DNA from: an uncultured Bacilli bacterium
Lineage (GTDB): Bacteria > Bacillota_I > Bacilli_A > RF39 > UBA660
Reading direction: 5' to 3'
DNA length: 64,000 nt
Assembly (NCBI GenBank): GCA_910584655.1
Contig: CAJUBJ010000005.1
Span: 16,229-80,228 of the forward strand
The position numbers and the translations under genes are program-made. This document shows, piece by piece, positions 1 to 64,000 of this stretch. Position 1 is the stretch's first letter, and the number at the start of each line of letters is the position of its first letter. The notes under the pieces are model-generated. The model was not told the origin of the DNA and made no database searches. It worked only from the letters and a program-made list of their open reading frames with translations.

Positions 1-503
1 GATGGAGTGATATTGACTTTGAAAGTAAAACAATGAACATAAATAAATCATTAAAAGTGGTTGAAGGTATTGTTGATGAGAAAACAACAAAGACAGAATC
101 TTCCAGAAGAGAAATCATCATTAGTAATGATACTATCAATTTAATGAAAACTTATAAAGAATGGCAAGATAGTTATATTAAAAATTGTGGTAAGAAGTGG
201 AAAGGAACAGATAGAATCTTTACTGCAACGAATGGAGATTATATGCACCCATCAACTTGTGACCATATCTTAAGAAAAATTGTTAAGAAATACAATTTAG
301 ACCCTATATGTTTTCATGAATTAAGACATACATGTGCAAGTCTTTTAATCAATGCAGGAATTGACCCTAAGACAGTAAGTAAGAGATTAGGTCATTCAGA
401 CTCAAGTATAACTATGGAGATATATACCCATTCCTTTGAATCTTCAAAAAAGGCATGTGCAGATAAGTATGATGAAATGATGGAAAACATGAAAAATGCT
501 TGA
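1..503 (+). CDS. Tyrosine recombinase / phage-type integrase, C-terminal part (5' end lies off-window)
   Basis: The reading frame is open from base 3 (..WSDIDFESKTMNINKSL..). The C-terminal catalytic box reads HELRHTCASLLINAG...LGHSDSSITMEIYTH, the R/HxxR/Y signature of tyrosine recombinases. Confidence 0.9.
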   Translation, partial: WSDIDFESKTMNINKSLKVVEGIVDEKTTKTESSRREIIISNDTINLMKTYKEWQDSYIKNCGKKWKGTDRIFTATNGDYMHPSTCDHILRKIVKKYNLDPICFHELRHTCASLLINAGIDPKTVSKRLGHSDSSITMEIYTHSFESSKKACADKYDEMMENMKNA

Positions 504-628
504 AAATTTATGGTTATGGCACTTATTTCCGGCACTCACTCAAAATTCTAAGTTCAAAAAAGTTTTAGAAAATTAAAGAAATCCCTTTATTTATAAGGGA
601 TAAATGATATATAATGATGGTGTTCATA

Positions 629-690
629 AGGAGAAGGTCATACCCCTCCTAAGCGATAGGTCGGAAGTTCAAATCTTCTTGGGGACGCCA
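629..690 (+). other. tRNA-like 3' fragment (hairpin, T-arm GGAAG-TTCAAAT-CTTCT, 3' acceptor strand TGGGGAC, discriminator G, CCA) with no matching 5' half; candidate att remnant
   Basis: ...ggtcggaagttcaaatcttcttggggacgcca has a canonical T-loop and a CCA end. No complementary 5' acceptor strand (GTCCCCA or wobble variants) occurs in the preceding 120 nt. It sits 125 nt downstream of the integrase stop and is directly followed by a terminator. Confidence 0.45.
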
Positions 691-701
691 TTATAACTAT
701 T

Positions 702-729
702 AAAGTTTGCTAAAAGCAAACTTTTTCTA
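702..729 (+). terminator. Rho-independent terminator
   Basis: 9-bp stem aaagtttgc/gcaaacttt, 5-nt loop, then T-run. Confidence 0.7.
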
Positions 730-825
730 TTGTCTTTCATTTTACAATAAGATAAATAATAACTAAAATTATAATTGTATTTTATAACTATCTAAGATAT
801 ATTTAAAACATATGGAGTGAGTTAT

Positions 826-1776
826 ATGAGTAAAAAATATGATCAATGGGTCGACTTAAACGAAGTACCTAAACAAAAAATGCAAACAAAAAAAGTTCCT
901 TTTAAACTAATTTTATTAATCTTAATATTAGTTGTAGTTATTGGTGGAGGTTATTTAGTTTATGACAAATTCATCTCAACAATATCATTAAAAAATAATG
1001 CAAAAGTAAATAATGATGAAAATAAGAAAAATAATACTGACCAAACAAAAGATGATAATAATGATAAAGAAGATGAAAAGAAACCTATAAGCAAAAAGAA
1101 ATATATAAAAGATGCAGAATATCAAACAGAAGGATTAAAAGAAAGTTATTTTTATTATAAGGAAAAAATGTCACCTTCTGATATTGTAGTACCATATCTA
1201 AATCTTGAAACAGAGTCAGCAAAAGAATTTAATAAAGAGATTAAAGATTTATATAGAGAATTTATAGAAATGTACATTTCTTTCTCAAATGAAGGATTAA
1301 GTCTAAAAATAAATGAAACAGAATCATATAATTATATAAAAACAAACTATACTTATACGCAAGAAAATAATATTATATCTATTCTAATAAAAGTAAATCG
1401 TACAAGTCGAGGAAGCAGTGAAGTAGTAGAATACTACAGCTTTAATTATGATATAAAAAAAGATAAGATATTATCTTTTGAAGATTTATGTGATAAATTA
1501 AATATTAGTTATGAAGATGCCATAAAAAAATCTAATAAAATATTGGAAATAACATTTAATCAACAATTTGAATTATCTAATACTCCTACAGATAAAGAAC
1601 AAAAAGAAATACAAGAATATATTAATCTAAATAAAGAATATTTTAAAACTCAAATAGATAATAAAACCATACAAGGTTTCATTGATAAAAATAATAAATT
1701 AAAAATTATACTATATAATGAACATCCTTTTGGTGGTTCTGGTTTTTATGAAGAAATTGTGACAATTAATGAATAA
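826..1776 (+). CDS. N-terminally membrane-anchored extracytoplasmic protein, function unknown
   Basis: ATG at 826 lies 8 nt after GGAG. There is one TM helix (FKLILLILILVVVIGGGYLVY) and a K/D/N-rich linker, followed by a globular domain. No catalytic motif recognised. Confidence 0.6.
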   Translation: MSKKYDQWVDLNEVPKQKMQTKKVPFKLILLILILVVVIGGGYLVYDKFISTISLKNNAKVNNDENKKNNTDQTKDDNNDKEDEKKPISKKKYIKDAEYQTEGLKESYFYYKEKMSPSDIVVPYLNLETESAKEFNKEIKDLYREFIEMYISFSNEGLSLKINETESYNYIKTNYTYTQENNIISILIKVNRTSRGSSEVVEYYSFNYDIKKDKILSFEDLCDKLNISYEDAIKKSNKILEITFNQQFELSNTPTDKEQKEIQEYINLNKEYFKTQIDNKTIQGFIDKNNKLKIILYNEHPFGGSGFYEEIVTINE

Positions 1777-1880
1777 TTGTCCTTTTTATATGACTATATT
1801 ATTAAAAAAGATTAAAATCCTTAGATAATTATTTAAAAAAATGCTAAAATTTGATATTATTCAAAACAAAGGGTGATTTT

Positions 1881-2582
1881 ATGGCTTATATAGAATTTAA
1901 AAATATCAGTAAGAAATATCAAATGGGAGAAATAGAAATAAAAGCACTTAATAAAGCAAATTTCACAATTGATGAAGGAGAACTTGTTGTAATACTAGGA
2001 CCATCAGGTGCTGGTAAAACAACTTGTTTAAATATCTTAGGCGGAATGGATGAACCTACATCAGGTACTTTTACTATTGATGGAACTAAAATAAGTGAAT
2101 TGAAAAATAAAGCTTTAATAAAATATCGTCGTAATGATATAGGTTTTGTCTTTCAATTTTATAATTTAATTCAAAACTTAACAGCTTTAGAAAATGTTGA
2201 ATTGGCAGTTCAATTATGTAAAGATCATTTAAACCCAGAAACAATTTTAAAAAAAGTTGGATTAAAAGATAGAATGAACAACTTTCCAGCTCAATTGTCA
2301 GGAGGAGAACAGCAAAGAGTTGCTATTGCTCGTGCTATTGCTAAAAATCCTAAATTACTTTTATGTGATGAACCAACAGGAGCTTTAGATTACAAAACTG
2401 GTAAGCAAATATTAAAACTTTTAGAAGACACATGCCATAAAGAAAATATGACTATCATTATAGTTACTCATAATAGTGCAATTGCAGAAATGGCAGATAA
2501 AGTTATTAAATTTAAAAATGGTCAAGTTGAAGAAATATATTTAAATCCAAATCCTCGTCCAATAGAATCAATAGAGTGGTAA
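1881..2582 (+). CDS. ABC transporter ATP-binding protein (MacB/LolD/FtsE-like)
   Basis: Walker [10 protein letters not shown], signature LSGGEQQR, Walker [10 protein letters not shown]-loop VTHN. Start moved to the [11 protein letters not shown] after an AAGGGTG RBS. Confidence 0.93.
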
Positions 2583-2583
2583 T

Positions 2584-5500
2584 ATGAAAAAAAATCATAT
2601 AAAAACAAATTCTTATCGTACAATTAAAAAATCTTTTCCAAGATTTTTATCTTTAATGATAATGAGTCTTTTAGGAGTATTAGTTTTTGTTGGTCTTACA
2701 GCAACATCTCCAGATATGTTAAATACATTAGATAAGTTTTTTGATGATAAAAATACATATGACATAAAACTATTATCTACTTTAGGGTTAACTGAAGATG
2801 ATTTAAATGCCCTAAAAGATATTGACACTATAGAAGATATTGAAGGAATATATAGTAAAGATATTTTAATTCAAGATGAAGAAACAGAAATAGTTTTAAA
2901 TATTTCATCACTTCCTAAGAAAATAAATGAACTTGAGCTTATTGATGGACGCTTACCAGAAAATGATACCGAAATTGTAGTTGAAAAAAATTTCTTGACT
3001 AAACTCAATTATAACTTAAATGATAAATTAATTATCAATGATGAAGTTTTTAAAAATAAAGAAGTAACAATAGTAGGTACAGTTAGAAGTCCATTATACT
3101 ATAATAATACTGCAATAAATCAAAATAGAGGAACTACTACTATTGGAACAGGTACAATAAATTATTACTCTTATATTCTTCCATCAAACTTTGACATTGA
3201 TTATTATACAAACATTTTTATAACAGTAAAAAATGCCAAAAAAGAAATAACTAGTAAAACTAAATATAATGAACTTATTGAAGATACCCTTAATAAAATT
3301 GAAAGTATAAAAACTTTTCAAGAAGAAAGTCGCTATAATACCATTTATAACGATGCATCCAATAAAATAATTACTGAAGAAAATAAAATTAATAAAGAAT
3401 TAAAAGAAGCAAAAATAAAACTAGATGATGCTAAAACTCAATTAAATAAAGCAAAAAAAGAATTAGATTTTACAAAAACTCAATTAACTTCATCAAAAAA
3501 ACAACTAGATAATGCTTATAAAGAATTAGAACGAGGAAAAAAAGAATTTCAAAATACAAAAGATAAATATGGTATAGAAAATATAGCTAATACTTTAAAC
3601 GATGTTAATAACTCAATTAATAATCTTACAGAATTATTAAAAAATATACCATCTACAGAAGAAGAGTATCAAGTATATAAAACTCAACTTGAAAAGTTAT
3701 ATGAACAACAATATTTATTAAATACGTTAAAAAATACAGAAGATTTACTTAATAATAATACATCAGAATATAATAAAAATTATTCCAAATATCAAACAGC
3801 AAATAATCTTTATTCTTCAGGTTTAAAACAATATAATAAAAATCTTAAAATATATAATGACTCTTTAAATGAGTATGAAGACAATAAAAAAATAGCTTTG
3901 AAAGAAATAAATGATGCTTATACAAAACTAACAGATATAAAAAGGCCTAAATGGTATATAAACACTAGAGAAGATGATCAAACATATTCTTCATATATAA
4001 ATCAGACAAAAAGTCTAAATAGTCTTGCTAAACTGTTTCCATTAGTTTTCTACGCTGTTGCTATTTTGGTAAGTTTAATTTCAATGAATCGTATGGTTGA
4101 AGATGATCGTGGAGAAATTGGAACTTTAAAATCTCTTGGTTTTACAAATCATGAGATAAAGAAAAAATATACTTCGTTTTCTTTACTAGCAACTTTAATT
4201 GGAGCCATAATTGGAACAATAATTGGCTTAACAATTATTCCATATATAATATTTACAATATATCGTCTTTTATTTGATGTCCCTAACTTCCAAATAGGAT
4301 TAAATATTAATAGTACTTTAACTGGAATAATAATTGCTATTATTTGTATTTGCGGATCATCAATTATTACAGCAAATAAAATCTTAAAAGAAAAACCAGC
4401 TACTTTAATGCGTCCTAAAGCACCAAAAGCTGGTAAAAAAATTCTTTTAGAGAAGTTTACTTGGTTATGGCACAAAATAAAATTCTCCAATAAAATAACC
4501 ATTCGTAATATTCTAAGATATAAAAAGAGAGTATTAGTAACTATATTTGGTATATCAGGATGTACAGCCTTAATTTTATGTGGTTTCGGTATTAAAGATT
4601 CAATAGTTGATATAACTAATATGCAGTATGTAAATACTTTTAAATATGATGCCACAGTATTTACTAATGATTTAAATATTGAAAAGCTAGATAAAGTATT
4701 ATCTAATAGTAAAATAAAATCATATACATTATCAGAGACCTTATCAGGAACTTTAAAAGATTCGAATATAAATATTATTGTAACTGAAAATAATGATATT
4801 TCTAAAATAATTAATTTAGTAAATAAAAAAAATGAAAAGTTATCCAATTTAGAAAATAATAAAATAGTAATTACTGATAAACTTGCTGATTTATACAAAA
4901 TAAAAGAAGGAGATAAAGTAACCTTCTATGATAGCGAAAAAAATGAATATAATCTTGAAGTATCAAACATTGTAAAAAATTATCTAGGTCATTATATTTA
5001 TATAAATAAAGAAACATTAAAGGCAAATCAAAAAGAATATAAACCTAATGTAATATATTTAAATACTGATAAATTGTCTTCACAAGAAGAAAAAGACCTA
5101 TCTAATGAACTTTTAGCAACTGATGAAATAATTAATGTTATTTATACATCTGACTTAGTAAATAGTGCTAGCGATATGTTATCTTCTTTAGACAAAGTAG
5201 TTATAATATTAGTGTTATTATCTGCTATGTTATCTTTTGTAGTTTTATATAATTTATCAAACATTAATATAACCGAAAGAAAAAGAGAAATAGCTACTTT
5301 AAAAGTATTAGGATTTTATGATAATGAAATTGATAACTATATAACAAAGGAGAATATTATTTTAACAATTATAGGAATAGCAATAGGACTTTTATTTGGA
5401 TATTTCTTAACTAATATGACAATATCAACAGTTGAAATGGAAAATGCTCGTTTTATAAGACATATTAAAATAAATAGTTACATATATTCTTCTCTTATAT

Positions 5501-5589
5501 CATGTTTATTTACTTTCATTGTTAACATTGTCACACATTTTACTTTAAAAAAAATCGATATGATAGAAAGCTTAAAAAGTGTAGAATAG
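2584..5589 (+). CDS. FtsX-family ABC permease, 1001 aa, two FtsX modules and a large coiled-coil-containing extracytoplasmic domain
   Basis: Starts 1 nt after the ATPase stop. TM1 is followed by a ~440-aa loop with a K/E/L/N heptad-like stretch (EENKINKELKEAKIKLDDAKTQLNKAKKELDF...). Then a 3-TM block, a second loop and a second 3-TM block. Confidence 0.85.
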   Translation: MKKNHIKTNSYRTIKKSFPRFLSLMIMSLLGVLVFVGLTATSPDMLNTLDKFFDDKNTYDIKLLSTLGLTEDDLNALKDIDTIEDIEGIYSKDILIQDEETEIVLNISSLPKKINELELIDGRLPENDTEIVVEKNFLTKLNYNLNDKLIINDEVFKNKEVTIVGTVRSPLYYNNTAINQNRGTTTIGTGTINYYSYILPSNFDIDYYTNIFITVKNAKKEITSKTKYNELIEDTLNKIESIKTFQEESRYNTIYNDASNKIITEENKINKELKEAKIKLDDAKTQLNKAKKELDFTKTQLTSSKKQLDNAYKELERGKKEFQNTKDKYGIENIANTLNDVNNSINNLTELLKNIPSTEEEYQVYKTQLEKLYEQQYLLNTLKNTEDLLNNNTSEYNKNYSKYQTANNLYSSGLKQYNKNLKIYNDSLNEYEDNKKIALKEINDAYTKLTDIKRPKWYINTREDDQTYSSYINQTKSLNSLAKLFPLVFYAVAILVSLISMNRMVEDDRGEIGTLKSLGFTNHEIKKKYTSFSLLATLIGAIIGTIIGLTIIPYIIFTIYRLLFDVPNFQIGLNINSTLTGIIIAIICICGSSIITANKILKEKPATLMRPKAPKAGKKILLEKFTWLWHKIKFSNKITIRNILRYKKRVLVTIFGISGCTALILCGFGIKDSIVDITNMQYVNTFKYDATVFTNDLNIEKLDKVLSNSKIKSYTLSETLSGTLKDSNINIIVTENNDISKIINLVNKKNEKLSNLENNKIVITDKLADLYKIKEGDKVTFYDSEKNEYNLEVSNIVKNYLGHYIYINKETLKANQKEYKPNVIYLNTDKLSSQEEKDLSNELLATDEIINVIYTSDLVNSASDMLSSLDKVVIILVLLSAMLSFVVLYNLSNINITERKREIATLKVLGFYDNEIDNYITKENIILTIIGIAIGLLFGYFLTNMTISTVEMENARFIRHIKINSYIYSSLISCLFTFIVNIVTHFTLKKIDMIESLKSVE

Positions 5590-5623
5590 GTAGAACTTTT
5601 ATCTTATTACCTATTCTTTTCTT
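5584..5623 (+). terminator. Rho-independent terminator
   Basis: 9-bp stem gaataggta/tacctattc spanning the stop codon, followed by ttttctt. Confidence 0.65.
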
Positions 5624-5685
5624 AATATGTTATAATAAAAATATAAATATTAAGAATGTTAATATTTACATAAGGAGGAATAAAT

Positions 5686-6726
5686 ATGAAAATTTTAGTA
5701 ACCGGAGGATGTGGCTTTATTGGGAGCCATACTTGTTGTGAACTTTTAGATAATAATTATGAAGTTGTTATTATAGATAATCTTTGTAATTCAAAAAGAA
5801 ACGTTATAGATAAAATAAAAAAAATAACAGGTAAAGATATTGCATTCTATGAAGAAGATGTTTGTAATAAAGAAGCATTAAAAGTTATATTTGAAGAACA
5901 TAAAATTGATGCCGTAGTTCATTTTGCTGGTTTAAAAGCAGTTGGTGAATCAGTAGCTAAACCTTTAATGTACTATCGTAATAATCTTGATTCAACATTA
6001 AGTTTATTAGAGGTAATGAATGAATACAATTGTAAAAAAATTGTTTTCTCATCAAGTGCTACTGTTTATGGTACACCAGAGTCACTACCGATTAAAGAAG
6101 ACTTTCCATTATCAACAACAAATCCATATGGTTCAACTAAATTAATGATTGAAGACATAATGAGAGATTTATATGTTTCAGATAATGATTGGAGTATAGC
6201 ATTACTTAGATATTTTAATCCAATCGGAGCTCATAAAAGTGGTTTAATTGGTGAAAATCCAAATGGAATTCCTAATAACTTAATGCCTTATATTATTAAA
6301 GTTGCAACTGGAGAACTTCCAGAATTAAGTGTATTTGGTAATGACTATGATACTCCAGATGGAACAGGAGTAAGAGATTATATTCATGTTGTAGATTTAG
6401 CAAAAGGACATATTAAGGCTATCGAAAAAGTCCTTAGTACTAAAGAAGTTGATTGCTATAATTTAGGAACAGGAAAAGGTTATAGTGTTCTTGACTTAGT
6501 AAAAACATTTGAAAAGGTTAATGACGTTAAAGTTAACTATCGTATAACAGATCGTCGTCCAGGGGATATTGCTGCTTGCTATGCAGATCCAGCATATGCT
6601 TTAAAAAAATTAGGATGGAAAGCTGAAAAAGATATTGAAGAAATGTGTCGTGATAGCTATAACTTTATAATTAATGAACACATTAACAAAATAGATGAAA
6701 ACGAAATAGAAAAGCTTGAAGAATAA
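5686..6726 (+). CDS. galE: UDP-glucose 4-epimerase
   Basis: N-terminal Rossmann GGCGFIGSH, catalytic YGSTK (YxxxK), full-length collinearity with GalE (..LRYFNPIGAH..GVRDYIHVVDLA..), RBS AAGGAGG. Confidence 0.93.
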   Translation: MKILVTGGCGFIGSHTCCELLDNNYEVVIIDNLCNSKRNVIDKIKKITGKDIAFYEEDVCNKEALKVIFEEHKIDAVVHFAGLKAVGESVAKPLMYYRNNLDSTLSLLEVMNEYNCKKIVFSSSATVYGTPESLPIKEDFPLSTTNPYGSTKLMIEDIMRDLYVSDNDWSIALLRYFNPIGAHKSGLIGENPNGIPNNLMPYIIKVATGELPELSVFGNDYDTPDGTGVRDYIHVVDLAKGHIKAIEKVLSTKEVDCYNLGTGKGYSVLDLVKTFEKVNDVKVNYRITDRRPGDIAACYADPAYALKKLGWKAEKDIEEMCRDSYNFIINEHINKIDENEIEKLEE

Positions 6727-6742
6727 AATCAAGCTTTTTTTC
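6711..6742 (+). terminator. Rho-independent terminator
   Basis: 9-bp stem aaagcttga/tcaagcttt with the stop codon in the loop, then T7. Confidence 0.75.
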
Positions 6743-6827
6743 TTTACTTCTTTGGCAAAAGGAATAGTCTTTTTATTAAAAAAATGTTAATATAATAATG
6801 ATATAGTTTAAAAATAGAGGTGATAAA

Positions 6828-7484
6828 GTGGACAATAAAGATAAAGACTTTGTAGTTAATCAAATACCTTTAAAAATAAAGCCTGTTAAGTCACCTAAAA
6901 AAATAAAAGACACAAATAGTGTCTTAGACAAAAAATCAATTAAACTAAAAATATATTCGACAATAAAAATAATAGTAGTATTATTGCTTTTAATAATAAA
7001 TACATATTTAATAGTCACTATTGCAATAAAAATTGATGATAATAATAAAGTTTCTTTCAGAAATCCTAAAGAAACAACTAAACAACTATTATCCCCAAGT
7101 AAAATAGGTAACTGGAAAACATCTAATAATGGATTATTTATTTTTGGAGATGATAATAATTTTTATTGGTATGATAATTATGAACATTTAACTAGTAATT
7201 ATTATCTAGGTACTTATAGCTATAAAAATGGCTATGAAGCTTTAGAAGAAATAGGATATACAGAAGATGAGTTTTTTAAAACTTTTGGTAATAATACTCA
7301 AATAAATAATGCATACTCAATTAATATGAAGCCACTATATTCTTATCATGGCGGAATTGATACTACTTCTTCTAATATAACTGAAAAAGAGACATGGTGG
7401 TTCATTATGATAATAAAAGACGATGGAACAGCCCTTGCTTATAACAAAACTCTAGACTTACATTATACTTTAAATAAATATTAG
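6828..7484 (+). CDS. Single-pass membrane protein, function unknown
   Basis: GTG start after a GAGGTG RBS. One TM helix (IIVVLLLLIINTYLIVTIAI) and an aromatic-rich C-terminal domain. Confidence 0.55.
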   Translation: MDNKDKDFVVNQIPLKIKPVKSPKKIKDTNSVLDKKSIKLKIYSTIKIIVVLLLLIINTYLIVTIAIKIDDNNKVSFRNPKETTKQLLSPSKIGNWKTSNNGLFIFGDDNNFYWYDNYEHLTSNYYLGTYSYKNGYEALEEIGYTEDEFFKTFGNNTQINNAYSINMKPLYSYHGGIDTTSSNITEKETWWFIMIIKDDGTALAYNKTLDLHYTLNKY

Positions 7485-7617
7485 ACAGATTAAAAACTGT
7501 CTTTTTAATTTTTTTTAATATATTAATAATTAATTTTTAATATTTTACCAATATAATATAGATTATGAGTACTTATGTAATAAGAATATATGATAAAATA
7601 AAGTAGAGGGTGGTTAT

Positions 7618-8301
7618 ATGACACGTATTTTAATTGTTGATGATGAAAATGATATAGCAGAACTTATAAGTGATGTTTTACAAGATGAAGGTTATGAAAC
7701 TATAATAAAAAATGATGGTTATAGTGCAATAGAAGAAGTAAAAAATAATAACTTTGATTTAATATTACTAGATGTAATGATGCCCAACCTTTCAGGAACA
7801 GAAACTTGTAATAAAATAAGAGACATAGTATCTTGTCCAATAATTTTTGTTACAGCTAAAAATCAAACCTTAGACAAACTATTAGGTTTTGAAATAGGTG
7901 CAGATGATTACATCACAAAACCTTTTGTTATAGAAGAACTAGTAGCACGAGTAAAAGCTCATATAAGGAGAGAAAAAAGAGGGTCTATATCTCAATCAAA
8001 CATTATAAAAATAGGTGAGATATGTATAAATAAAGAAAGCTATGAAGTTAAAAAAAATGGAGAGTTAATAACACTTTCAACTAAAGAATTTGAACTTCTT
8101 TCTTATTTAATGACCAACGCTGGATTAGTCCTATCTAAAGAACAAATATATAACTCAGTATGGAAAACAGAATATGGTGATATAGGTACAGTAGCTGTTA
8201 ACATAAAAGGTCTTCGAAAAAAATTAGATCCAGAAGAAAAATATATTATAACTATTTGGGGCTTAGGATATAAATTTGTTAAGGTAATTAATAATGATTA
8301 A
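7618..8301 (+). CDS. OmpR-family response regulator
   Basis: Receiver domain (ILIVDDE..., phospho-acceptor context LILLDVMMP, conserved K in ITKPF). C-terminal winged-helix domain (LSTKEFELLSYL...GLGYKF). Confidence 0.92.
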   Translation: MTRILIVDDENDIAELISDVLQDEGYETIIKNDGYSAIEEVKNNNFDLILLDVMMPNLSGTETCNKIRDIVSCPIIFVTAKNQTLDKLLGFEIGADDYITKPFVIEELVARVKAHIRREKRGSISQSNIIKIGEICINKESYEVKKNGELITLSTKEFELLSYLMTNAGLVLSKEQIYNSVWKTEYGDIGTVAVNIKGLRKKLDPEEKYIITIWGLGYKFVKVINND

Positions 8302-9607
8302 TAAAATAAGAAATAATTTATCTATTAAAATCGGCTTTATTATTGGCGTCATAATTCTTATAATATTTAATCTTCTTCTTTTAACTTGCTATTATGAATT
8401 ATATTTAGAAAAAAAAATTAGTGATAGATATCAACTTACAATTAATGAATTAGAAACGCATTTGAATACAATTAAAGAAGAAATAAAATCAGAAGATGAT
8501 ATTAGCGAATACCTAAACAGTTATATAAAAGATAAAGACATAGAAATATCCTTATTAGATTCAAATAATAATGTAATTAATACATTCTATTCAAAAGATA
8601 AAATAAATAAAAATAAAATAGAATATTCAGAAATAATAAAATTTCAAAATGAATATTATTTAATAAGTGTTTCAAAAAAAAGAAATATTATAAACTTTAA
8701 AATAGCTTTAAATGTTCTCATATTTGAAATAATCAATATTTTCATACTAGCTATTTTAGGAATAAGTGCATCAAATAAGAAAATATTATCCCCAATTGCT
8801 TCTCTTTCAAAAGACTTTAATAATTATAAATTTGGTATTATTCCAAGAAAACGTCATTTAAGAGGAGAAATATATAAATTACAAAATGATTTTGTTGATT
8901 TTGTAAACAATTTAGAAGAAGAAAAACAAAAACAAAATAGAATAATTGCTAGTATATCTCATGATATAAAAACTCCTCTAACAAGCATATTAGGTTATTC
9001 AGAAAGACTTCTAACAAATAAGAATTTAAGTAACGAAACTAAACATAAATACGCTTCAACTATATACAATAAATCTCTTGTTATGAAAGAAATAGTTGAA
9101 GAATTTGATGACTATCTAAGTTGTAATATAAAAGATGATAAAAAAACAGAAAAAATTTCCATAAAATACTTAGTAGATTATTTAAATCAATATTATAAAG
9201 AAGATCTCAAAGAGAAAAACATTGAATTTAGAGTAAAAACAAATTGTCCTAATCTAATAATAAATGTTGATCTTTCTAAATTTAAAAGAGTATTTAGTAA
9301 CATTATAACAAATAGTTTAAGACACTTTGATAAAAATAAAAAAATATTAAATATTAACATAAACGAGCAAAAAGATGATAGAATTATATTTGAGATAGCC
9401 GATAATGGTAAAGGATGCGACGTAGAAGTTCTAGATAAAATATTTGAACCATTATATACAACTGATAAAAGTCGCAAAATAAGTGGATTAGGTTTATCTA
9501 TATGCAAAGAAATTATTGAATCTCATAATGGTACTATCAAAGCTATAAATAATAAATTAGGAGGCTTTAGTATTATTTTTACAATTGATGTTTACAAGGA
9601 GGACTAA
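8294..9607 (+). CDS. Sensor histidine kinase (two TM helices, ~100-aa extracytoplasmic loop)
   Basis: H-box SHDIKTPLTSILGYSE, N-box ITNSLRH, G1 DNGKG, G2 GLGLSICK. The start overlaps the regulator stop by 8 nt. Confidence 0.92.
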   Translation: MINKIRNNLSIKIGFIIGVIILIIFNLLLLTCYYELYLEKKISDRYQLTINELETHLNTIKEEIKSEDDISEYLNSYIKDKDIEISLLDSNNNVINTFYSKDKINKNKIEYSEIIKFQNEYYLISVSKKRNIINFKIALNVLIFEIINIFILAILGISASNKKILSPIASLSKDFNNYKFGIIPRKRHLRGEIYKLQNDFVDFVNNLEEEKQKQNRIIASISHDIKTPLTSILGYSERLLTNKNLSNETKHKYASTIYNKSLVMKEIVEEFDDYLSCNIKDDKKTEKISIKYLVDYLNQYYKEDLKEKNIEFRVKTNCPNLIINVDLSKFKRVFSNIITNSLRHFDKNKKILNININEQKDDRIIFEIADNGKGCDVEVLDKIFEPLYTTDKSRKISGLGLSICKEIIESHNGTIKAINNKLGGFSIIFTIDVYKED

Positions 9608-9609
9608 AT

Positions 9610-10200
9610 ATGAAAGAACCAAAAGAACCACTACTTTACAAAATAGTAAGACCTATAATAACATTTCTTTTTAAAATAGTATATCAGCCTAAATATAAAG
9701 GAACAGAATACATTCCTGAAAAAGGTCGAATAGTTTTAGGAGGAAATCATACAAATAACTTAGATTGTTTACTTTTAATAAGTTCTACAAAAAGAGTAAT
9801 TCATTTCTTAGCTAAAGACTCATTAATTAACGGTAAATTTGGCTTTATATTTAAAAATATGGGTATAATCCCAGTAAATCGTTCAATCCATGATAAAAGT
9901 GCTTTAAATAATGCTATAAATACTTTAAATGAAGAAAAAGTAATTGGTATATTTCCCGAATCTACAATTAACAGAACTACTGATACTATAATGCCATTCA
10001 AAATAGGTTGTGTAAAAATGGCTCACGATACAGATTCATACATCATACCATTTACAATAAGTGGAGAATATAAAATATTTAAAAAAAGTATAGAAATAGA
10101 ATTCTTTACACCATATAAAACAGAAAGTGATGATTTAACTAAAGAAAATGAAAGACTAATGGAATTTATAAGTTCCAATCTAGAAGAAAAGAGGAGATAA
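9610..10200 (+). CDS. PlsC/LPLAT-family lysophospholipid acyltransferase (copy 1)
   Basis: HX4D motif NHTNNLD and FPESTINR block. Starts 2 nt after the kinase stop. Confidence 0.85.
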   Translation: MKEPKEPLLYKIVRPIITFLFKIVYQPKYKGTEYIPEKGRIVLGGNHTNNLDCLLLISSTKRVIHFLAKDSLINGKFGFIFKNMGIIPVNRSIHDKSALNNAINTLNEEKVIGIFPESTINRTTDTIMPFKIGCVKMAHDTDSYIIPFTISGEYKIFKKSIEIEFFTPYKTESDDLTKENERLMEFISSNLEEKRR

Positions 10201-10202
10201 CT

Positions 10203-11981
10203 ATGGGTATCTTAGATATGAAATTTTTTAGTTTAATAGGTTTTAAGAAAAAGCCTCATGCTGCATGGAAAAAATATTATGATAAAAAGGATATGAATTT
10301 TGAAGTTCCTAATATATCAATTTATCAATATTTAAAAAACAAATCATTAACAAATAACTATAAAGATAATATAGCTATAGAATATTATGGAACCAAAATA
10401 ACTTATTCTGAATTTTATAAGAATATTGACAAAGTTGCGAAATCATTTCGTAGTCAAGGAATCCGTCGTGGGGATGTAGTAACTATTTTATCAGCAAATA
10501 CGCCAGAAGCTGTTATGTCATTTTATGCTCTTAATAAAATTGGTGCAGTAGCCAATATGGTTCATCCATTATCAGCAGAGAATGAAATTAAAGAGGCCTT
10601 AAATAGATATTCAACAGTTATGTTAGTTGCTATGGACATAACATATAATAAAGTAAAAAATATAATAAATGATACAGAAGTATATAAGACTATTATTATA
10701 TCTGCTAAAGATTCAATGCCTACACTTATGAAAATAGGGTATGAAGTAACTCAAGGATATAAAGTAGAAAAGCCAAAAAAAAGTGAAGACTTTATATATT
10801 GGAAGGACTTCATTAAATTTGGTGAAAAATATAGTAAAGATAAAGTTGCCGAAGAAACAAAAAGAGATACACCAGCAGTCATACTTCATAGTGGCGGAAC
10901 AACCGGAACTCCTAAAGGCATTGTCTTATCAAATGGAAACTTTAATGCAGCAACAATTCAATCAGAACGTGCTTTGCCTGATTTAAATAGAGATGATGTA
11001 ATTCTTGCTATTATGCCAATCTTCCACGGATTTGGCTTATCAGTTAGTATTACAGATGCTTTTGCAGTAGGAGCTAAAGTAGTATTGATTCCTACATTTA
11101 AAGCAAGTGAATTTGATAAACTCTTAACAAAACATAAACCAAGTGTATTAGTAGGAGTACCAACTTTATTTGAAGCATTAACAACTAATGAACGTATGAA
11201 AGATGTGAATTTATCTAATTTAAAATATGTTATTGGTGGAGGAGACACATTAAGTAAAAAAAGAGTGGAAACAATTAATAAATTTTTACATGAACATGGA
11301 GCAAATACTAACTTTACGCAAGGATTTGGTATGACAGAAGCAGTAGCATGTGTAAGTTTTGACTTAAAATATGCATCTCATCCTGGAACAGTTGGAATTC
11401 CTTGGCCAGGTACATATGTTCAAATCACTAAGCCAGGAACAGACGAACCAGTTCCATTTGGAGAAGATGGTGAGATATGTATTTGTGGTCCAACTGTAAT
11501 GTTAGGCTACTATAATAATGAAAAAGAAACAAACGAAGCTCTACACATTCATAAAGATGGCAACGTATGGTTACACTCAGGAGATATAGGTTCTATGGAT
11601 AAAGACGGATTTATAACCTATAAACAAAGACTAAAACGCATGATAGTAACTTCTGGATACAACGTGTATCCATCCCAAATAGAAGAAGTTATTGAACGCC
11701 ATCCAGCAGTAATGGATAGTTCAGTAATAGGAATTCCACATCCATATAAAGTAGAAGTTGCAAAAGCGTTTATAGCTTTAAAACAAGGATATAAAGATAC
11801 ACCAAAACTTCGTTCAGAAATAGAAGAACTATGTAAAAAAAATCTTGCATCATATTCGATACCAAAAGAGTATGAATTTAGAAAATCTTTACCAAAAACT
11901 ATGATAGGTAAAGTTGATTTCAGAAAACTTCAACAAGAAAACAACGAAAAGAGAATGGAGGAACGTCATGGAAAGCAGTAA
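10203..11981 (+). CDS. AMP-forming acyl-CoA/acyl-ACP synthetase (FadD/Aas-like adenylate-forming enzyme)
   Basis: AMP-binding core HSGGTTGTPKG, GFGMTE, HSGDIGSMDKDGF, YKQRLKRMIVTSGYNVYPSQIE, C-terminal catalytic GKVDFRKL. Starts 2 nt after the upstream stop. Confidence 0.88.
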   Translation: MGILDMKFFSLIGFKKKPHAAWKKYYDKKDMNFEVPNISIYQYLKNKSLTNNYKDNIAIEYYGTKITYSEFYKNIDKVAKSFRSQGIRRGDVVTILSANTPEAVMSFYALNKIGAVANMVHPLSAENEIKEALNRYSTVMLVAMDITYNKVKNIINDTEVYKTIIISAKDSMPTLMKIGYEVTQGYKVEKPKKSEDFIYWKDFIKFGEKYSKDKVAEETKRDTPAVILHSGGTTGTPKGIVLSNGNFNAATIQSERALPDLNRDDVILAIMPIFHGFGLSVSITDAFAVGAKVVLIPTFKASEFDKLLTKHKPSVLVGVPTLFEALTTNERMKDVNLSNLKYVIGGGDTLSKKRVETINKFLHEHGANTNFTQGFGMTEAVACVSFDLKYASHPGTVGIPWPGTYVQITKPGTDEPVPFGEDGEICICGPTVMLGYYNNEKETNEALHIHKDGNVWLHSGDIGSMDKDGFITYKQRLKRMIVTSGYNVYPSQIEEVIERHPAVMDSSVIGIPHPYKVEVAKAFIALKQGYKDTPKLRSEIEELCKKNLASYSIPKEYEFRKSLPKTMIGKVDFRKLQQENNEKRMEERHGKQ

Positions 11982-12618
11982 AAAATTAAGCACATGGGGT
12001 TACAAATTATTTAGACCTTTCCTAGGTCCAATATTTAAATTTTATTACAATCCTAAAATTATTAATAAAGAAGCAATACCTTCAGATGGAACAATCCTAA
12101 TAGTTGGTAACCATAAACATATAATGGATCAATGCTCAGTAATTGTGTCAACCAAAAGAGTAATTCATTATATGGCAAAGAAAGAATATTTTGATGGTAA
12201 GATGGCTTGGTTTTTTAAAGCTACTGGCTGTATATCAGTAAACCGAAGTATTCATGATGATAAAGCAAAAGGGTTAGCAATAGATGTGTTGAATGATGGT
12301 GGAGCAATCGGTCTATTTCCAGAAGGAACTAGAAATAAAACTAATGATAAATTATTACTAGATTTTAAATTTGGTACTGTATCTATGGCCAATAAAACAG
12401 ATGCTACTATAGTTCCATACGCTGTTACAGGAGACTATAAATTTCGCAGTAAAAATTTAATGATTCGTTTTGGTACTCCATTTAAAATCGGTAAGATGAA
12501 TCTTGAAGAAGCAAATGAAAAATTATATAAAGAGATTGAAAAATTAATGAAAGAAAATCTTAAAGCAACAAATAGAACTTTAGAAGAAGAACTAAATAGC
12601 CGTTGTCAAGACGCATAA
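11968..12618 (+). CDS. PlsC/LPLAT-family lysophospholipid acyltransferase (copy 2)
   Basis: HX4D motif NHKHIMD and FPEGTRNK block. ATG at 11968 follows GGAGGA and overlaps the ligase 3' end by 14 nt. Confidence 0.85.
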   Translation: MESSKKLSTWGYKLFRPFLGPIFKFYYNPKIINKEAIPSDGTILIVGNHKHIMDQCSVIVSTKRVIHYMAKKEYFDGKMAWFFKATGCISVNRSIHDDKAKGLAIDVLNDGGAIGLFPEGTRNKTNDKLLLDFKFGTVSMANKTDATIVPYAVTGDYKFRSKNLMIRFGTPFKIGKMNLEEANEKLYKEIEKLMKENLKATNRTLEEELNSRCQDA

Positions 12619-12621
12619 TAA

Positions 12622-12664
12622 AAAGTAGTAGAGACAGGTAATTTCTTTACTACTTTTTATTTAA
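12622..12664 (+). terminator. Rho-independent terminator
   Basis: 9-bp stem aaagtagta/tactacttt, then T-run. Confidence 0.7.
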
Positions 12665-12687
12665 AGTAAAATTATTACATTATTATT

Positions 12688-12716
12688 TTGCAATAAGTTG
12701 TAAAAGATACTATAAT
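12688..12716 (+). promoter_or_regulatory. Sigma-A-type promoter for the COG0523 gene
   Basis: TTGCAA, exact 17-nt spacer, TATAAT. Located 27 nt upstream of the start codon region. Confidence 0.55.
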
Positions 12717-12742
12717 AATATAGACAGAAAGAGGAGAGTATA

Positions 12743-14014
12743 ATGCATAAAAGTATACCTATAACATTATTAACTGGATATTTAGGAAGTGGAAAAACTA
12801 CACTTCTAAATCATATTTTAAATAATCAAGAAGGATATAAAATAGCTGTTATCGTAAATGATATTGGAGAAGTAAATATAGATGCTGATTTAATTCAAAA
12901 AGGTGGCGTAGTAAGTGGCAAAGATGATTCACTTGTAGCACTTCAAAATGGCTGTATTTGTTGTACACTTAACACAGATCTTTTAGAACAATTGCAAGAT
13001 ATTATTGAAACAAAGAAATTCGATTATATTATTATAGAAGCTAGTGGCATATGTGAACCAATTCCAATTGCTCAAACAATTACCGCTTTAGAAGATGCTT
13101 ATCTTGAGTATAAAATGCCAAAACTTTGTTATCTAGATTCTATTGTAACAGTTGTAGATGCTAAAAGATTAAGTGACGAATATAATAATGGTGGAGACTT
13201 GCTTAACGATAAAATAGACGATCAAGATATTGAAAATCTTGTTATAGAGCAAATTGAATTTTGCGATACTATAATCTTAAATAAAGTAGATGAAGTAAGC
13301 AATGATGAACTAAGTAGTGTCAAAGATGTTATTAAAGCTTTACAACCAAATGCTGATATTATTGAAACAAACTATGCTAAAGTAGATTTAAAAAATATTT
13401 TAGAAACTCATAAATTTAACTTTGAAAAAGCAGCAACATCATCAGGATGGTATACAGAATTAGATAAGGATTTAGAAGAAAGAGAAATAGAAGAAGAACA
13501 TCATCATTGTCACCATCATGACGATGAAGAAGAACATCAATGTTGTGGCCATTGTGGACATCACCATGAAGAAGAGCATGAATGTCATTGTCATGAAGAA
13601 GGACATGAATGCCATTGTGGTCATCATCATGAAAATGGTCATGATCACGTGGAAGAATATGGAATTAGCACATTTGTTTACTATCGTCGTGAGCCAATGG
13701 ATCGTAAAAAATTCTATGAATATATTGGAAAACCTTGGCCAAAGAAGATTATTAGAGCTAAGGGAATAACATACTTTAATGATGATAAAAATATGTCTTA
13801 CATGTTTGAACAAGCAGGTTCCCTAAAAGACATTAGTGAGGCAGGTCCATGGCTAGCAACTGAGTCACCAAAATTTATTAAAGAAGTTATGGAATCGAAT
13901 CCTGATATAGAAAAAGATTGGGATCCATTCTATGGCGATCGTATGGTTAAAATAGTTTTCATTGGAAAAGGTATTTCTAAAGAAGAAATATGTGAAGAAT
14001 TAGATAAAATATAA
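12743..14014 (+). CDS. COG0523 (CobW/YeiR/ZigA-type) metallochaperone GTPase with His/Cys/Glu-rich insert
   Basis: P-loop GYLGSGKTTLLN and metal-binding GCICCTL (CxCC). A 53-aa tract EEEHHHCHHHDDEEEHQCCGHCGHHHEEEHECHCHEEGHECHCGHHHENGHDH separates the GTPase and C-terminal CobW_C-like domains. Confidence 0.88.
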   Translation: MHKSIPITLLTGYLGSGKTTLLNHILNNQEGYKIAVIVNDIGEVNIDADLIQKGGVVSGKDDSLVALQNGCICCTLNTDLLEQLQDIIETKKFDYIIIEASGICEPIPIAQTITALEDAYLEYKMPKLCYLDSIVTVVDAKRLSDEYNNGGDLLNDKIDDQDIENLVIEQIEFCDTIILNKVDEVSNDELSSVKDVIKALQPNADIIETNYAKVDLKNILETHKFNFEKAATSSGWYTELDKDLEEREIEEEHHHCHHHDDEEEHQCCGHCGHHHEEEHECHCHEEGHECHCGHHHENGHDHVEEYGISTFVYYRREPMDRKKFYEYIGKPWPKKIIRAKGITYFNDDKNMSYMFEQAGSLKDISEAGPWLATESPKFIKEVMESNPDIEKDWDPFYGDRMVKIVFIGKGISKEEICEELDKI

Positions 14015-14036
14015 TTAAAATAAATCTTTAATATTT

Positions 14037-14061
14037 AAGAAGGTAAATCCTTCTTTTTTTT
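14037..14061 (+). terminator. Rho-independent terminator
   Basis: Stem aagaagg/ccttctt, loop taaat, T8. Confidence 0.75.
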
Positions 14062-14102
14062 ACTAAATATGATAAAATAATTATTAGAAAAGAGTGAATA
14101 AT

Positions 14103-15608
14103 ATGAAACAACCATTAATTTTATGTATATTAGACGGATGTGGTATTAGAGAAGAATCTAAAGGAAATGCATTTAAAAATGCTAATAAGCCAACTTTTGA
14201 TTATTTAATGCAAAATTATCCACATACTACATTAGATGCATCTGGAAAACCAGTCGGATTGCCAAATATGCAAATGGGAAACTCTGAAGTAGGTCATATG
14301 AATATTGGAGCAGGACGTGTAGTTTATCAACCTCAAGAATTAATCAATAATTCTATTGAGAATAAAGAATTTTTTAAGAATGAAAATATTCTTAAAGTAA
14401 TAAATCATACAAAAGAAAATAATTCTAAATTACATATTATGGGACTTATAAGCGATGGAGGAATTCATTCTCGTGTTGAACACTTATTAGCTCTTGTTGA
14501 TATGTGTGCTAAAAACAATGTAAAAGAATTATATTTCCATTTATTTACGGATGGAAGAGATACAGATATTCATAGTGCTCCAAGATTTATTAAAATGCTT
14601 GAAGATAAAATATCTGAAGTAAATATTGGTAAAATCTCTACCATATCAGGTCGATATTATGCTATGGATAGAGATAATAACTATGATAGACTAAAACTAG
14701 CTTATGATGCCATTTGTTATGGAATAGGTGAAGAATACGAAACACCAGCAAAACTTCTTAAAGAATCATATGATAAAGATATAACAGATGAATTTATTAT
14801 TCCTTCAATAATAAATGATGGAAAGTTATCTGACAATGATGGAATTATTATATTTAATTATCGCCCAGATAGACTAAGAGAAATGTGTACAGCTATAACT
14901 AATCCTAGTGCATCACCTATGGAAACAACATCATTTAATAACATAAAATTAGTTTCAATGATGCCAATAACTGACACAGTAAAAGGCCTTACTGCTTTCA
15001 ATCATCAAGAGTTAGATAATACTTTAGGTAAATACTTAAGTGACTTAGGACTATCACAATTACGTATTGCTGAAACAGAAAAATATGCTCATGTTACATA
15101 TTTCTTTGATGGTGGAAAAGACTTAGAATTGCAAAATGCTAATCGTATTTTAGTTGCTTCACCTAAAGTAGCAACATATGATTTACAACCTGAAATGAGT
15201 GCCGGTGAGGTTACAGATAAATTACTTGCAGAACTAGATAAAGATTACTTAGATGTTGTTATATTAAACTTTGCAAATGGAGATATGATAGGTCACACAG
15301 GAAACTATGATGCCGCAATTAAAGCTGTGGAATTTATGGATTCTTGCCTTAAAAGAATTTATACTAAATTAGAAGAATCAAACGGAACATTAATAGTAAC
15401 AGCAGACCATGGTAATTGTGATGTGATGATTAATGATGATGGAACACCTTGCACAACGCATACAACTAACAAAGTTCCATTTATAGTAACAAGAAAAGAT
15501 ATAGAATTAAAAAGTGGAGGTAAACTCGCTGATATTGCTCCAACAATGCTAAATCTCTTAAAGTTACCAATACCAGTTGAAATAAAAGGGGACTCTTTAA
15601 TTAAGTAA
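14103..15608 (+). CDS. gpmI: 2,3-bisphosphoglycerate-independent phosphoglycerate mutase
   Basis: LCILDGCG..., catalytic-serine block MGNSEVGHMNIGAGR, ...GGIHS..., C-terminal TADHGN. Length ~500 aa. Confidence 0.93.
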   Translation: MKQPLILCILDGCGIREESKGNAFKNANKPTFDYLMQNYPHTTLDASGKPVGLPNMQMGNSEVGHMNIGAGRVVYQPQELINNSIENKEFFKNENILKVINHTKENNSKLHIMGLISDGGIHSRVEHLLALVDMCAKNNVKELYFHLFTDGRDTDIHSAPRFIKMLEDKISEVNIGKISTISGRYYAMDRDNNYDRLKLAYDAICYGIGEEYETPAKLLKESYDKDITDEFIIPSIINDGKLSDNDGIIIFNYRPDRLREMCTAITNPSASPMETTSFNNIKLVSMMPITDTVKGLTAFNHQELDNTLGKYLSDLGLSQLRIAETEKYAHVTYFFDGGKDLELQNANRILVASPKVATYDLQPEMSAGEVTDKLLAELDKDYLDVVILNFANGDMIGHTGNYDAAIKAVEFMDSCLKRIYTKLEESNGTLIVTADHGNCDVMINDDGTPCTTHTTNKVPFIVTRKDIELKSGGKLADIAPTMLNLLKLPIPVEIKGDSLIK

Positions 15609-15609
15609 A

Positions 15610-15635
15610 AATGTAGAGAAATCTACATTTTTTTG
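15610..15635 (+). terminator. Rho-independent terminator
   Basis: 8-bp stem aatgtaga/tctacatt, GAAA loop, T-run. Confidence 0.75.
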
Positions 15636-15696
15636 TTAACTATTTCCAGTATGCAATTTATATTATTTTAAATAATAAAACTATTAGGTGATACAT

Positions 15697-17034
15697 ATGA
15701 AAAAGAAAATATTTCTCTTTATAGTACTATTCTTTATTATACTTACTTATCCAAAGGCAGAAAATATAATAAATTATGATTGGTCATTTAATAAAACAAA
15801 CTATAATTATGGATATGGATTAAACAATGTTTTAATAGTTAATAATAAATATCTTACTTGGCACATAGATAAAGAAAACTTTAATAATATAATAACCTTA
15901 TATAGTGAATCAGGAAATGAACTAACTAGCTTTGAACCAGAAATCGAAAATCCTATAGTAGATATAATATATTATGACAATAATTATATTACCATTGATA
16001 AATTAGGTACAATATATAAATTAGATAAAGATTTTAAAATTATAAGAAGTATAACTAATTCTGAGAAAAATCCTATTATTAATGATAAGTCAGAACTTAA
16101 AATTTCTCAAAATACAATATATTATATCGATAAAATTAATAACAATATATTTAGTACAGACTATCAGTTAAATAATTATAAATATTATACCTTATCTAAT
16201 AAAAATACTATTGAACAAATTTTAACTTCAATTCCTTTCTTAAATGAAGCAGACAAAATATATTTTAGTTATTTAGAGAATAATGAAGATGTTATTATTA
16301 CTGATATATTTGAAAATAATTCTTTTTATTACATAACAAGCTATAATAAAAAAGATACAGATTTAAAATCTTCATTAAAACTTGTTGATGAGAATTTAAA
16401 CGTTATATGGGAAGATACCTATAATGATTTAATTCCTATAAATGTCTTGCAGTTTAAGGATTATATTTTTGTTTTATCAACTAGCCCAGAAAATCAAAAT
16501 TATAATATAAAAGTATATAATAAAGAACATCATTTAATTAATGAAGAAATAATAAAATTAAAAGACAAAAATGCAATTCCAATTTCATTTATAGCAGACG
16601 ACCGAAATCTTCTAATAAAATCTATTATTTACAAAGCAGAAAAAGTACTTACATTAGATATTGCTGAAAATTATTCTGAAATAATAATTGATAAATATAA
16701 TATAAAACTTTTTAATATAAAAAGTGTAATTAAAGGTGAAGGAACAATAGAAGTAGATGAAAATGCTATTACAGGAGATTTAGTTAAATTTAAAATTATA
16801 GCTAAAAATGGTTATAAACTAGAAAAACTAAGTATTAAAGATATAGATGGAAATTCTCTCCCTCTAAGTGATTATACTTTTAAAATGCCTTCATCGGATG
16901 TCACAATAACGGCTATATTTGTTCCAGAAAATCCTAATACATCAGATAATATTTCTAATTTAATTTTATTATTTAGTATATCTCTAGTCATTTTAATAAT
17001 TTCAATTTATAAACACAAAAGATGCAAAATATAA
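15697..17034 (+). CDS. Secreted surface protein with beta-propeller-like N/Y-rich repeats, Ig-like repeat and C-terminal anchor-like tail
   Basis: Signal peptide MKKKIFLFIVLFFIILTYPKA. Near the C-terminus, GYKLEKLSIKDIDGNSLPLSDYTFKMPSSDVTITAIF resembles InlB-B/Listeria-Bacteroides-type repeats. The protein ends ENPNTSDN, then a hydrophobic helix, then KHKRCKI. Confidence 0.6.
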   Translation: MKKKIFLFIVLFFIILTYPKAENIINYDWSFNKTNYNYGYGLNNVLIVNNKYLTWHIDKENFNNIITLYSESGNELTSFEPEIENPIVDIIYYDNNYITIDKLGTIYKLDKDFKIIRSITNSEKNPIINDKSELKISQNTIYYIDKINNNIFSTDYQLNNYKYYTLSNKNTIEQILTSIPFLNEADKIYFSYLENNEDVIITDIFENNSFYYITSYNKKDTDLKSSLKLVDENLNVIWEDTYNDLIPINVLQFKDYIFVLSTSPENQNYNIKVYNKEHHLINEEIIKLKDKNAIPISFIADDRNLLIKSIIYKAEKVLTLDIAENYSEIIIDKYNIKLFNIKSVIKGEGTIEVDENAITGDLVKFKIIAKNGYKLEKLSIKDIDGNSLPLSDYTFKMPSSDVTITAIFVPENPNTSDNISNLILLFSISLVILIISIYKHKRCKI

Positions 17035-17050
17035 TTTTTGCATCTTTTTA
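17017..17050. terminator. Bidirectional terminator hairpin shared by convergent genes
   Basis: 13-bp stem aaaagatgcaaaa/ttttgcatctttt with A-run and T-run flanks. It spans both stop codons. Confidence 0.75.
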
Positions 17051-18385
17051 TAATCCAAGTAAAACACTTGCAATTTTAAAATAAACAATTAATGAACCAG
17101 CATCAACTATAGTTGTAATAATTGGGTTAGCCATAACAGCTGGGTCAAGCTTTAATTTATCAGCAAGAATAGGAAGTATTGCCCCAATAATCTTAGCTAG
17201 TAATACAGTTAGAAATAGTGATAGACAAACAATTAATGCTACCATAAAAGTTACTTTATCTAACAATATTAATTTAAAAAAATTACATACTGCTAAAGTT
17301 AAACCACATATAATACCAACAGTACTTTCTTTTAATAAAACTTTAAATATATCTTTAAACTCAACTTCATCCAAAGATAAAGCACGTATAATAGTAACCG
17401 AAGCTTGACCCCCAGCATTACCTCCAGTACCCATTATCATTGGAATAAATGAAGTCAATATTACATAACTAGCTAAAGCTGATTCATAGTTACCAATAAT
17501 TCCTCCAGTAAACGTTGCACTAATCATTAAAAACAATAACCAAGGCATACGACTTTTATAAATATCCCATAAACTCATTTTTAAATATGATTTTTCGGTA
17601 GGAAGAATAGCAGCCATCTTTTCCATATCCTCAGTAGTTTCTTCTTCCATAATATCAATAATATCATCAATAGTAATAACACCAACTAATCTTCCTTCTA
17701 AATCAACAACAGGTAAAGTAGAGTAATCATAATCTTGAAAACATTTAGCTACATCTTCTTGATCCATTTGTGTAGAAAGTTTATGTTCACATTCTTCCAT
17801 AATATCATCAATTAACATTCTTGTATCATTTATAAGTAAGTCTTTAACAGAAACTCTACCAAGTAATTTTCTTTCATTATCTGTAACAAAACAAGAATCA
17901 TACGAAACAAAATCATCTGCTTGCTTTCTTATTCTTTCGATAGATTTCTTAATAGTTAAACCTTTTTTTAAATGAATATATTCAATAGCCATTAAAGAAC
18001 CAGCACTATTTTCTGGATATTTTAATAATTTATTTATATCATTTCTTGTTTCTTTATCTACATTACTAAGTAATGAAGTAACAAGCATAGCTGGCATTTC
18101 TTCAAATAAGTCAGCTGCATCATCAGTAAACATATCTTCAATAATATGTTTAGCTTCCGCTTTTGTTAAAGATGCTATTAATTCTCTTTGTACTTCTTCA
18201 TCCATATTAACAAAAACATCTACAGCTTGATCCTTTGGTAGCAATCTAAAAGCCTGAATTAAAAGCTCACTTGGTAACTCTTCAATAACCGAGGCGATAT
18301 CATACTCATTCATCTCTTGCAAAATTTTCTTAACGTCAGCCAACTTCTTATTTGTTAGCATTTCCTTTAAATTTTCTAATTCCAT
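17048..18385 (-). CDS. mgtE: Magnesium transporter MgtE
   Basis: MgtE N-domain, tandem CBS (..LPVVDLEGRLVGVITIDDIIDIMEEE..) and a C-terminal 5-TM MgtE channel domain (..GTGGNAGGQAS..). Confidence 0.92.
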   Translation of the reverse strand: MELENLKEMLTNKKLADVKKILQEMNEYDIASVIEELPSELLIQAFRLLPKDQAVDVFVNMDEEVQRELIASLTKAEAKHIIEDMFTDDAADLFEEMPAMLVTSLLSNVDKETRNDINKLLKYPENSAGSLMAIEYIHLKKGLTIKKSIERIRKQADDFVSYDSCFVTDNERKLLGRVSVKDLLINDTRMLIDDIMEECEHKLSTQMDQEDVAKCFQDYDYSTLPVVDLEGRLVGVITIDDIIDIMEEETTEDMEKMAAILPTEKSYLKMSLWDIYKSRMPWLLFLMISATFTGGIIGNYESALASYVILTSFIPMIMGTGGNAGGQASVTIIRALSLDEVEFKDIFKVLLKESTVGIICGLTLAVCNFFKLILLDKVTFMVALIVCLSLFLTVLLAKIIGAILPILADKLKLDPAVMANPIITTIVDAGSLIVYFKIASVLLGL

Positions 18386-18544
18386 ATAATATCACTCCTC
18401 TTCCTTTTCTTTTTCAACCATACTTATATCACAATTATTCTAAAAAATAAAGTTTATGCCTATAATTTAAGTAGATTGACAACTTTATTTGATAGGAGTA
18501 CAATTTATCGTGTAATACAAATTTCTTTTAAGAGAGGGTTTTTT

Positions 18545-19261
18545 ATGAAAAAATTTATAAAAGGAATAAAAAAATACTTAATTCCAATAATCTTATTAAT
18601 ATTATCTCTAACTATATTAATAACATTTTGCATTTCTTATTATATAGAAACACATTCAGTTAATAAAGATTTCTCATCACTAGATTTATCCAATGTTGAT
18701 AATTTAATGATTGTTGCTCATCCAGATGACGAATTATTATGGGGCGGTGCTCATTTAATTAAAGATAACTATTTAGTAGTCTGTATAACATGTGGCACAA
18801 ATCAAGTAAGAGTAAACGAATTTGTTCGTATAATGAATGAAACAAATGATAAATATATTATGCTAGGATATCCAGATAAGACAAATGGTGAACGTGATAG
18901 TTGGGATAATCATCGTTCTAATATATCTAAAGATTTAAATGAAATTATAAATTTAAAAGAGTGGAATATTATTGTAACTCATAATCCTGATGGAGAATAT
19001 GGTCATCAGCATCATAAAATGACAAGTTCTATAACAACAGAAAATGTTATAACAGATAATCTATATTACTTTGGTAAATATCATAGTAAAAAAGCTATTA
19101 CAAATTATTATGATGAAATGGCTCCAATTAATGATAATTATATATCTCCTAAAAGAAAACTTATAGGAGTATATAAATCTCAAAAATTTATTCAAACAAT
19201 GTTTGATCATATGTATCCTTATGAGGATTGGATTAAAGCAACAGAATGGAGTAATGACTAG
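18545..19261 (+). CDS. PIG-L/LmbE-family N-acetylglucosaminyl deacetylase with N-terminal membrane anchor
   Basis: AHPDDELLWGG motif plus GEYGHQHHKM (HxxH). An N-terminal KK-rich segment is followed by the TM helix YLIPIILLILSLTILITFCISYYI. Start set at the ATG after GAGAGGG. Confidence 0.8.
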   Translation: MKKFIKGIKKYLIPIILLILSLTILITFCISYYIETHSVNKDFSSLDLSNVDNLMIVAHPDDELLWGGAHLIKDNYLVVCITCGTNQVRVNEFVRIMNETNDKYIMLGYPDKTNGERDSWDNHRSNISKDLNEIINLKEWNIIVTHNPDGEYGHQHHKMTSSITTENVITDNLYYFGKYHSKKAITNYYDEMAPINDNYISPKRKLIGVYKSQKFIQTMFDHMYPYEDWIKATEWSND

Positions 19262-21764
19262 AATGAAAAATATTAAAATAAGAGACTTTATTTACTTAGG
19301 AATAATAACAATTGCTTTCATCGGCTTAGTACTTTTTCTAACAAATGGAATGTATCTTTATGGTTCAACTCTTGATTGGTATGCACAACATATTTCAATC
19401 CCAGAGTACTTTAGAACTTTATTTTATGATACTAAGGATTTATTTCCTGATTTTGCTGCTAATATTGGAGCAGGTCAAAACATATACAATTTTTCTTATT
19501 ATGGCTTTTTAAGCCCAATAGTTCTAATATCATACTTACTACCTAAAGTATCTATGACTACATATATGATTATATCTACTATAATAAGTGTAATAATTAG
19601 TACATATTTAATATATTTCTTTCTAAAGAAAAAAGGATATAGTAGTGAAGTATGTTTCTTATCATCACTTATATTCATAATGTCCGCCCCAATGACCCTA
19701 CATTCACATAGACATATTATGTTTATCACTTATATGCCTTTCCTAATTCTTGGTTTATTTGGTGTAGATAAAAAAATAGATAATAATAAAGGATGGCTAT
19801 TAACATTATCTACATTCTTAATGATTATGACTAATTACTATTTCAGCATTGGCGGAATACTATGTCTTTTTATCTATGCTCTACATAGATATTTACAAAA
19901 AATGAATAAAGTAACTATAAAATCGTTCTTTCAAACATTCTTCAGTATATTAGTTCCAATCTTAGTAGCTATATTATGTTCAAGTATTATTTTATTGCCA
20001 ACACTTGCGACTTTATTAAATAATCGTGCAGATTCAAATATTTCAATATCATTAAAAGAATTATTAATACCATCTATAAATAGCAAAAATTTCTTATACT
20101 ATTCATATGGCCTAGGATTATGTGCAATTATTATTCCTGCCTTAATTAATATGTATAGAAAAAATAAAGCTAATATTACTTTAGGTATCATATTAACTCT
20201 TATAGTAGTGTTTAATTTATTTAATTACATTTTAAATGGTACAATGTATATAGATGCTAAATCATTAATACCATTATTACCATTATATATATATGTTATC
20301 GCAGAGTTTTTATCAGACTTATTTAGTAAAAAATTAAACTATAAAATATTAATACCAGCTCTAATAATTATAAGTGTCTTAGTATATTTAAATAAATATA
20401 GTTATGAAAGATATTTTGGAGAAATAGCGCTTCTAATAATAACATTTATAATTTACTTAAAAATTCCTAAAAAGGCTATTATTATAGTACCTTTATCAAT
20501 TTTTATAATAGCAAATTCTTATATAATGAACACTAGTGATGAACTTGTATTAAAATATACTTCTGCAGAAAATGAAGAACTATTAAAAGATGATATAAGT
20601 TCTATAACATCATCAGATGATGGCAAATATCGTATAAGCAATGACTTAAATGTTACTGAATATCCAAATAGAATATTTGATAATATTAACTATTATAATA
20701 ATACAATCTATTCATCAATTTCTAATCAAACTTATAATAAATTGTATTATGATGTTCTAGAAAATAATATTGCAGCCAGAAATAGAGCATTAACAGTTAC
20801 TACACCAAACTTGTTATCTCTAATGCTTCATGGAGACAAATATGTTATTTCTAGAAATAAACCTTTACATGGATATGAACAGATAAGTACTAACAAAGGA
20901 TTAAATATTTATAAAAATGAAAATGTTCTTCCGCTAGGGTTTGCCACATCAAATGTAATGAGTTACGAAGACTTTGATAAACTAAGTGACCAAGTAAAAC
21001 AAGAAGCTCTACTAAATGTAATTGTAGCAGACACTGAAACAAAAAATAATTTTGTTGCTAATACTCAAAAAATAGATTTAGATTTTGTTAAAATTCTTGA
21101 ACATGAGAATATAAAAATAGAGGAAGATGGTTCATTAACTATTGATACAAAAGAAAGTATTAAAATAAGTTATGAACTTCCTGAAAAATACAAAAATAAA
21201 ATTATATTCATTAGATTTAAAATGAATCATGCTGAAAGAAATAAAGATTTAGTTATCAAAATAAATAATGTAAAAAATAAACTAACAGCATCATCATGGA
21301 AATACTATAATAACAATGAAATATTTGATTATGTATTAGCAACACAAGAACAAGATAAATTAGTTTTCAATATATCAGAAGGAAAGTTTAATATTAGCGA
21401 TTTTGAATCTTATGTTCTAGATTATGCTTCGATAGAAAAATGTTCTCAATATGTTTCTAAATTCATTATAAACAACGAAGAAACAAAAGGGGATAAAATT
21501 AAAGGAGATATTAATATTCCAGAAGATAGTTATTTTATGTTAACAATTCCTTATGATAAAGGATTTAAAATAAAAATTGATAATAAAGAAACAAACTACG
21601 AATTAGTTGATCATGGATTTATTGGCTTTAAAATTGGTGAAGGAACTCATGATATTGAAATAGAGTATCAAGCACCAATGAAAAAAGATTCTTTATTAAT
21701 ATCATCATTTGGTTTAATTATGTTTATTATTATAACAATACTTGAATCTAAAAGAAAAATATAA
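19254..21764 (+). CDS. YfhO-family polytopic membrane glycosyltransferase-like protein
   Basis: ~835 aa with more than 12 N-terminal TM helices (..YGSTLDWYAQHISIPEYFR.. is a typical YfhO start), a large extracytoplasmic C-domain and a terminal TM. The start (19254 or 19263) overlaps the PIG-L stop. Confidence 0.8.
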   Translation: MTRMKNIKIRDFIYLGIITIAFIGLVLFLTNGMYLYGSTLDWYAQHISIPEYFRTLFYDTKDLFPDFAANIGAGQNIYNFSYYGFLSPIVLISYLLPKVSMTTYMIISTIISVIISTYLIYFFLKKKGYSSEVCFLSSLIFIMSAPMTLHSHRHIMFITYMPFLILGLFGVDKKIDNNKGWLLTLSTFLMIMTNYYFSIGGILCLFIYALHRYLQKMNKVTIKSFFQTFFSILVPILVAILCSSIILLPTLATLLNNRADSNISISLKELLIPSINSKNFLYYSYGLGLCAIIIPALINMYRKNKANITLGIILTLIVVFNLFNYILNGTMYIDAKSLIPLLPLYIYVIAEFLSDLFSKKLNYKILIPALIIISVLVYLNKYSYERYFGEIALLIITFIIYLKIPKKAIIIVPLSIFIIANSYIMNTSDELVLKYTSAENEELLKDDISSITSSDDGKYRISNDLNVTEYPNRIFDNINYYNNTIYSSISNQTYNKLYYDVLENNIAARNRALTVTTPNLLSLMLHGDKYVISRNKPLHGYEQISTNKGLNIYKNENVLPLGFATSNVMSYEDFDKLSDQVKQEALLNVIVADTETKNNFVANTQKIDLDFVKILEHENIKIEEDGSLTIDTKESIKISYELPEKYKNKIIFIRFKMNHAERNKDLVIKINNVKNKLTASSWKYYNNNEIFDYVLATQEQDKLVFNISEGKFNISDFESYVLDYASIEKCSQYVSKFIINNEETKGDKIKGDINIPEDSYFMLTIPYDKGFKIKIDNKETNYELVDHGFIGFKIGEGTHDIEIEYQAPMKKDSLLISSFGLIMFIIITILESKRKI

Positions 21765-21786
21765 GATGTCTTGAGACATCTTTTTA
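21763..21786 (+). terminator. Rho-independent terminator
   Basis: 8-bp stem aagatgtc/gacatctt, loop ttga, T-run. Confidence 0.75.
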
Positions 21787-21881
21787 TATTATGTAAAGAA
21801 TAAGTAAAACGAACAACATTTAATATACACATATTTACACAGTATGTAATAATATAAATGAATACAAGAAATGGTGATAAT

Positions 21882-22709
21882 ATGAAAAAATATGAAATAG
21901 TTTTTGTTGATATTGATGACACTCTAAATCCATCAAATCAAAATGTTTCCCAATATACTAAAGAAGTTATGAGAAAGTTAAAGGAAAAACAAATTAAAGT
22001 AGTAGTTAATACAGGACGTAGTGCCAGATATGCTATTGAAAAAAGTCTAGAAGCTGGTTTAAGCGAGTATACGATAAGTTCTAATGGAGCAGAAGTATAC
22101 AACTATCATGAAAGAAAAGAAATATTTTCCAAGCCAATCGAAGCTAAAGATATCAAAGATATATATGAATATTGCATAACTCATAATATGACAATAATTT
22201 TAAACTCATTAGAAAAAAGATTTATAAACATTAAGGATTACAAATATAACAACGAACCAGCAATTTATTTTGAAAGTATAGATGAAATTATTGAAAATAA
22301 CAAAATAAATCAATTAGTTATATTAAGTTCTAATTATGATAGAATGTTAGTCTTACCAAATCTATTTAAAGAAAAATTCCCTTCACTTAAAGTAGTACAT
22401 TCATCACTTGGTCTTATCGAAGAAAAAAGAGTAAAAAATAAAGAATATTATCACGATTTAGTGTTAGAAAATACAGCAAAAAGTAGTGGAATAGTTGAAC
22501 TTCTTGATTATTTGAACATTGATAGTGAAAAAGCAATAGCTATAGGTAATGGTTATGATGATATTTGTATGTGTGATGTCGTTGGAACTTCTGTTGCAAT
22601 GGAAAATGCTAATCAAGTATTAAAAGAAACAGCAACATATATAACTGATTCCTCAGAAAATGATGGTGTTGCTAAAATATTAGAAAAATTATGTTTAACA
22701 GATGAATAA
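21882..22709 (+). CDS. Cof-type HAD-IIB phosphatase
   Basis: Motif I FVDIDDTL, motif II VNTGR, motif IV GNGYDD. Length ~275 aa. Confidence 0.85.
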   Translation: MKKYEIVFVDIDDTLNPSNQNVSQYTKEVMRKLKEKQIKVVVNTGRSARYAIEKSLEAGLSEYTISSNGAEVYNYHERKEIFSKPIEAKDIKDIYEYCITHNMTIILNSLEKRFINIKDYKYNNEPAIYFESIDEIIENNKINQLVILSSNYDRMLVLPNLFKEKFPSLKVVHSSLGLIEEKRVKNKEYYHDLVLENTAKSSGIVELLDYLNIDSEKAIAIGNGYDDICMCDVVGTSVAMENANQVLKETATYITDSSENDGVAKILEKLCLTDE

Positions 22710-22714
22710 AAAGG

Positions 22715-23251
22715 ATGAATAATATGAAAAAGAAACAAAAAGTTGATATGGGAATTGCTTTAATTCTAATTTTAATCGGGGTAGTTCTATTAATTTTGCC
22801 GCTATTTGAAATATCAAATATAAAATGGTTAAATACTGGTATATTCGCTTTATATACAATACTTAATTCCATTCAATATCTTTTGACAAAAGAGAGTAAA
22901 GATTATGAAGGATTACATAGTGCAATAGCTTCAATAATAGTTTTAGGAGCAAATTTATTACTAAATACGCAGAATAACCCTAAAACTTTAGCAATGTTAC
23001 TATTAACATGGATAATCCTAATGTCATTAGCTAAATTAAAAAAGATGGATTATTATCATGATAAAAGAGATAGAATGTGGAAAATTAGAGCTTTTAATTT
23101 GGGATTGTTCATTTTATCTGGAGTATTAGCAAGTATTAATTTATCTTACTCTGGGGAGATACAAATAATCGTAATAGGTTTCTTTATGTTAATTCATGGA
23201 ATTCTTGAACTTTTTGATCCATTAGTAAAAACCTTAATAGCACATAGTTAA
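22715..23251 (+). CDS. Small polytopic membrane protein (DUF308/HdeD-like by topology)
   Basis: About six hydrophobic helices, no soluble domain. The start could alternatively be the ATG at 22724. Confidence 0.55.
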   Translation: MNNMKKKQKVDMGIALILILIGVVLLILPLFEISNIKWLNTGIFALYTILNSIQYLLTKESKDYEGLHSAIASIIVLGANLLLNTQNNPKTLAMLLLTWIILMSLAKLKKMDYYHDKRDRMWKIRAFNLGLFILSGVLASINLSYSGEIQIIVIGFFMLIHGILELFDPLVKTLIAHS

Positions 23252-23300
23252 TGTGCTTTTTTAAATTTTAAAATATGATATAATAACCTTGGTGATTTAA

Positions 23301-24167
23301 ATGAAATTAGTTAATGATTTTCATGAGTATCAAATACTTGATATGTCTGAAGGAATGAAATTAGAAAGTTGGAATGGTAAAGAATTACTAAGACCAGATC
23401 CTCAAATAATTTGGAATAATAAATTCTATCCTCAATATTGGGAAAAAATAGACGCAACATATCATCGCAGTAACAAAGGTGGAGGATCATGGGAAGTTAT
23501 AAATAAAAATTTACCTAATTCTTGGCAAGTACATTATAAAGATTTAACGTTTAATATAAAACTCATGGGATTTAAACATACAGGTTTATTTCCAGAACAA
23601 GCCTATAATTGGAATTTAATAAGAGAAAAAATATCTTCTGCTAACAGACCTATTAAAGTTCTAAATCTCTTTGCTTATACTGGAGCCGCTTCTTGTGCAG
23701 CATTAAGTGCTGGTGCTGAAGTAGTACATGTTGACTCATCTCGTGGTATGGTTGACTGGGCTAAAGAAAATGTTGCATCGTGTGGTTTATCAGACAAACC
23801 AATCAGATTCTTAGTTGATGATGTAGTTAAGTTTGTTAAACGTGAAATAAGAAGAGGAAATAAATATGATGTAATATTAATGGACCCTCCATCATTTGGT
23901 CGTGGTGCCAATGGTGAAGTTTGGGATATTGAACGTGATTTATATCCTTTAGTCGAGTTATGCACAGAAATTTTAAGTGAAGACCCAATTCTATTTCTAA
24001 TAAACTCATATACAACAGGCCTATCAATGACTGTTTTAGAAAATGTTTTAAATCTAACAATAGGTAAAAAATACAAAGGTAATATTTCTAGTGATGAATT
24101 AGGCATACCAATGAAAAACAATGAACTTATTTTACCTTGTGGCATTTATGCAAGATGGGAAAAGTAA
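23301..24167 (+). CDS. Class I SAM-dependent methyltransferase (COG1092/RlmI-like catalytic domain, no PUA)
   Basis: Motif I VLNLFAYTGAAS and motif IV ILMDPPSFGRG. Confidence 0.8.
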   Translation: MKLVNDFHEYQILDMSEGMKLESWNGKELLRPDPQIIWNNKFYPQYWEKIDATYHRSNKGGGSWEVINKNLPNSWQVHYKDLTFNIKLMGFKHTGLFPEQAYNWNLIREKISSANRPIKVLNLFAYTGAASCAALSAGAEVVHVDSSRGMVDWAKENVASCGLSDKPIRFLVDDVVKFVKREIRRGNKYDVILMDPPSFGRGANGEVWDIERDLYPLVELCTEILSEDPILFLINSYTTGLSMTVLENVLNLTIGKKYKGNISSDELGIPMKNNELILPCGIYARWEK

Positions 24168-24249
24168 AAAAAATATATTTTACATGAATATATTTTTTTA
24201 TTTGTTAAAAAATATAATAAATGATATTATATATATAGTAGGTGATAAT

Positions 24250-25701
24250 ATGTTAAAACCAAAAGACTTTGAATTTGCTATAGATCAAACGATTCTTGAA
24301 CATCCAGAATTTAGTAGCCAAATGGTTGGAGGATTTATAAATCAAATCAATAATGGAATTAATCCTAAAATGTATACAAGAAAAAATGGAGCTCGTCAAA
24401 TAATGTCTCAAGCAACAGAAAGCGAACTTCTAAAATATTTTTTAGAAGAAGCTATAAAAATATTTAATGCAGCATCATATTTTTACTGGAATGATAAGTA
24501 TATTCAACAATTAAATTCAACTCAAGATAAAATAAATTATTTATCACAAACATTCCCATATTTTGGTGAAATTCAAAAATTAATTACAATAATTTCAGAT
24601 CCTAAAGTAAATAGTGTTTTATATGTAAAAACGAATCAAAACGAACTTATTGCTTTATTAACCTCTGTTTTAAATACTAAAATATTTACAGATAGAGTTT
24701 ATCGTGATTACATTGATAAAAATGGCTATGTTGAATCAATTCTTCCTAATGGTAAGACAGTCAACTTATTTGATAAATTTTCAGAAGACAATAAACGTGT
24801 TGCTACTGCAAAAAACATTCAAGTTAACCATGCTTCAATAAATAAATGCTTTAGTGAATTAATGTCTGGTAATCAGTTAAAAAATCAAAGAAATGAATAT
24901 GCTTTAGATGGCACATTATATGCTACCCAAGATATTGGTAATGTAAGATCAAATCAAGAAGATAGTGTTATAATTTTAACTCATCCTGAAAATCCTGAAT
25001 TTAAATTACTTGCCATTTCTGATGGAATGGGTGGTGTAGATAAAGGAGAAAAAGCAAGTTCATATATAATTCAAAAAATAACAAACTGGTTTAAATCGCT
25101 ACCAGTTGACTCATTTTATTATGCTGACCAAGTACAACAAGCATTTAACAATGAAATAGCTTCTGCGAGTTATGATATTTATAATAGCTATAATGCTGAC
25201 TTTAATAGAATAGTAGCTGGTGCAACATTTGTAGGAGCTATTGTAACATCAGATAAAACGATAGTTTCAAGTGTTGGTGATTCTCGTGCTTACGCTACTA
25301 ATGGTAATACATTAAATTTAATTACAAGAGATGAATCAGCAGTATGGCCTCCAGGACAATATATTACAGAAGAATCACTTGACGATTTAAGATTTAATAA
25401 AAAAAATAACGTCATAACACGCTGTATAGGACAACCTCTTGATAAAGTTCAATCTACTATAATAAGAAATGATGATTACTTAAGATTAATCTTAACTAGT
25501 GATGGAGTAACTGATCTTTTAACTACAGATAGAATAAGATTTATAGCCTTAAATTCTTCTCCAGAATTACTAACAAAATATTTAGTAGAAGAAGCTATAA
25601 CTTATGACGCAGTACGTTTAAATGGTGAAACACCAGAATTTAAGGGAGCAATAAAAGCAGGAAAAGATAATGCTACTGCAGCTGCTTTTATAAGGAGGTA
25701 A
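24250..25701 (+). CDS. PP2C-family Ser/Thr phosphatase with ~235-aa unassigned N-terminal domain
   Basis: The C-terminal half carries GNVRSNQEDS, ISDGMGGVDKGEKAS, VGDSRAY, LTSDGVTD and GKDNATAAAF (PPM motifs). Start set at the ATG after TAGGTGA. No motif recognised in the N-terminal half. Confidence 0.85.
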   Translation: MLKPKDFEFAIDQTILEHPEFSSQMVGGFINQINNGINPKMYTRKNGARQIMSQATESELLKYFLEEAIKIFNAASYFYWNDKYIQQLNSTQDKINYLSQTFPYFGEIQKLITIISDPKVNSVLYVKTNQNELIALLTSVLNTKIFTDRVYRDYIDKNGYVESILPNGKTVNLFDKFSEDNKRVATAKNIQVNHASINKCFSELMSGNQLKNQRNEYALDGTLYATQDIGNVRSNQEDSVIILTHPENPEFKLLAISDGMGGVDKGEKASSYIIQKITNWFKSLPVDSFYYADQVQQAFNNEIASASYDIYNSYNADFNRIVAGATFVGAIVTSDKTIVSSVGDSRAYATNGNTLNLITRDESAVWPPGQYITEESLDDLRFNKKNNVITRCIGQPLDKVQSTIIRNDDYLRLILTSDGVTDLLTTDRIRFIALNSSPELLTKYLVEEAITYDAVRLNGETPEFKGAIKAGKDNATAAAFIRR

Positions 25702-25712
25702 TCAACTAAATT

Positions 25713-25982
25713 ATGAATAAAGAAATAATCATAAAAAATGATAATAATGAAGAAAAAAAATTCGATATTTTATTTACTTTTGAATCAGAAGAAACCAATA
25801 AAAAATATGTTACTTATACAGATTATTCCAAAGATTACAAAGGTAAAATAAGATGTTGGTCTTCTTATTTTGAAGGTGAAGAACTTCATCCTGTAAAAAC
25901 AGAAAATGAATTAAGAATAATAGATGAAATGTTACGTACATTATCAAGAAGTACAGAACTAAAATATAGTATAGAAGAATAG
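25713..25982 (+). CDS. DUF1292-like small acidic protein
   Basis: 89 aa. The pattern ..EEKKFDILFTFESEETNKKYVTYTD....EGEELHPV.. is typical of the DUF1292 family. Confidence 0.6.
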   Translation: MNKEIIIKNDNNEEKKFDILFTFESEETNKKYVTYTDYSKDYKGKIRCWSSYFEGEELHPVKTENELRIIDEMLRTLSRSTELKYSIEE

Positions 25983-26005
25983 GAATTACTAAATTCCTTT
26001 TTTTA
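25981..26005 (+). terminator. Rho-independent terminator
   Basis: 7-bp stem aggaatt/aattcct, 4-nt loop, T6. Confidence 0.7.
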
Positions 26006-26016
26006 TATAGTAAAAT

Positions 26017-26045
26017 TTGTCTTAAATATTTATCTTTGATAAAAT
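26017..26045 (+). promoter_or_regulatory. Candidate sigma-A promoter for the kinase-like gene pair
   Basis: TTGTCT, 17-nt spacer, TAAAAT. Followed by an AAGGGGGA RBS. Confidence 0.4.
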
Positions 26046-26069
26046 ATCCCAAATAAGGGGGATTGTTCC

Positions 26070-26819
26070 ATGATTTATTATGATAGCAAAGGTAAAATAG
26101 TTGAATTTAATGGAGTAAAAACAAACTTAGAGGGTGCCAATGGCGAAATATACAAAATTAATAGTCAGATTGCATATAAAAAATATTTTAGTTATGGTGA
26201 ATGTAAAATAAAACAAGCTATCTTTGAATTTATAAAATCAATTAATAATCCTCACATAGTAAAATTATTAGAAAGATATTATCTTGCAGAGGATGTTATA
26301 GATTATGATATTTTTATGTATTTAGTTAATTTTATTGAAAGAGATATTTCAAAATATAATAATGATCACTGTAAAATAGAATTATACACTTATGAATGGG
26401 TAGAAGAAGAATATTTTGATATTTTAGAACAAACAGTAGACTATTTATTAGATAATTTAAACGAATTATTACGTTTAGCAGACTTTTTTAGTATGAATTA
26501 TATATCGCTTTCAGACATAAAAACAGCCAATATGGTTTGTAATAAAAGTAATATTGTGTTAATTGACCCTGATATGTACTATTTTGTTGATCCCAAAAAT
26601 GGTAAATTTAATTTAGCGATAGAAAATAGAAGATATATTTTAATGGTTATGAAGACATTATGTCAAAAGTTAACTGAATATCGTAATAATTCAATATCTA
26701 ATAATATTGCAGAACTATTTGAAAGTAGTATTAAATCACCTCAATACGGAGTATCATTATTATCAAAAAAATTATCAGGCTGTAGAATACCTCTAGATTA
26801 TGTAGCAAGGACAAAATAA
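26070..26819 (+). CDS. Minimal eukaryotic-like Ser/Thr protein-kinase-like protein (paralog 1)
   Basis: Gly-loop-like EGANGEIYK, beta3 lysine IAYKKY, catalytic loop LSDIKTANMV (D-x-K-x-x-N), Mg-binding LIDPD in place of DFG. 249 aa, no TM or sensor domain. Confidence 0.6.
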   Translation: MIYYDSKGKIVEFNGVKTNLEGANGEIYKINSQIAYKKYFSYGECKIKQAIFEFIKSINNPHIVKLLERYYLAEDVIDYDIFMYLVNFIERDISKYNNDHCKIELYTYEWVEEEYFDILEQTVDYLLDNLNELLRLADFFSMNYISLSDIKTANMVCNKSNIVLIDPDMYYFVDPKNGKFNLAIENRRYILMVMKTLCQKLTEYRNNSISNNIAELFESSIKSPQYGVSLLSKKLSGCRIPLDYVARTK

Positions 26820-26821
26820 AA

Positions 26822-27562
26822 ATGGAATATTATGATAGTAAAGGCAACCTAGTTGAACTAAATAAATCCAGCACTTCATACGAAGGTAGTAATGCTATTG
26901 TTTACAAACTAGAAAATGGAATTTCTTTTAAAGAATATTTTTGTAGTGGAGATACAATAATTTCTCAATCAATGTTTGAATTTCTAAAATCCGTAAATAA
27001 TCCTAATTTTATTAATCTAATAGATAGATATTATAAATCTTTAAAAGTAAAAGATTACAAAGCGTTTTTAAAATCAATAAGTGATACAACTCCCACAGAA
27101 GATATACGTAATATTGATACTTATAAAATTGATGCATATACATATTATTGGATTGAACAAGAATCAATTGATTTTCTAGAAGAAGATAAAGAATATATTT
27201 TAGAAAATTTTAGAGCTTTATTAAATCTTGCAGATTACTTTTCTCAAAATAGAATAGGACTAGCTGATATAAAAACTGATAATGTAATTTGCAATCAAAA
27301 TAATATTGTTTTAATTGATCCTGATATGTATTATTTTATTCCTGAATTTTCCAAAACTGACATTCATAAAAAGAACCGTTTAAGAATAATTTACCTAATG
27401 TCTTCTCTTTGCTGTCGTTTAACAAGACATAAAAGCTATGAAACTACAGACAAAGTAACAGGATTATTTAAAGAAAGTTTAGAAAGACCTGAACATGCTG
27501 AAAAAATTCTTTCAAAGTCCTTAAGAAATTATAAAAAAGCAATTGATTATATCAGAAAATAA
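26822..27562 (+). CDS. Minimal eukaryotic-like Ser/Thr protein-kinase-like protein (paralog 2)
   Basis: Collinear with paralog 1 (M.YYDSKG..VE.N, EGSNAIVYK, ISFKEY, LADIKTDNVI, NNIVLIDPDMYYF). Starts 2 nt after the paralog 1 stop. Confidence 0.6.
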   Translation: MEYYDSKGNLVELNKSSTSYEGSNAIVYKLENGISFKEYFCSGDTIISQSMFEFLKSVNNPNFINLIDRYYKSLKVKDYKAFLKSISDTTPTEDIRNIDTYKIDAYTYYWIEQESIDFLEEDKEYILENFRALLNLADYFSQNRIGLADIKTDNVICNQNNIVLIDPDMYYFIPEFSKTDIHKKNRLRIIYLMSSLCCRLTRHKSYETTDKVTGLFKESLERPEHAEKILSKSLRNYKKAIDYIRK

Positions 27563-27690
27563 GTAGGAGATAAATTATCTCTTTTTATATGTAAAAAAAT
27601 TGTCCTTTTAACTCATTTTAGAGTAAAGCCATGATATAATATAAATAAGACTTGATGATAAATTCAAGTTAAGAAAAGAGGAGAATATAA

Positions 27691-28929
<1,239 letters not shown>

Positions 28930-28938
28930 TTCAATTAA

Positions 28939-28966
28939 AATACAAGAAATATCTTGTATTTTTTTA
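28939..28966 (+). terminator. Rho-independent terminator
   Basis: 9-bp stem aatacaaga/tcttgtatt, 4-nt loop, T-run. Confidence 0.8.
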
Positions 28967-29039
28967 TTGCTAATAATTTTTAGAAAAATGTTAAAACTAT
29001 ATAATGTAAAACTATTCTATAGGAAATAGGGCGATTTGT

Positions 29040-38324: not shown

Positions 38325-39059
38325 ATGAAAGAACTAGAAAAAAATATTATAAAATTAGAAAAATCTTTATATCATAATAATCAAGAAATAACAGATTTTA
38401 ATAAAATAGATGTTCAAAAAAATCTCTTTTCATTAATAAGAGAATGTATTAAAGAAAAAAATTATATTGTTAATGTAGGAAGCTACGAATTTAACATAAA
38501 TCCATCTAATTTATCAGTAAAATATGAAAATGACGAAACAGTTGTTGAAATATCTAGTGAGGACGTTTATTATGAAACAACACGAGAAACAGAGGCTAGA
38601 TTCTTTGTTATTGCAGATGAAGACAAAGAAATATATCCAAGTGATTCAAAAGTAATAAAAGTAACAGGAATAGTAACAAATATTGATGGAATGTGTGATG
38701 AACATTATCAATTTGAACTATTTAATGATGACAATAATATAAAAAATTATTTATCATTAATTGATGGTGCAGAATATCAAGCTAAAGATATTGAAACCAA
38801 TAGTTCTGTTATAATAAGAAAAGAAATATTTATATCAAATCCAAGAACAGATGTAACAAACTTCTTTTCTAATTCAAATATTATTCCAGTAACATATAAT
38901 TTATATGAAGATAACTATGTAAAAAATATTGTAGAAAAAGAATATATTCCAAATAATTATAGTCTTTTAATACCTACATTAGATAAAGAAAAAAGCAATG
39001 TAAGCTTCTTATATAATTCCATAGTTGACTATTATACAGAATACTTAAATAAGAACTAA
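38325..39059 (+). CDS. Hypothetical cytoplasmic protein
   Basis: ORF with an AGGTGA RBS. No motif recognised. Confidence 0.5.
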   Translation: MKELEKNIIKLEKSLYHNNQEITDFNKIDVQKNLFSLIRECIKEKNYIVNVGSYEFNINPSNLSVKYENDETVVEISSEDVYYETTRETEARFFVIADEDKEIYPSDSKVIKVTGIVTNIDGMCDEHYQFELFNDDNNIKNYLSLIDGAEYQAKDIETNSSVIIRKEIFISNPRTDVTNFFSNSNIIPVTYNLYEDNYVKNIVEKEYIPNNYSLLIPTLDKEKSNVSFLYNSIVDYYTEYLNKN

Positions 39060-39128
39060 AAAAGTGTAAACTGCACTTTTTTTTATATCTAAAAAATAAT
39101 ATAATATTTTAGGAAAGAAGGTAATAAA

Positions 39129-40127
39129 ATGAATTTTATAGATCAAATTAAAGAAAGAGCCAAAAAAAATATCAAAACAATAATTCTCCCTGAAACAATG
39201 GATAAGAGAGTATTAAAAGCTGCAAGTATTTGTAATGAAGAAAATATTGCTAAAATAGTTTTAATTGGTAAAGAGGAAGAAATTAATAAATTAGCTGAAG
39301 AAGATAACATTAATTTATCAGGTATTGAAATTATTAACCCATTCACTAGCGAAAAAACAAATGAACTTGTTAATAAATTTTATGAATTAAGAAAATCTAA
39401 AGGTATTTCTATTGAAGAAGCTAAAGATATATTATTAAGCGACTATATGTATTATGCATGTATGTTAGTAAATGAAGGTTTAGCAGACGGTATAGTGTCA
39501 GGAGCATGTCACTCAACAGCTAACACATTACGTCCAGCTCTACAAATCGTTAAAACAGCTGAAGATGCTAAGCTAGTATCGGCATTCTTCTTAATGGTTG
39601 TTCCAAATTGTGAATATGGTTATAATGGCACTTTTGTTTTTGGTGACTCAGGATTAGAACAAAATCCAACACCAGAGCGTCTAGCTGCTATTGCTGCATC
39701 ATCTTCCGCTTCTTTTGAACTATTAACAGGGGAAAAAGCAGTTACTGCATTACTTTCACATTCAACTAAAGGTAGTGCTAAACATGCTGATGTTGACAAA
39801 GTTTTAGAGGCTGTAGATATTGCCAAAAAAGAATATCCTCAATATAACATTGATGGTGAATTACAATTAGATGCCGCTATTGTACCTGAAATAGCTGCTT
39901 CAAAAGCTCCAGATTCTAAAGTAGCAGGTCACGCTAATGTATTAATTTTTCCAGATTTAGATGCTGGTAATATTGGATATAAATTAGTTCAAAGACTAGC
40001 TAAAGCAGAAGCATATGGCCCAATAACTCAAGGTATAAGAAAACCAGTAAATGACTTGTCTAGGGGATGCAGTACAGAAGATATAGTAGGAGTAGTTGCT
40101 ATAACTTCAGTCCAAGCCAACAAATAA
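39129..40127 (+). CDS. pta: Phosphate acetyltransferase
   Basis: 332 aa. ..KTIILPETMDKRVLKAA.., ..DGIVSGACHSTANTLRPALQI.., ..SHSTKGSA.., ..GNIGYKLVQR.., ..PVNDLSRGCS... Confidence 0.92.
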   Translation: MNFIDQIKERAKKNIKTIILPETMDKRVLKAASICNEENIAKIVLIGKEEEINKLAEEDNINLSGIEIINPFTSEKTNELVNKFYELRKSKGISIEEAKDILLSDYMYYACMLVNEGLADGIVSGACHSTANTLRPALQIVKTAEDAKLVSAFFLMVVPNCEYGYNGTFVFGDSGLEQNPTPERLAAIAASSSASFELLTGEKAVTALLSHSTKGSAKHADVDKVLEAVDIAKKEYPQYNIDGELQLDAAIVPEIAASKAPDSKVAGHANVLIFPDLDAGNIGYKLVQRLAKAEAYGPITQGIRKPVNDLSRGCSTEDIVGVVAITSVQANK

Positions 40128-40139
40128 TGATTGCAAACA

Positions 40140-40167
40140 AAAAAGTGTTTTTCTAAACACTTTTTTA
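40140..40167. terminator. Bidirectional terminator between convergent genes
   Basis: 11-bp stem aaaaagtgttt/aaacacttttt, loop ttct. Confidence 0.75.
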
Positions 40168-41487
40168 ACTGATTAAATATAAAGTAACAGCTGTTAAAAT
40201 AATCGCAACTCCAACAATAAAAGCAATAACTTGAATAGTGCTAATAAATCCAGTATTATTTCCAGATTCTCTAACTAATTCTAACTTTTTTACATTTTCC
40301 TGTGCTTTTTCTAAGTCAACAGTTCCATTTGCAAGGGATTTCTTTTCTTCCAATTCTTTATTTTTATTTATTGCTTCTTGTTGTTTATCATTTATTTCTT
40401 TAACTGCATCACCATATTCTAATTCATACACATAACTTCTAAATCTATTTAACATATTACGTAACTCTTGAACTAAATAGTCTTCATAAAGAATTAAATC
40501 TCCTAAATAAGCATAATAAAGATTAACATTTCTTCTTTGTTCTTCACTTAAAGATACATCAGAATTTAAAAGTCTATAAAATTCATCATCAGGGATTAAT
40601 TTAGCCACTATATGCTCTGCATTATCTCTCTCAAACTTTTGTGTACTCAAATCATTATTAACACTACTTTCAAATCCAATATTTTCTTGTGTCTCTCCAA
40701 CTACATTAATGTCAGTACCAGTAATATTCTGACTATGATTTTCTACTACTAAATCTCCAAATTCATTCTTATCAAATGTTACAATACGATGCCCACTATC
40801 TATTGAATGATCAGCAATTATTGCAATATCATGTTCTTGATTTCCCATAACAGAATGCATTTTATCATCTTTATAATCTTCATTAATATTACGCATCTTA
40901 TTAGAAAAATCTTCAGAAGTAGTAGATTTAGCCATTAAACTTTCAGCTTGTTCAAGTTCAATACTATGTAATTTTCTATTAATTTCACTACATAATTCAT
41001 CTGGAGTAATATTTCTTCCTGGATTTTGAAATTTTAAAATATCATAAATTGCAAAAATATTAACATTTCTATCATTCTCAAATAAATGGTCTCTTCCCAT
41101 GCTATCAACAATATTAATAAATTCAGCATGTCCATTTTGATTAGTTCTACTAACAACACTAATATTGCTCATTAAAGGATTTTCTTGTTTTATAATTTCT
41201 ATCTTATCACTTAATAAATCATTTTTCTTATTTTCCATACCTCTTGAAGATAACATTACAGCGTGTAATCTAATAATTCTAAATATATCTTCTGAAGAAA
41301 AAACACTTAATGAAGCTGCAAATTGATTATCATCACTCATTAAATCATTAATATTAAATTTACTAATATCAACACTCTCACCATTATAAACTAAACTATT
41401 TCCATCTAAACTTAAATCTTTAAAACTCTCAGGATATTGTTCGTATAAATTAGCTAAAGTATTTCTATTTATTTCTATGATTTCCAT
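40165..41487 (-). CDS. 440-aa hypothetical protein with C-terminal (tail-anchor) TM helix
   Basis: Long ORF with a coiled-coil segment near the C-terminus, then FISTIQVIAFIVGVAIILTAVTLYLIS. No catalytic motif recognised. Confidence 0.55.
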   Translation of the reverse strand: MEIIEINRNTLANLYEQYPESFKDLSLDGNSLVYNGESVDISKFNINDLMSDDNQFAASLSVFSSEDIFRIIRLHAVMLSSRGMENKKNDLLSDKIEIIKQENPLMSNISVVSRTNQNGHAEFINIVDSMGRDHLFENDRNVNIFAIYDILKFQNPGRNITPDELCSEINRKLHSIELEQAESLMAKSTTSEDFSNKMRNINEDYKDDKMHSVMGNQEHDIAIIADHSIDSGHRIVTFDKNEFGDLVVENHSQNITGTDINVVGETQENIGFESSVNNDLSTQKFERDNAEHIVAKLIPDDEFYRLLNSDVSLSEEQRRNVNLYYAYLGDLILYEDYLVQELRNMLNRFRSYVYELEYGDAVKEINDKQQEAINKNKELEEKKSLANGTVDLEKAQENVKKLELVRESGNNTGFISTIQVIAFIVGVAIILTAVTLYLIS

Positions 41488-41570
41488 ATCATCACCCTAT
41501 AATAATAGTATCAAATAATTTCCATATTTTCAAACAATTATAAATGATGTATAATAGGTGCGTGATGATT

Positions 41571-42866
41571 ATGAAAAAAGAACTTAATGAACAATTTATT
41601 ATAGATTTATCAAAAAAGAAGAATGAACCAGCTTGGATGTTAGAATTTAGATTAAAATCTTACGCTAAATTTAAAGAATTAGATAATCCAACATTTGGTC
41701 CTAAATTAGAATTAGATTTCGATAATATAACTTATTATAAAGGTACTGAGGAAAAAATAACTAATGATTGGAAAAAAGTTAATTGCAGTATTCGTAATAG
41801 TTTTGATGAATTAGGAGTTATAGATGCTGAAAAAAAATATTTAGGTGGTGTTACTAATCAATATGAAAGTGAAGTAGTATATCACAATCAAACTATTACT
41901 GATGAGGGAATTATCTTTACGTCTACAGATGATGCCTTACAAAAATATCCAGAACTATTTAAACAATATTTTAATCATTTAGTTAATTATGCTGAAAATA
42001 AATATACTGCCTTAAATGGAGCTGTATGGAGTGGTGGATCATTTATTTATATTCCTAAAGGGGTAAAAGTTGATCGCCCTTTACAAAGTTATTTTCGTAT
42101 TGAAACAGAATCACTTGGACAGTTTGAAAGAACTATTATCATTGTTGATGAGGGAGCAGATTTAAGTTATATTGAGGGCTGTACAGCAAAAGAATATAGT
42201 GTTACATCTCTACATGCTGGTGTTGTAGAAATTTTTATCAAGAAAAATGCTCACTGTCGCTACTCAACTATTCAAAATTGGTCAACTGATGTCTATAACT
42301 TAGTTACTAAACGTGCTATAGTTGATGATTATGGTTTAATGGAATGGGTTGATGGTAACATTGGTAGCAAAATAACAATGAAATATCCTTCATGTATCTT
42401 AAAAGGAGAAGGAGCAACTGGAAATTCAATCTCTATAGCTTATGCCAAAGAGGGCCAAGAACTTGATGCAGGAGCAAAAATGATTCACTTAGGTCCAAAC
42501 ACTAAGAGTAACATAGTAAGTAAATCAATTGCTGAAAAGGGTGGTGTAAGCAATTATCGTGGACTAACAAAAATCAGTAAGAACGCTATTAATAGTAAAG
42601 CAAGTATAAAATGCGATACAATTTTATTAGATGATATTTCAAGAAGTGATACTTTTCCTACAAACATTTTAGGAAATAATAGTAGTGTTTTAGAACATGA
42701 AGCAACTATTTCTAAAGTATCAGCTGAAAAAATGTTTTATTTAACGAGTAAAGGTTTAAGTGAAGATATGGCTAAAGAATTACTTATTATGGGTTTCATA
42801 AGTGATTTCAAAAAAGAACTTCCTATGGAATATGCTGTAGAATTAAATCGTTTACTAAAAGAATAA
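41571..42866 (+). CDS. sufB: Fe-S cluster assembly scaffold protein SufB
   Basis: ..EPAWMLEFRLKSY..F...NPTFGP.., ..FERTIIIVDEGADLSYIEGCTA.., ..HLGPNTKSNIVSKSI.., ..EHEATISKVSAEKMFYLTSKGLSE... Start set at the ATG after AGGTG. Confidence 0.85.
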   Translation: MKKELNEQFIIDLSKKKNEPAWMLEFRLKSYAKFKELDNPTFGPKLELDFDNITYYKGTEEKITNDWKKVNCSIRNSFDELGVIDAEKKYLGGVTNQYESEVVYHNQTITDEGIIFTSTDDALQKYPELFKQYFNHLVNYAENKYTALNGAVWSGGSFIYIPKGVKVDRPLQSYFRIETESLGQFERTIIIVDEGADLSYIEGCTAKEYSVTSLHAGVVEIFIKKNAHCRYSTIQNWSTDVYNLVTKRAIVDDYGLMEWVDGNIGSKITMKYPSCILKGEGATGNSISIAYAKEGQELDAGAKMIHLGPNTKSNIVSKSIAEKGGVSNYRGLTKISKNAINSKASIKCDTILLDDISRSDTFPTNILGNNSSVLEHEATISKVSAEKMFYLTSKGLSEDMAKELLIMGFISDFKKELPMEYAVELNRLLKE

Positions 42867-42889
42867 AAAATACCCAAAAAAATTGAAAA

Positions 42890-42924
42890 GGGCTATAAAA
42901 TGAATTTTTATAGCTCTTTTTTTA
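42890..42924 (+). terminator. Rho-independent terminator
   Basis: Stem gggctataaaa/ttttatagctc (one G-U pair), 5-nt loop, T7. Confidence 0.75.
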
Positions 42925-42999
42925 TTAAAAAAAATTTTACCTCTTAGTCAAACAAATTTTTTACCTTCAAAATCTTCATAAAAAAAGAAAAATACTGAT

Positions 43000-43028
43000 T
43001 TGAATTATATTTGAAGTGTTGCTAATAT
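43000..43028 (+). promoter_or_regulatory. Candidate sigma-A promoter for ssb
   Basis: TTGAAT, 17-nt spacer, TAATAT. RBS AAGGAGG is 12 nt downstream. Confidence 0.5.
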
Positions 43029-43052
43029 CTATTTCGAAAGGAGGAAAAGTAA

Positions 43053-43400
43053 ATGCTTAATCAAGTAGTTTTAGTTGGACGTCTAACTGATGATCTAGAA
43101 ATAACAGAAACAGATAACGGAAAAAAAGTTACAACTATGATTCTTGCAGTTCAACGTTCATTTAAAAATAGTGAGGGAATTTATGAAGCAGATTTCATAA
43201 AATGTACATTATGGAATGCCATTGCATCAAGTACTAGTGAATATTGTAAAAAAGGAGATATTATTGGATTAAAAGGACGAATACAAGTTACAAACTATAC
43301 AGATAATGATGGAGCTAAAAAATATTCTACTGAAGTAATTGCTGAAAAAGTAACATTTTTATCATCCAAACCACTCGACGAAGAAAAAAGTGATAATTAA
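43053..43400 (+). CDS. ssb: Single-stranded DNA-binding protein, short form without canonical acidic-tip tail (SsbB-like)
   Basis: OB fold MLNQVVLVGRLTDDLEI...FIKCTLWN... 115 aa. It ends ..LDEEKSDN rather than D-D-D-[IL]-P-F. Confidence 0.85.
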   Translation: MLNQVVLVGRLTDDLEITETDNGKKVTTMILAVQRSFKNSEGIYEADFIKCTLWNAIASSTSEYCKKGDIIGLKGRIQVTNYTDNDGAKKYSTEVIAEKVTFLSSKPLDEEKSDN

Positions 43401-43404
43401 ATAA

Positions 43405-43435
43405 AAAAGAATTAAAAATATCTTTAATTCTTTTA
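43405..43435. terminator. Bidirectional terminator between convergent genes
   Basis: 10-bp stem aagaattaaa/tttaattctt, 6-nt loop, A/T runs on both sides. Confidence 0.7.
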
Positions 43436-44434
43436 ACTATTAGTTTTAAAAGTTAGTTCATCTAAAATAAATGTTGGATTAACTTTTTTTAGTACACCAA
43501 TTCTATTTTCTTTATATGTATTTCTTCTGTTTGAACATTTCTTTTCGATTTCATCTTGTAGTAAAATAAAATGTTTTAGTATTCTATTTCTAATACCTTC
43601 TTCTTTAGGAATAGTAATCATACCAAGTTGTGTCATTACAAGAGGTATAACATTAGCTAATCTATCATCATAATTTTCACTTTGTATAATAGACTCATTA
43701 CATGCATCTTCATATAAATCAGAATACATTAAACATAACATATATTGCTTATAAGCTGATTTAGTTCTCTGATCAAAACCTAATTTATCTAATTCTCCTA
43801 ATGGATCAAAATTATCAGTAAAGAATTTCCAAGTATAATTTAAAGCATCAATATCTGGATATGCATTAGATATATAGAAGTTGTAAAGATTACATATTAC
43901 ATTTCTTAACAATTCATTTAAAGTAATAACATTTTCTTCAATTCCTAAAGTTTCTAATTTAAGCAATGTACTTTGATCATTATTTGCAAATATCTTTTTT
44001 CTTTTTTCCATATATAAAGTTTCATTAGTTATACAATGAATATAAGCCTCAATTGTTTCTCTACCAAATTCATCGTCTTCTTGAAACATTTCTATAATAT
44101 CATCTATTGTATGTGTTTTAAGATAATCAACCAATTTTTTATTTTTATTATCATAATTGTAAATAAAATATTTACTAGTTAAAAAACCAACTATATTAGC
44201 TAATGGAATATCAAATTCATCACAATTATCTTTTATATACCAATAAACCTCATCTTGTATCATTTCATCATTAATATCATCAGCATAAAAAGTTATAACT
44301 TCTTTATCACTTGCTTCAAGTCCATCAGCATTCATACACAAATTTTCTATTTCTTCTTCAGACATACCATTTAATGAACATAAATTACAATAAAAATCAA
44401 CCAATATCTCATTTAAAAAACTTTCAATTTTCAT
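43433..44434 (-). CDS. Hypothetical cytoplasmic protein (333 aa)
   Basis: Long ORF, acidic and helical. No motif recognised. Confidence 0.5.
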   Translation of the reverse strand: MKIESFLNEILVDFYCNLCSLNGMSEEEIENLCMNADGLEASDKEVITFYADDINDEMIQDEVYWYIKDNCDEFDIPLANIVGFLTSKYFIYNYDNKNKKLVDYLKTHTIDDIIEMFQEDDEFGRETIEAYIHCITNETLYMEKRKKIFANNDQSTLLKLETLGIEENVITLNELLRNVICNLYNFYISNAYPDIDALNYTWKFFTDNFDPLGELDKLGFDQRTKSAYKQYMLCLMYSDLYEDACNESIIQSENYDDRLANVIPLVMTQLGMITIPKEEGIRNRILKHFILLQDEIEKKCSNRRNTYKENRIGVLKKVNPTFILDELTFKTNS

Positions 44435-44507
44435 AATAAACCACCCGTTAGTAAATTATTATATAAAAAAACATCTATAAAATAAAGTAAAACATATAAT
44501 TAAATAG

Positions 44508-45293
44508 GTGATTATTATAAAAAAATTTTTTGAGTACATAGGCATTATTGGTATATGTTTATTAAGTTTTTATTATACAGAGAAAGTTGCATTATATGTT
44601 AAAAACAAAAATCCTATAATGAAATCAATCAAAGATTTAAAAGACACTTTAGATGTTGGATACATTGATAGTACAATTATTGACGATATATATATTATTC
44701 CTGGTTTAAATGGTCAGGAATTAAATGCTAATAGATCGTTTTCTAATATGCAAGAGAAGAGTGTTTATGACAAATCTAAATTAGTCTTTAATGAGGTAAG
44801 ACCAGTTATAAGTATTGAGGATAATAAAGACAAAATTATAATTAGAGGGAATAAAGAAAAGAATAGTGTTTCATTGATTTTTGAAAATGTAAATAATCTA
44901 TCCAAATATCTTCATCAAAATAATTATAAAGTAAATGTTTTAATAAATAGTGAAGATTATGATTTAAACTATGAACTAATAAATGATTCAAATAGTGATA
45001 AAATATATAATAATATCGAAACATTCCTAACTAAAAACAAGGTTAATAAAAATATATGTTATATAAAAAGCGATGAAATACCTAAAAATTGCAAAAATAA
45101 ATATCTTTTTAAACCTTCTTTAATTATTAATCATTCCAATATTAGTACAGAAAAAAATAAAATATCAAGTGGTGAAATAATATTAATTAAAGATTCTATA
45201 ACCTTAACAGAACTAAATATTATATTAAATCAAATAAAATATCAAGATTTAAAAATAGTTCCATTATCAGAATTAATATCAGAAAATAATTAA
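44508..45293 (+). CDS. N-terminally anchored hypothetical protein
   Basis: GTG start with an uncertain RBS. TM helix YIGIIGICLLSFYY. The segment NSVSLIFENVNNLSKYL faintly resembles a degenerate NodB (polysaccharide deacetylase) motif 1. Not assigned. Confidence 0.45.
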   Translation: MIIIKKFFEYIGIIGICLLSFYYTEKVALYVKNKNPIMKSIKDLKDTLDVGYIDSTIIDDIYIIPGLNGQELNANRSFSNMQEKSVYDKSKLVFNEVRPVISIEDNKDKIIIRGNKEKNSVSLIFENVNNLSKYLHQNNYKVNVLINSEDYDLNYELINDSNSDKIYNNIETFLTKNKVNKNICYIKSDEIPKNCKNKYLFKPSLIINHSNISTEKNKISSGEIILIKDSITLTELNIILNQIKYQDLKIVPLSELISENN

Positions 45294-45333
45294 TATATTA
45301 AACATTCTCTCATTTCTTAATTATCAATAACAA

Positions 45334-45362
45334 TTGAAAAATAATACTATTTCTGTTATAAT
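45334..45362 (+). promoter_or_regulatory. Sigma-A-type promoter for the RNase J gene
   Basis: TTGAAA, exact 17-nt spacer, TATAAT. Confidence 0.55.
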
Positions 45363-45428
45363 TACCTAGACACAAGCCTTTTTTAGAAAAAAATAAAAGA
45401 AAATAAATATTAGAAAAGAGATGTTTTT

Positions 45429-47066
45429 ATGTGTAATATAAAAATTTTTAGTCTTGGTGGACTAGATGAAATGGGTAAGAATTGTTATTGTGTAGAGATT
45501 GATAAAGATATTTTTGTTTTTGATTGTGGACTTAAGTATGCTAATGAAAATTTATATGGAATAGATTATATTATTCCAGATTTTGAATATTTAATAAAAA
45601 ATAAAAATCGTATTAAAGGTGTATTCTTAACTCATGGTCATTATGAAAATATGGGAGCAACTAAGGATTTGTTAAAAGAGATTCCAAGTATAAAAGCTTA
45701 TGCAACAAAGTTTACAAAATATGTTTTAACTAATGATGGAATAGATGCATCTAGAATAGTAGAAATTACGCCTCACAAAAAGATTAACTTTGGTCCAGTA
45801 AGTATTTTCCCGATAAATGTTAATCATTCAGCACCAGATTCAGTTATGTTTGTTATTAATACTAAAGATGGAGCTATAGTTTATACAGGCGACTTTATTG
45901 TCGATCCTAAAATGATGAATAAATTTTCTATGGATTTAGGCAAAATAGCTTATATTGGTAAGCAAGGTGTTTTAGCTCTTTTATGTGAATCAGTTTTTTC
46001 TGAACGAATTGGACATACTTCTCCATCTCATAGGCTAACTTCATTCTTTAAAGATTCTATTAAACATCATGAAAATAGAATGATTTTCGCTGTTTTACCA
46101 ACTCATATCTATACAATTCAAGAAATCTTCGATGCTGCAGCAAATACTCATCGTAAAATTGTAATTATGGGAAAGAATCTACAAAATATTATTAATTTTT
46201 CAAAAAAAGAAGGATATCTAAATTTTGCCGATAATACTCTTGGAGATTTATCTAACATTGATGATAAAGATTCAATATTATTAGTTCAAGATAGTAAAGA
46301 AAACCCATATGCTTCAATAAGCAAAATTATTAATGGTTATGATAAATTTATTAAACTAAAGAAAACTGACACAGTAGTTTTTGCTGAACCCAAATATGAT
46401 AGTAGTGAAAAAACATTAGTAAAAGTTGAAAATGATTTAGCTACAAATGGTTGTGATATTATAACTGTTCCTAAGGAAAAAACAATTTTACACCATGCAT
46501 CATCTGAAGACTTAATGATTATGATAGATTTATTAAAGCCAAAATACTATATGCCAGTAAAAGGTGAATATCGTTATATGGTTAACAATGCCAATATAGC
46601 AGCAGAATTAAAAATGCCACGTGAAAATATTTTACTAAAGCAAAATGGTGATGTTGTTGAAATAAATAATGGTAAACTTAATCTAGAATGTTTTGACCAT
46701 ATAAAAGTCAATGATATTTTAATAGATGGTAATAGTACAGAAGATGTTGGTGAATTAGTTATTAAGGATCGTGAAATGTTATCTGAAAATGGTATTGTGT
46801 TAATTAGTGCTACAATAAGTAAAAAAGACAAAGTAATACTAGTTGGTCCAGAAGTAACTACAAGAGGATTTATATATGTAAAAGATTCATCAGAAATGAT
46901 AGAAGAAATAAAAAAAGTTTCACTTAACATTATTGAAAGAAATATTTCAGAAAATTATGTTGAATATAACAAAATAAAGAATGAAATAAGGGAAGAATTA
47001 GGCAAATATTTATATCATGAAACAGAATGTAAACCAATGATTATTGCTGTCGTTCAAGAAGTTTAA
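45429..47066 (+). CDS. Ribonuclease J family protein (beta-CASP metallo-beta-lactamase) with degenerate metal-ligand motifs
   Basis: IKIFSLGGLDEMGKNCY.., NHSAPDS, YTGDF, C-terminal domain collinear with RNase J. Motif 2 reads HGHYEN (canonical HGHEDH) and beta-CASP motif C reads PVKGE (canonical PVHGE). Confidence 0.85.
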   Translation: MCNIKIFSLGGLDEMGKNCYCVEIDKDIFVFDCGLKYANENLYGIDYIIPDFEYLIKNKNRIKGVFLTHGHYENMGATKDLLKEIPSIKAYATKFTKYVLTNDGIDASRIVEITPHKKINFGPVSIFPINVNHSAPDSVMFVINTKDGAIVYTGDFIVDPKMMNKFSMDLGKIAYIGKQGVLALLCESVFSERIGHTSPSHRLTSFFKDSIKHHENRMIFAVLPTHIYTIQEIFDAAANTHRKIVIMGKNLQNIINFSKKEGYLNFADNTLGDLSNIDDKDSILLVQDSKENPYASISKIINGYDKFIKLKKTDTVVFAEPKYDSSEKTLVKVENDLATNGCDIITVPKEKTILHHASSEDLMIMIDLLKPKYYMPVKGEYRYMVNNANIAAELKMPRENILLKQNGDVVEINNGKLNLECFDHIKVNDILIDGNSTEDVGELVIKDREMLSENGIVLISATISKKDKVILVGPEVTTRGFIYVKDSSEMIEEIKKVSLNIIERNISENYVEYNKIKNEIREELGKYLYHETECKPMIIAVVQEV

Positions 47067-47085
47067 TTATAAACTTCTTTTTTTA
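47056..47085 (+). terminator. Rho-independent terminator
   Basis: 9-bp stem aagaagttt/aaacttctt with the stop codon in the loop, then T7. Confidence 0.75.
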
Positions 47086-47129
47086 CGTATAAATATGTTT
47101 AACAAACCTATACTAATACTGGTGATAAA

Positions 47130-47558
47130 ATGAATAAGGATACAGAACTTTTAAATTATATTTATCAAAATGCTAAAATGGGAATAATTGGCATAGATAA
47201 TATAAAAAATGAAATAGAAAGTGAAGAACTTTTAGCAGTTATTCGTGAACAACAAAAAGATTATTATGAAATTTGTAATCAAGCCACAAAAATGATGTTA
47301 GAAAATAATGAAGACATTAAAGATATTAGTAGTATTGCTAAACTTATGACATATTTTGATGCAAAACTAAATACATTTGATAATAAATCTAATACAAATA
47401 TAGCTAAAATGATGATGAAAGGTAGCAATAAAGGCATTATAGAAATTCAAGAGAAATTAAACAATTATAAAGGAGCGGATAAAAAAGCCATTTCTCTAGC
47501 CAAAGACCTTCTTCGTATTGAAAAAAGAAACTTAGATAATTTAAAAAAATTTTTATAA
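47130..47558 (+). CDS. Small helical hypothetical protein
   Basis: 142-aa ORF with a GGTGA RBS. No motif recognised. Confidence 0.5.
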   Translation: MNKDTELLNYIYQNAKMGIIGIDNIKNEIESEELLAVIREQQKDYYEICNQATKMMLENNEDIKDISSIAKLMTYFDAKLNTFDNKSNTNIAKMMMKGSNKGIIEIQEKLNNYKGADKKAISLAKDLLRIEKRNLDNLKKFL

Positions 47559-47559
47559 A

Positions 47560-47592
47560 AAAACTTTAGAATCCACATTCTAAAGTTTTTTG
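47560..47592 (+). terminator. Rho-independent terminator
   Basis: 12-bp stem aaactttagaat/attctaaagttt, loop ccac, T-run. Confidence 0.8.
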
Positions 47593-47703
47593 TTGAAAAT
47601 CGTCTTTTATATTAACTTCATTAATGATATAATGTATATAATACAAAATGCAATACAAAAAATAATACATAAAGTAATATAGGATTAACATTGGAGGTTA
47701 AGT

Positions 47704-50700
47704 ATGAAGTTGAATAAAAAGTACACAGGATTATCAATCGTTGTTTGTTTAACTTTTGTTTTAATCTATTTTCTTTCTTCAACACATGCTGATGAAATAG
47801 TAGATAGAACAAATGAATTTAATGAATTTATAGTAAATAGTACAACTCCAGAAGGTGTAACAATTAATATGTTTGATTACTGGATAACAGATACAGATAA
47901 ACCTCAATATGATAATGTCATGCCAAGTGCAGTAAAGCAATTTAGCAATCAAAATATTCGTAGTTCTTCAGGTACACTAAATCCAGATCAAGGTATAAAT
48001 AAGAATCATTTATTTTTATTTAGAAATTCTATAGACCAAGCCTATGGTGTATGGAACTCTAACACTAGAAATTATTTAATTACTAATCCAGGACTAGTAC
48101 AAAATACATTAAGTGCAAATGGTTATCCTCTTTTAAATATAGACCAATTTATGTTAGTTTCATCTAATCGTACCTCAGCTTATCATTTATATCCAACAAC
48201 TCAAACCAACCCTTGGCAAACATGGTCTTACTTTGCAGGTGAGACTGATTCTGCCATATTTCCGCGCTTTGAAGATGCAAAAAATCAACCATATATTTTA
48301 AAACTCGGCGATGACGCTATGAAAGCAAACAAAGACGGACTAGCAACAGAATCTCTTGAATATTTATTTAATCCAACCTACAATCATCCAGGAAAAATAT
48401 CATACACAAACGTAAAAGGTTTATTTAAATCAGCTGGTGATGGATTTTACTATTATGATTGCAAAGAAAACTTTGCTACTTTAGAATATGACATAAATGA
48501 TATTGATCCAACAAGAAAAGTTGTTGATGGAGCTTCAATAAAATTGTATGAAAAACCACTTGTATTTGAAGACTCAGGTACAAAAAAAGAAATGTTTTTC
48601 CCTTTTAATAAGGTATCCGACTTTTTTGAAATAAAAAATGGCGATCTTGTAGAAAAAGATGGTTTAATTAATACTGATGCTGGTTTGGTTGAAAATGCTA
48701 ATCACTTTTTTGGAGTAGAAATGACCGTTCCTTTTCTAGTTCCAGAAAATGGTGTTCTTACTTTAATAGACGAAGAAGGGAATGAAACGGAAGAAGAGAT
48801 TAAATTCGACTTTACAGGAGATGATGACCTTTGGGTTTTTATTGATGATGTATTAGTTTTAGACATAAGTGGTTTCCATACAGGAATGCCAGGGTATATA
48901 AACTTTTCAACTGGAGAAGTGTATAGAGAAACATCACCAGCAGGTTGGACACGTCCACCGGTAATAAATATACAACAAAGTACTACAATGAAAGCTCAAT
49001 TTGAAAGAGCTGGCAAATTTAATCAAGAAGATTGGGAGCAAACAGAAGAAGGAAACTGGATTTTAGCTTCAAATACAAGACATACAATGAAAGTTTACTA
49101 TTTGGAAAGAGGACATGTTGCATCAACTATCAATATTAAATTTAATTTACAAACTCAAATTCCTATAGATTTGAAAAAAATAGATCGAGATGAAAAAGGC
49201 ATTGAAGGAGTAGAATTTGAATTATATCAAGCAAAAGGATATAAACCAACAGGTGATGCTGCTGATGTAACATTAGATGACGTTAAATCCTATATTACAC
49301 CAGAAAATCTAATTACAACTATAATAACTGATGAAAATGGACAAGCAACGTTTAAAGAAAATAATGGCAGTGGCATTAGTGAGAAATTAATAAATTTTTC
49401 AGCTTATTATAACAACGGAAATGGAACACAAATATATATTCTAAAAGAAAAAAATGTTCCAAGTAATTTTCAACCGCTTGCAAACGAAGTTGTCTTAAGA
49501 TACGACCCAAATTTTTCAATGCTTGTAGTAAACAACAAATTTGAAACTGGAGCCTACGCTAATTTTAGATCAACTATATATGGTAATAACCAAATAACTT
49601 ACTCAACACTTAATGAAACAACGGGAGACATTCCTTACACTGATAGTCAGCTTATAAGTGACATAGTGCAAGAAAAAGGCTTGATTATCGGTATACCTTT
49701 AGTAAATAATAATGGATGGTATCCTATTTATGGAAGTAACCAAAAAGGTTTTAGTGCTCCAGATGAGTCATATGGAGATATAAATAATCGTATTTTAGCT
49801 TCAATTCTTTATCAAGCAATTGATGAAGATACTCCAAATTGGTATTTTAAATATAATAATAAAACAAAGCGTTTAGAAGCAACATTTGATCAAATGCCAG
49901 GTACAGCAGATCGCTACAGACTTAAATCATTAGAAAATGATGATGGTGATATGCAAATGGCATATGGAATAATTAATGACATTGGTTTAGAAAATCTAGG
50001 AATAAAAGGAAAAAGTCCAGAAGAACGATATGAAGCACTAATAATGTATTTAAAACAACAAGTAAATGATGGAAAAACAACTGAAGAAGTAGTTAAAGAA
50101 ACAATAAATAAATTAAATGCAGTTAACAATTTTAGTCTAGTAAATATTGATAGATTTTCTCGTAACTTTAGTTCAACAATATATATCCCAAATGATACAA
50201 GAGAATTAATAGTAAACAAAATAGATGAACAAGAAAATCCTGTTAATGGAGCAGTATTCTCAATATATAAAACAGAAGAAGATGCAAATAATAATACAAA
50301 TCCAATAGCAACTGGAACAACAGGAACTGTAAAAGGACAAGATGGTGTATTAATTTTTACTCCAAATGTTTTAAGTTCAGAAGGATATGCGTATGCATCA
50401 TGGACAGGTGCAGAAGTTGGAACAAGATATTATTTAAAAGAAGTCTCCGCTCCAGAAGGATATGTTCTAAATAAAACAATAGTTCCAATTGTATTAGGTG
50501 CACATTCAATTTATGCTGATGCAGGAACTAGTAATGACGGAATATCGGTAAAAGCTGGTATAGGAAGACTGGTTAAAACTATGCATAGATATGCCATAGA
50601 TAGAAATGTAGATATTACTTTAAGAGATATCAAACTAATTGCCCAAACACAGGAATCTAATAACTTTATTGTAAATGATTGGCATGACTCTCCAGGGGGA

Positions 50701-51852
50701 GAAACAATAGAATTACATACATATCCAAATACAGATGCAACTTACACATTACATAAAGGTCAAGAAGGAAGTACATATATAGAAGCAGAAACAGGTTTTA
50801 TTAGAACACGAGTTATACAAAACTATAATAAACATACTGATCCTTCTGAATACGAATATGTTCCAGTTCTAGAACGAAAAGTAGATGAAGACTTAACTGA
50901 TATATATAGAATAGTTAACATAGTTGTAGTAAGAAACAAACGTCAAACTAGAACAATATCAGGTATTGCTTTTGAAGATTTAAATAAAGATGATTTATAT
51001 ACTGAATCAGAGGATACGTTATTACCTAATATAAAAGTTTCATTAATTAATCCAATTAATAATTCCATAATTGAAGAAACTACAACTAATGATAAAGGAT
51101 ATTATATTTTCAAAAACTTAAATTTAGATAAATACATAGTTAAATTTGAATTAAAAAATGGATATATAGTAATAGAAAAAGGAATTGAAAATAATAGCAA
51201 TAAAGCTAATCCAGATGGAAAAACTGATGAAATTGAATTTGATTCAACACTAGATTCTTTGTTAGATATTGAAAATATAAATTTAGGCTTAAGAATTGTT
51301 AAATTTATGTTCACAAAAATAGATGGAAATAATAGAGATGCTCCAATAAAAAATGCTGGTTCGTTTGAATTCTATGAATATATTTGTGATATAGAAAATG
51401 AAGAACTATATACAAGTTTAGTAAAAGACAATCCTAATTGTTTTAAACAAATAGGACAAACCACTAGAACAGATGAAAATGGAATAGTAGAATTCAGTAA
51501 ACTAGAGGCAACTAATTATCGATTAGTAGAAAGTGACGCCCCAGACGGATTTGTAAGACCAAGTGGGGAATGGAATATAACTTTTAGTAGTGGTAACATA
51601 AAGTCAATTGAATGCATTGGAGGATCTGAAGGTGGAAAATGTCCAGCATTTATAAACATAAAAGAAGAAGGTAAACTTTACTTACCAAATTTAAAAGCTG
51701 CTTCAATTCCAAATTCAGGAGGAATAGGAAGAATCATAATCACTTCTTTTGGAGTCACAACAATGGGAGTAGGATTATTAATTCTTATTAGTGACAAAAA
51801 GAAAATATCTATTATTTTAAATAGAATTAAAAAAAGAACAATTGCAAAATAA
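47704..51852 (+). CDS. 1382-aa cell-surface adhesin: PA14/fibro-slime-like domain, SpaA/Cna-B-type isopeptide-fold domains, SdrD-B-like domain, C-terminal IPNSG sorting signal
   Basis: Signal peptide ..VVCLTFVLIYFLSSTHA. FDFTGDDDLWVFIDDVLVLDISGFH (PA14/fibro-slime). GVEFELYQ.., GAVFSIYK..YYLKEVSAPEGYVLN, FEFYEY..YRLVESDAPDGFV (SpaA-like). ISGIAFEDLNKDDLY..NDKGYYIFKNLNLDKYIVKF (SdrD B). Ends IPNSGG, hydrophobic helix, DKKK. Confidence 0.8.
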   Translation: MKLNKKYTGLSIVVCLTFVLIYFLSSTHADEIVDRTNEFNEFIVNSTTPEGVTINMFDYWITDTDKPQYDNVMPSAVKQFSNQNIRSSSGTLNPDQGINKNHLFLFRNSIDQAYGVWNSNTRNYLITNPGLVQNTLSANGYPLLNIDQFMLVSSNRTSAYHLYPTTQTNPWQTWSYFAGETDSAIFPRFEDAKNQPYILKLGDDAMKANKDGLATESLEYLFNPTYNHPGKISYTNVKGLFKSAGDGFYYYDCKENFATLEYDINDIDPTRKVVDGASIKLYEKPLVFEDSGTKKEMFFPFNKVSDFFEIKNGDLVEKDGLINTDAGLVENANHFFGVEMTVPFLVPENGVLTLIDEEGNETEEEIKFDFTGDDDLWVFIDDVLVLDISGFHTGMPGYINFSTGEVYRETSPAGWTRPPVINIQQSTTMKAQFERAGKFNQEDWEQTEEGNWILASNTRHTMKVYYLERGHVASTINIKFNLQTQIPIDLKKIDRDEKGIEGVEFELYQAKGYKPTGDAADVTLDDVKSYITPENLITTIITDENGQATFKENNGSGISEKLINFSAYYNNGNGTQIYILKEKNVPSNFQPLANEVVLRYDPNFSMLVVNNKFETGAYANFRSTIYGNNQITYSTLNETTGDIPYTDSQLISDIVQEKGLIIGIPLVNNNGWYPIYGSNQKGFSAPDESYGDINNRILASILYQAIDEDTPNWYFKYNNKTKRLEATFDQMPGTADRYRLKSLENDDGDMQMAYGIINDIGLENLGIKGKSPEERYEALIMYLKQQVNDGKTTEEVVKETINKLNAVNNFSLVNIDRFSRNFSSTIYIPNDTRELIVNKIDEQENPVNGAVFSIYKTEEDANNNTNPIATGTTGTVKGQDGVLIFTPNVLSSEGYAYASWTGAEVGTRYYLKEVSAPEGYVLNKTIVPIVLGAHSIYADAGTSNDGISVKAGIGRLVKTMHRYAIDRNVDITLRDIKLIAQTQESNNFIVNDWHDSPGGETIELHTYPNTDATYTLHKGQEGSTYIEAETGFIRTRVIQNYNKHTDPSEYEYVPVLERKVDEDLTDIYRIVNIVVVRNKRQTRTISGIAFEDLNKDDLYTESEDTLLPNIKVSLINPINNSIIEETTTNDKGYYIFKNLNLDKYIVKFELKNGYIVIEKGIENNSNKANPDGKTDEIEFDSTLDSLLDIENINLGLRIVKFMFTKIDGNNRDAPIKNAGSFEFYEYICDIENEELYTSLVKDNPNCFKQIGQTTRTDENGIVEFSKLEATNYRLVESDAPDGFVRPSGEWNITFSSGNIKSIECIGGSEGGKCPAFINIKEEGKLYLPNLKAASIPNSGGIGRIIITSFGVTTMGVGLLILISDKKKISIILNRIKKRTIAK

Positions 51853-51890
51853 AAAATAAAATAAAACAATCCAAAAAAATCCCGAATATA

Positions 51891-51923
51891 AAAACTCTCA
51901 AGTTTATACCTTGAGAGTTTTTA
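51891..51923. terminator. Bidirectional terminator between convergent genes
   Basis: 12-bp stem aaaactctcaag/cttgagagtttt, 7-nt loop. Confidence 0.8.
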
Positions 51924-52286
51924 TTATTTTAAAAGCTCATAAACCTTATCAACTTCCATTTCCTTGACAGGAGTTTCAAAATCAGGAAGTAAATGTAAAT
52001 GAAAATGATTTACAAGATTATACCCATAATTTACTTGTAAAGTAATGCCAGTCTTATTTAATTTACTTATTATATCCTTAGATAAAATTCTTGCCACTTT
52101 ATAAACATGAGATAAAGCTTCATCACTAATTTCATAAAAATTTTCAAAATGTTCTTTAGGAATAACTAGAACATGTCCATCAACAACAGGGTTTATATCC
52201 ATAATAGCAATAACCTTATCATCTTCATAGATTTTTTTAGAAGGAATTTCACCTTTAATAATTTTACAAAATATACAATCATTCAT
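51924..52286 (-). CDS. HIT-family (histidine triad) nucleotide hydrolase
   Basis: CIFCKII.GEIP.., ..DINPVVDGHVLVIPK.., histidine triad HFHLHLLP. Confidence 0.9.
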   Translation of the reverse strand: MNDCIFCKIIKGEIPSKKIYEDDKVIAIMDINPVVDGHVLVIPKEHFENFYEISDEALSHVYKVARILSKDIISKLNKTGITLQVNYGYNLVNHFHLHLLPDFETPVKEMEVDKVYELLK

Positions 52287-52407
52287 TTCTTATCACCTAC
52301 AAAATATGTTATCAAAAAAATAGAAAAAGGTAAATGCTATCTAATTGAATTATAACTAAATATATAATATAATTATATAAGAATAGAGTAGTCTAAGGAG
52401 TTTTTAT

Positions 52408-54303
52408 ATGGATAAAATAAAAAAACATTTATATATAATTATTATCTTGTTTGCTTTTTTGCCAATACTATGTAATGCGGCAACAGAATTAGGTGCCTCA
52501 ACTCAAAGTCCTGTTACAGGTTCAAATATTTATGTTCAATTAGATGCAAACTATGGTGATAAACTAAAAATAAGAGATTTTCATGTAATAATTACATACA
52601 ATCCAGATTATCTTGAATTTGATACAATAACATGGATTCAAAGTAGAGGAACGTATAGACATGAACCAGGAAAAATAACTATCGATAAAGATCCAGGTAT
52701 CAACTGGGAAAGTGGCGCAACACTTCAAATGAAATTTAAAGTTAAAAGAACTGGTCTAACTAAAGTTGACGTTTTAAGAAATGGTGATTCTCATTATGAC
52801 TCAAATTGTGACAAAGGGTGTGACATCATAGGTCAAAGTTTTGCCGGAGTTTCAATAAATGCAATCGAACCAAGTTCTCAAACCTTAATTGGAACATTAT
52901 ATGTAAAAGGTTATACAATGCTTCCTACATTCAGCAAAACAAACTTTTCATACAACTTAACTGTTCCGCCAGATGTTAACTATATTGATATAGTTGCAAC
53001 AAAAAGTGATAGTCGTCAGACTCTTTCTGGATATGGTGTGCAAAAATTAGCTTATGGAAATAACATTTTTTATATTACAGTTACTGCCCAAAATGGAGCA
53101 ACACAGACCTACGAAATTAATGTTAATCGTACAGATAATAGAACAGGAGATACAACATTAAAAAGTTTATATGTATCAGGAACAAATTTAAGATATGAAG
53201 AAAATAAAAATGTTTATGAAGCAACAGTAAGCAAAAGTGTAGAAAGTGTTCTTATTAATGCTCGCCCTAATGACCCAAACGCAACAGTAATTGGGACAGG
53301 AACAAAAGAACTTAATATTGGAAAAAATACATTTTCTATAAGTGTTGCATCATCTGCAGGAAGAATATCAAACTATACAATCATAATTAATCGCTCAACA
53401 GAAGAATTTCAAACATTTGAAAAAAGTAGTAAATTAAGAACTATAAAAGTTAATAACCTAGTTTTAGATATATCTGATGATAAAAAAAGTTGGCTTTATG
53501 GAATCGGAAAAGATTACGATAGTTTAACAATTGACACAATAACAGAAAGTTCAACAGCATTAGTTGAAATTGAAGGAAATGAAAACTTAAAATCAGGTTT
53601 AAATGTTATTACAATAAAAGTAATCGAACCAAATGAAAGTGAAGATGAAGATGCTGAAGATGACATAACAGAGTATTACTTGATTGTTTATAAAAATCCT
53701 ACAAACGCAACTTTAATCAATGATATCAATAATGTAACAGAGAAAACTGACATCATTTATAATACAACTGAAAATGATACACATATCATTCCTTTAACTA
53801 CATTAAAGAACATAAAAAATAATAATTCTAAATTATATTATAATGTTGTAAATTTCTACAATGGAATTTTATATCAAGCAATTATTTCTGAAAATACCCC
53901 TAATAGTAATTTAAATGCATCTTTTAAAAAAATATCTGATGGTCCTTTAACTTTTCAAACAGAATTACCAGAAGGAACTGAAATGCTAGTATATTTAGGA
54001 GACTATTTTGATGACGAAGCAAATGTAAAAATATACACATATAACGAAAATGAAGAATATACATTATTAACTGATGGAATTACTTTACAAAACGGATATA
54101 TTTCTTTTGTCGCTAATGGAAAAAATAATTACGTCTTTTCACTTGCATCATTAATAAAAGAAAAATCTCCGTTAGAGCAATTTTTAGCAAACAATAAAAA
54201 ATATCTAATAGGAACTATATGTATAGTAGTATTTATAATAATTATATCAATCTTACTAAATAAGATAAAAAGACAAAAAAATGATAATGAACCATTATAT
54301 TAA
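52408..54303 (+). CDS. Surface protein: cohesin-like N-terminal domain, three cadherin-like beta-sandwich repeats, C-terminal TM anchor
   Basis: Signal peptide. Repeats L.TLYVKGYTMLP.FS..NFSYNLTV...YEINVNR / LKSLYVSGTNL....YEATV...YTIIINR / LRTIKVNN...YYLIVYK. C-terminal helix LIGTICIVVFIIIISILL followed by KIKRQK. Confidence 0.7.
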   Translation: MDKIKKHLYIIIILFAFLPILCNAATELGASTQSPVTGSNIYVQLDANYGDKLKIRDFHVIITYNPDYLEFDTITWIQSRGTYRHEPGKITIDKDPGINWESGATLQMKFKVKRTGLTKVDVLRNGDSHYDSNCDKGCDIIGQSFAGVSINAIEPSSQTLIGTLYVKGYTMLPTFSKTNFSYNLTVPPDVNYIDIVATKSDSRQTLSGYGVQKLAYGNNIFYITVTAQNGATQTYEINVNRTDNRTGDTTLKSLYVSGTNLRYEENKNVYEATVSKSVESVLINARPNDPNATVIGTGTKELNIGKNTFSISVASSAGRISNYTIIINRSTEEFQTFEKSSKLRTIKVNNLVLDISDDKKSWLYGIGKDYDSLTIDTITESSTALVEIEGNENLKSGLNVITIKVIEPNESEDEDAEDDITEYYLIVYKNPTNATLINDINNVTEKTDIIYNTTENDTHIIPLTTLKNIKNNNSKLYYNVVNFYNGILYQAIISENTPNSNLNASFKKISDGPLTFQTELPEGTEMLVYLGDYFDDEANVKIYTYNENEEYTLLTDGITLQNGYISFVANGKNNYVFSLASLIKEKSPLEQFLANNKKYLIGTICIVVFIIIISILLNKIKRQKNDNEPLY

Positions 54304-54313
54304 TGGTTTTTTA
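54290..54313 (+). terminator. Rho-independent terminator
   Basis: 8-bp stem aaccatta/taatggtt (3-nt loop), T-run. Confidence 0.6.
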
Positions 54314-54362
54314 TTTTTGTTTGTGATATTATTGTTACATACTAAAGTGAGTTGATGTAAAA

Positions 54363-55787
54363 ATGAGTATAGAAGATTTAATAAAAGAAGTAGAAAAATA
54401 TAATCCTGAAGAAATTGAACGTGTTAAAAAAGCCTATGAAATAGCTGCTCAAGCTCATGCTTTTCAGAAAAGAGAAAGCGGTGAACCATACATAATTCAT
54501 CCCCTTAACGTTTGTATGAATTTAACTCGTTTTAAAGCTGATGGAGCATCTCTATGTGCAGGGCTTCTTCATGATGTAGTAGAAGATACAGACTATACAT
54601 TAGAAGAAATAGAAAAATTATTTGGTAGTGATGTAGCCTTCTTAGTTGATGGTGTTACTAAAATTAGCAATCTCCATTTTAATTCCAAAGATGATGCAAC
54701 AAATGCCAATATTAGAAGATTAATAAATAGTTTAAATGATGACGTTAGAATTATTATTATTAAATTATGTGACCGTTTACACAATATGCATACACTTGAA
54801 TTTAAAGCCCCAGAGAAAAGGATAAGAAGTGCTAAGGAAACTCTTAATATATTCGTCCCTTTAGCTTACTTTATTGGAGCATTTCAAATTAAATGTGAAT
54901 TAGAAGACATCTGTTTATCATATTTAGATAATGAAACTTATAATACCATTCAAGGTAAAATAAAAGAAATAGAAAAAGATTATGCAAAATGTAGTGAAAT
55001 AGCAAGTTTACAAGTAACAAAGCTATTAACTGAAAATAATATAAAATTCACATATCGCATAAAAATATTAAACATTTATCATTTATATACAAAATTAAAT
55101 AAAGGCTACAAACTAAGTGATATTCATGACTTAGTCAATTTCAAGTTGATATTAGACGATAATGAGGATCCATATCATGTATTAGGTCTAATTCATAAAT
55201 TATATACTCCAATGAACAACAAATTTAAAGATTATATAGCTTGTCCAAAAACAAATATGTATCGTTCCTTACATACTACTGTTTTTGGTCCAGATAATCA
55301 CTTACTTCAATTTCAAATAAAAACTAAAACAATGGATGACGTAAATACTATTGGCTTAGCAGCTTACTGGAAACTATATCATGCTGATGGTAAGACAAAA
55401 ATGCAACATGAATTAAAACTTAATTATCAATTCTTTAATACTTTAAGGGATTTAAATGATATATCAGAAAGTGATTCTGTGTTCCTAGACAAAGTTAAAC
55501 AAGAAATATTTTCAAATAACATTTATGTTTATACTTTAAGAGGAGATATTTTTGAATTACCAAATGGTTCAACTGTAATAGATTTTGCTTATAAACTTCA
55601 TACCGATTGGGGAAATCACTTACATAAAGCTTATATAAATGGTAAAGAAGTTGATTTAACAACAAAATTAAATAATAAAGATCGTATTTTATTAATAAAA
55701 AAAGACACTGCGACTCCTAAAAAGACATGGCTTGATCATGTAGCAACATCAAGAGCAAAAAGAAAAATAAAAGAGGCTTTAAAATAA
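54363..55787 (+). CDS. rel: Short RelA/SpoT-homolog: HD hydrolase, degenerate synthetase and TGS domains; distal C-terminal regulatory domains absent
   Basis: HD: RESGEPYIIHPLNV, LLHDVVEDT, LVDGVTKIS. Synthetase region: KFKDYIACPKTNMYRSLHTTVFGP, but LLQFQIKT in place of the E-[VI]-Q-I-R-T motif. TGS: IYVYTLRGDIFELPNGSTVIDFAY. The protein stops ~20 aa after ..WLDHVATSRAKRKI... Confidence 0.8.
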   Translation: MSIEDLIKEVEKYNPEEIERVKKAYEIAAQAHAFQKRESGEPYIIHPLNVCMNLTRFKADGASLCAGLLHDVVEDTDYTLEEIEKLFGSDVAFLVDGVTKISNLHFNSKDDATNANIRRLINSLNDDVRIIIIKLCDRLHNMHTLEFKAPEKRIRSAKETLNIFVPLAYFIGAFQIKCELEDICLSYLDNETYNTIQGKIKEIEKDYAKCSEIASLQVTKLLTENNIKFTYRIKILNIYHLYTKLNKGYKLSDIHDLVNFKLILDDNEDPYHVLGLIHKLYTPMNNKFKDYIACPKTNMYRSLHTTVFGPDNHLLQFQIKTKTMDDVNTIGLAAYWKLYHADGKTKMQHELKLNYQFFNTLRDLNDISESDSVFLDKVKQEIFSNNIYVYTLRGDIFELPNGSTVIDFAYKLHTDWGNHLHKAYINGKEVDLTTKLNNKDRILLIKKDTATPKKTWLDHVATSRAKRKIKEALK

Positions 55788-55864
55788 GCCTTCTTTTTGT
55801 GGTAAAATTTGACCATATTTTTATCTTTTGTTAAAATCATCTTAATAAAAAGGGGGGCGTTGCT

Positions 55865-56455
55865 ATGGTTAAATATAACGATAATAAAGATATTAATAAA
55901 TTAAGAAATATCTTCGGAAATGTTTATATCGCTTTAAGTAATATTGATGAATTAAATAGTAATTATGAAGAGCTTAAATCACAAAAAGAAAATTTATTAA
56001 AAAAAATCATCAATTTCATTTCATCTTCTAGTTTAAATAAAGTAATGTCTATTGAGACTTGGCAATTAGACTTGCTATTACTAGAAACACCTAATCAAGA
56101 AACTAAAAATTCAGATTTTAAATATTATACATATTATAGTTTTAAAGAATTAGATTTTATTAAATTACTAAAATCAATCTCTCAAAATAAAAATATTTTA
56201 TCTTCTGAAGAATACAATTTGTTATATAATTTTATTCCTAATAAAAAAGCTATTGAAGATATGTTAACAAATTCTGGTGATAATTTTCTTATAGTAAATC
56301 CCTTTATAGCAGGTATTATATATAGGTTAATAATAAATAGACATATAACAGTAGGACATACCATTAAAGCTTATGAAAGATTATGCCATAATTTAGATTT
56401 TACAAAATATCAAACTGGCCCAGAGTTGGAATTAAAACCAATAGATAATCGCTAA
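55865..56455 (+). CDS. Hypothetical protein
   Basis: 196-aa ORF with an AGGGGGG RBS. No motif recognised. Confidence 0.5.
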   Translation: MVKYNDNKDINKLRNIFGNVYIALSNIDELNSNYEELKSQKENLLKKIINFISSSSLNKVMSIETWQLDLLLLETPNQETKNSDFKYYTYYSFKELDFIKLLKSISQNKNILSSEEYNLLYNFIPNKKAIEDMLTNSGDNFLIVNPFIAGIIYRLIINRHITVGHTIKAYERLCHNLDFTKYQTGPELELKPIDNR

Positions 56456-56548
56456 TTATAATATGAATGACTTTATTAAGTCATTTTTCTTTACTATTTA
56501 ATCAATATTTAGGACATTTGTGCATACATTAAATTAGAGGTGAATAAT

Positions 56549-57073
56549 ATGTCTAATTATAAAGAAATAGTAACAAAGACTATTGTTGGTAAAGGACGTA
56601 AATCTTTTAAAGGAGAATATAGTTTAACTCCAGAAAATACTCCCAATACAGTTTTAGGTTGTTGGGTAATTAATCACAGCTTTGATGGCACAAACCATAA
56701 AAATGAAGTAAATGTAAATGGATCTTTTGATGTAAATGTTTGGTATTCATATGATCAAGATTCTAAAACAGCAGTTACAACTAGAAATTTTACTTATAAT
56801 GAATTAATGCGTCTACGAGTTAAAGATTTTGAATCTTTAAGCAATGATAATGAAATAATTGTCAGAAGTTTAAAACAGCCTACCGTTCAAGATGTCAATA
56901 TTAAAGGAAATGACGTTTATCTTACCATTGAAAAAGAATTAGGTGTTGAAATAGTAGGTGAAGGAAAAGTAAAAATTGCCATAGAAGAAGATGAACTTCC
57001 TTGGGATGATATTTATGACGAAGACAACAAAGATGACATAAAAGAAGATTATTTAGATGATAAAGGAATATAA
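56549..57073 (+). CDS. cotE: Outer spore coat morphogenetic protein CotE
   Basis: MSNYKEIVTKTIVGKGRK...VLGCWVINH...DVNVWYSY...EIIVRSLKQP...GVEIVGEGKV plus an acidic C-terminal tail. Collinear with Bacillus CotE as I recall it. ATG follows AGAGGTG. Confidence 0.8.
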   Translation: MSNYKEIVTKTIVGKGRKSFKGEYSLTPENTPNTVLGCWVINHSFDGTNHKNEVNVNGSFDVNVWYSYDQDSKTAVTTRNFTYNELMRLRVKDFESLSNDNEIIVRSLKQPTVQDVNIKGNDVYLTIEKELGVEIVGEGKVKIAIEEDELPWDDIYDEDNKDDIKEDYLDDKGI

Positions 57074-57152
57074 TTTATCATCTTTTATTTTATAAATAAA
57101 TTTTATATCTTTTCTAAACTATAAAGTGATATCATTAATATAGGTGGTTAGT

Positions 57153-57914
57153 ATGGAAAAGCAATATTTATATACTCTAAAAGATGTTGTATTTGGTTTA
57201 AGAAGTATATATCTAGAATATCAAAGAGAATTGGAAAAGTTAAAGCAGTATTGTCAGGAGAATAATGTAATAGACTTTAACTTTTATATACACCAATCTA
57301 CTAAAGAGCAACCAAGACTATATTGTGACTATATAACTAAAAAAATTAAGCTAAAAAGAGTTGCTGATTATGCAAAAGAACTTTTAAGTGGTAAAGATCT
57401 TAGTGAAAATTCTGTCATCTATCAAGAAGGAAAGCTAAACAGTATAGTAAAAAAAAGTCCAGTTTCAATATTACCTGATAAAAGCCTATTATTTGCTAAA
57501 CAGACAGATAAAATAATTTCATCAGATTTTATAAAATCAATAGCAGAATATCATAACTATATAATGTCTTTATGTGAGAGCGGTAAATTATATTTAAGAA
57601 CTAATAATATTGAGGTATTACCAACTGAATCATTTGCTTTACCAACATTTTTTTATTCTCTGTTATCAGATACTATAACTTTAAGAGAAACAGATAGTAG
57701 GTTTAAAGTAAATGAATTTGGTCTAAACAGAATATTTGAAATGTATTTTTTTTATAATAGTTTCACTCCATATCATCTTACTACAATGAATTGTTCAAAA
57801 ATAAAAGAAAAAAAGTTTGTTGTCGAGCCTTTTAATCCTTGTACTCAAATAGAGTTTAAAATCGAAGAAACAAAAGATGTTATAAAATTAACTAAATCAA
57901 AACAAGGGTGTTAA
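57153..57914 (+). CDS. Hypothetical protein
   Basis: ORF with an AGGTGG RBS. No motif recognised. Confidence 0.5.
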   Translation: MEKQYLYTLKDVVFGLRSIYLEYQRELEKLKQYCQENNVIDFNFYIHQSTKEQPRLYCDYITKKIKLKRVADYAKELLSGKDLSENSVIYQEGKLNSIVKKSPVSILPDKSLLFAKQTDKIISSDFIKSIAEYHNYIMSLCESGKLYLRTNNIEVLPTESFALPTFFYSLLSDTITLRETDSRFKVNEFGLNRIFEMYFFYNSFTPYHLTTMNCSKIKEKKFVVEPFNPCTQIEFKIEETKDVIKLTKSKQGC

Positions 57915-57937
57915 CCAAAAAAGGTTGACACCCTTTA
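57904..57937 (+). terminator. Long hairpin spanning the stop codon (possible terminator lacking a strong T-tract)
   Basis: 13-bp stem aagggtgttaacc/ggttgacaccctt (one G-U pair), followed only by ttt. Confidence 0.4.
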
Positions 57938-57982
57938 GATAATTTGTTATATTAATAAAGCGAAACAAAGGAGGGAAATACA

Positions 57983-58264
57983 ATGGCAGTTAAGTTAAGA
58001 CTTAAAAGAGGCGGATCTAAACAAAGACCTTTTTATAGAATTGTAGCCGCTGATGCTCGTAGTCCAAGAGATGGAAGATTTATCGATACTATCGGTACTT
58101 ATAATCCAATCCCAGCAGAATACGAAGTAAATATTGATGAAGAAAAAGCAATGTATTGGTTAAGTAATGGTGCTCAACCAACTGATACTGTAAAAAATTT
58201 ATTAAGCAAAAAAGGTATCATGACTAAATATGCTGAATCTAAATCAAATAAAGAAGGTAAATAA
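57983..58264 (+). CDS. rpsP: 30S ribosomal protein S16
   Basis: [50 protein letters not shown]. Confidence 0.95.
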
Positions 58265-58266
58265 TT

Positions 58267-58512
58267 ATGGAATTAAAAGAATTTACTGAATATTTAGTTA
58301 AAAGTATTGCTAAAGAACCAGATATGGTAAGTGTTCAACAATTTGGAGGAGAAGAAGATTCGACTATCTTAGAGATTATTGTTCATGAAGATGATATGGG
58401 TGCAGTAATTGGTCGTAATGGAAAAATGGCTAATGCTATTCGTACTTTAGTCCAAGCTCATGCATACATACTTGGTTTAAAAAAAGTAAAAATAAATATA
58501 GATTCATTCTAA
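58267..58512 (+). CDS. KH-domain RNA-binding protein (YlqC/UPF0109 family)
   Basis: 81 aa with the GxxG loop IGRNGKMANAIRTLV. Conserved position directly after rpsP. Confidence 0.85.
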   Translation: MELKEFTEYLVKSIAKEPDMVSVQQFGGEEDSTILEIIVHEDDMGAVIGRNGKMANAIRTLVQAHAYILGLKKVKINIDSF

Positions 58513-58618
58513 TTAAAGGATACGAAAGTATTCTTTTTTATTTTATACTTAATAATTCTTAATGGTTTGTTTCTTGCCTTTAAGTAATTATAATAGTATA
58601 ATTTATAAAGAAGGATTG

Positions 58619-59329
58619 ATGAAAGTGGAAAAATATTATCCAGAACATGTTGCTATAATTTTAGATGGTAATCGAAGATGGGCCAAAAGAAAAAATTTGC
58701 CTTCATTAAAAGGACATCAAGCTGGTGCCAAGAATTTAGAAAAATTAGCTGCATATATTATAAATAAAGGGGTTAAATATTTAAGTGTTTTTGCCTTCTC
58801 TACAGAAAACTTTAAACGTAGTGAAGAAGAAGTAAAATATTTAATGGATTTATTCGTTAGTTGGTTTAAACATGAATATAATAAATTTCATGATGAAAAT
58901 ATAAAAGTCATTTTTTCAGGACGACGTGAAGGACTTCGTAAAGATGTTCAAGAAGCTATGGATTACATAATTGAAAAAACAAAAAATAATACAAAAGGAA
59001 CACTGAATGTTTGCCTAAATTATGGCGGACAGCAAGAAATTGCTGACGGAGCAAAGCGTATAGCAGAGGATGTAAAAAAAGGAAAGATTAATATTGATGA
59101 AATAGATGAAAATCTACTATATAAATATATGTATAATGAACTTCCTCCAATTGACTTCTTAATTAGAACTAGTGGAGAAGAAAGAATTAGTAATTTTATG
59201 ATTTATGAATCAAGCTATGCCGAAATGTACTTTCCAGAAGTATGTTTCCCTGATTTTAATGAAGATGAATTTGAACGTGCAATTGATATATACAATACAC
59301 GTGAAAGAAGATTTGGAGGAAATAAATAA
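58619..59329 (+). CDS. uppS: Undecaprenyl-diphosphate synthase (cis-isoprenyl transferase)
   Basis: [40 protein letters not shown]. Start set at the [13 protein letters not shown]. Confidence 0.92.
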
Positions 59330-60150
59330 TGAAACAAAGAGTAATAACAGCAACAATTTTAGTTGCTATTGCTGTAGTCCTATTTTTACTACCTACAAGC
59401 ATTGCAAAATATGCTATTGCTGTAGGAGTATCGATAATTGCAGCTTTGGCATATAAAGAAACTTTAGGACTAACAGAAAGTCACAAACCTTATCCTAATA
59501 TCATAAAAGTTTTGGGCTTTATATGTATGGAAATGATGGTATTTAATAGCATAAATGCCTCATATATATATAATGGAGCTTCATTTATAGCAATAGGATT
59601 AACAATACTTTTATTAGTAATTCCAAGTATATTTGATAAAAAGGGAAAATATACAACAAAAGAAGCTTTCTATCTTATTGGATCAACATTAATGATAGGA
59701 ATATTTTTCAACCTATTAATGTTAATATTTAACGCTAATAAATGGTTATTATTATATTTATTATTAATAGCAACAATGACTGATACATTCGCAATGCTAA
59801 TTGGTTGCTTAATAGGAAAACATAAATTAATTCCTGATGTATCACCAAAAAAATCTGTTGAAGGAAGCATTGCAGGTTCTCTAGTTGGAACAATAATTGC
59901 TTCTATCTACTATTACAATATAATAACTAGCAATATAAATATCATAGTTTTAGTTCTAATGACATTAACTTTATCTATCTTAGGTCAATTAGGAGACTTA
60001 TTCTTTAGTAAAATAAAAAGAGAAAATGATATTAAAGATTTTTCTAATTTAATGCCAGGACATGGTGGGATACTAGATCGTTTTGATAGTATGACTTTCA
60101 TATTATATGGTTATATTATTATTATAAATATAATAAACTTAATAAAGTAA
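59329..60150 (+). CDS. cdsA: Phosphatidate cytidylyltransferase
   Basis: Polytopic. C-terminal signature [29 protein letters not shown]. The ATG overlaps the uppS stop. Confidence 0.92.
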
Positions 60151-60163
60151 GCAAGGTGATTAA

Positions 60164-61228
60164 ATGATTTCAACAATTATAAATATTATATTATTTATAC
60201 TTATATTAGGAATATTAGTTTTCGTTCATGAATTTGGTCATTTCATTACAGCCAAAAAAAGTGGTGTTTTTATCCATGAATTTTCTATCGGAATGGGGCC
60301 ACTTATTAAGACAATAAAAGGAAAAGATGGAATAAATTATTCGATAAGAGCTCTTCCAATTGGTGGATATGTCCAAATGGCTGGAGAAATATACGAAGAT
60401 GATGATACAGAAAAAATACCTAAAGAAAAATTTATGTGCAACAAACCATGGTACCAAAGATTAATAATACTTGTAGCTGGAGTATTCAATAACTTCGTTT
60501 TAGCTATAATATTATTATTTGCCATAGCACTTATATGGGGAGCTCCTTCATTAGAGCCAAAAATATATGGTGTAACTGAAGGTAAACCAGTAGCTGAGGC
60601 AGGAATTGTTGCAGGAGATATTATAACAGAAGTAAATGGTAGCAAAGTTAAAACATGGGATAAAGCCCAATTACTATTACTTCTAAAATCAAAAGATGAT
60701 ACATATAAAATAACAGTAAAACACGAAGATGGTAATCAAGATACATATGAAATAAAACCAGAAATTACTAAAGATGATGATGGTAATGAATCAAAAATCT
60801 TTGGAATTGAAATGAAAAGTGATATCCAAAAAGGTTTTGTTCCATCAGTAAAATATGCTTTTCAAAAATTTGTTAGTACTTTAGAACAAATGGCTCTAAC
60901 ATTAGGAAACTTATTTACAGGAGGATTATCAATTAATAACTTATCTGGTCCAGTTGGAATATATACAGTAGTTGGAGAAACTAGACAAGCAGGATTATCA
61001 AATATTTTATTTTTAATTGCATACTTGAGTATAAATTTAGGAATAATGAATATTTTACCAATTCCAGCATTAGATGGTGGACACGTTCTATTCTTATTAA
61101 TTGAACTAATTACAAGAAAAAAAGTAAATCAAAAAGTAGAATCAATTACAACAACTATCTTCTTTGTATTATTATTACTATTAATGTTTTATATAACTAT
61201 TCACGATATTATAACATTAATTCTTTAA
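60164..61228 (+). CDS. rseP: Site-2 (RIP) zinc metalloprotease RseP/RasP
   Basis: HEFGHF in TM1, a PDZ segment (GIVAGDIITEVNG), and NILPIPALDGGH in the C-terminal TM. Confidence 0.92.
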   Translation: MISTIINIILFILILGILVFVHEFGHFITAKKSGVFIHEFSIGMGPLIKTIKGKDGINYSIRALPIGGYVQMAGEIYEDDDTEKIPKEKFMCNKPWYQRLIILVAGVFNNFVLAIILLFAIALIWGAPSLEPKIYGVTEGKPVAEAGIVAGDIITEVNGSKVKTWDKAQLLLLLKSKDDTYKITVKHEDGNQDTYEIKPEITKDDDGNESKIFGIEMKSDIQKGFVPSVKYAFQKFVSTLEQMALTLGNLFTGGLSINNLSGPVGIYTVVGETRQAGLSNILFLIAYLSINLGIMNILPIPALDGGHVLFLLIELITRKKVNQKVESITTTIFFVLLLLLMFYITIHDIITLIL

Positions 61229-61249
61229 GAGCTAAGGCTCTTTTTTTTG
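61227..61249 (+). terminator. Rho-independent terminator
   Basis: 6-bp stem aagagc/gctctt, 4-nt loop, T8. Confidence 0.65.
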
Positions 61250-61303
61250 ACTTAAATATTTTATTAATGTATGATATTATTTGTTAAAAAAAGGAGTGAT
61301 ACT

Positions 61304-62230
61304 ATGATATTACCAGCAGATGTTTTAAGAGAAGTAAATGACTTTTTTGAAGATTTAACTAAATTTAATATAAATCATGAATTTAGAGAACTTAATTTTA
61401 GTAGAGGAAATAGAAATTATGAAAGAATTTTAAAAAGATTAGAAGGTCTAAATCTACCTGATCCATCTTTACTAATCTTTCAATCCCTTACACTTAAAGA
61501 AATAAAAGAATTACTTACCCAAATAATGTGTAAAATATTTGGTTCAAATTATAAAGAAAAAATACAATTTCTAAATAGAATGATAAGATTAGAAAATATA
61601 AATGATCCATTTGAAGCTACAATTGAAGAAAAATTTGAAGGGGACATTTTACATCCAGTTAATGTCTTCATAAGCAATCAATGTAAATCAATTCAAGTTG
61701 TAAGTACTGGACACGAATATGTTCATTGTTTTCAATCACCATATGTAACAACTCTTTATAATAGAAAAATAAATAATATTCACTATAAAGAATTATTAAG
61801 CATTATAGTTGAATACATTGTTTGTTATGAACTAAGTATAATGTTAAAAGATGATACTCTTCTGGCAAAGCACGACCTAATAAGAATAAATCATGATTTT
61901 AATCAAGCGCAAGAAAGAAAAGCAAGTCTTGCAATTGAACCCAAACTAAATAAACTAAATCCAATAGATCGTGACCAATTAAAATCATACATTGAATATC
62001 AAAAACATAATTCATTTGGTTATATCATCTCAGATATTTATGCAACACATTTATTTGATGAATATCTTGATAAACCAGAAACATTAATTCAAATTATTAA
62101 GGAAATTATTGAATCAGATAAATGTATTATGGATTTAATTACATACTATAATCTCTCTTTAACCAACCAAGAAGTAATAGGAAAATATAATGCTAAAATA
62201 GATGAAGTCTCTAAAAGAAAGGTATTATAA
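61304..62230 (+). CDS. Hypothetical protein with HExxH motif (possible zinc metallopeptidase)
   Basis: STGHEYVHCF is the only recognisable motif. ATG follows AAGGAG. Confidence 0.4.
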   Translation: MILPADVLREVNDFFEDLTKFNINHEFRELNFSRGNRNYERILKRLEGLNLPDPSLLIFQSLTLKEIKELLTQIMCKIFGSNYKEKIQFLNRMIRLENINDPFEATIEEKFEGDILHPVNVFISNQCKSIQVVSTGHEYVHCFQSPYVTTLYNRKINNIHYKELLSIIVEYIVCYELSIMLKDDTLLAKHDLIRINHDFNQAQERKASLAIEPKLNKLNPIDRDQLKSYIEYQKHNSFGYIISDIYATHLFDEYLDKPETLIQIIKEIIESDKCIMDLITYYNLSLTNQEVIGKYNAKIDEVSKRKVL

Positions 62231-62231
62231 T

Positions 62232-62861
62232 ATGATAAAATTTTATTCACTACAAAATCTTCTAGAAAAAGGAATAGATCTTGAACAAATCATAAATGAA
62301 ATATTGTTAGTTACAATAAGTGCAAAAACAACTTATCCTGAATATGCAGAATGGTTTATAAAAAAACATGTTCCTGGAATTTATGTTGGAACAAGAAATA
62401 CTATAATAGCTGTCGATAACAATAAAATAGTAGGTGTATCAAATATTAAATCAAGTGAAAATAAACTATGTACACTATATTTTGAACCAAAATATCGTCG
62501 TTATAGATTAGGAAACAAACTAGTAGAAGAATCTATCAATTATTTAAACAATAGCAAGCCTTTAATAACGATGCCATCTTCATATCTTCCACAATTTAAA
62601 AATATAATAAAAAGATTTGATTGGGAATTAACAGATTGTATTGATGATTGTTATATAAAAGACACTAGTGAATTAGTTTTTAACGGAGAGTTATCAGAAA
62701 CTAATAAACAATTAACAAATGAAGAAAGAATAATTCTTTCATACAAGCATACAAAAGATAAAAAAATCTTAAAACTATTAAAAAATCCTTTATTTAGCTT
62801 AATAAAAATAACTTTTTTTATAAAAAATCGAAAAAAAACAAAAAAAGTATTGTCAAATTAA
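62232..62861 (+). CDS. GNAT-family N-acetyltransferase-like protein
   Basis: ..IIAVDNNKIVGVSNI....LYFEPKYRRYRLGNKLVEESINYL shows the beta4-alphaA acetyl-CoA pyrophosphate-loop pattern R-x-x-G-x-[GAK]. ATG is 1 nt after the upstream stop. Confidence 0.45.
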   Translation: MIKFYSLQNLLEKGIDLEQIINEILLVTISAKTTYPEYAEWFIKKHVPGIYVGTRNTIIAVDNNKIVGVSNIKSSENKLCTLYFEPKYRRYRLGNKLVEESINYLNNSKPLITMPSSYLPQFKNIIKRFDWELTDCIDDCYIKDTSELVFNGELSETNKQLTNEERIILSYKHTKDKKILKLLKNPLFSLIKITFFIKNRKKTKKVLSN

Positions 62862-62896
62862 AATCATTATGATATATTTAATTTGCTTACTTTTAT

Positions 62897-62973
62897 GGCG
62901 CTGTAGCTCAGCTGGCTAGAGCATCCGGTTCATACCCGGCAGGTCGAGAGTTCGAATCTCCCCGGCGCTACCA
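62897..62973 (+). tRNA. tRNA-Met (anticodon CAT), elongator-like
   Basis: ggcgctg-ta-gctcagctggctagagc-a-tccgg-ttCATac-ccggc-aggtc-gagag-ttcgaat-ctccc-cggcgct-a-cca. The acceptor stem pairs with two G-U pairs, and the T-stem has one A-C mismatch. It lacks the initiator features (1:72 mismatch, three G-C pairs closing the anticodon stem). A lysidine-modified tRNA-Ile2 cannot be excluded from sequence alone. Confidence 0.85.
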
Positions 62974-62985
62974 ATAAGTTTAAAT

Positions 62986-63013
62986 CTCGTAATCGTATGG
63001 TTACGAGTTTTTC
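62986..63013 (+). terminator. Rho-independent terminator after tRNA-Met
   Basis: 7-bp stem ctcgtaa/ttacgag, 8-nt loop, T5. Confidence 0.65.
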
Positions 63014-63041
63014 TTTTATAAAAATATAAAGTGGTGATAAG

Positions 63042-63503
63042 ATGAATAATAATAAAATAATAAGTTATGAAGGATTATTTTTTGAGAATGATAGTTTAAC
63101 TTTAATTCATTCCCTAGATACAGAAAAGTTAGAAAAAGCTAACGACGAAATTCATTGTACATTTAGATATCATCCAAGTAATGATGAAATATTTAATGAA
63201 ATAGTAGGTCAAACGTTTGATATTTATTTAATCGCATATGGTAATGATGGAATGAATAGTGGTTTTTTAGTGTCTCTACCTGACGAATTAAAACCATATT
63301 ATATAAATTATGAAGATGATAGAAAAACTTTAAGAACACCTCATATCACAGCTTCTTTATCTAAAAAATCAATCCCATCTAATACAAAAGATTTAGATTT
63401 TAAATTGTTCTCAGAACCAATAAAGATAAAAGGACGCTTTGGTTTTTGTATAAAAGATAATAGAGGTAAATATATATCTTTTGATAAATTTGATATAAAG
63501 TAG
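63042..63503 (+). CDS. Small hypothetical protein with two H-x-T-x motifs (possible 2H phosphoesterase fold)
   Basis: EIHCTFRY (His38) and TPHITASL (His101) fit the H-phi-[ST]-phi pairs of the 2H/LigT superfamily. 153 aa is short for the family. Confidence 0.3.
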   Translation: MNNNKIISYEGLFFENDSLTLIHSLDTEKLEKANDEIHCTFRYHPSNDEIFNEIVGQTFDIYLIAYGNDGMNSGFLVSLPDELKPYYINYEDDRKTLRTPHITASLSKKSIPSNTKDLDFKLFSEPIKIKGRFGFCIKDNRGKYISFDKFDIK

Positions 63504-63583
63504 ATATAAAAATAAAATTTCATACTCAGTAAAGTATAGAGTATATTTTATTGTGATATAATAATAAAGAAAGGTATGATAAA

Positions 63584-64000
63584 ATGAAAAAATTACAAGA
63601 AAAATATGCCAAAGTTCTTTTAAATACATGTCTTAAAATGAAAAAAAATCAAAAATTATTTATTAGTGCTGATATGGAAGTTATAGAGTTTGTAAGAATT
63701 GTTGCAAGTGAAGCTTATAAACTAGGAATAAGAGATATTTATTTTGATATAACAGATAGTCATTTAAAACATGAAGCATTAAAAAATTTAGAAATAAAAG
63801 AATTAAAAAAACTTCAATTTTGGAATAAAGAAAAATGGAATGAGTATGCAAAAGAAGGAGCTGCATTCCTAATGCTCGCATCAGAAATGCCTGGTTTAAT
63901 GAGTGATATAGAACCTAAAAAATTAAGTGACATAACAATGTATGGTTACGAAACAAGAAAAGAATTTGATGAATTAAGAAATAAATCAATGGTTCCTTGG
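63584..64000 (+). CDS. M29-family aminopeptidase (AmpS/PepS-like), N-terminal 139 codons; 3' end off-window
   Basis: The ORF is not in the supplied track because it runs off the window. MKKLQEKYAKVLLNTCLKMKKNQKLFISADMEVIEFVRIVASEAYKLGIRDIYFD...YAKEGAAFLMLASEMPGLMSDIEPKKL.. matches the N-terminal pattern of aminopeptidase S/T. Confidence 0.6.
   Translation, partial: MKKLQEKYAKVLLNTCLKMKKNQKLFISADMEVIEFVRIVASEAYKLGIRDIYFDITDSHLKHEALKNLEIKELKKLQFWNKEKWNEYAKEGAAFLMLASEMPGLMSDIEPKKLSDITMYGYETRKEFDELRNKSMVPW

Follow-up and report, generated by a model that had tools for sequence, protein, structure and literature searches.

Two adjacent minimal protein-kinase-like genes of an uncultured Bacilli bacterium, most likely members of an undescribed family

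The locus and its paralogous gene pair

The stretch of DNA analysed here, called the window, covers 64 kb of the genome of an uncultured Bacilli bacterium. Its forward strand carries two adjacent open reading frames, kinA (26070..26819) and kinB (26822..27562), encoding minimal protein-kinase-like proteins of 249 and 246 amino acids, both 25-kDa products. Two nucleotides separate the TAA stop codon of kinA from the ATG of kinB. The two proteins share 42% identity and 66% positives over 247 amino acids with one gap (BLASTP, E 5e-72), far from what chance would give, and the blocks M.YYDSKG, F.EF.KS.NNP, LAD[FY]FS and NIVLIDPDMYYF are found in both. The initial annotation, made from the sequence alone, was thus right to describe a paralogous pair 2 nt apart, its coordinates being exact and the common blocks that it quoted being present.

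Comparison with related genomes, whose loci are designated by L numbers, distinguishes the two copies. With the first copy, or the single one, of L006, L007, and L019, KinA shares 66, 56, and 41% identity, respectively; KinB shares 50% with the second copy of L006. kinA is the ortholog of the single-copy gene of related genomes and the ancestral copy; kinB is its tandem duplicate. The faster divergence of kinB points to sub- or neofunctionalisation. A sister strain carries a recombinant A/B hybrid kinase gene.

Two genes of the same strand precede the pair. The first (24250..25701) encodes a PP2C Ser/Thr phosphatase recognized by the Pfam PP2C/PP2C_2 models, with an NCBIfam Stp1-type match below cutoff. 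Its true start is likely at 24250 rather than at the start of the open reading frame, 24121; its orthologs measure 483-487 amino acids. Its translation contains the PP2C motifs RxxNQED, DGMGG, GDSR, SDG, and DNAT, and the protein has an uncharacterised N-terminal domain of about 225 residues. The second gene (25713..25982), 11 nt past the PP2C stop codon, encodes an 89-residue DUF1292 (UPF0473-like) protein (Pfam DUF1292, E 2.5e-4; NCBIfam PRK13678 family). DUF1292 genes are usually positioned downstream of ruvX (PMC13014144), and the literature searched on DUF1292 gave no functional link to kinases.

Between this gene and kinA, on the forward strand, lie a candidate terminator (25981..26005), made up of a weak hairpin and a T-run (-5.6 kcal/mol, z -1.3), and a predicted sigma-A-type promoter with its ribosome binding site (26017..26062), found by a consensus scan. 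The promoter comprises a -35 box TTGTCT (26017-26022), a 17-nt spacer, and an extended -10 element TGATAAAAT ending at 26045; the ribosome binding site AAGGGGGA, read from the sequence, occupies 26055-26062. A TGnTAnAAT element also precedes the kinase gene in the 11 other loci inspected. A second weak hairpin with a T-run, on the same strand (27565..27588; -6.5 kcal/mol, z -2.0), is a candidate terminator of the kinA-kinB unit. Both hairpins are not significant against shuffled sequence and were missed by the criteria of the terminator scan; a hairpin with a T-run occurs at the same place after the DUF1292 gene in L006, L007, and L019, and similar elements lie 3' of the kinase gene in these three loci. 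The hairpin at 25981..26005 is a candidate separator of the PP2C-DUF1292 unit from the kinase unit, and kinA-kinB are predicted to form their own bicistronic unit with a housekeeping-type promoter. Of the promoter and terminator initially attributed to the pair, a sigma-A-like element with an extended -10 is found and the hairpins are weak; all are predictions at the sequence level.

Predicted fold and catalytic residues

An AlphaFold2 model of KinB was built on 88 homologs (pLDDT 96.3, pTM 0.92). It supersedes a model based on 9 close sequences, in which the N-lobe was poor (pLDDT 59.6, Foldseek E ~0.01). Compared with the PDB by Foldseek, the 88-sequence model gave 468 matches at E<=1e-3, the best 50 of which are all kinase-fold proteins and nearly all protein kinases. 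The top matches include PKR, PknG, Src, and YabT (probability 1.00, TM-scores 0.45-0.54); the RNA kinase Ark1 (8yv5) and Rio2 (1zao) come at ranks 25 and 34. BFVD gave 101 matches at the same threshold, and the listed ones are Ser/Thr kinases except for one polyprotein and a few entries without a name. The profile of the family, for its part, matches only kinases in the PDB; with CDKL3 (E 1.8e-4), the Gly-loop, the beta3 Lys, and the catalytic loop are in register (GEGSYGTV, VAIKIF, and HRDIKPEN). [quoted passage not shown] A non-kinase fold, which the initial annotation had named as a possible refutation, was found neither among the best 50 PDB matches of Foldseek nor by the profile search in the PDB.

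The predicted catalytic residues of KinA are K37, D149, K151, N154, D166, and D168, and KinB has the same residues at the same positions. Conservation was counted over the 88 diverse homologs. K37, D149, and D168 are present in all of them (88/88 each), N154 and D166 in 87/88 each, and G22 in 83/88; position 151 is K or R in 71/88 (81%). The kinase motifs proposed at the outset (Gly-loop, beta3 Lys, catalytic loop) are thus recovered, and the loss of catalytic residues in most orthologs, also named beforehand as a possible refutation, is not seen. The proposed alphaC Glu fared less well: an acidic residue, E53, is present, but D/E is conserved at this position in just 54/88 homologs (61%). The catalytic loop, DIKTAN in KinA and DIKTDN in KinB, fits the Ser/Thr-type D-x-K-x-x-N motif. 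Two terminal elements are likewise conserved in the family: the beta-hairpin MxYYDxxG at the N-terminus and the tail KxPIDY at the C-terminus.

The closest known systems are the Hanks-type kinases (PF00069), such as B. subtilis YabT and M. tuberculosis PknG. They share with the family the bilobal fold and, in the same order and with the same spacing, the Gly-loop, the beta3 Lys, the D-x-K-x-x-N loop, and the Mg-binding Asp, and they are its best Foldseek and profile matches. There are also differences. The family does not reach the PF00069 gathering score and its proteins measure about 245 amino acids. The H-R of the HRD motif is absent before the catalytic Asp in KinA and KinB; the residue preceding D149 not being Arg, these are non-RD kinases. 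DFG is replaced by D-P-D, in which both Asp are conserved. Finally, the KinB model and the family alignment contain no activation loop, APE-like motif, or alphaG helix: in the model, D168 is followed after only about 10 residues by a long helix starting at residue 178. The earlier claim that most of the C-lobe is lost was overstated in this respect, since helices at the alphaE and alphaF positions and three further helices are modelled; the absence of the activation segment with its APE motif, to which that of alphaG is added, stands. TM-scores against real kinases are moderate, about 0.5, suggesting that the C-lobe is remodelled.

Library coverage, hosts, and genomic neighbourhoods

None of the four profile libraries searched (Pfam, NCBIfam, PHROGs, and PADLOC) has a model that KinA or KinB matches above threshold. 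Pfam and NCBIfam searches also found no TM, PASTA, or other domain in either protein, in line with the first description of the pair. Pkinase (PF00069) has no match in KinA or KinB at E<=1. Kinase-PolyVal (PF18762) matches KinB with 18.3 bits (E 0.0025), below its 27-bit gathering threshold, and does not match KinA. Among the 88 members, weak Pfam matches are to Kinase-PolyVal (5), Pkinase (4, best E 5.3e-5, below the gathering threshold), PK_Tyr_Ser-Thr (1), YrbL (1), and ABC1 (1), with two single non-kinase matches in addition. Kinase-PolyVal, the Pfam model with the largest number of matching members (5/88), stands for a minimal kinase domain that occurs in polyvalent proteins of phages and conjugative elements. 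It is also a small kinase core, of 160 model positions, and the match spans alphaE, the catalytic loop, and the Mg loop. In contrast, the family is chromosomal and stand-alone rather than a part of polyvalent proteins, and no member of it was found in the phage, plasmid, and viral collections searched.

A profile search retrieved about 430 clusters (50% identity representatives) at E<=1e-3; KinA itself matches the family HMM with E 3e-71. The best 150 of the 430 representatives are mostly about 200-260 amino acids long, with a few shorter fragments. Wherever the source names an organism, the members come from MAGs of uncultured gut Bacilli, and in sources that name the proteins they are labelled "hypothetical protein", a label explained by hosts known from MAGs alone. 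A conserved-block search with one family alignment gave 3 GTDB genomes. The family diverges much faster than its neighbouring genes and has undergone independent tandem duplication at least four times. KinA and KinB most likely belong to a previously undescribed family of minimal ePK-like (Hanks-type-derived) kinases. The stand-alone character described by the initial annotation is supported, and none of the four libraries covers the family.

The neighbourhoods of family members are varied. PP2C and DUF1292 genes adjoin each other in L001-L007, L019-20, and L024-27, and the order PP2C-DUF1292-kinase is found in the window, L001-L007, and L019-20. The kinase gene adjoins them in the window's own subclade alone, which makes up about 10 of the ~155 family sequences that were clustered. 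In the more distant loci L024 and L026, whose PP2C proteins are 38 and 44% identical, no kinase member lies alongside; the unannotated genes flanking PP2C in L026 and a 234-aa gene that follows DUF1292 in L024 were considered as divergent kinases and rejected, having no HMM match at E<=10. Family members at <=34% identity have no PP2C in their vicinity; they adjoin genes for NAD salvage, glycosyltransferases, chaperones, or other functions. When the neighbours within 4 kb were clustered all against all in about 40 loci, no partner gene was shared across subclades. Residual synteny in these loci involves genes for an RlmI-like MTase, a MiaB-like radical SAM protein, and PepF, and also the dnaK operon. 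A 229-235-aa gene downstream in L008, L014, and L023 was rejected as a hidden paralog (hhalign probability 0.1%).

Proposed function, alternatives, and significance

The reading that we favour, with a probability of about 60%, is that KinA and KinB are minimal ePK-like (Hanks-type-derived) phosphotransferases, cytoplasmic and catalytically competent, and predicted to be Ser/Thr kinases. The fold, the conservation of motifs, the paralogy, the size of the family, and the gene contexts are shown here, whereas the activity of these apparently active enzymes, their acceptor type, and their regulation are what we infer. ATP would be held under a degenerate Gly-loop, G22-x-x-[AGS]25-x-[VI]27, with the beta3 Lys K37, and phosphotransfer would be carried out by the catalytic loop D149-x-K151-x-x-N154. 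Mg2+ would be bound by D166 of I-D-P-D, aided by the invariant D168, and N185 in the following helix may replace the alphaF Asp of ePKs. Lacking an activation loop, P+1/APE, and alphaG, with only about 10 residues between D168 and the next helix, the enzymes would be constitutively "on" and would owe their specificity to surfaces other than the usual peptide-binding groove. The most likely acceptor is a protein Ser/Thr hydroxyl, given the D-x-K-x-x-N loop and nearest relatives of ePK type. Against this reading stand the alphaC acidic residue, weakly conserved as seen above, the remodelled C-lobe, the absence of P+1/APE/alphaG, which is also typical of RIO, Bud32, ArkI, and Kdo kinase, and the lack, in about 40 loci, of a conserved operon partner hinting at a substrate.

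A tentative refinement, compatible with this reading, would make KinA (and KinB) the cognate kinases of the upstream PP2C, with DUF1292 as substrate or adaptor, the trio replacing in this lineage the classical PrkC/PrpC pair. The PrkC/PrpC operon of Firmicutes, a PASTA kinase with an Stp-type PP2C, likewise has its PP2C gene immediately ahead of the kinase gene, on one strand. There are differences: the kinase here has no TM or PASTA domain, a DUF1292 gene and a terminator-like hairpin intervene, the PP2C has the additional N-terminal domain, and the adjacency is found in one subclade. The arrangement is therefore not the classical one, as first noted, the kinase promoter and the intervening hairpin being predicted. 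In favour of a cognate pair, the PP2C-DUF1292-kinase order is kept while both flanks change (MTase or radical-SAM genes upstream, enolase or NifU-like genes downstream), the PP2C catalytic motifs are kept, and the 64-kb window contains no other Hanks-type catalytic-loop motif. Within the neighbourhood, moreover, no proteins evolve faster than PP2C and KinA, and the identities of the two run in parallel (68/66, 56/56, and 43/41%, vs. 92/83 for the MTase and 91/90 for enolase), in what amounts to three comparisons. On the other side, the kinase has its own predicted promoter, separated from DUF1292 by the hairpin, distant relatives have no PP2C nearby, and the genes that recur nearby (MTase, radical SAM, PepF, dnaK operon) appear to be remnants of ancestral synteny. 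Of the adjacency initially reported, the upstream PP2C gene is confirmed, together with a DUF1292 gene; the kinase is predicted to form a separate unit, next to them in one subclade. The idea of a kinase-phosphatase "module" is weakened by this predicted separate transcription unit, by the loci L024 and L026 without a kinase, and by the unrelated neighbours of other members. In the window's clade, PP2C is a possible antagonist of the kinases.

The absence of a peptide-binding activation segment would also suit a kinase of small molecules (a metabolite, sugar, or cell-envelope precursor), like the kinases of Kdo, heptose, choline, or aminoglycosides, which have the same fold. Such enzymes often occur as tandem arrays of diverging paralogs, and some family members adjoin glycosyltransferase/ABC-2 exporter genes in L009-L011 and NrtR-regulated NAD-salvage genes in L008, L014, L023, and L017. 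We consider this function unlikely. No APH, Choline_kinase, Kdo, WaaY, or RIO1 model matches the 88 members, among which Pkinase and Kinase-PolyVal appear instead; the Lys of D-x-K-x-x-N, typical of Ser/Thr kinases, is K/R in 81%, and the nearest structures are ePKs. Furthermore, the metabolic neighbours are not the same in all loci, and a promoter of its own is predicted for the kinase in every locus inspected, including L014, L023, L009, and L010.

A RIO/Bud32-like ATPase switch or an ArkI-like RNA kinase is very unlikely. These proteins resemble the family in size and in having neither activation segment nor substrate-binding subdomains, and Ark1 and Rio2 are among the Foldseek matches, Ark1 with a TM-score of 0.59 when normalised to its own length. 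They rank, however, below dozens of ePKs and give no sequence-profile signal: no RIO, Bud32, or Kdo-kinase Pfam or NCBIfam match was obtained for KinA, KinB, or any of the 88 members. The family is not basic, with a median pI of 6.1 equal to the window background, which does not suggest a nucleic-acid-binding surface; the idea of a nucleic-acid-binding charge was rejected accordingly. RIO, Bud32, and ArkI families are ancient, slowly evolving housekeeping factors, whereas the present family is narrow in taxa, fast-evolving, and duplication-prone. The initial comparison with Bud32, RIO, and Kdo kinases thus holds for size, but by sequence and fold the nearest relatives are Hanks-type/eukaryotic protein kinases.

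We also regard as highly improbable a conflict or defence function, in which, for example, an abortive-infection Ser/Thr kinase or toxin would have PP2C as antidote. Such a role could account for divergence far above that of neighbouring genes, for recurrent and independent tandem duplication, and for the A/B hybrid gene of the sister strain. KinB has weak PADLOC matches to STK_OB (5e-4) and PD-T4-6 (6e-3), besides that to Kinase-PolyVal, and the L021 member adjoins a protein in which HipA-like GDRHxxN and YDN motifs were seen by eye. The library matches are all sub-threshold, however, and cover the generic catalytic loop alone, those to PADLOC over 40-60 residues; KinA has no PADLOC match, and no OB-fold or other partner gene is found. 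Relatives are absent from 50,697 phage records and 72,556 plasmids (tblastn) and from IMG/VR, and a phage or plasmid origin was rejected on these grounds. The loci are housekeeping neighbourhoods with residual synteny rather than islands, a mobile-element gene being nearby in one locus alone (L010). The defence module proposed at first thus finds no backing in these data.

A spore-associated module, also proposed at first, is not supported: every inspected locus has a predicted sigma-A-type promoter, and the lone sporulation-operon context, L021, looks insertion-like. In L021/L022, the genes ahead of the member are a STAS gene and a SigF-like sigma gene, a GHKL anti-sigma kinase gene being absent from between the two, and the genes after it are spoVAC/AD/AEB. 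Replacement of SpoIIAB, with the kinase phosphorylating STAS and PP2C acting like SpoIIE, was rejected: this context was seen in one lineage alone, the kinase has its own predicted sigma-A-type promoter, and the STAS protein, aligned by eye with B. subtilis SpoIIAA, has D-F-K-G in place of D-S-S-G at the phospho-acceptor site.

The minimal ePK-like kinases described here form a well-populated branch of the bacterial kinome, with about 430 clusters unannotated in the four libraries searched. They illustrate how far the Hanks-type core can be trimmed, to about 245 amino acids without an activation segment and with D-P-D for DFG, while the catalytic residues stay near-invariant. To judge from their fast divergence and repeated tandem duplication, their substrates or partners may be changing rapidly, and the family can be put to the test with the profile, the high-confidence model, and the catalytic residues now defined. 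New PKL families are reported regularly, 15 of them in one 2026 oral-microbiome preprint (10.64898/2026.09.18.752743); the finding is therefore incremental rather than conceptual. A further, rather improbable scenario is that, in this lineage of uncultured gut Bacilli, the fast-evolving, repeatedly duplicated minimal kinase and the equally fast-evolving PP2C with its novel N-terminal domain take the place of a PASTA kinase as the main pair in Ser/Thr phospho-signalling, their divergence coming from an arms race or from rapid substrate retargeting. If true, such a pair would represent a new architecture of bacterial Ser/Thr signalling.

The tandem pair and its transcription signals

The pair consists of kinA (26070..26819, 249 aa) and kinB (26822..27562, 246 aa), located on the same strand, the TAA stop of kinA being followed by two bases and then by the ATG of kinB. 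The two proteins are 42% identical over 247 residues with a single gap (BLASTP, E 5e-72), the shared blocks quoted in the initial annotation are found and, judged from their sequences, the two are true paralogs. Outside the pair, the 64-kb window has no further member by the family HMM and no Hanks-type catalytic-loop motif. Upstream, on the same strand, are genes for a SAM-dependent methyltransferase (MTase, 23301..24167), a PP2C phosphatase (ORF 24121..25701) and an 89-aa DUF1292 protein (25713..25982). Because PP2C orthologs are 483-487 aa long, the likely PP2C start is 24250, 43 codons downstream of the annotated one at 24121.

A consensus scan predicts a promoter with an extended -10 element at 26017-26045 (TTGTCT-17-TGATAAAAT), and the ribosome-binding site AAGGGGGA lies 3' of it. 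Individually weak, AT-rich hairpins with T-runs follow DUF1292 (25981-26005, -5.6 kcal/mol) and kinB (27565-27588, -6.5 kcal/mol); neither is significant versus shuffles and both are missed by the scan's terminator criteria. In orthologous loci, a hairpin/T-run is visible after the gene upstream of the kinase, and at 11 other loci, including those of very distant members, the kinase is preceded by a TGnTAnAAT element and then a strong ribosome-binding site. Since this layout recurs, the proposal that the pair has its own promoter and terminator is accepted as a prediction. Hence, the kinases do lie directly after the PP2C operon, as first described, but would form a separate transcription unit outside it. 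No hairpin separates kinA from kinB, which are therefore probably co-transcribed.

Downstream of the pair are enolase and very large VWA/Flg_new surface proteins. The region 29040-37926, directly after enolase, encodes two giant surface proteins, one of 1025 aa with a VWA domain and one of 1091 aa with Flg_new/SHIRT/DUF11 repeats, and then four small genes, of which one weakly matches signal peptidase (S26); a counterpart in this cluster at L019, a related locus from another contig, has a faint Peptidase_M73 (camelysin/TasA-like) match. These surface proteins diverge quickly among relatives (38-62%), and the region may serve to assemble fibres or adhesins. More large surface or pilus-type proteins are encoded within the window: a 1382-aa protein with SpaA, SdrD_B and Gram-positive pilin D1 domains (47704-51852) and, after it, a 631-aa protein with cadherin-like domains.

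A kinase core of minimal size

In an alignment of 88 diverse family members (kinB numbering; kinA positions are identical), K37, Y106, D149, D168 and a small residue at position 25 are present in 88/88 sequences, Y39, N154, D166 and N185 in 87, V/I27 in 84, G22 in 83, and K/R151 and P167 in 71 each. These counts indicate strong constraint on the Gly-loop, the beta3 Lys, the D-x-K-x-x-N loop and the Mg-binding Asp, a set that is, by prediction, that of an active Ser/Thr-type kinase. The core residues named initially are thus retained, except that the alphaC Glu corresponds to D/E at position 53 in only 54/88 sequences. The HRD His and Arg are absent, which makes these proteins non-RD kinases, and D-P-D stands in place of DFG, with both Asp conserved.

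With 9 close sequences, AlphaFold2 gave a poor N-lobe (pLDDT 59.6); with the 88 homologs, pLDDT reached 96.3 and pTM 0.92. In the latter model, D168 leads directly to a long helix that begins at residue 178, and activation loop, P+1 loop, APE and alphaG are all lacking. Helices at the alphaE (123-142) and alphaF (178-199) positions and three more are kept, so that the reported lack of APE is borne out but not that of most of the C-lobe. The family is set apart by its N-terminal MxYYDxxG beta-hairpin, its C-terminal SKKLxxxKxPIDY tail and an insert of variable length between beta4 and beta5 that is longer in the window's clade. By charge, the proteins are not basic: their median pI of 6.1 equals that of the window background.

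Foldseek matched the 88-homolog model to 468 PDB chains at E<=1e-3. The best 50 are all kinase-fold and nearly all protein kinases, with PKR, PknG, Src, JAK2 and B. subtilis YabT among the matches (probability 1.00, TM 0.45-0.54). The BFVD matches listed are, one polyprotein and a few unnamed entries aside, Ser/Thr kinases with a Bacillus phage kinase at their head. Against PDB sequences, the family HMM retrieved kinases only; the best, CDKL3 (1.8e-4), aligns in register from Gly-loop through beta3 to HRDIKPEN, and the second is the kinase domain of a class III lanthipeptide synthetase.

Library searches leave the pair outside the families of Pfam, NCBIfam, PHROGs and PADLOC. kinA has no match in Pfam or PADLOC and chance-level matches only in NCBIfam and PHROGs (E >= 0.18); kinB matches are all sub-threshold and confined to the catalytic-loop region. 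[quoted passage not shown] As noted at the outset, they lack TM and PASTA domains and, with a separate predicted transcription unit, do not form a PrkC/PrpC module.

Among 5.8 billion proteins, a word-indexed search turned up no more than 8 close relatives. When 1.84 billion cluster representatives were searched exhaustively with a profile, 430 proteins matched at E<=1e-3, 224 of them at E<=1e-10; among the 150 listed, most are ~200-260 aa, with a few shorter fragments. The only name in the sources is 'hypothetical protein [Bacilli bacterium]', and the GTDB genomes recovered are uncultured Bacilli MAGs (3/3). kinA and kinB are very probably active PKL phosphotransferases of a new family. We favor (probability about 0.6) constitutively expressed, cytoplasmic minimal kinases derived from Hanks/eukaryotic protein kinases (ePKs), most likely with protein Ser/Thr targets, in view of the D-x-K-x-x-N loop, of ePKs as nearest neighbours and of the faint sequence likeness to Pkinase and Kinase-PolyVal. 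Having no activation loop, they would be regulated by way of partners or substrates.

Neighbourhoods and the PP2C phosphatase

A narrower reading, compatible with a protein Ser/Thr kinase, is a module dedicated to pairing with PP2C. The PP2C-DUF1292-kinase order is kept in the window's subclade (related loci L001-L007, L019-20) while both flanks change, with kinase identities to the window as low as 33-41%. At L006, L007 and L019, respectively, identities are 82, 72 and 70% for DUF1292, 68, 56 and 43% for PP2C, 66, 56 and 41% for kinA, and 50, 41 and 33% for kinB; MTase reaches 92% (L006) and 83% (L019), without ortholog at L007, and enolase 91% (L007) and 90% (L019), without ortholog at L006. 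Of the proteins in this neighbourhood, PP2C and the kinase evolve fastest, at rates that run parallel in these three comparisons, which is suggestive of a pairing. However, relatives at most 34% identical follow an NrtR-regulated NAD-salvage cluster (L008, L014-16, L023), and others precede a MiaB-like radical-SAM gene (L017-18) or follow glycosyltransferase/ABC-2 exporter genes and face a class-I methyltransferase (L009-L013); one is flanked by a SigF-like gene and spoVA genes (L021-22). The 19 loci of the largest subclade adjoin Obg, Ham1, PepF, HlyIII, a PLP enzyme, HrcA, an M23 peptidase and others. When all neighbours within 4 kb were clustered, no partner was common to the subclades, the only traces of an ancestral block being an RlmI-like MTase, radical SAM, PepF and the dnaK operon. 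Moreover, the PP2C (with its ~225-aa N-terminal domain) and DUF1292 family is broad (at least 182 clusters), and two more distant PP2C-DUF1292 loci (L024, 38%; L026, 44%) have no adjacent kinase-family gene. Given these varied neighbours and kinase-free loci, a specific pairing is possible but doubtful.

The PP2C N-terminal domain has no Pfam match and diverges at least as fast as the catalytic domain. The DUF1292 gene always lies a few to ~12 bases after PP2C (window 24121-25982, L001-L007, L019-20, L024-27), and this pair, with PP2C proteins all ~480-510 aa, is kept far beyond kinase adjacency. The NAD-salvage genes (NrtR, an NMN adenylyltransferase-like gene, CinA, NadE, PnuC) lie close to the kinase in two differently arranged locus sets (L008, L014-16 and L023, there at 7001; L017, 490-4353), which may be coincidence or residual synteny; the L014 and L023 kinases have their own predicted promoter. 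At L021 (5926-9281) and L022, the SigF-like sigma gene begins inside a SpoIIAA-like STAS gene, and a SpoIIAB-type anti-sigma kinase is lacking between the two. The L021 STAS protein has D-F-K-G in place of D-S-S-G, which we take to be the phospho-acceptor of SpoIIAA-type STAS proteins. Three genes separate its sigma gene from spoVAC: the family member, a 367-aa protein with HipA-like GDRHxxN and YDN motifs (by eye; no Pfam match on record) and a 131-aa protein. At L037 (6603-7406), 3 kb downstream of a family member, a second, different stand-alone kinase-like protein of 267 aa is encoded (E 2e-6 to Pkinase, sub-threshold; E 1.6e-4 to the family HMM). More than one type of minimal kinase may be present in these genomes.

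Duplication, recombination and function

By sequence comparison, the single copy that related genomes carry is orthologous to kinA; kinB is a duplicate common to the window and L006 and has diverged faster. At least four independent tandem duplications occurred, with two copies at window/L006, L017-18 and L023 and three at L009, and same-locus paralogs are among each other's closest relatives. In L005 (logan SRR7702465), a near-identical sister contig (flanks 599/600 identical), a single in-frame hybrid gene (2504-3244) stands in place of the pair, in which about the first 162 nt of kinA are joined to kinB, encoding a full-length chimeric kinase (protein P0002). The crossover lies inside the 9-nt TTTGAATTT common to both genes. 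Since nine bases are too short for de Bruijn graph collapse, assuming an assembler k of ~31, the hybrid is probably a real product of unequal recombination between the paralogs. The rate contrast recurs in the L009/L012 pair, where identity is 88% for the MTase next to the kinase but 58% for the kinase itself.

Beside the pointers to protein Ser/Thr, a small-molecule kinase is improbable. A RIO/Bud32/ArkI-like ATPase or RNA kinase is very unlikely: the likeness suggested initially holds for the missing activation segment and APE but not for the profiles, which give no match to RIO, Bud32 or Kdo kinases, and the minimal kinases Ark1 and Rio2 rank only 25 and 34 in Foldseek. The defence module first envisaged, or any conflict kinase, has equally little to recommend it, as the PADLOC matches of kinB (STK_OB, 5e-4; PD-T4-6, 6e-3) are sub-threshold and do not place the pair among those defence kinases, the neighbourhoods are housekeeping, and the phage, plasmid and IMG/VR collections hold no relatives.

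A 2026 preprint (10.64898/2026.09.18.752743) catalogues new PKL families in the oral microbiome, which shows that such families still turn up routinely; its main text mentions neither Bacilli, Bacillota, PP2C nor minimal kinases. Nothing in these minimal kinases, which have no conserved partner, points to a new mechanism. What they represent is a solid and well-populated new kinase family, structurally confident as modelled, with unusual evolutionary dynamics.
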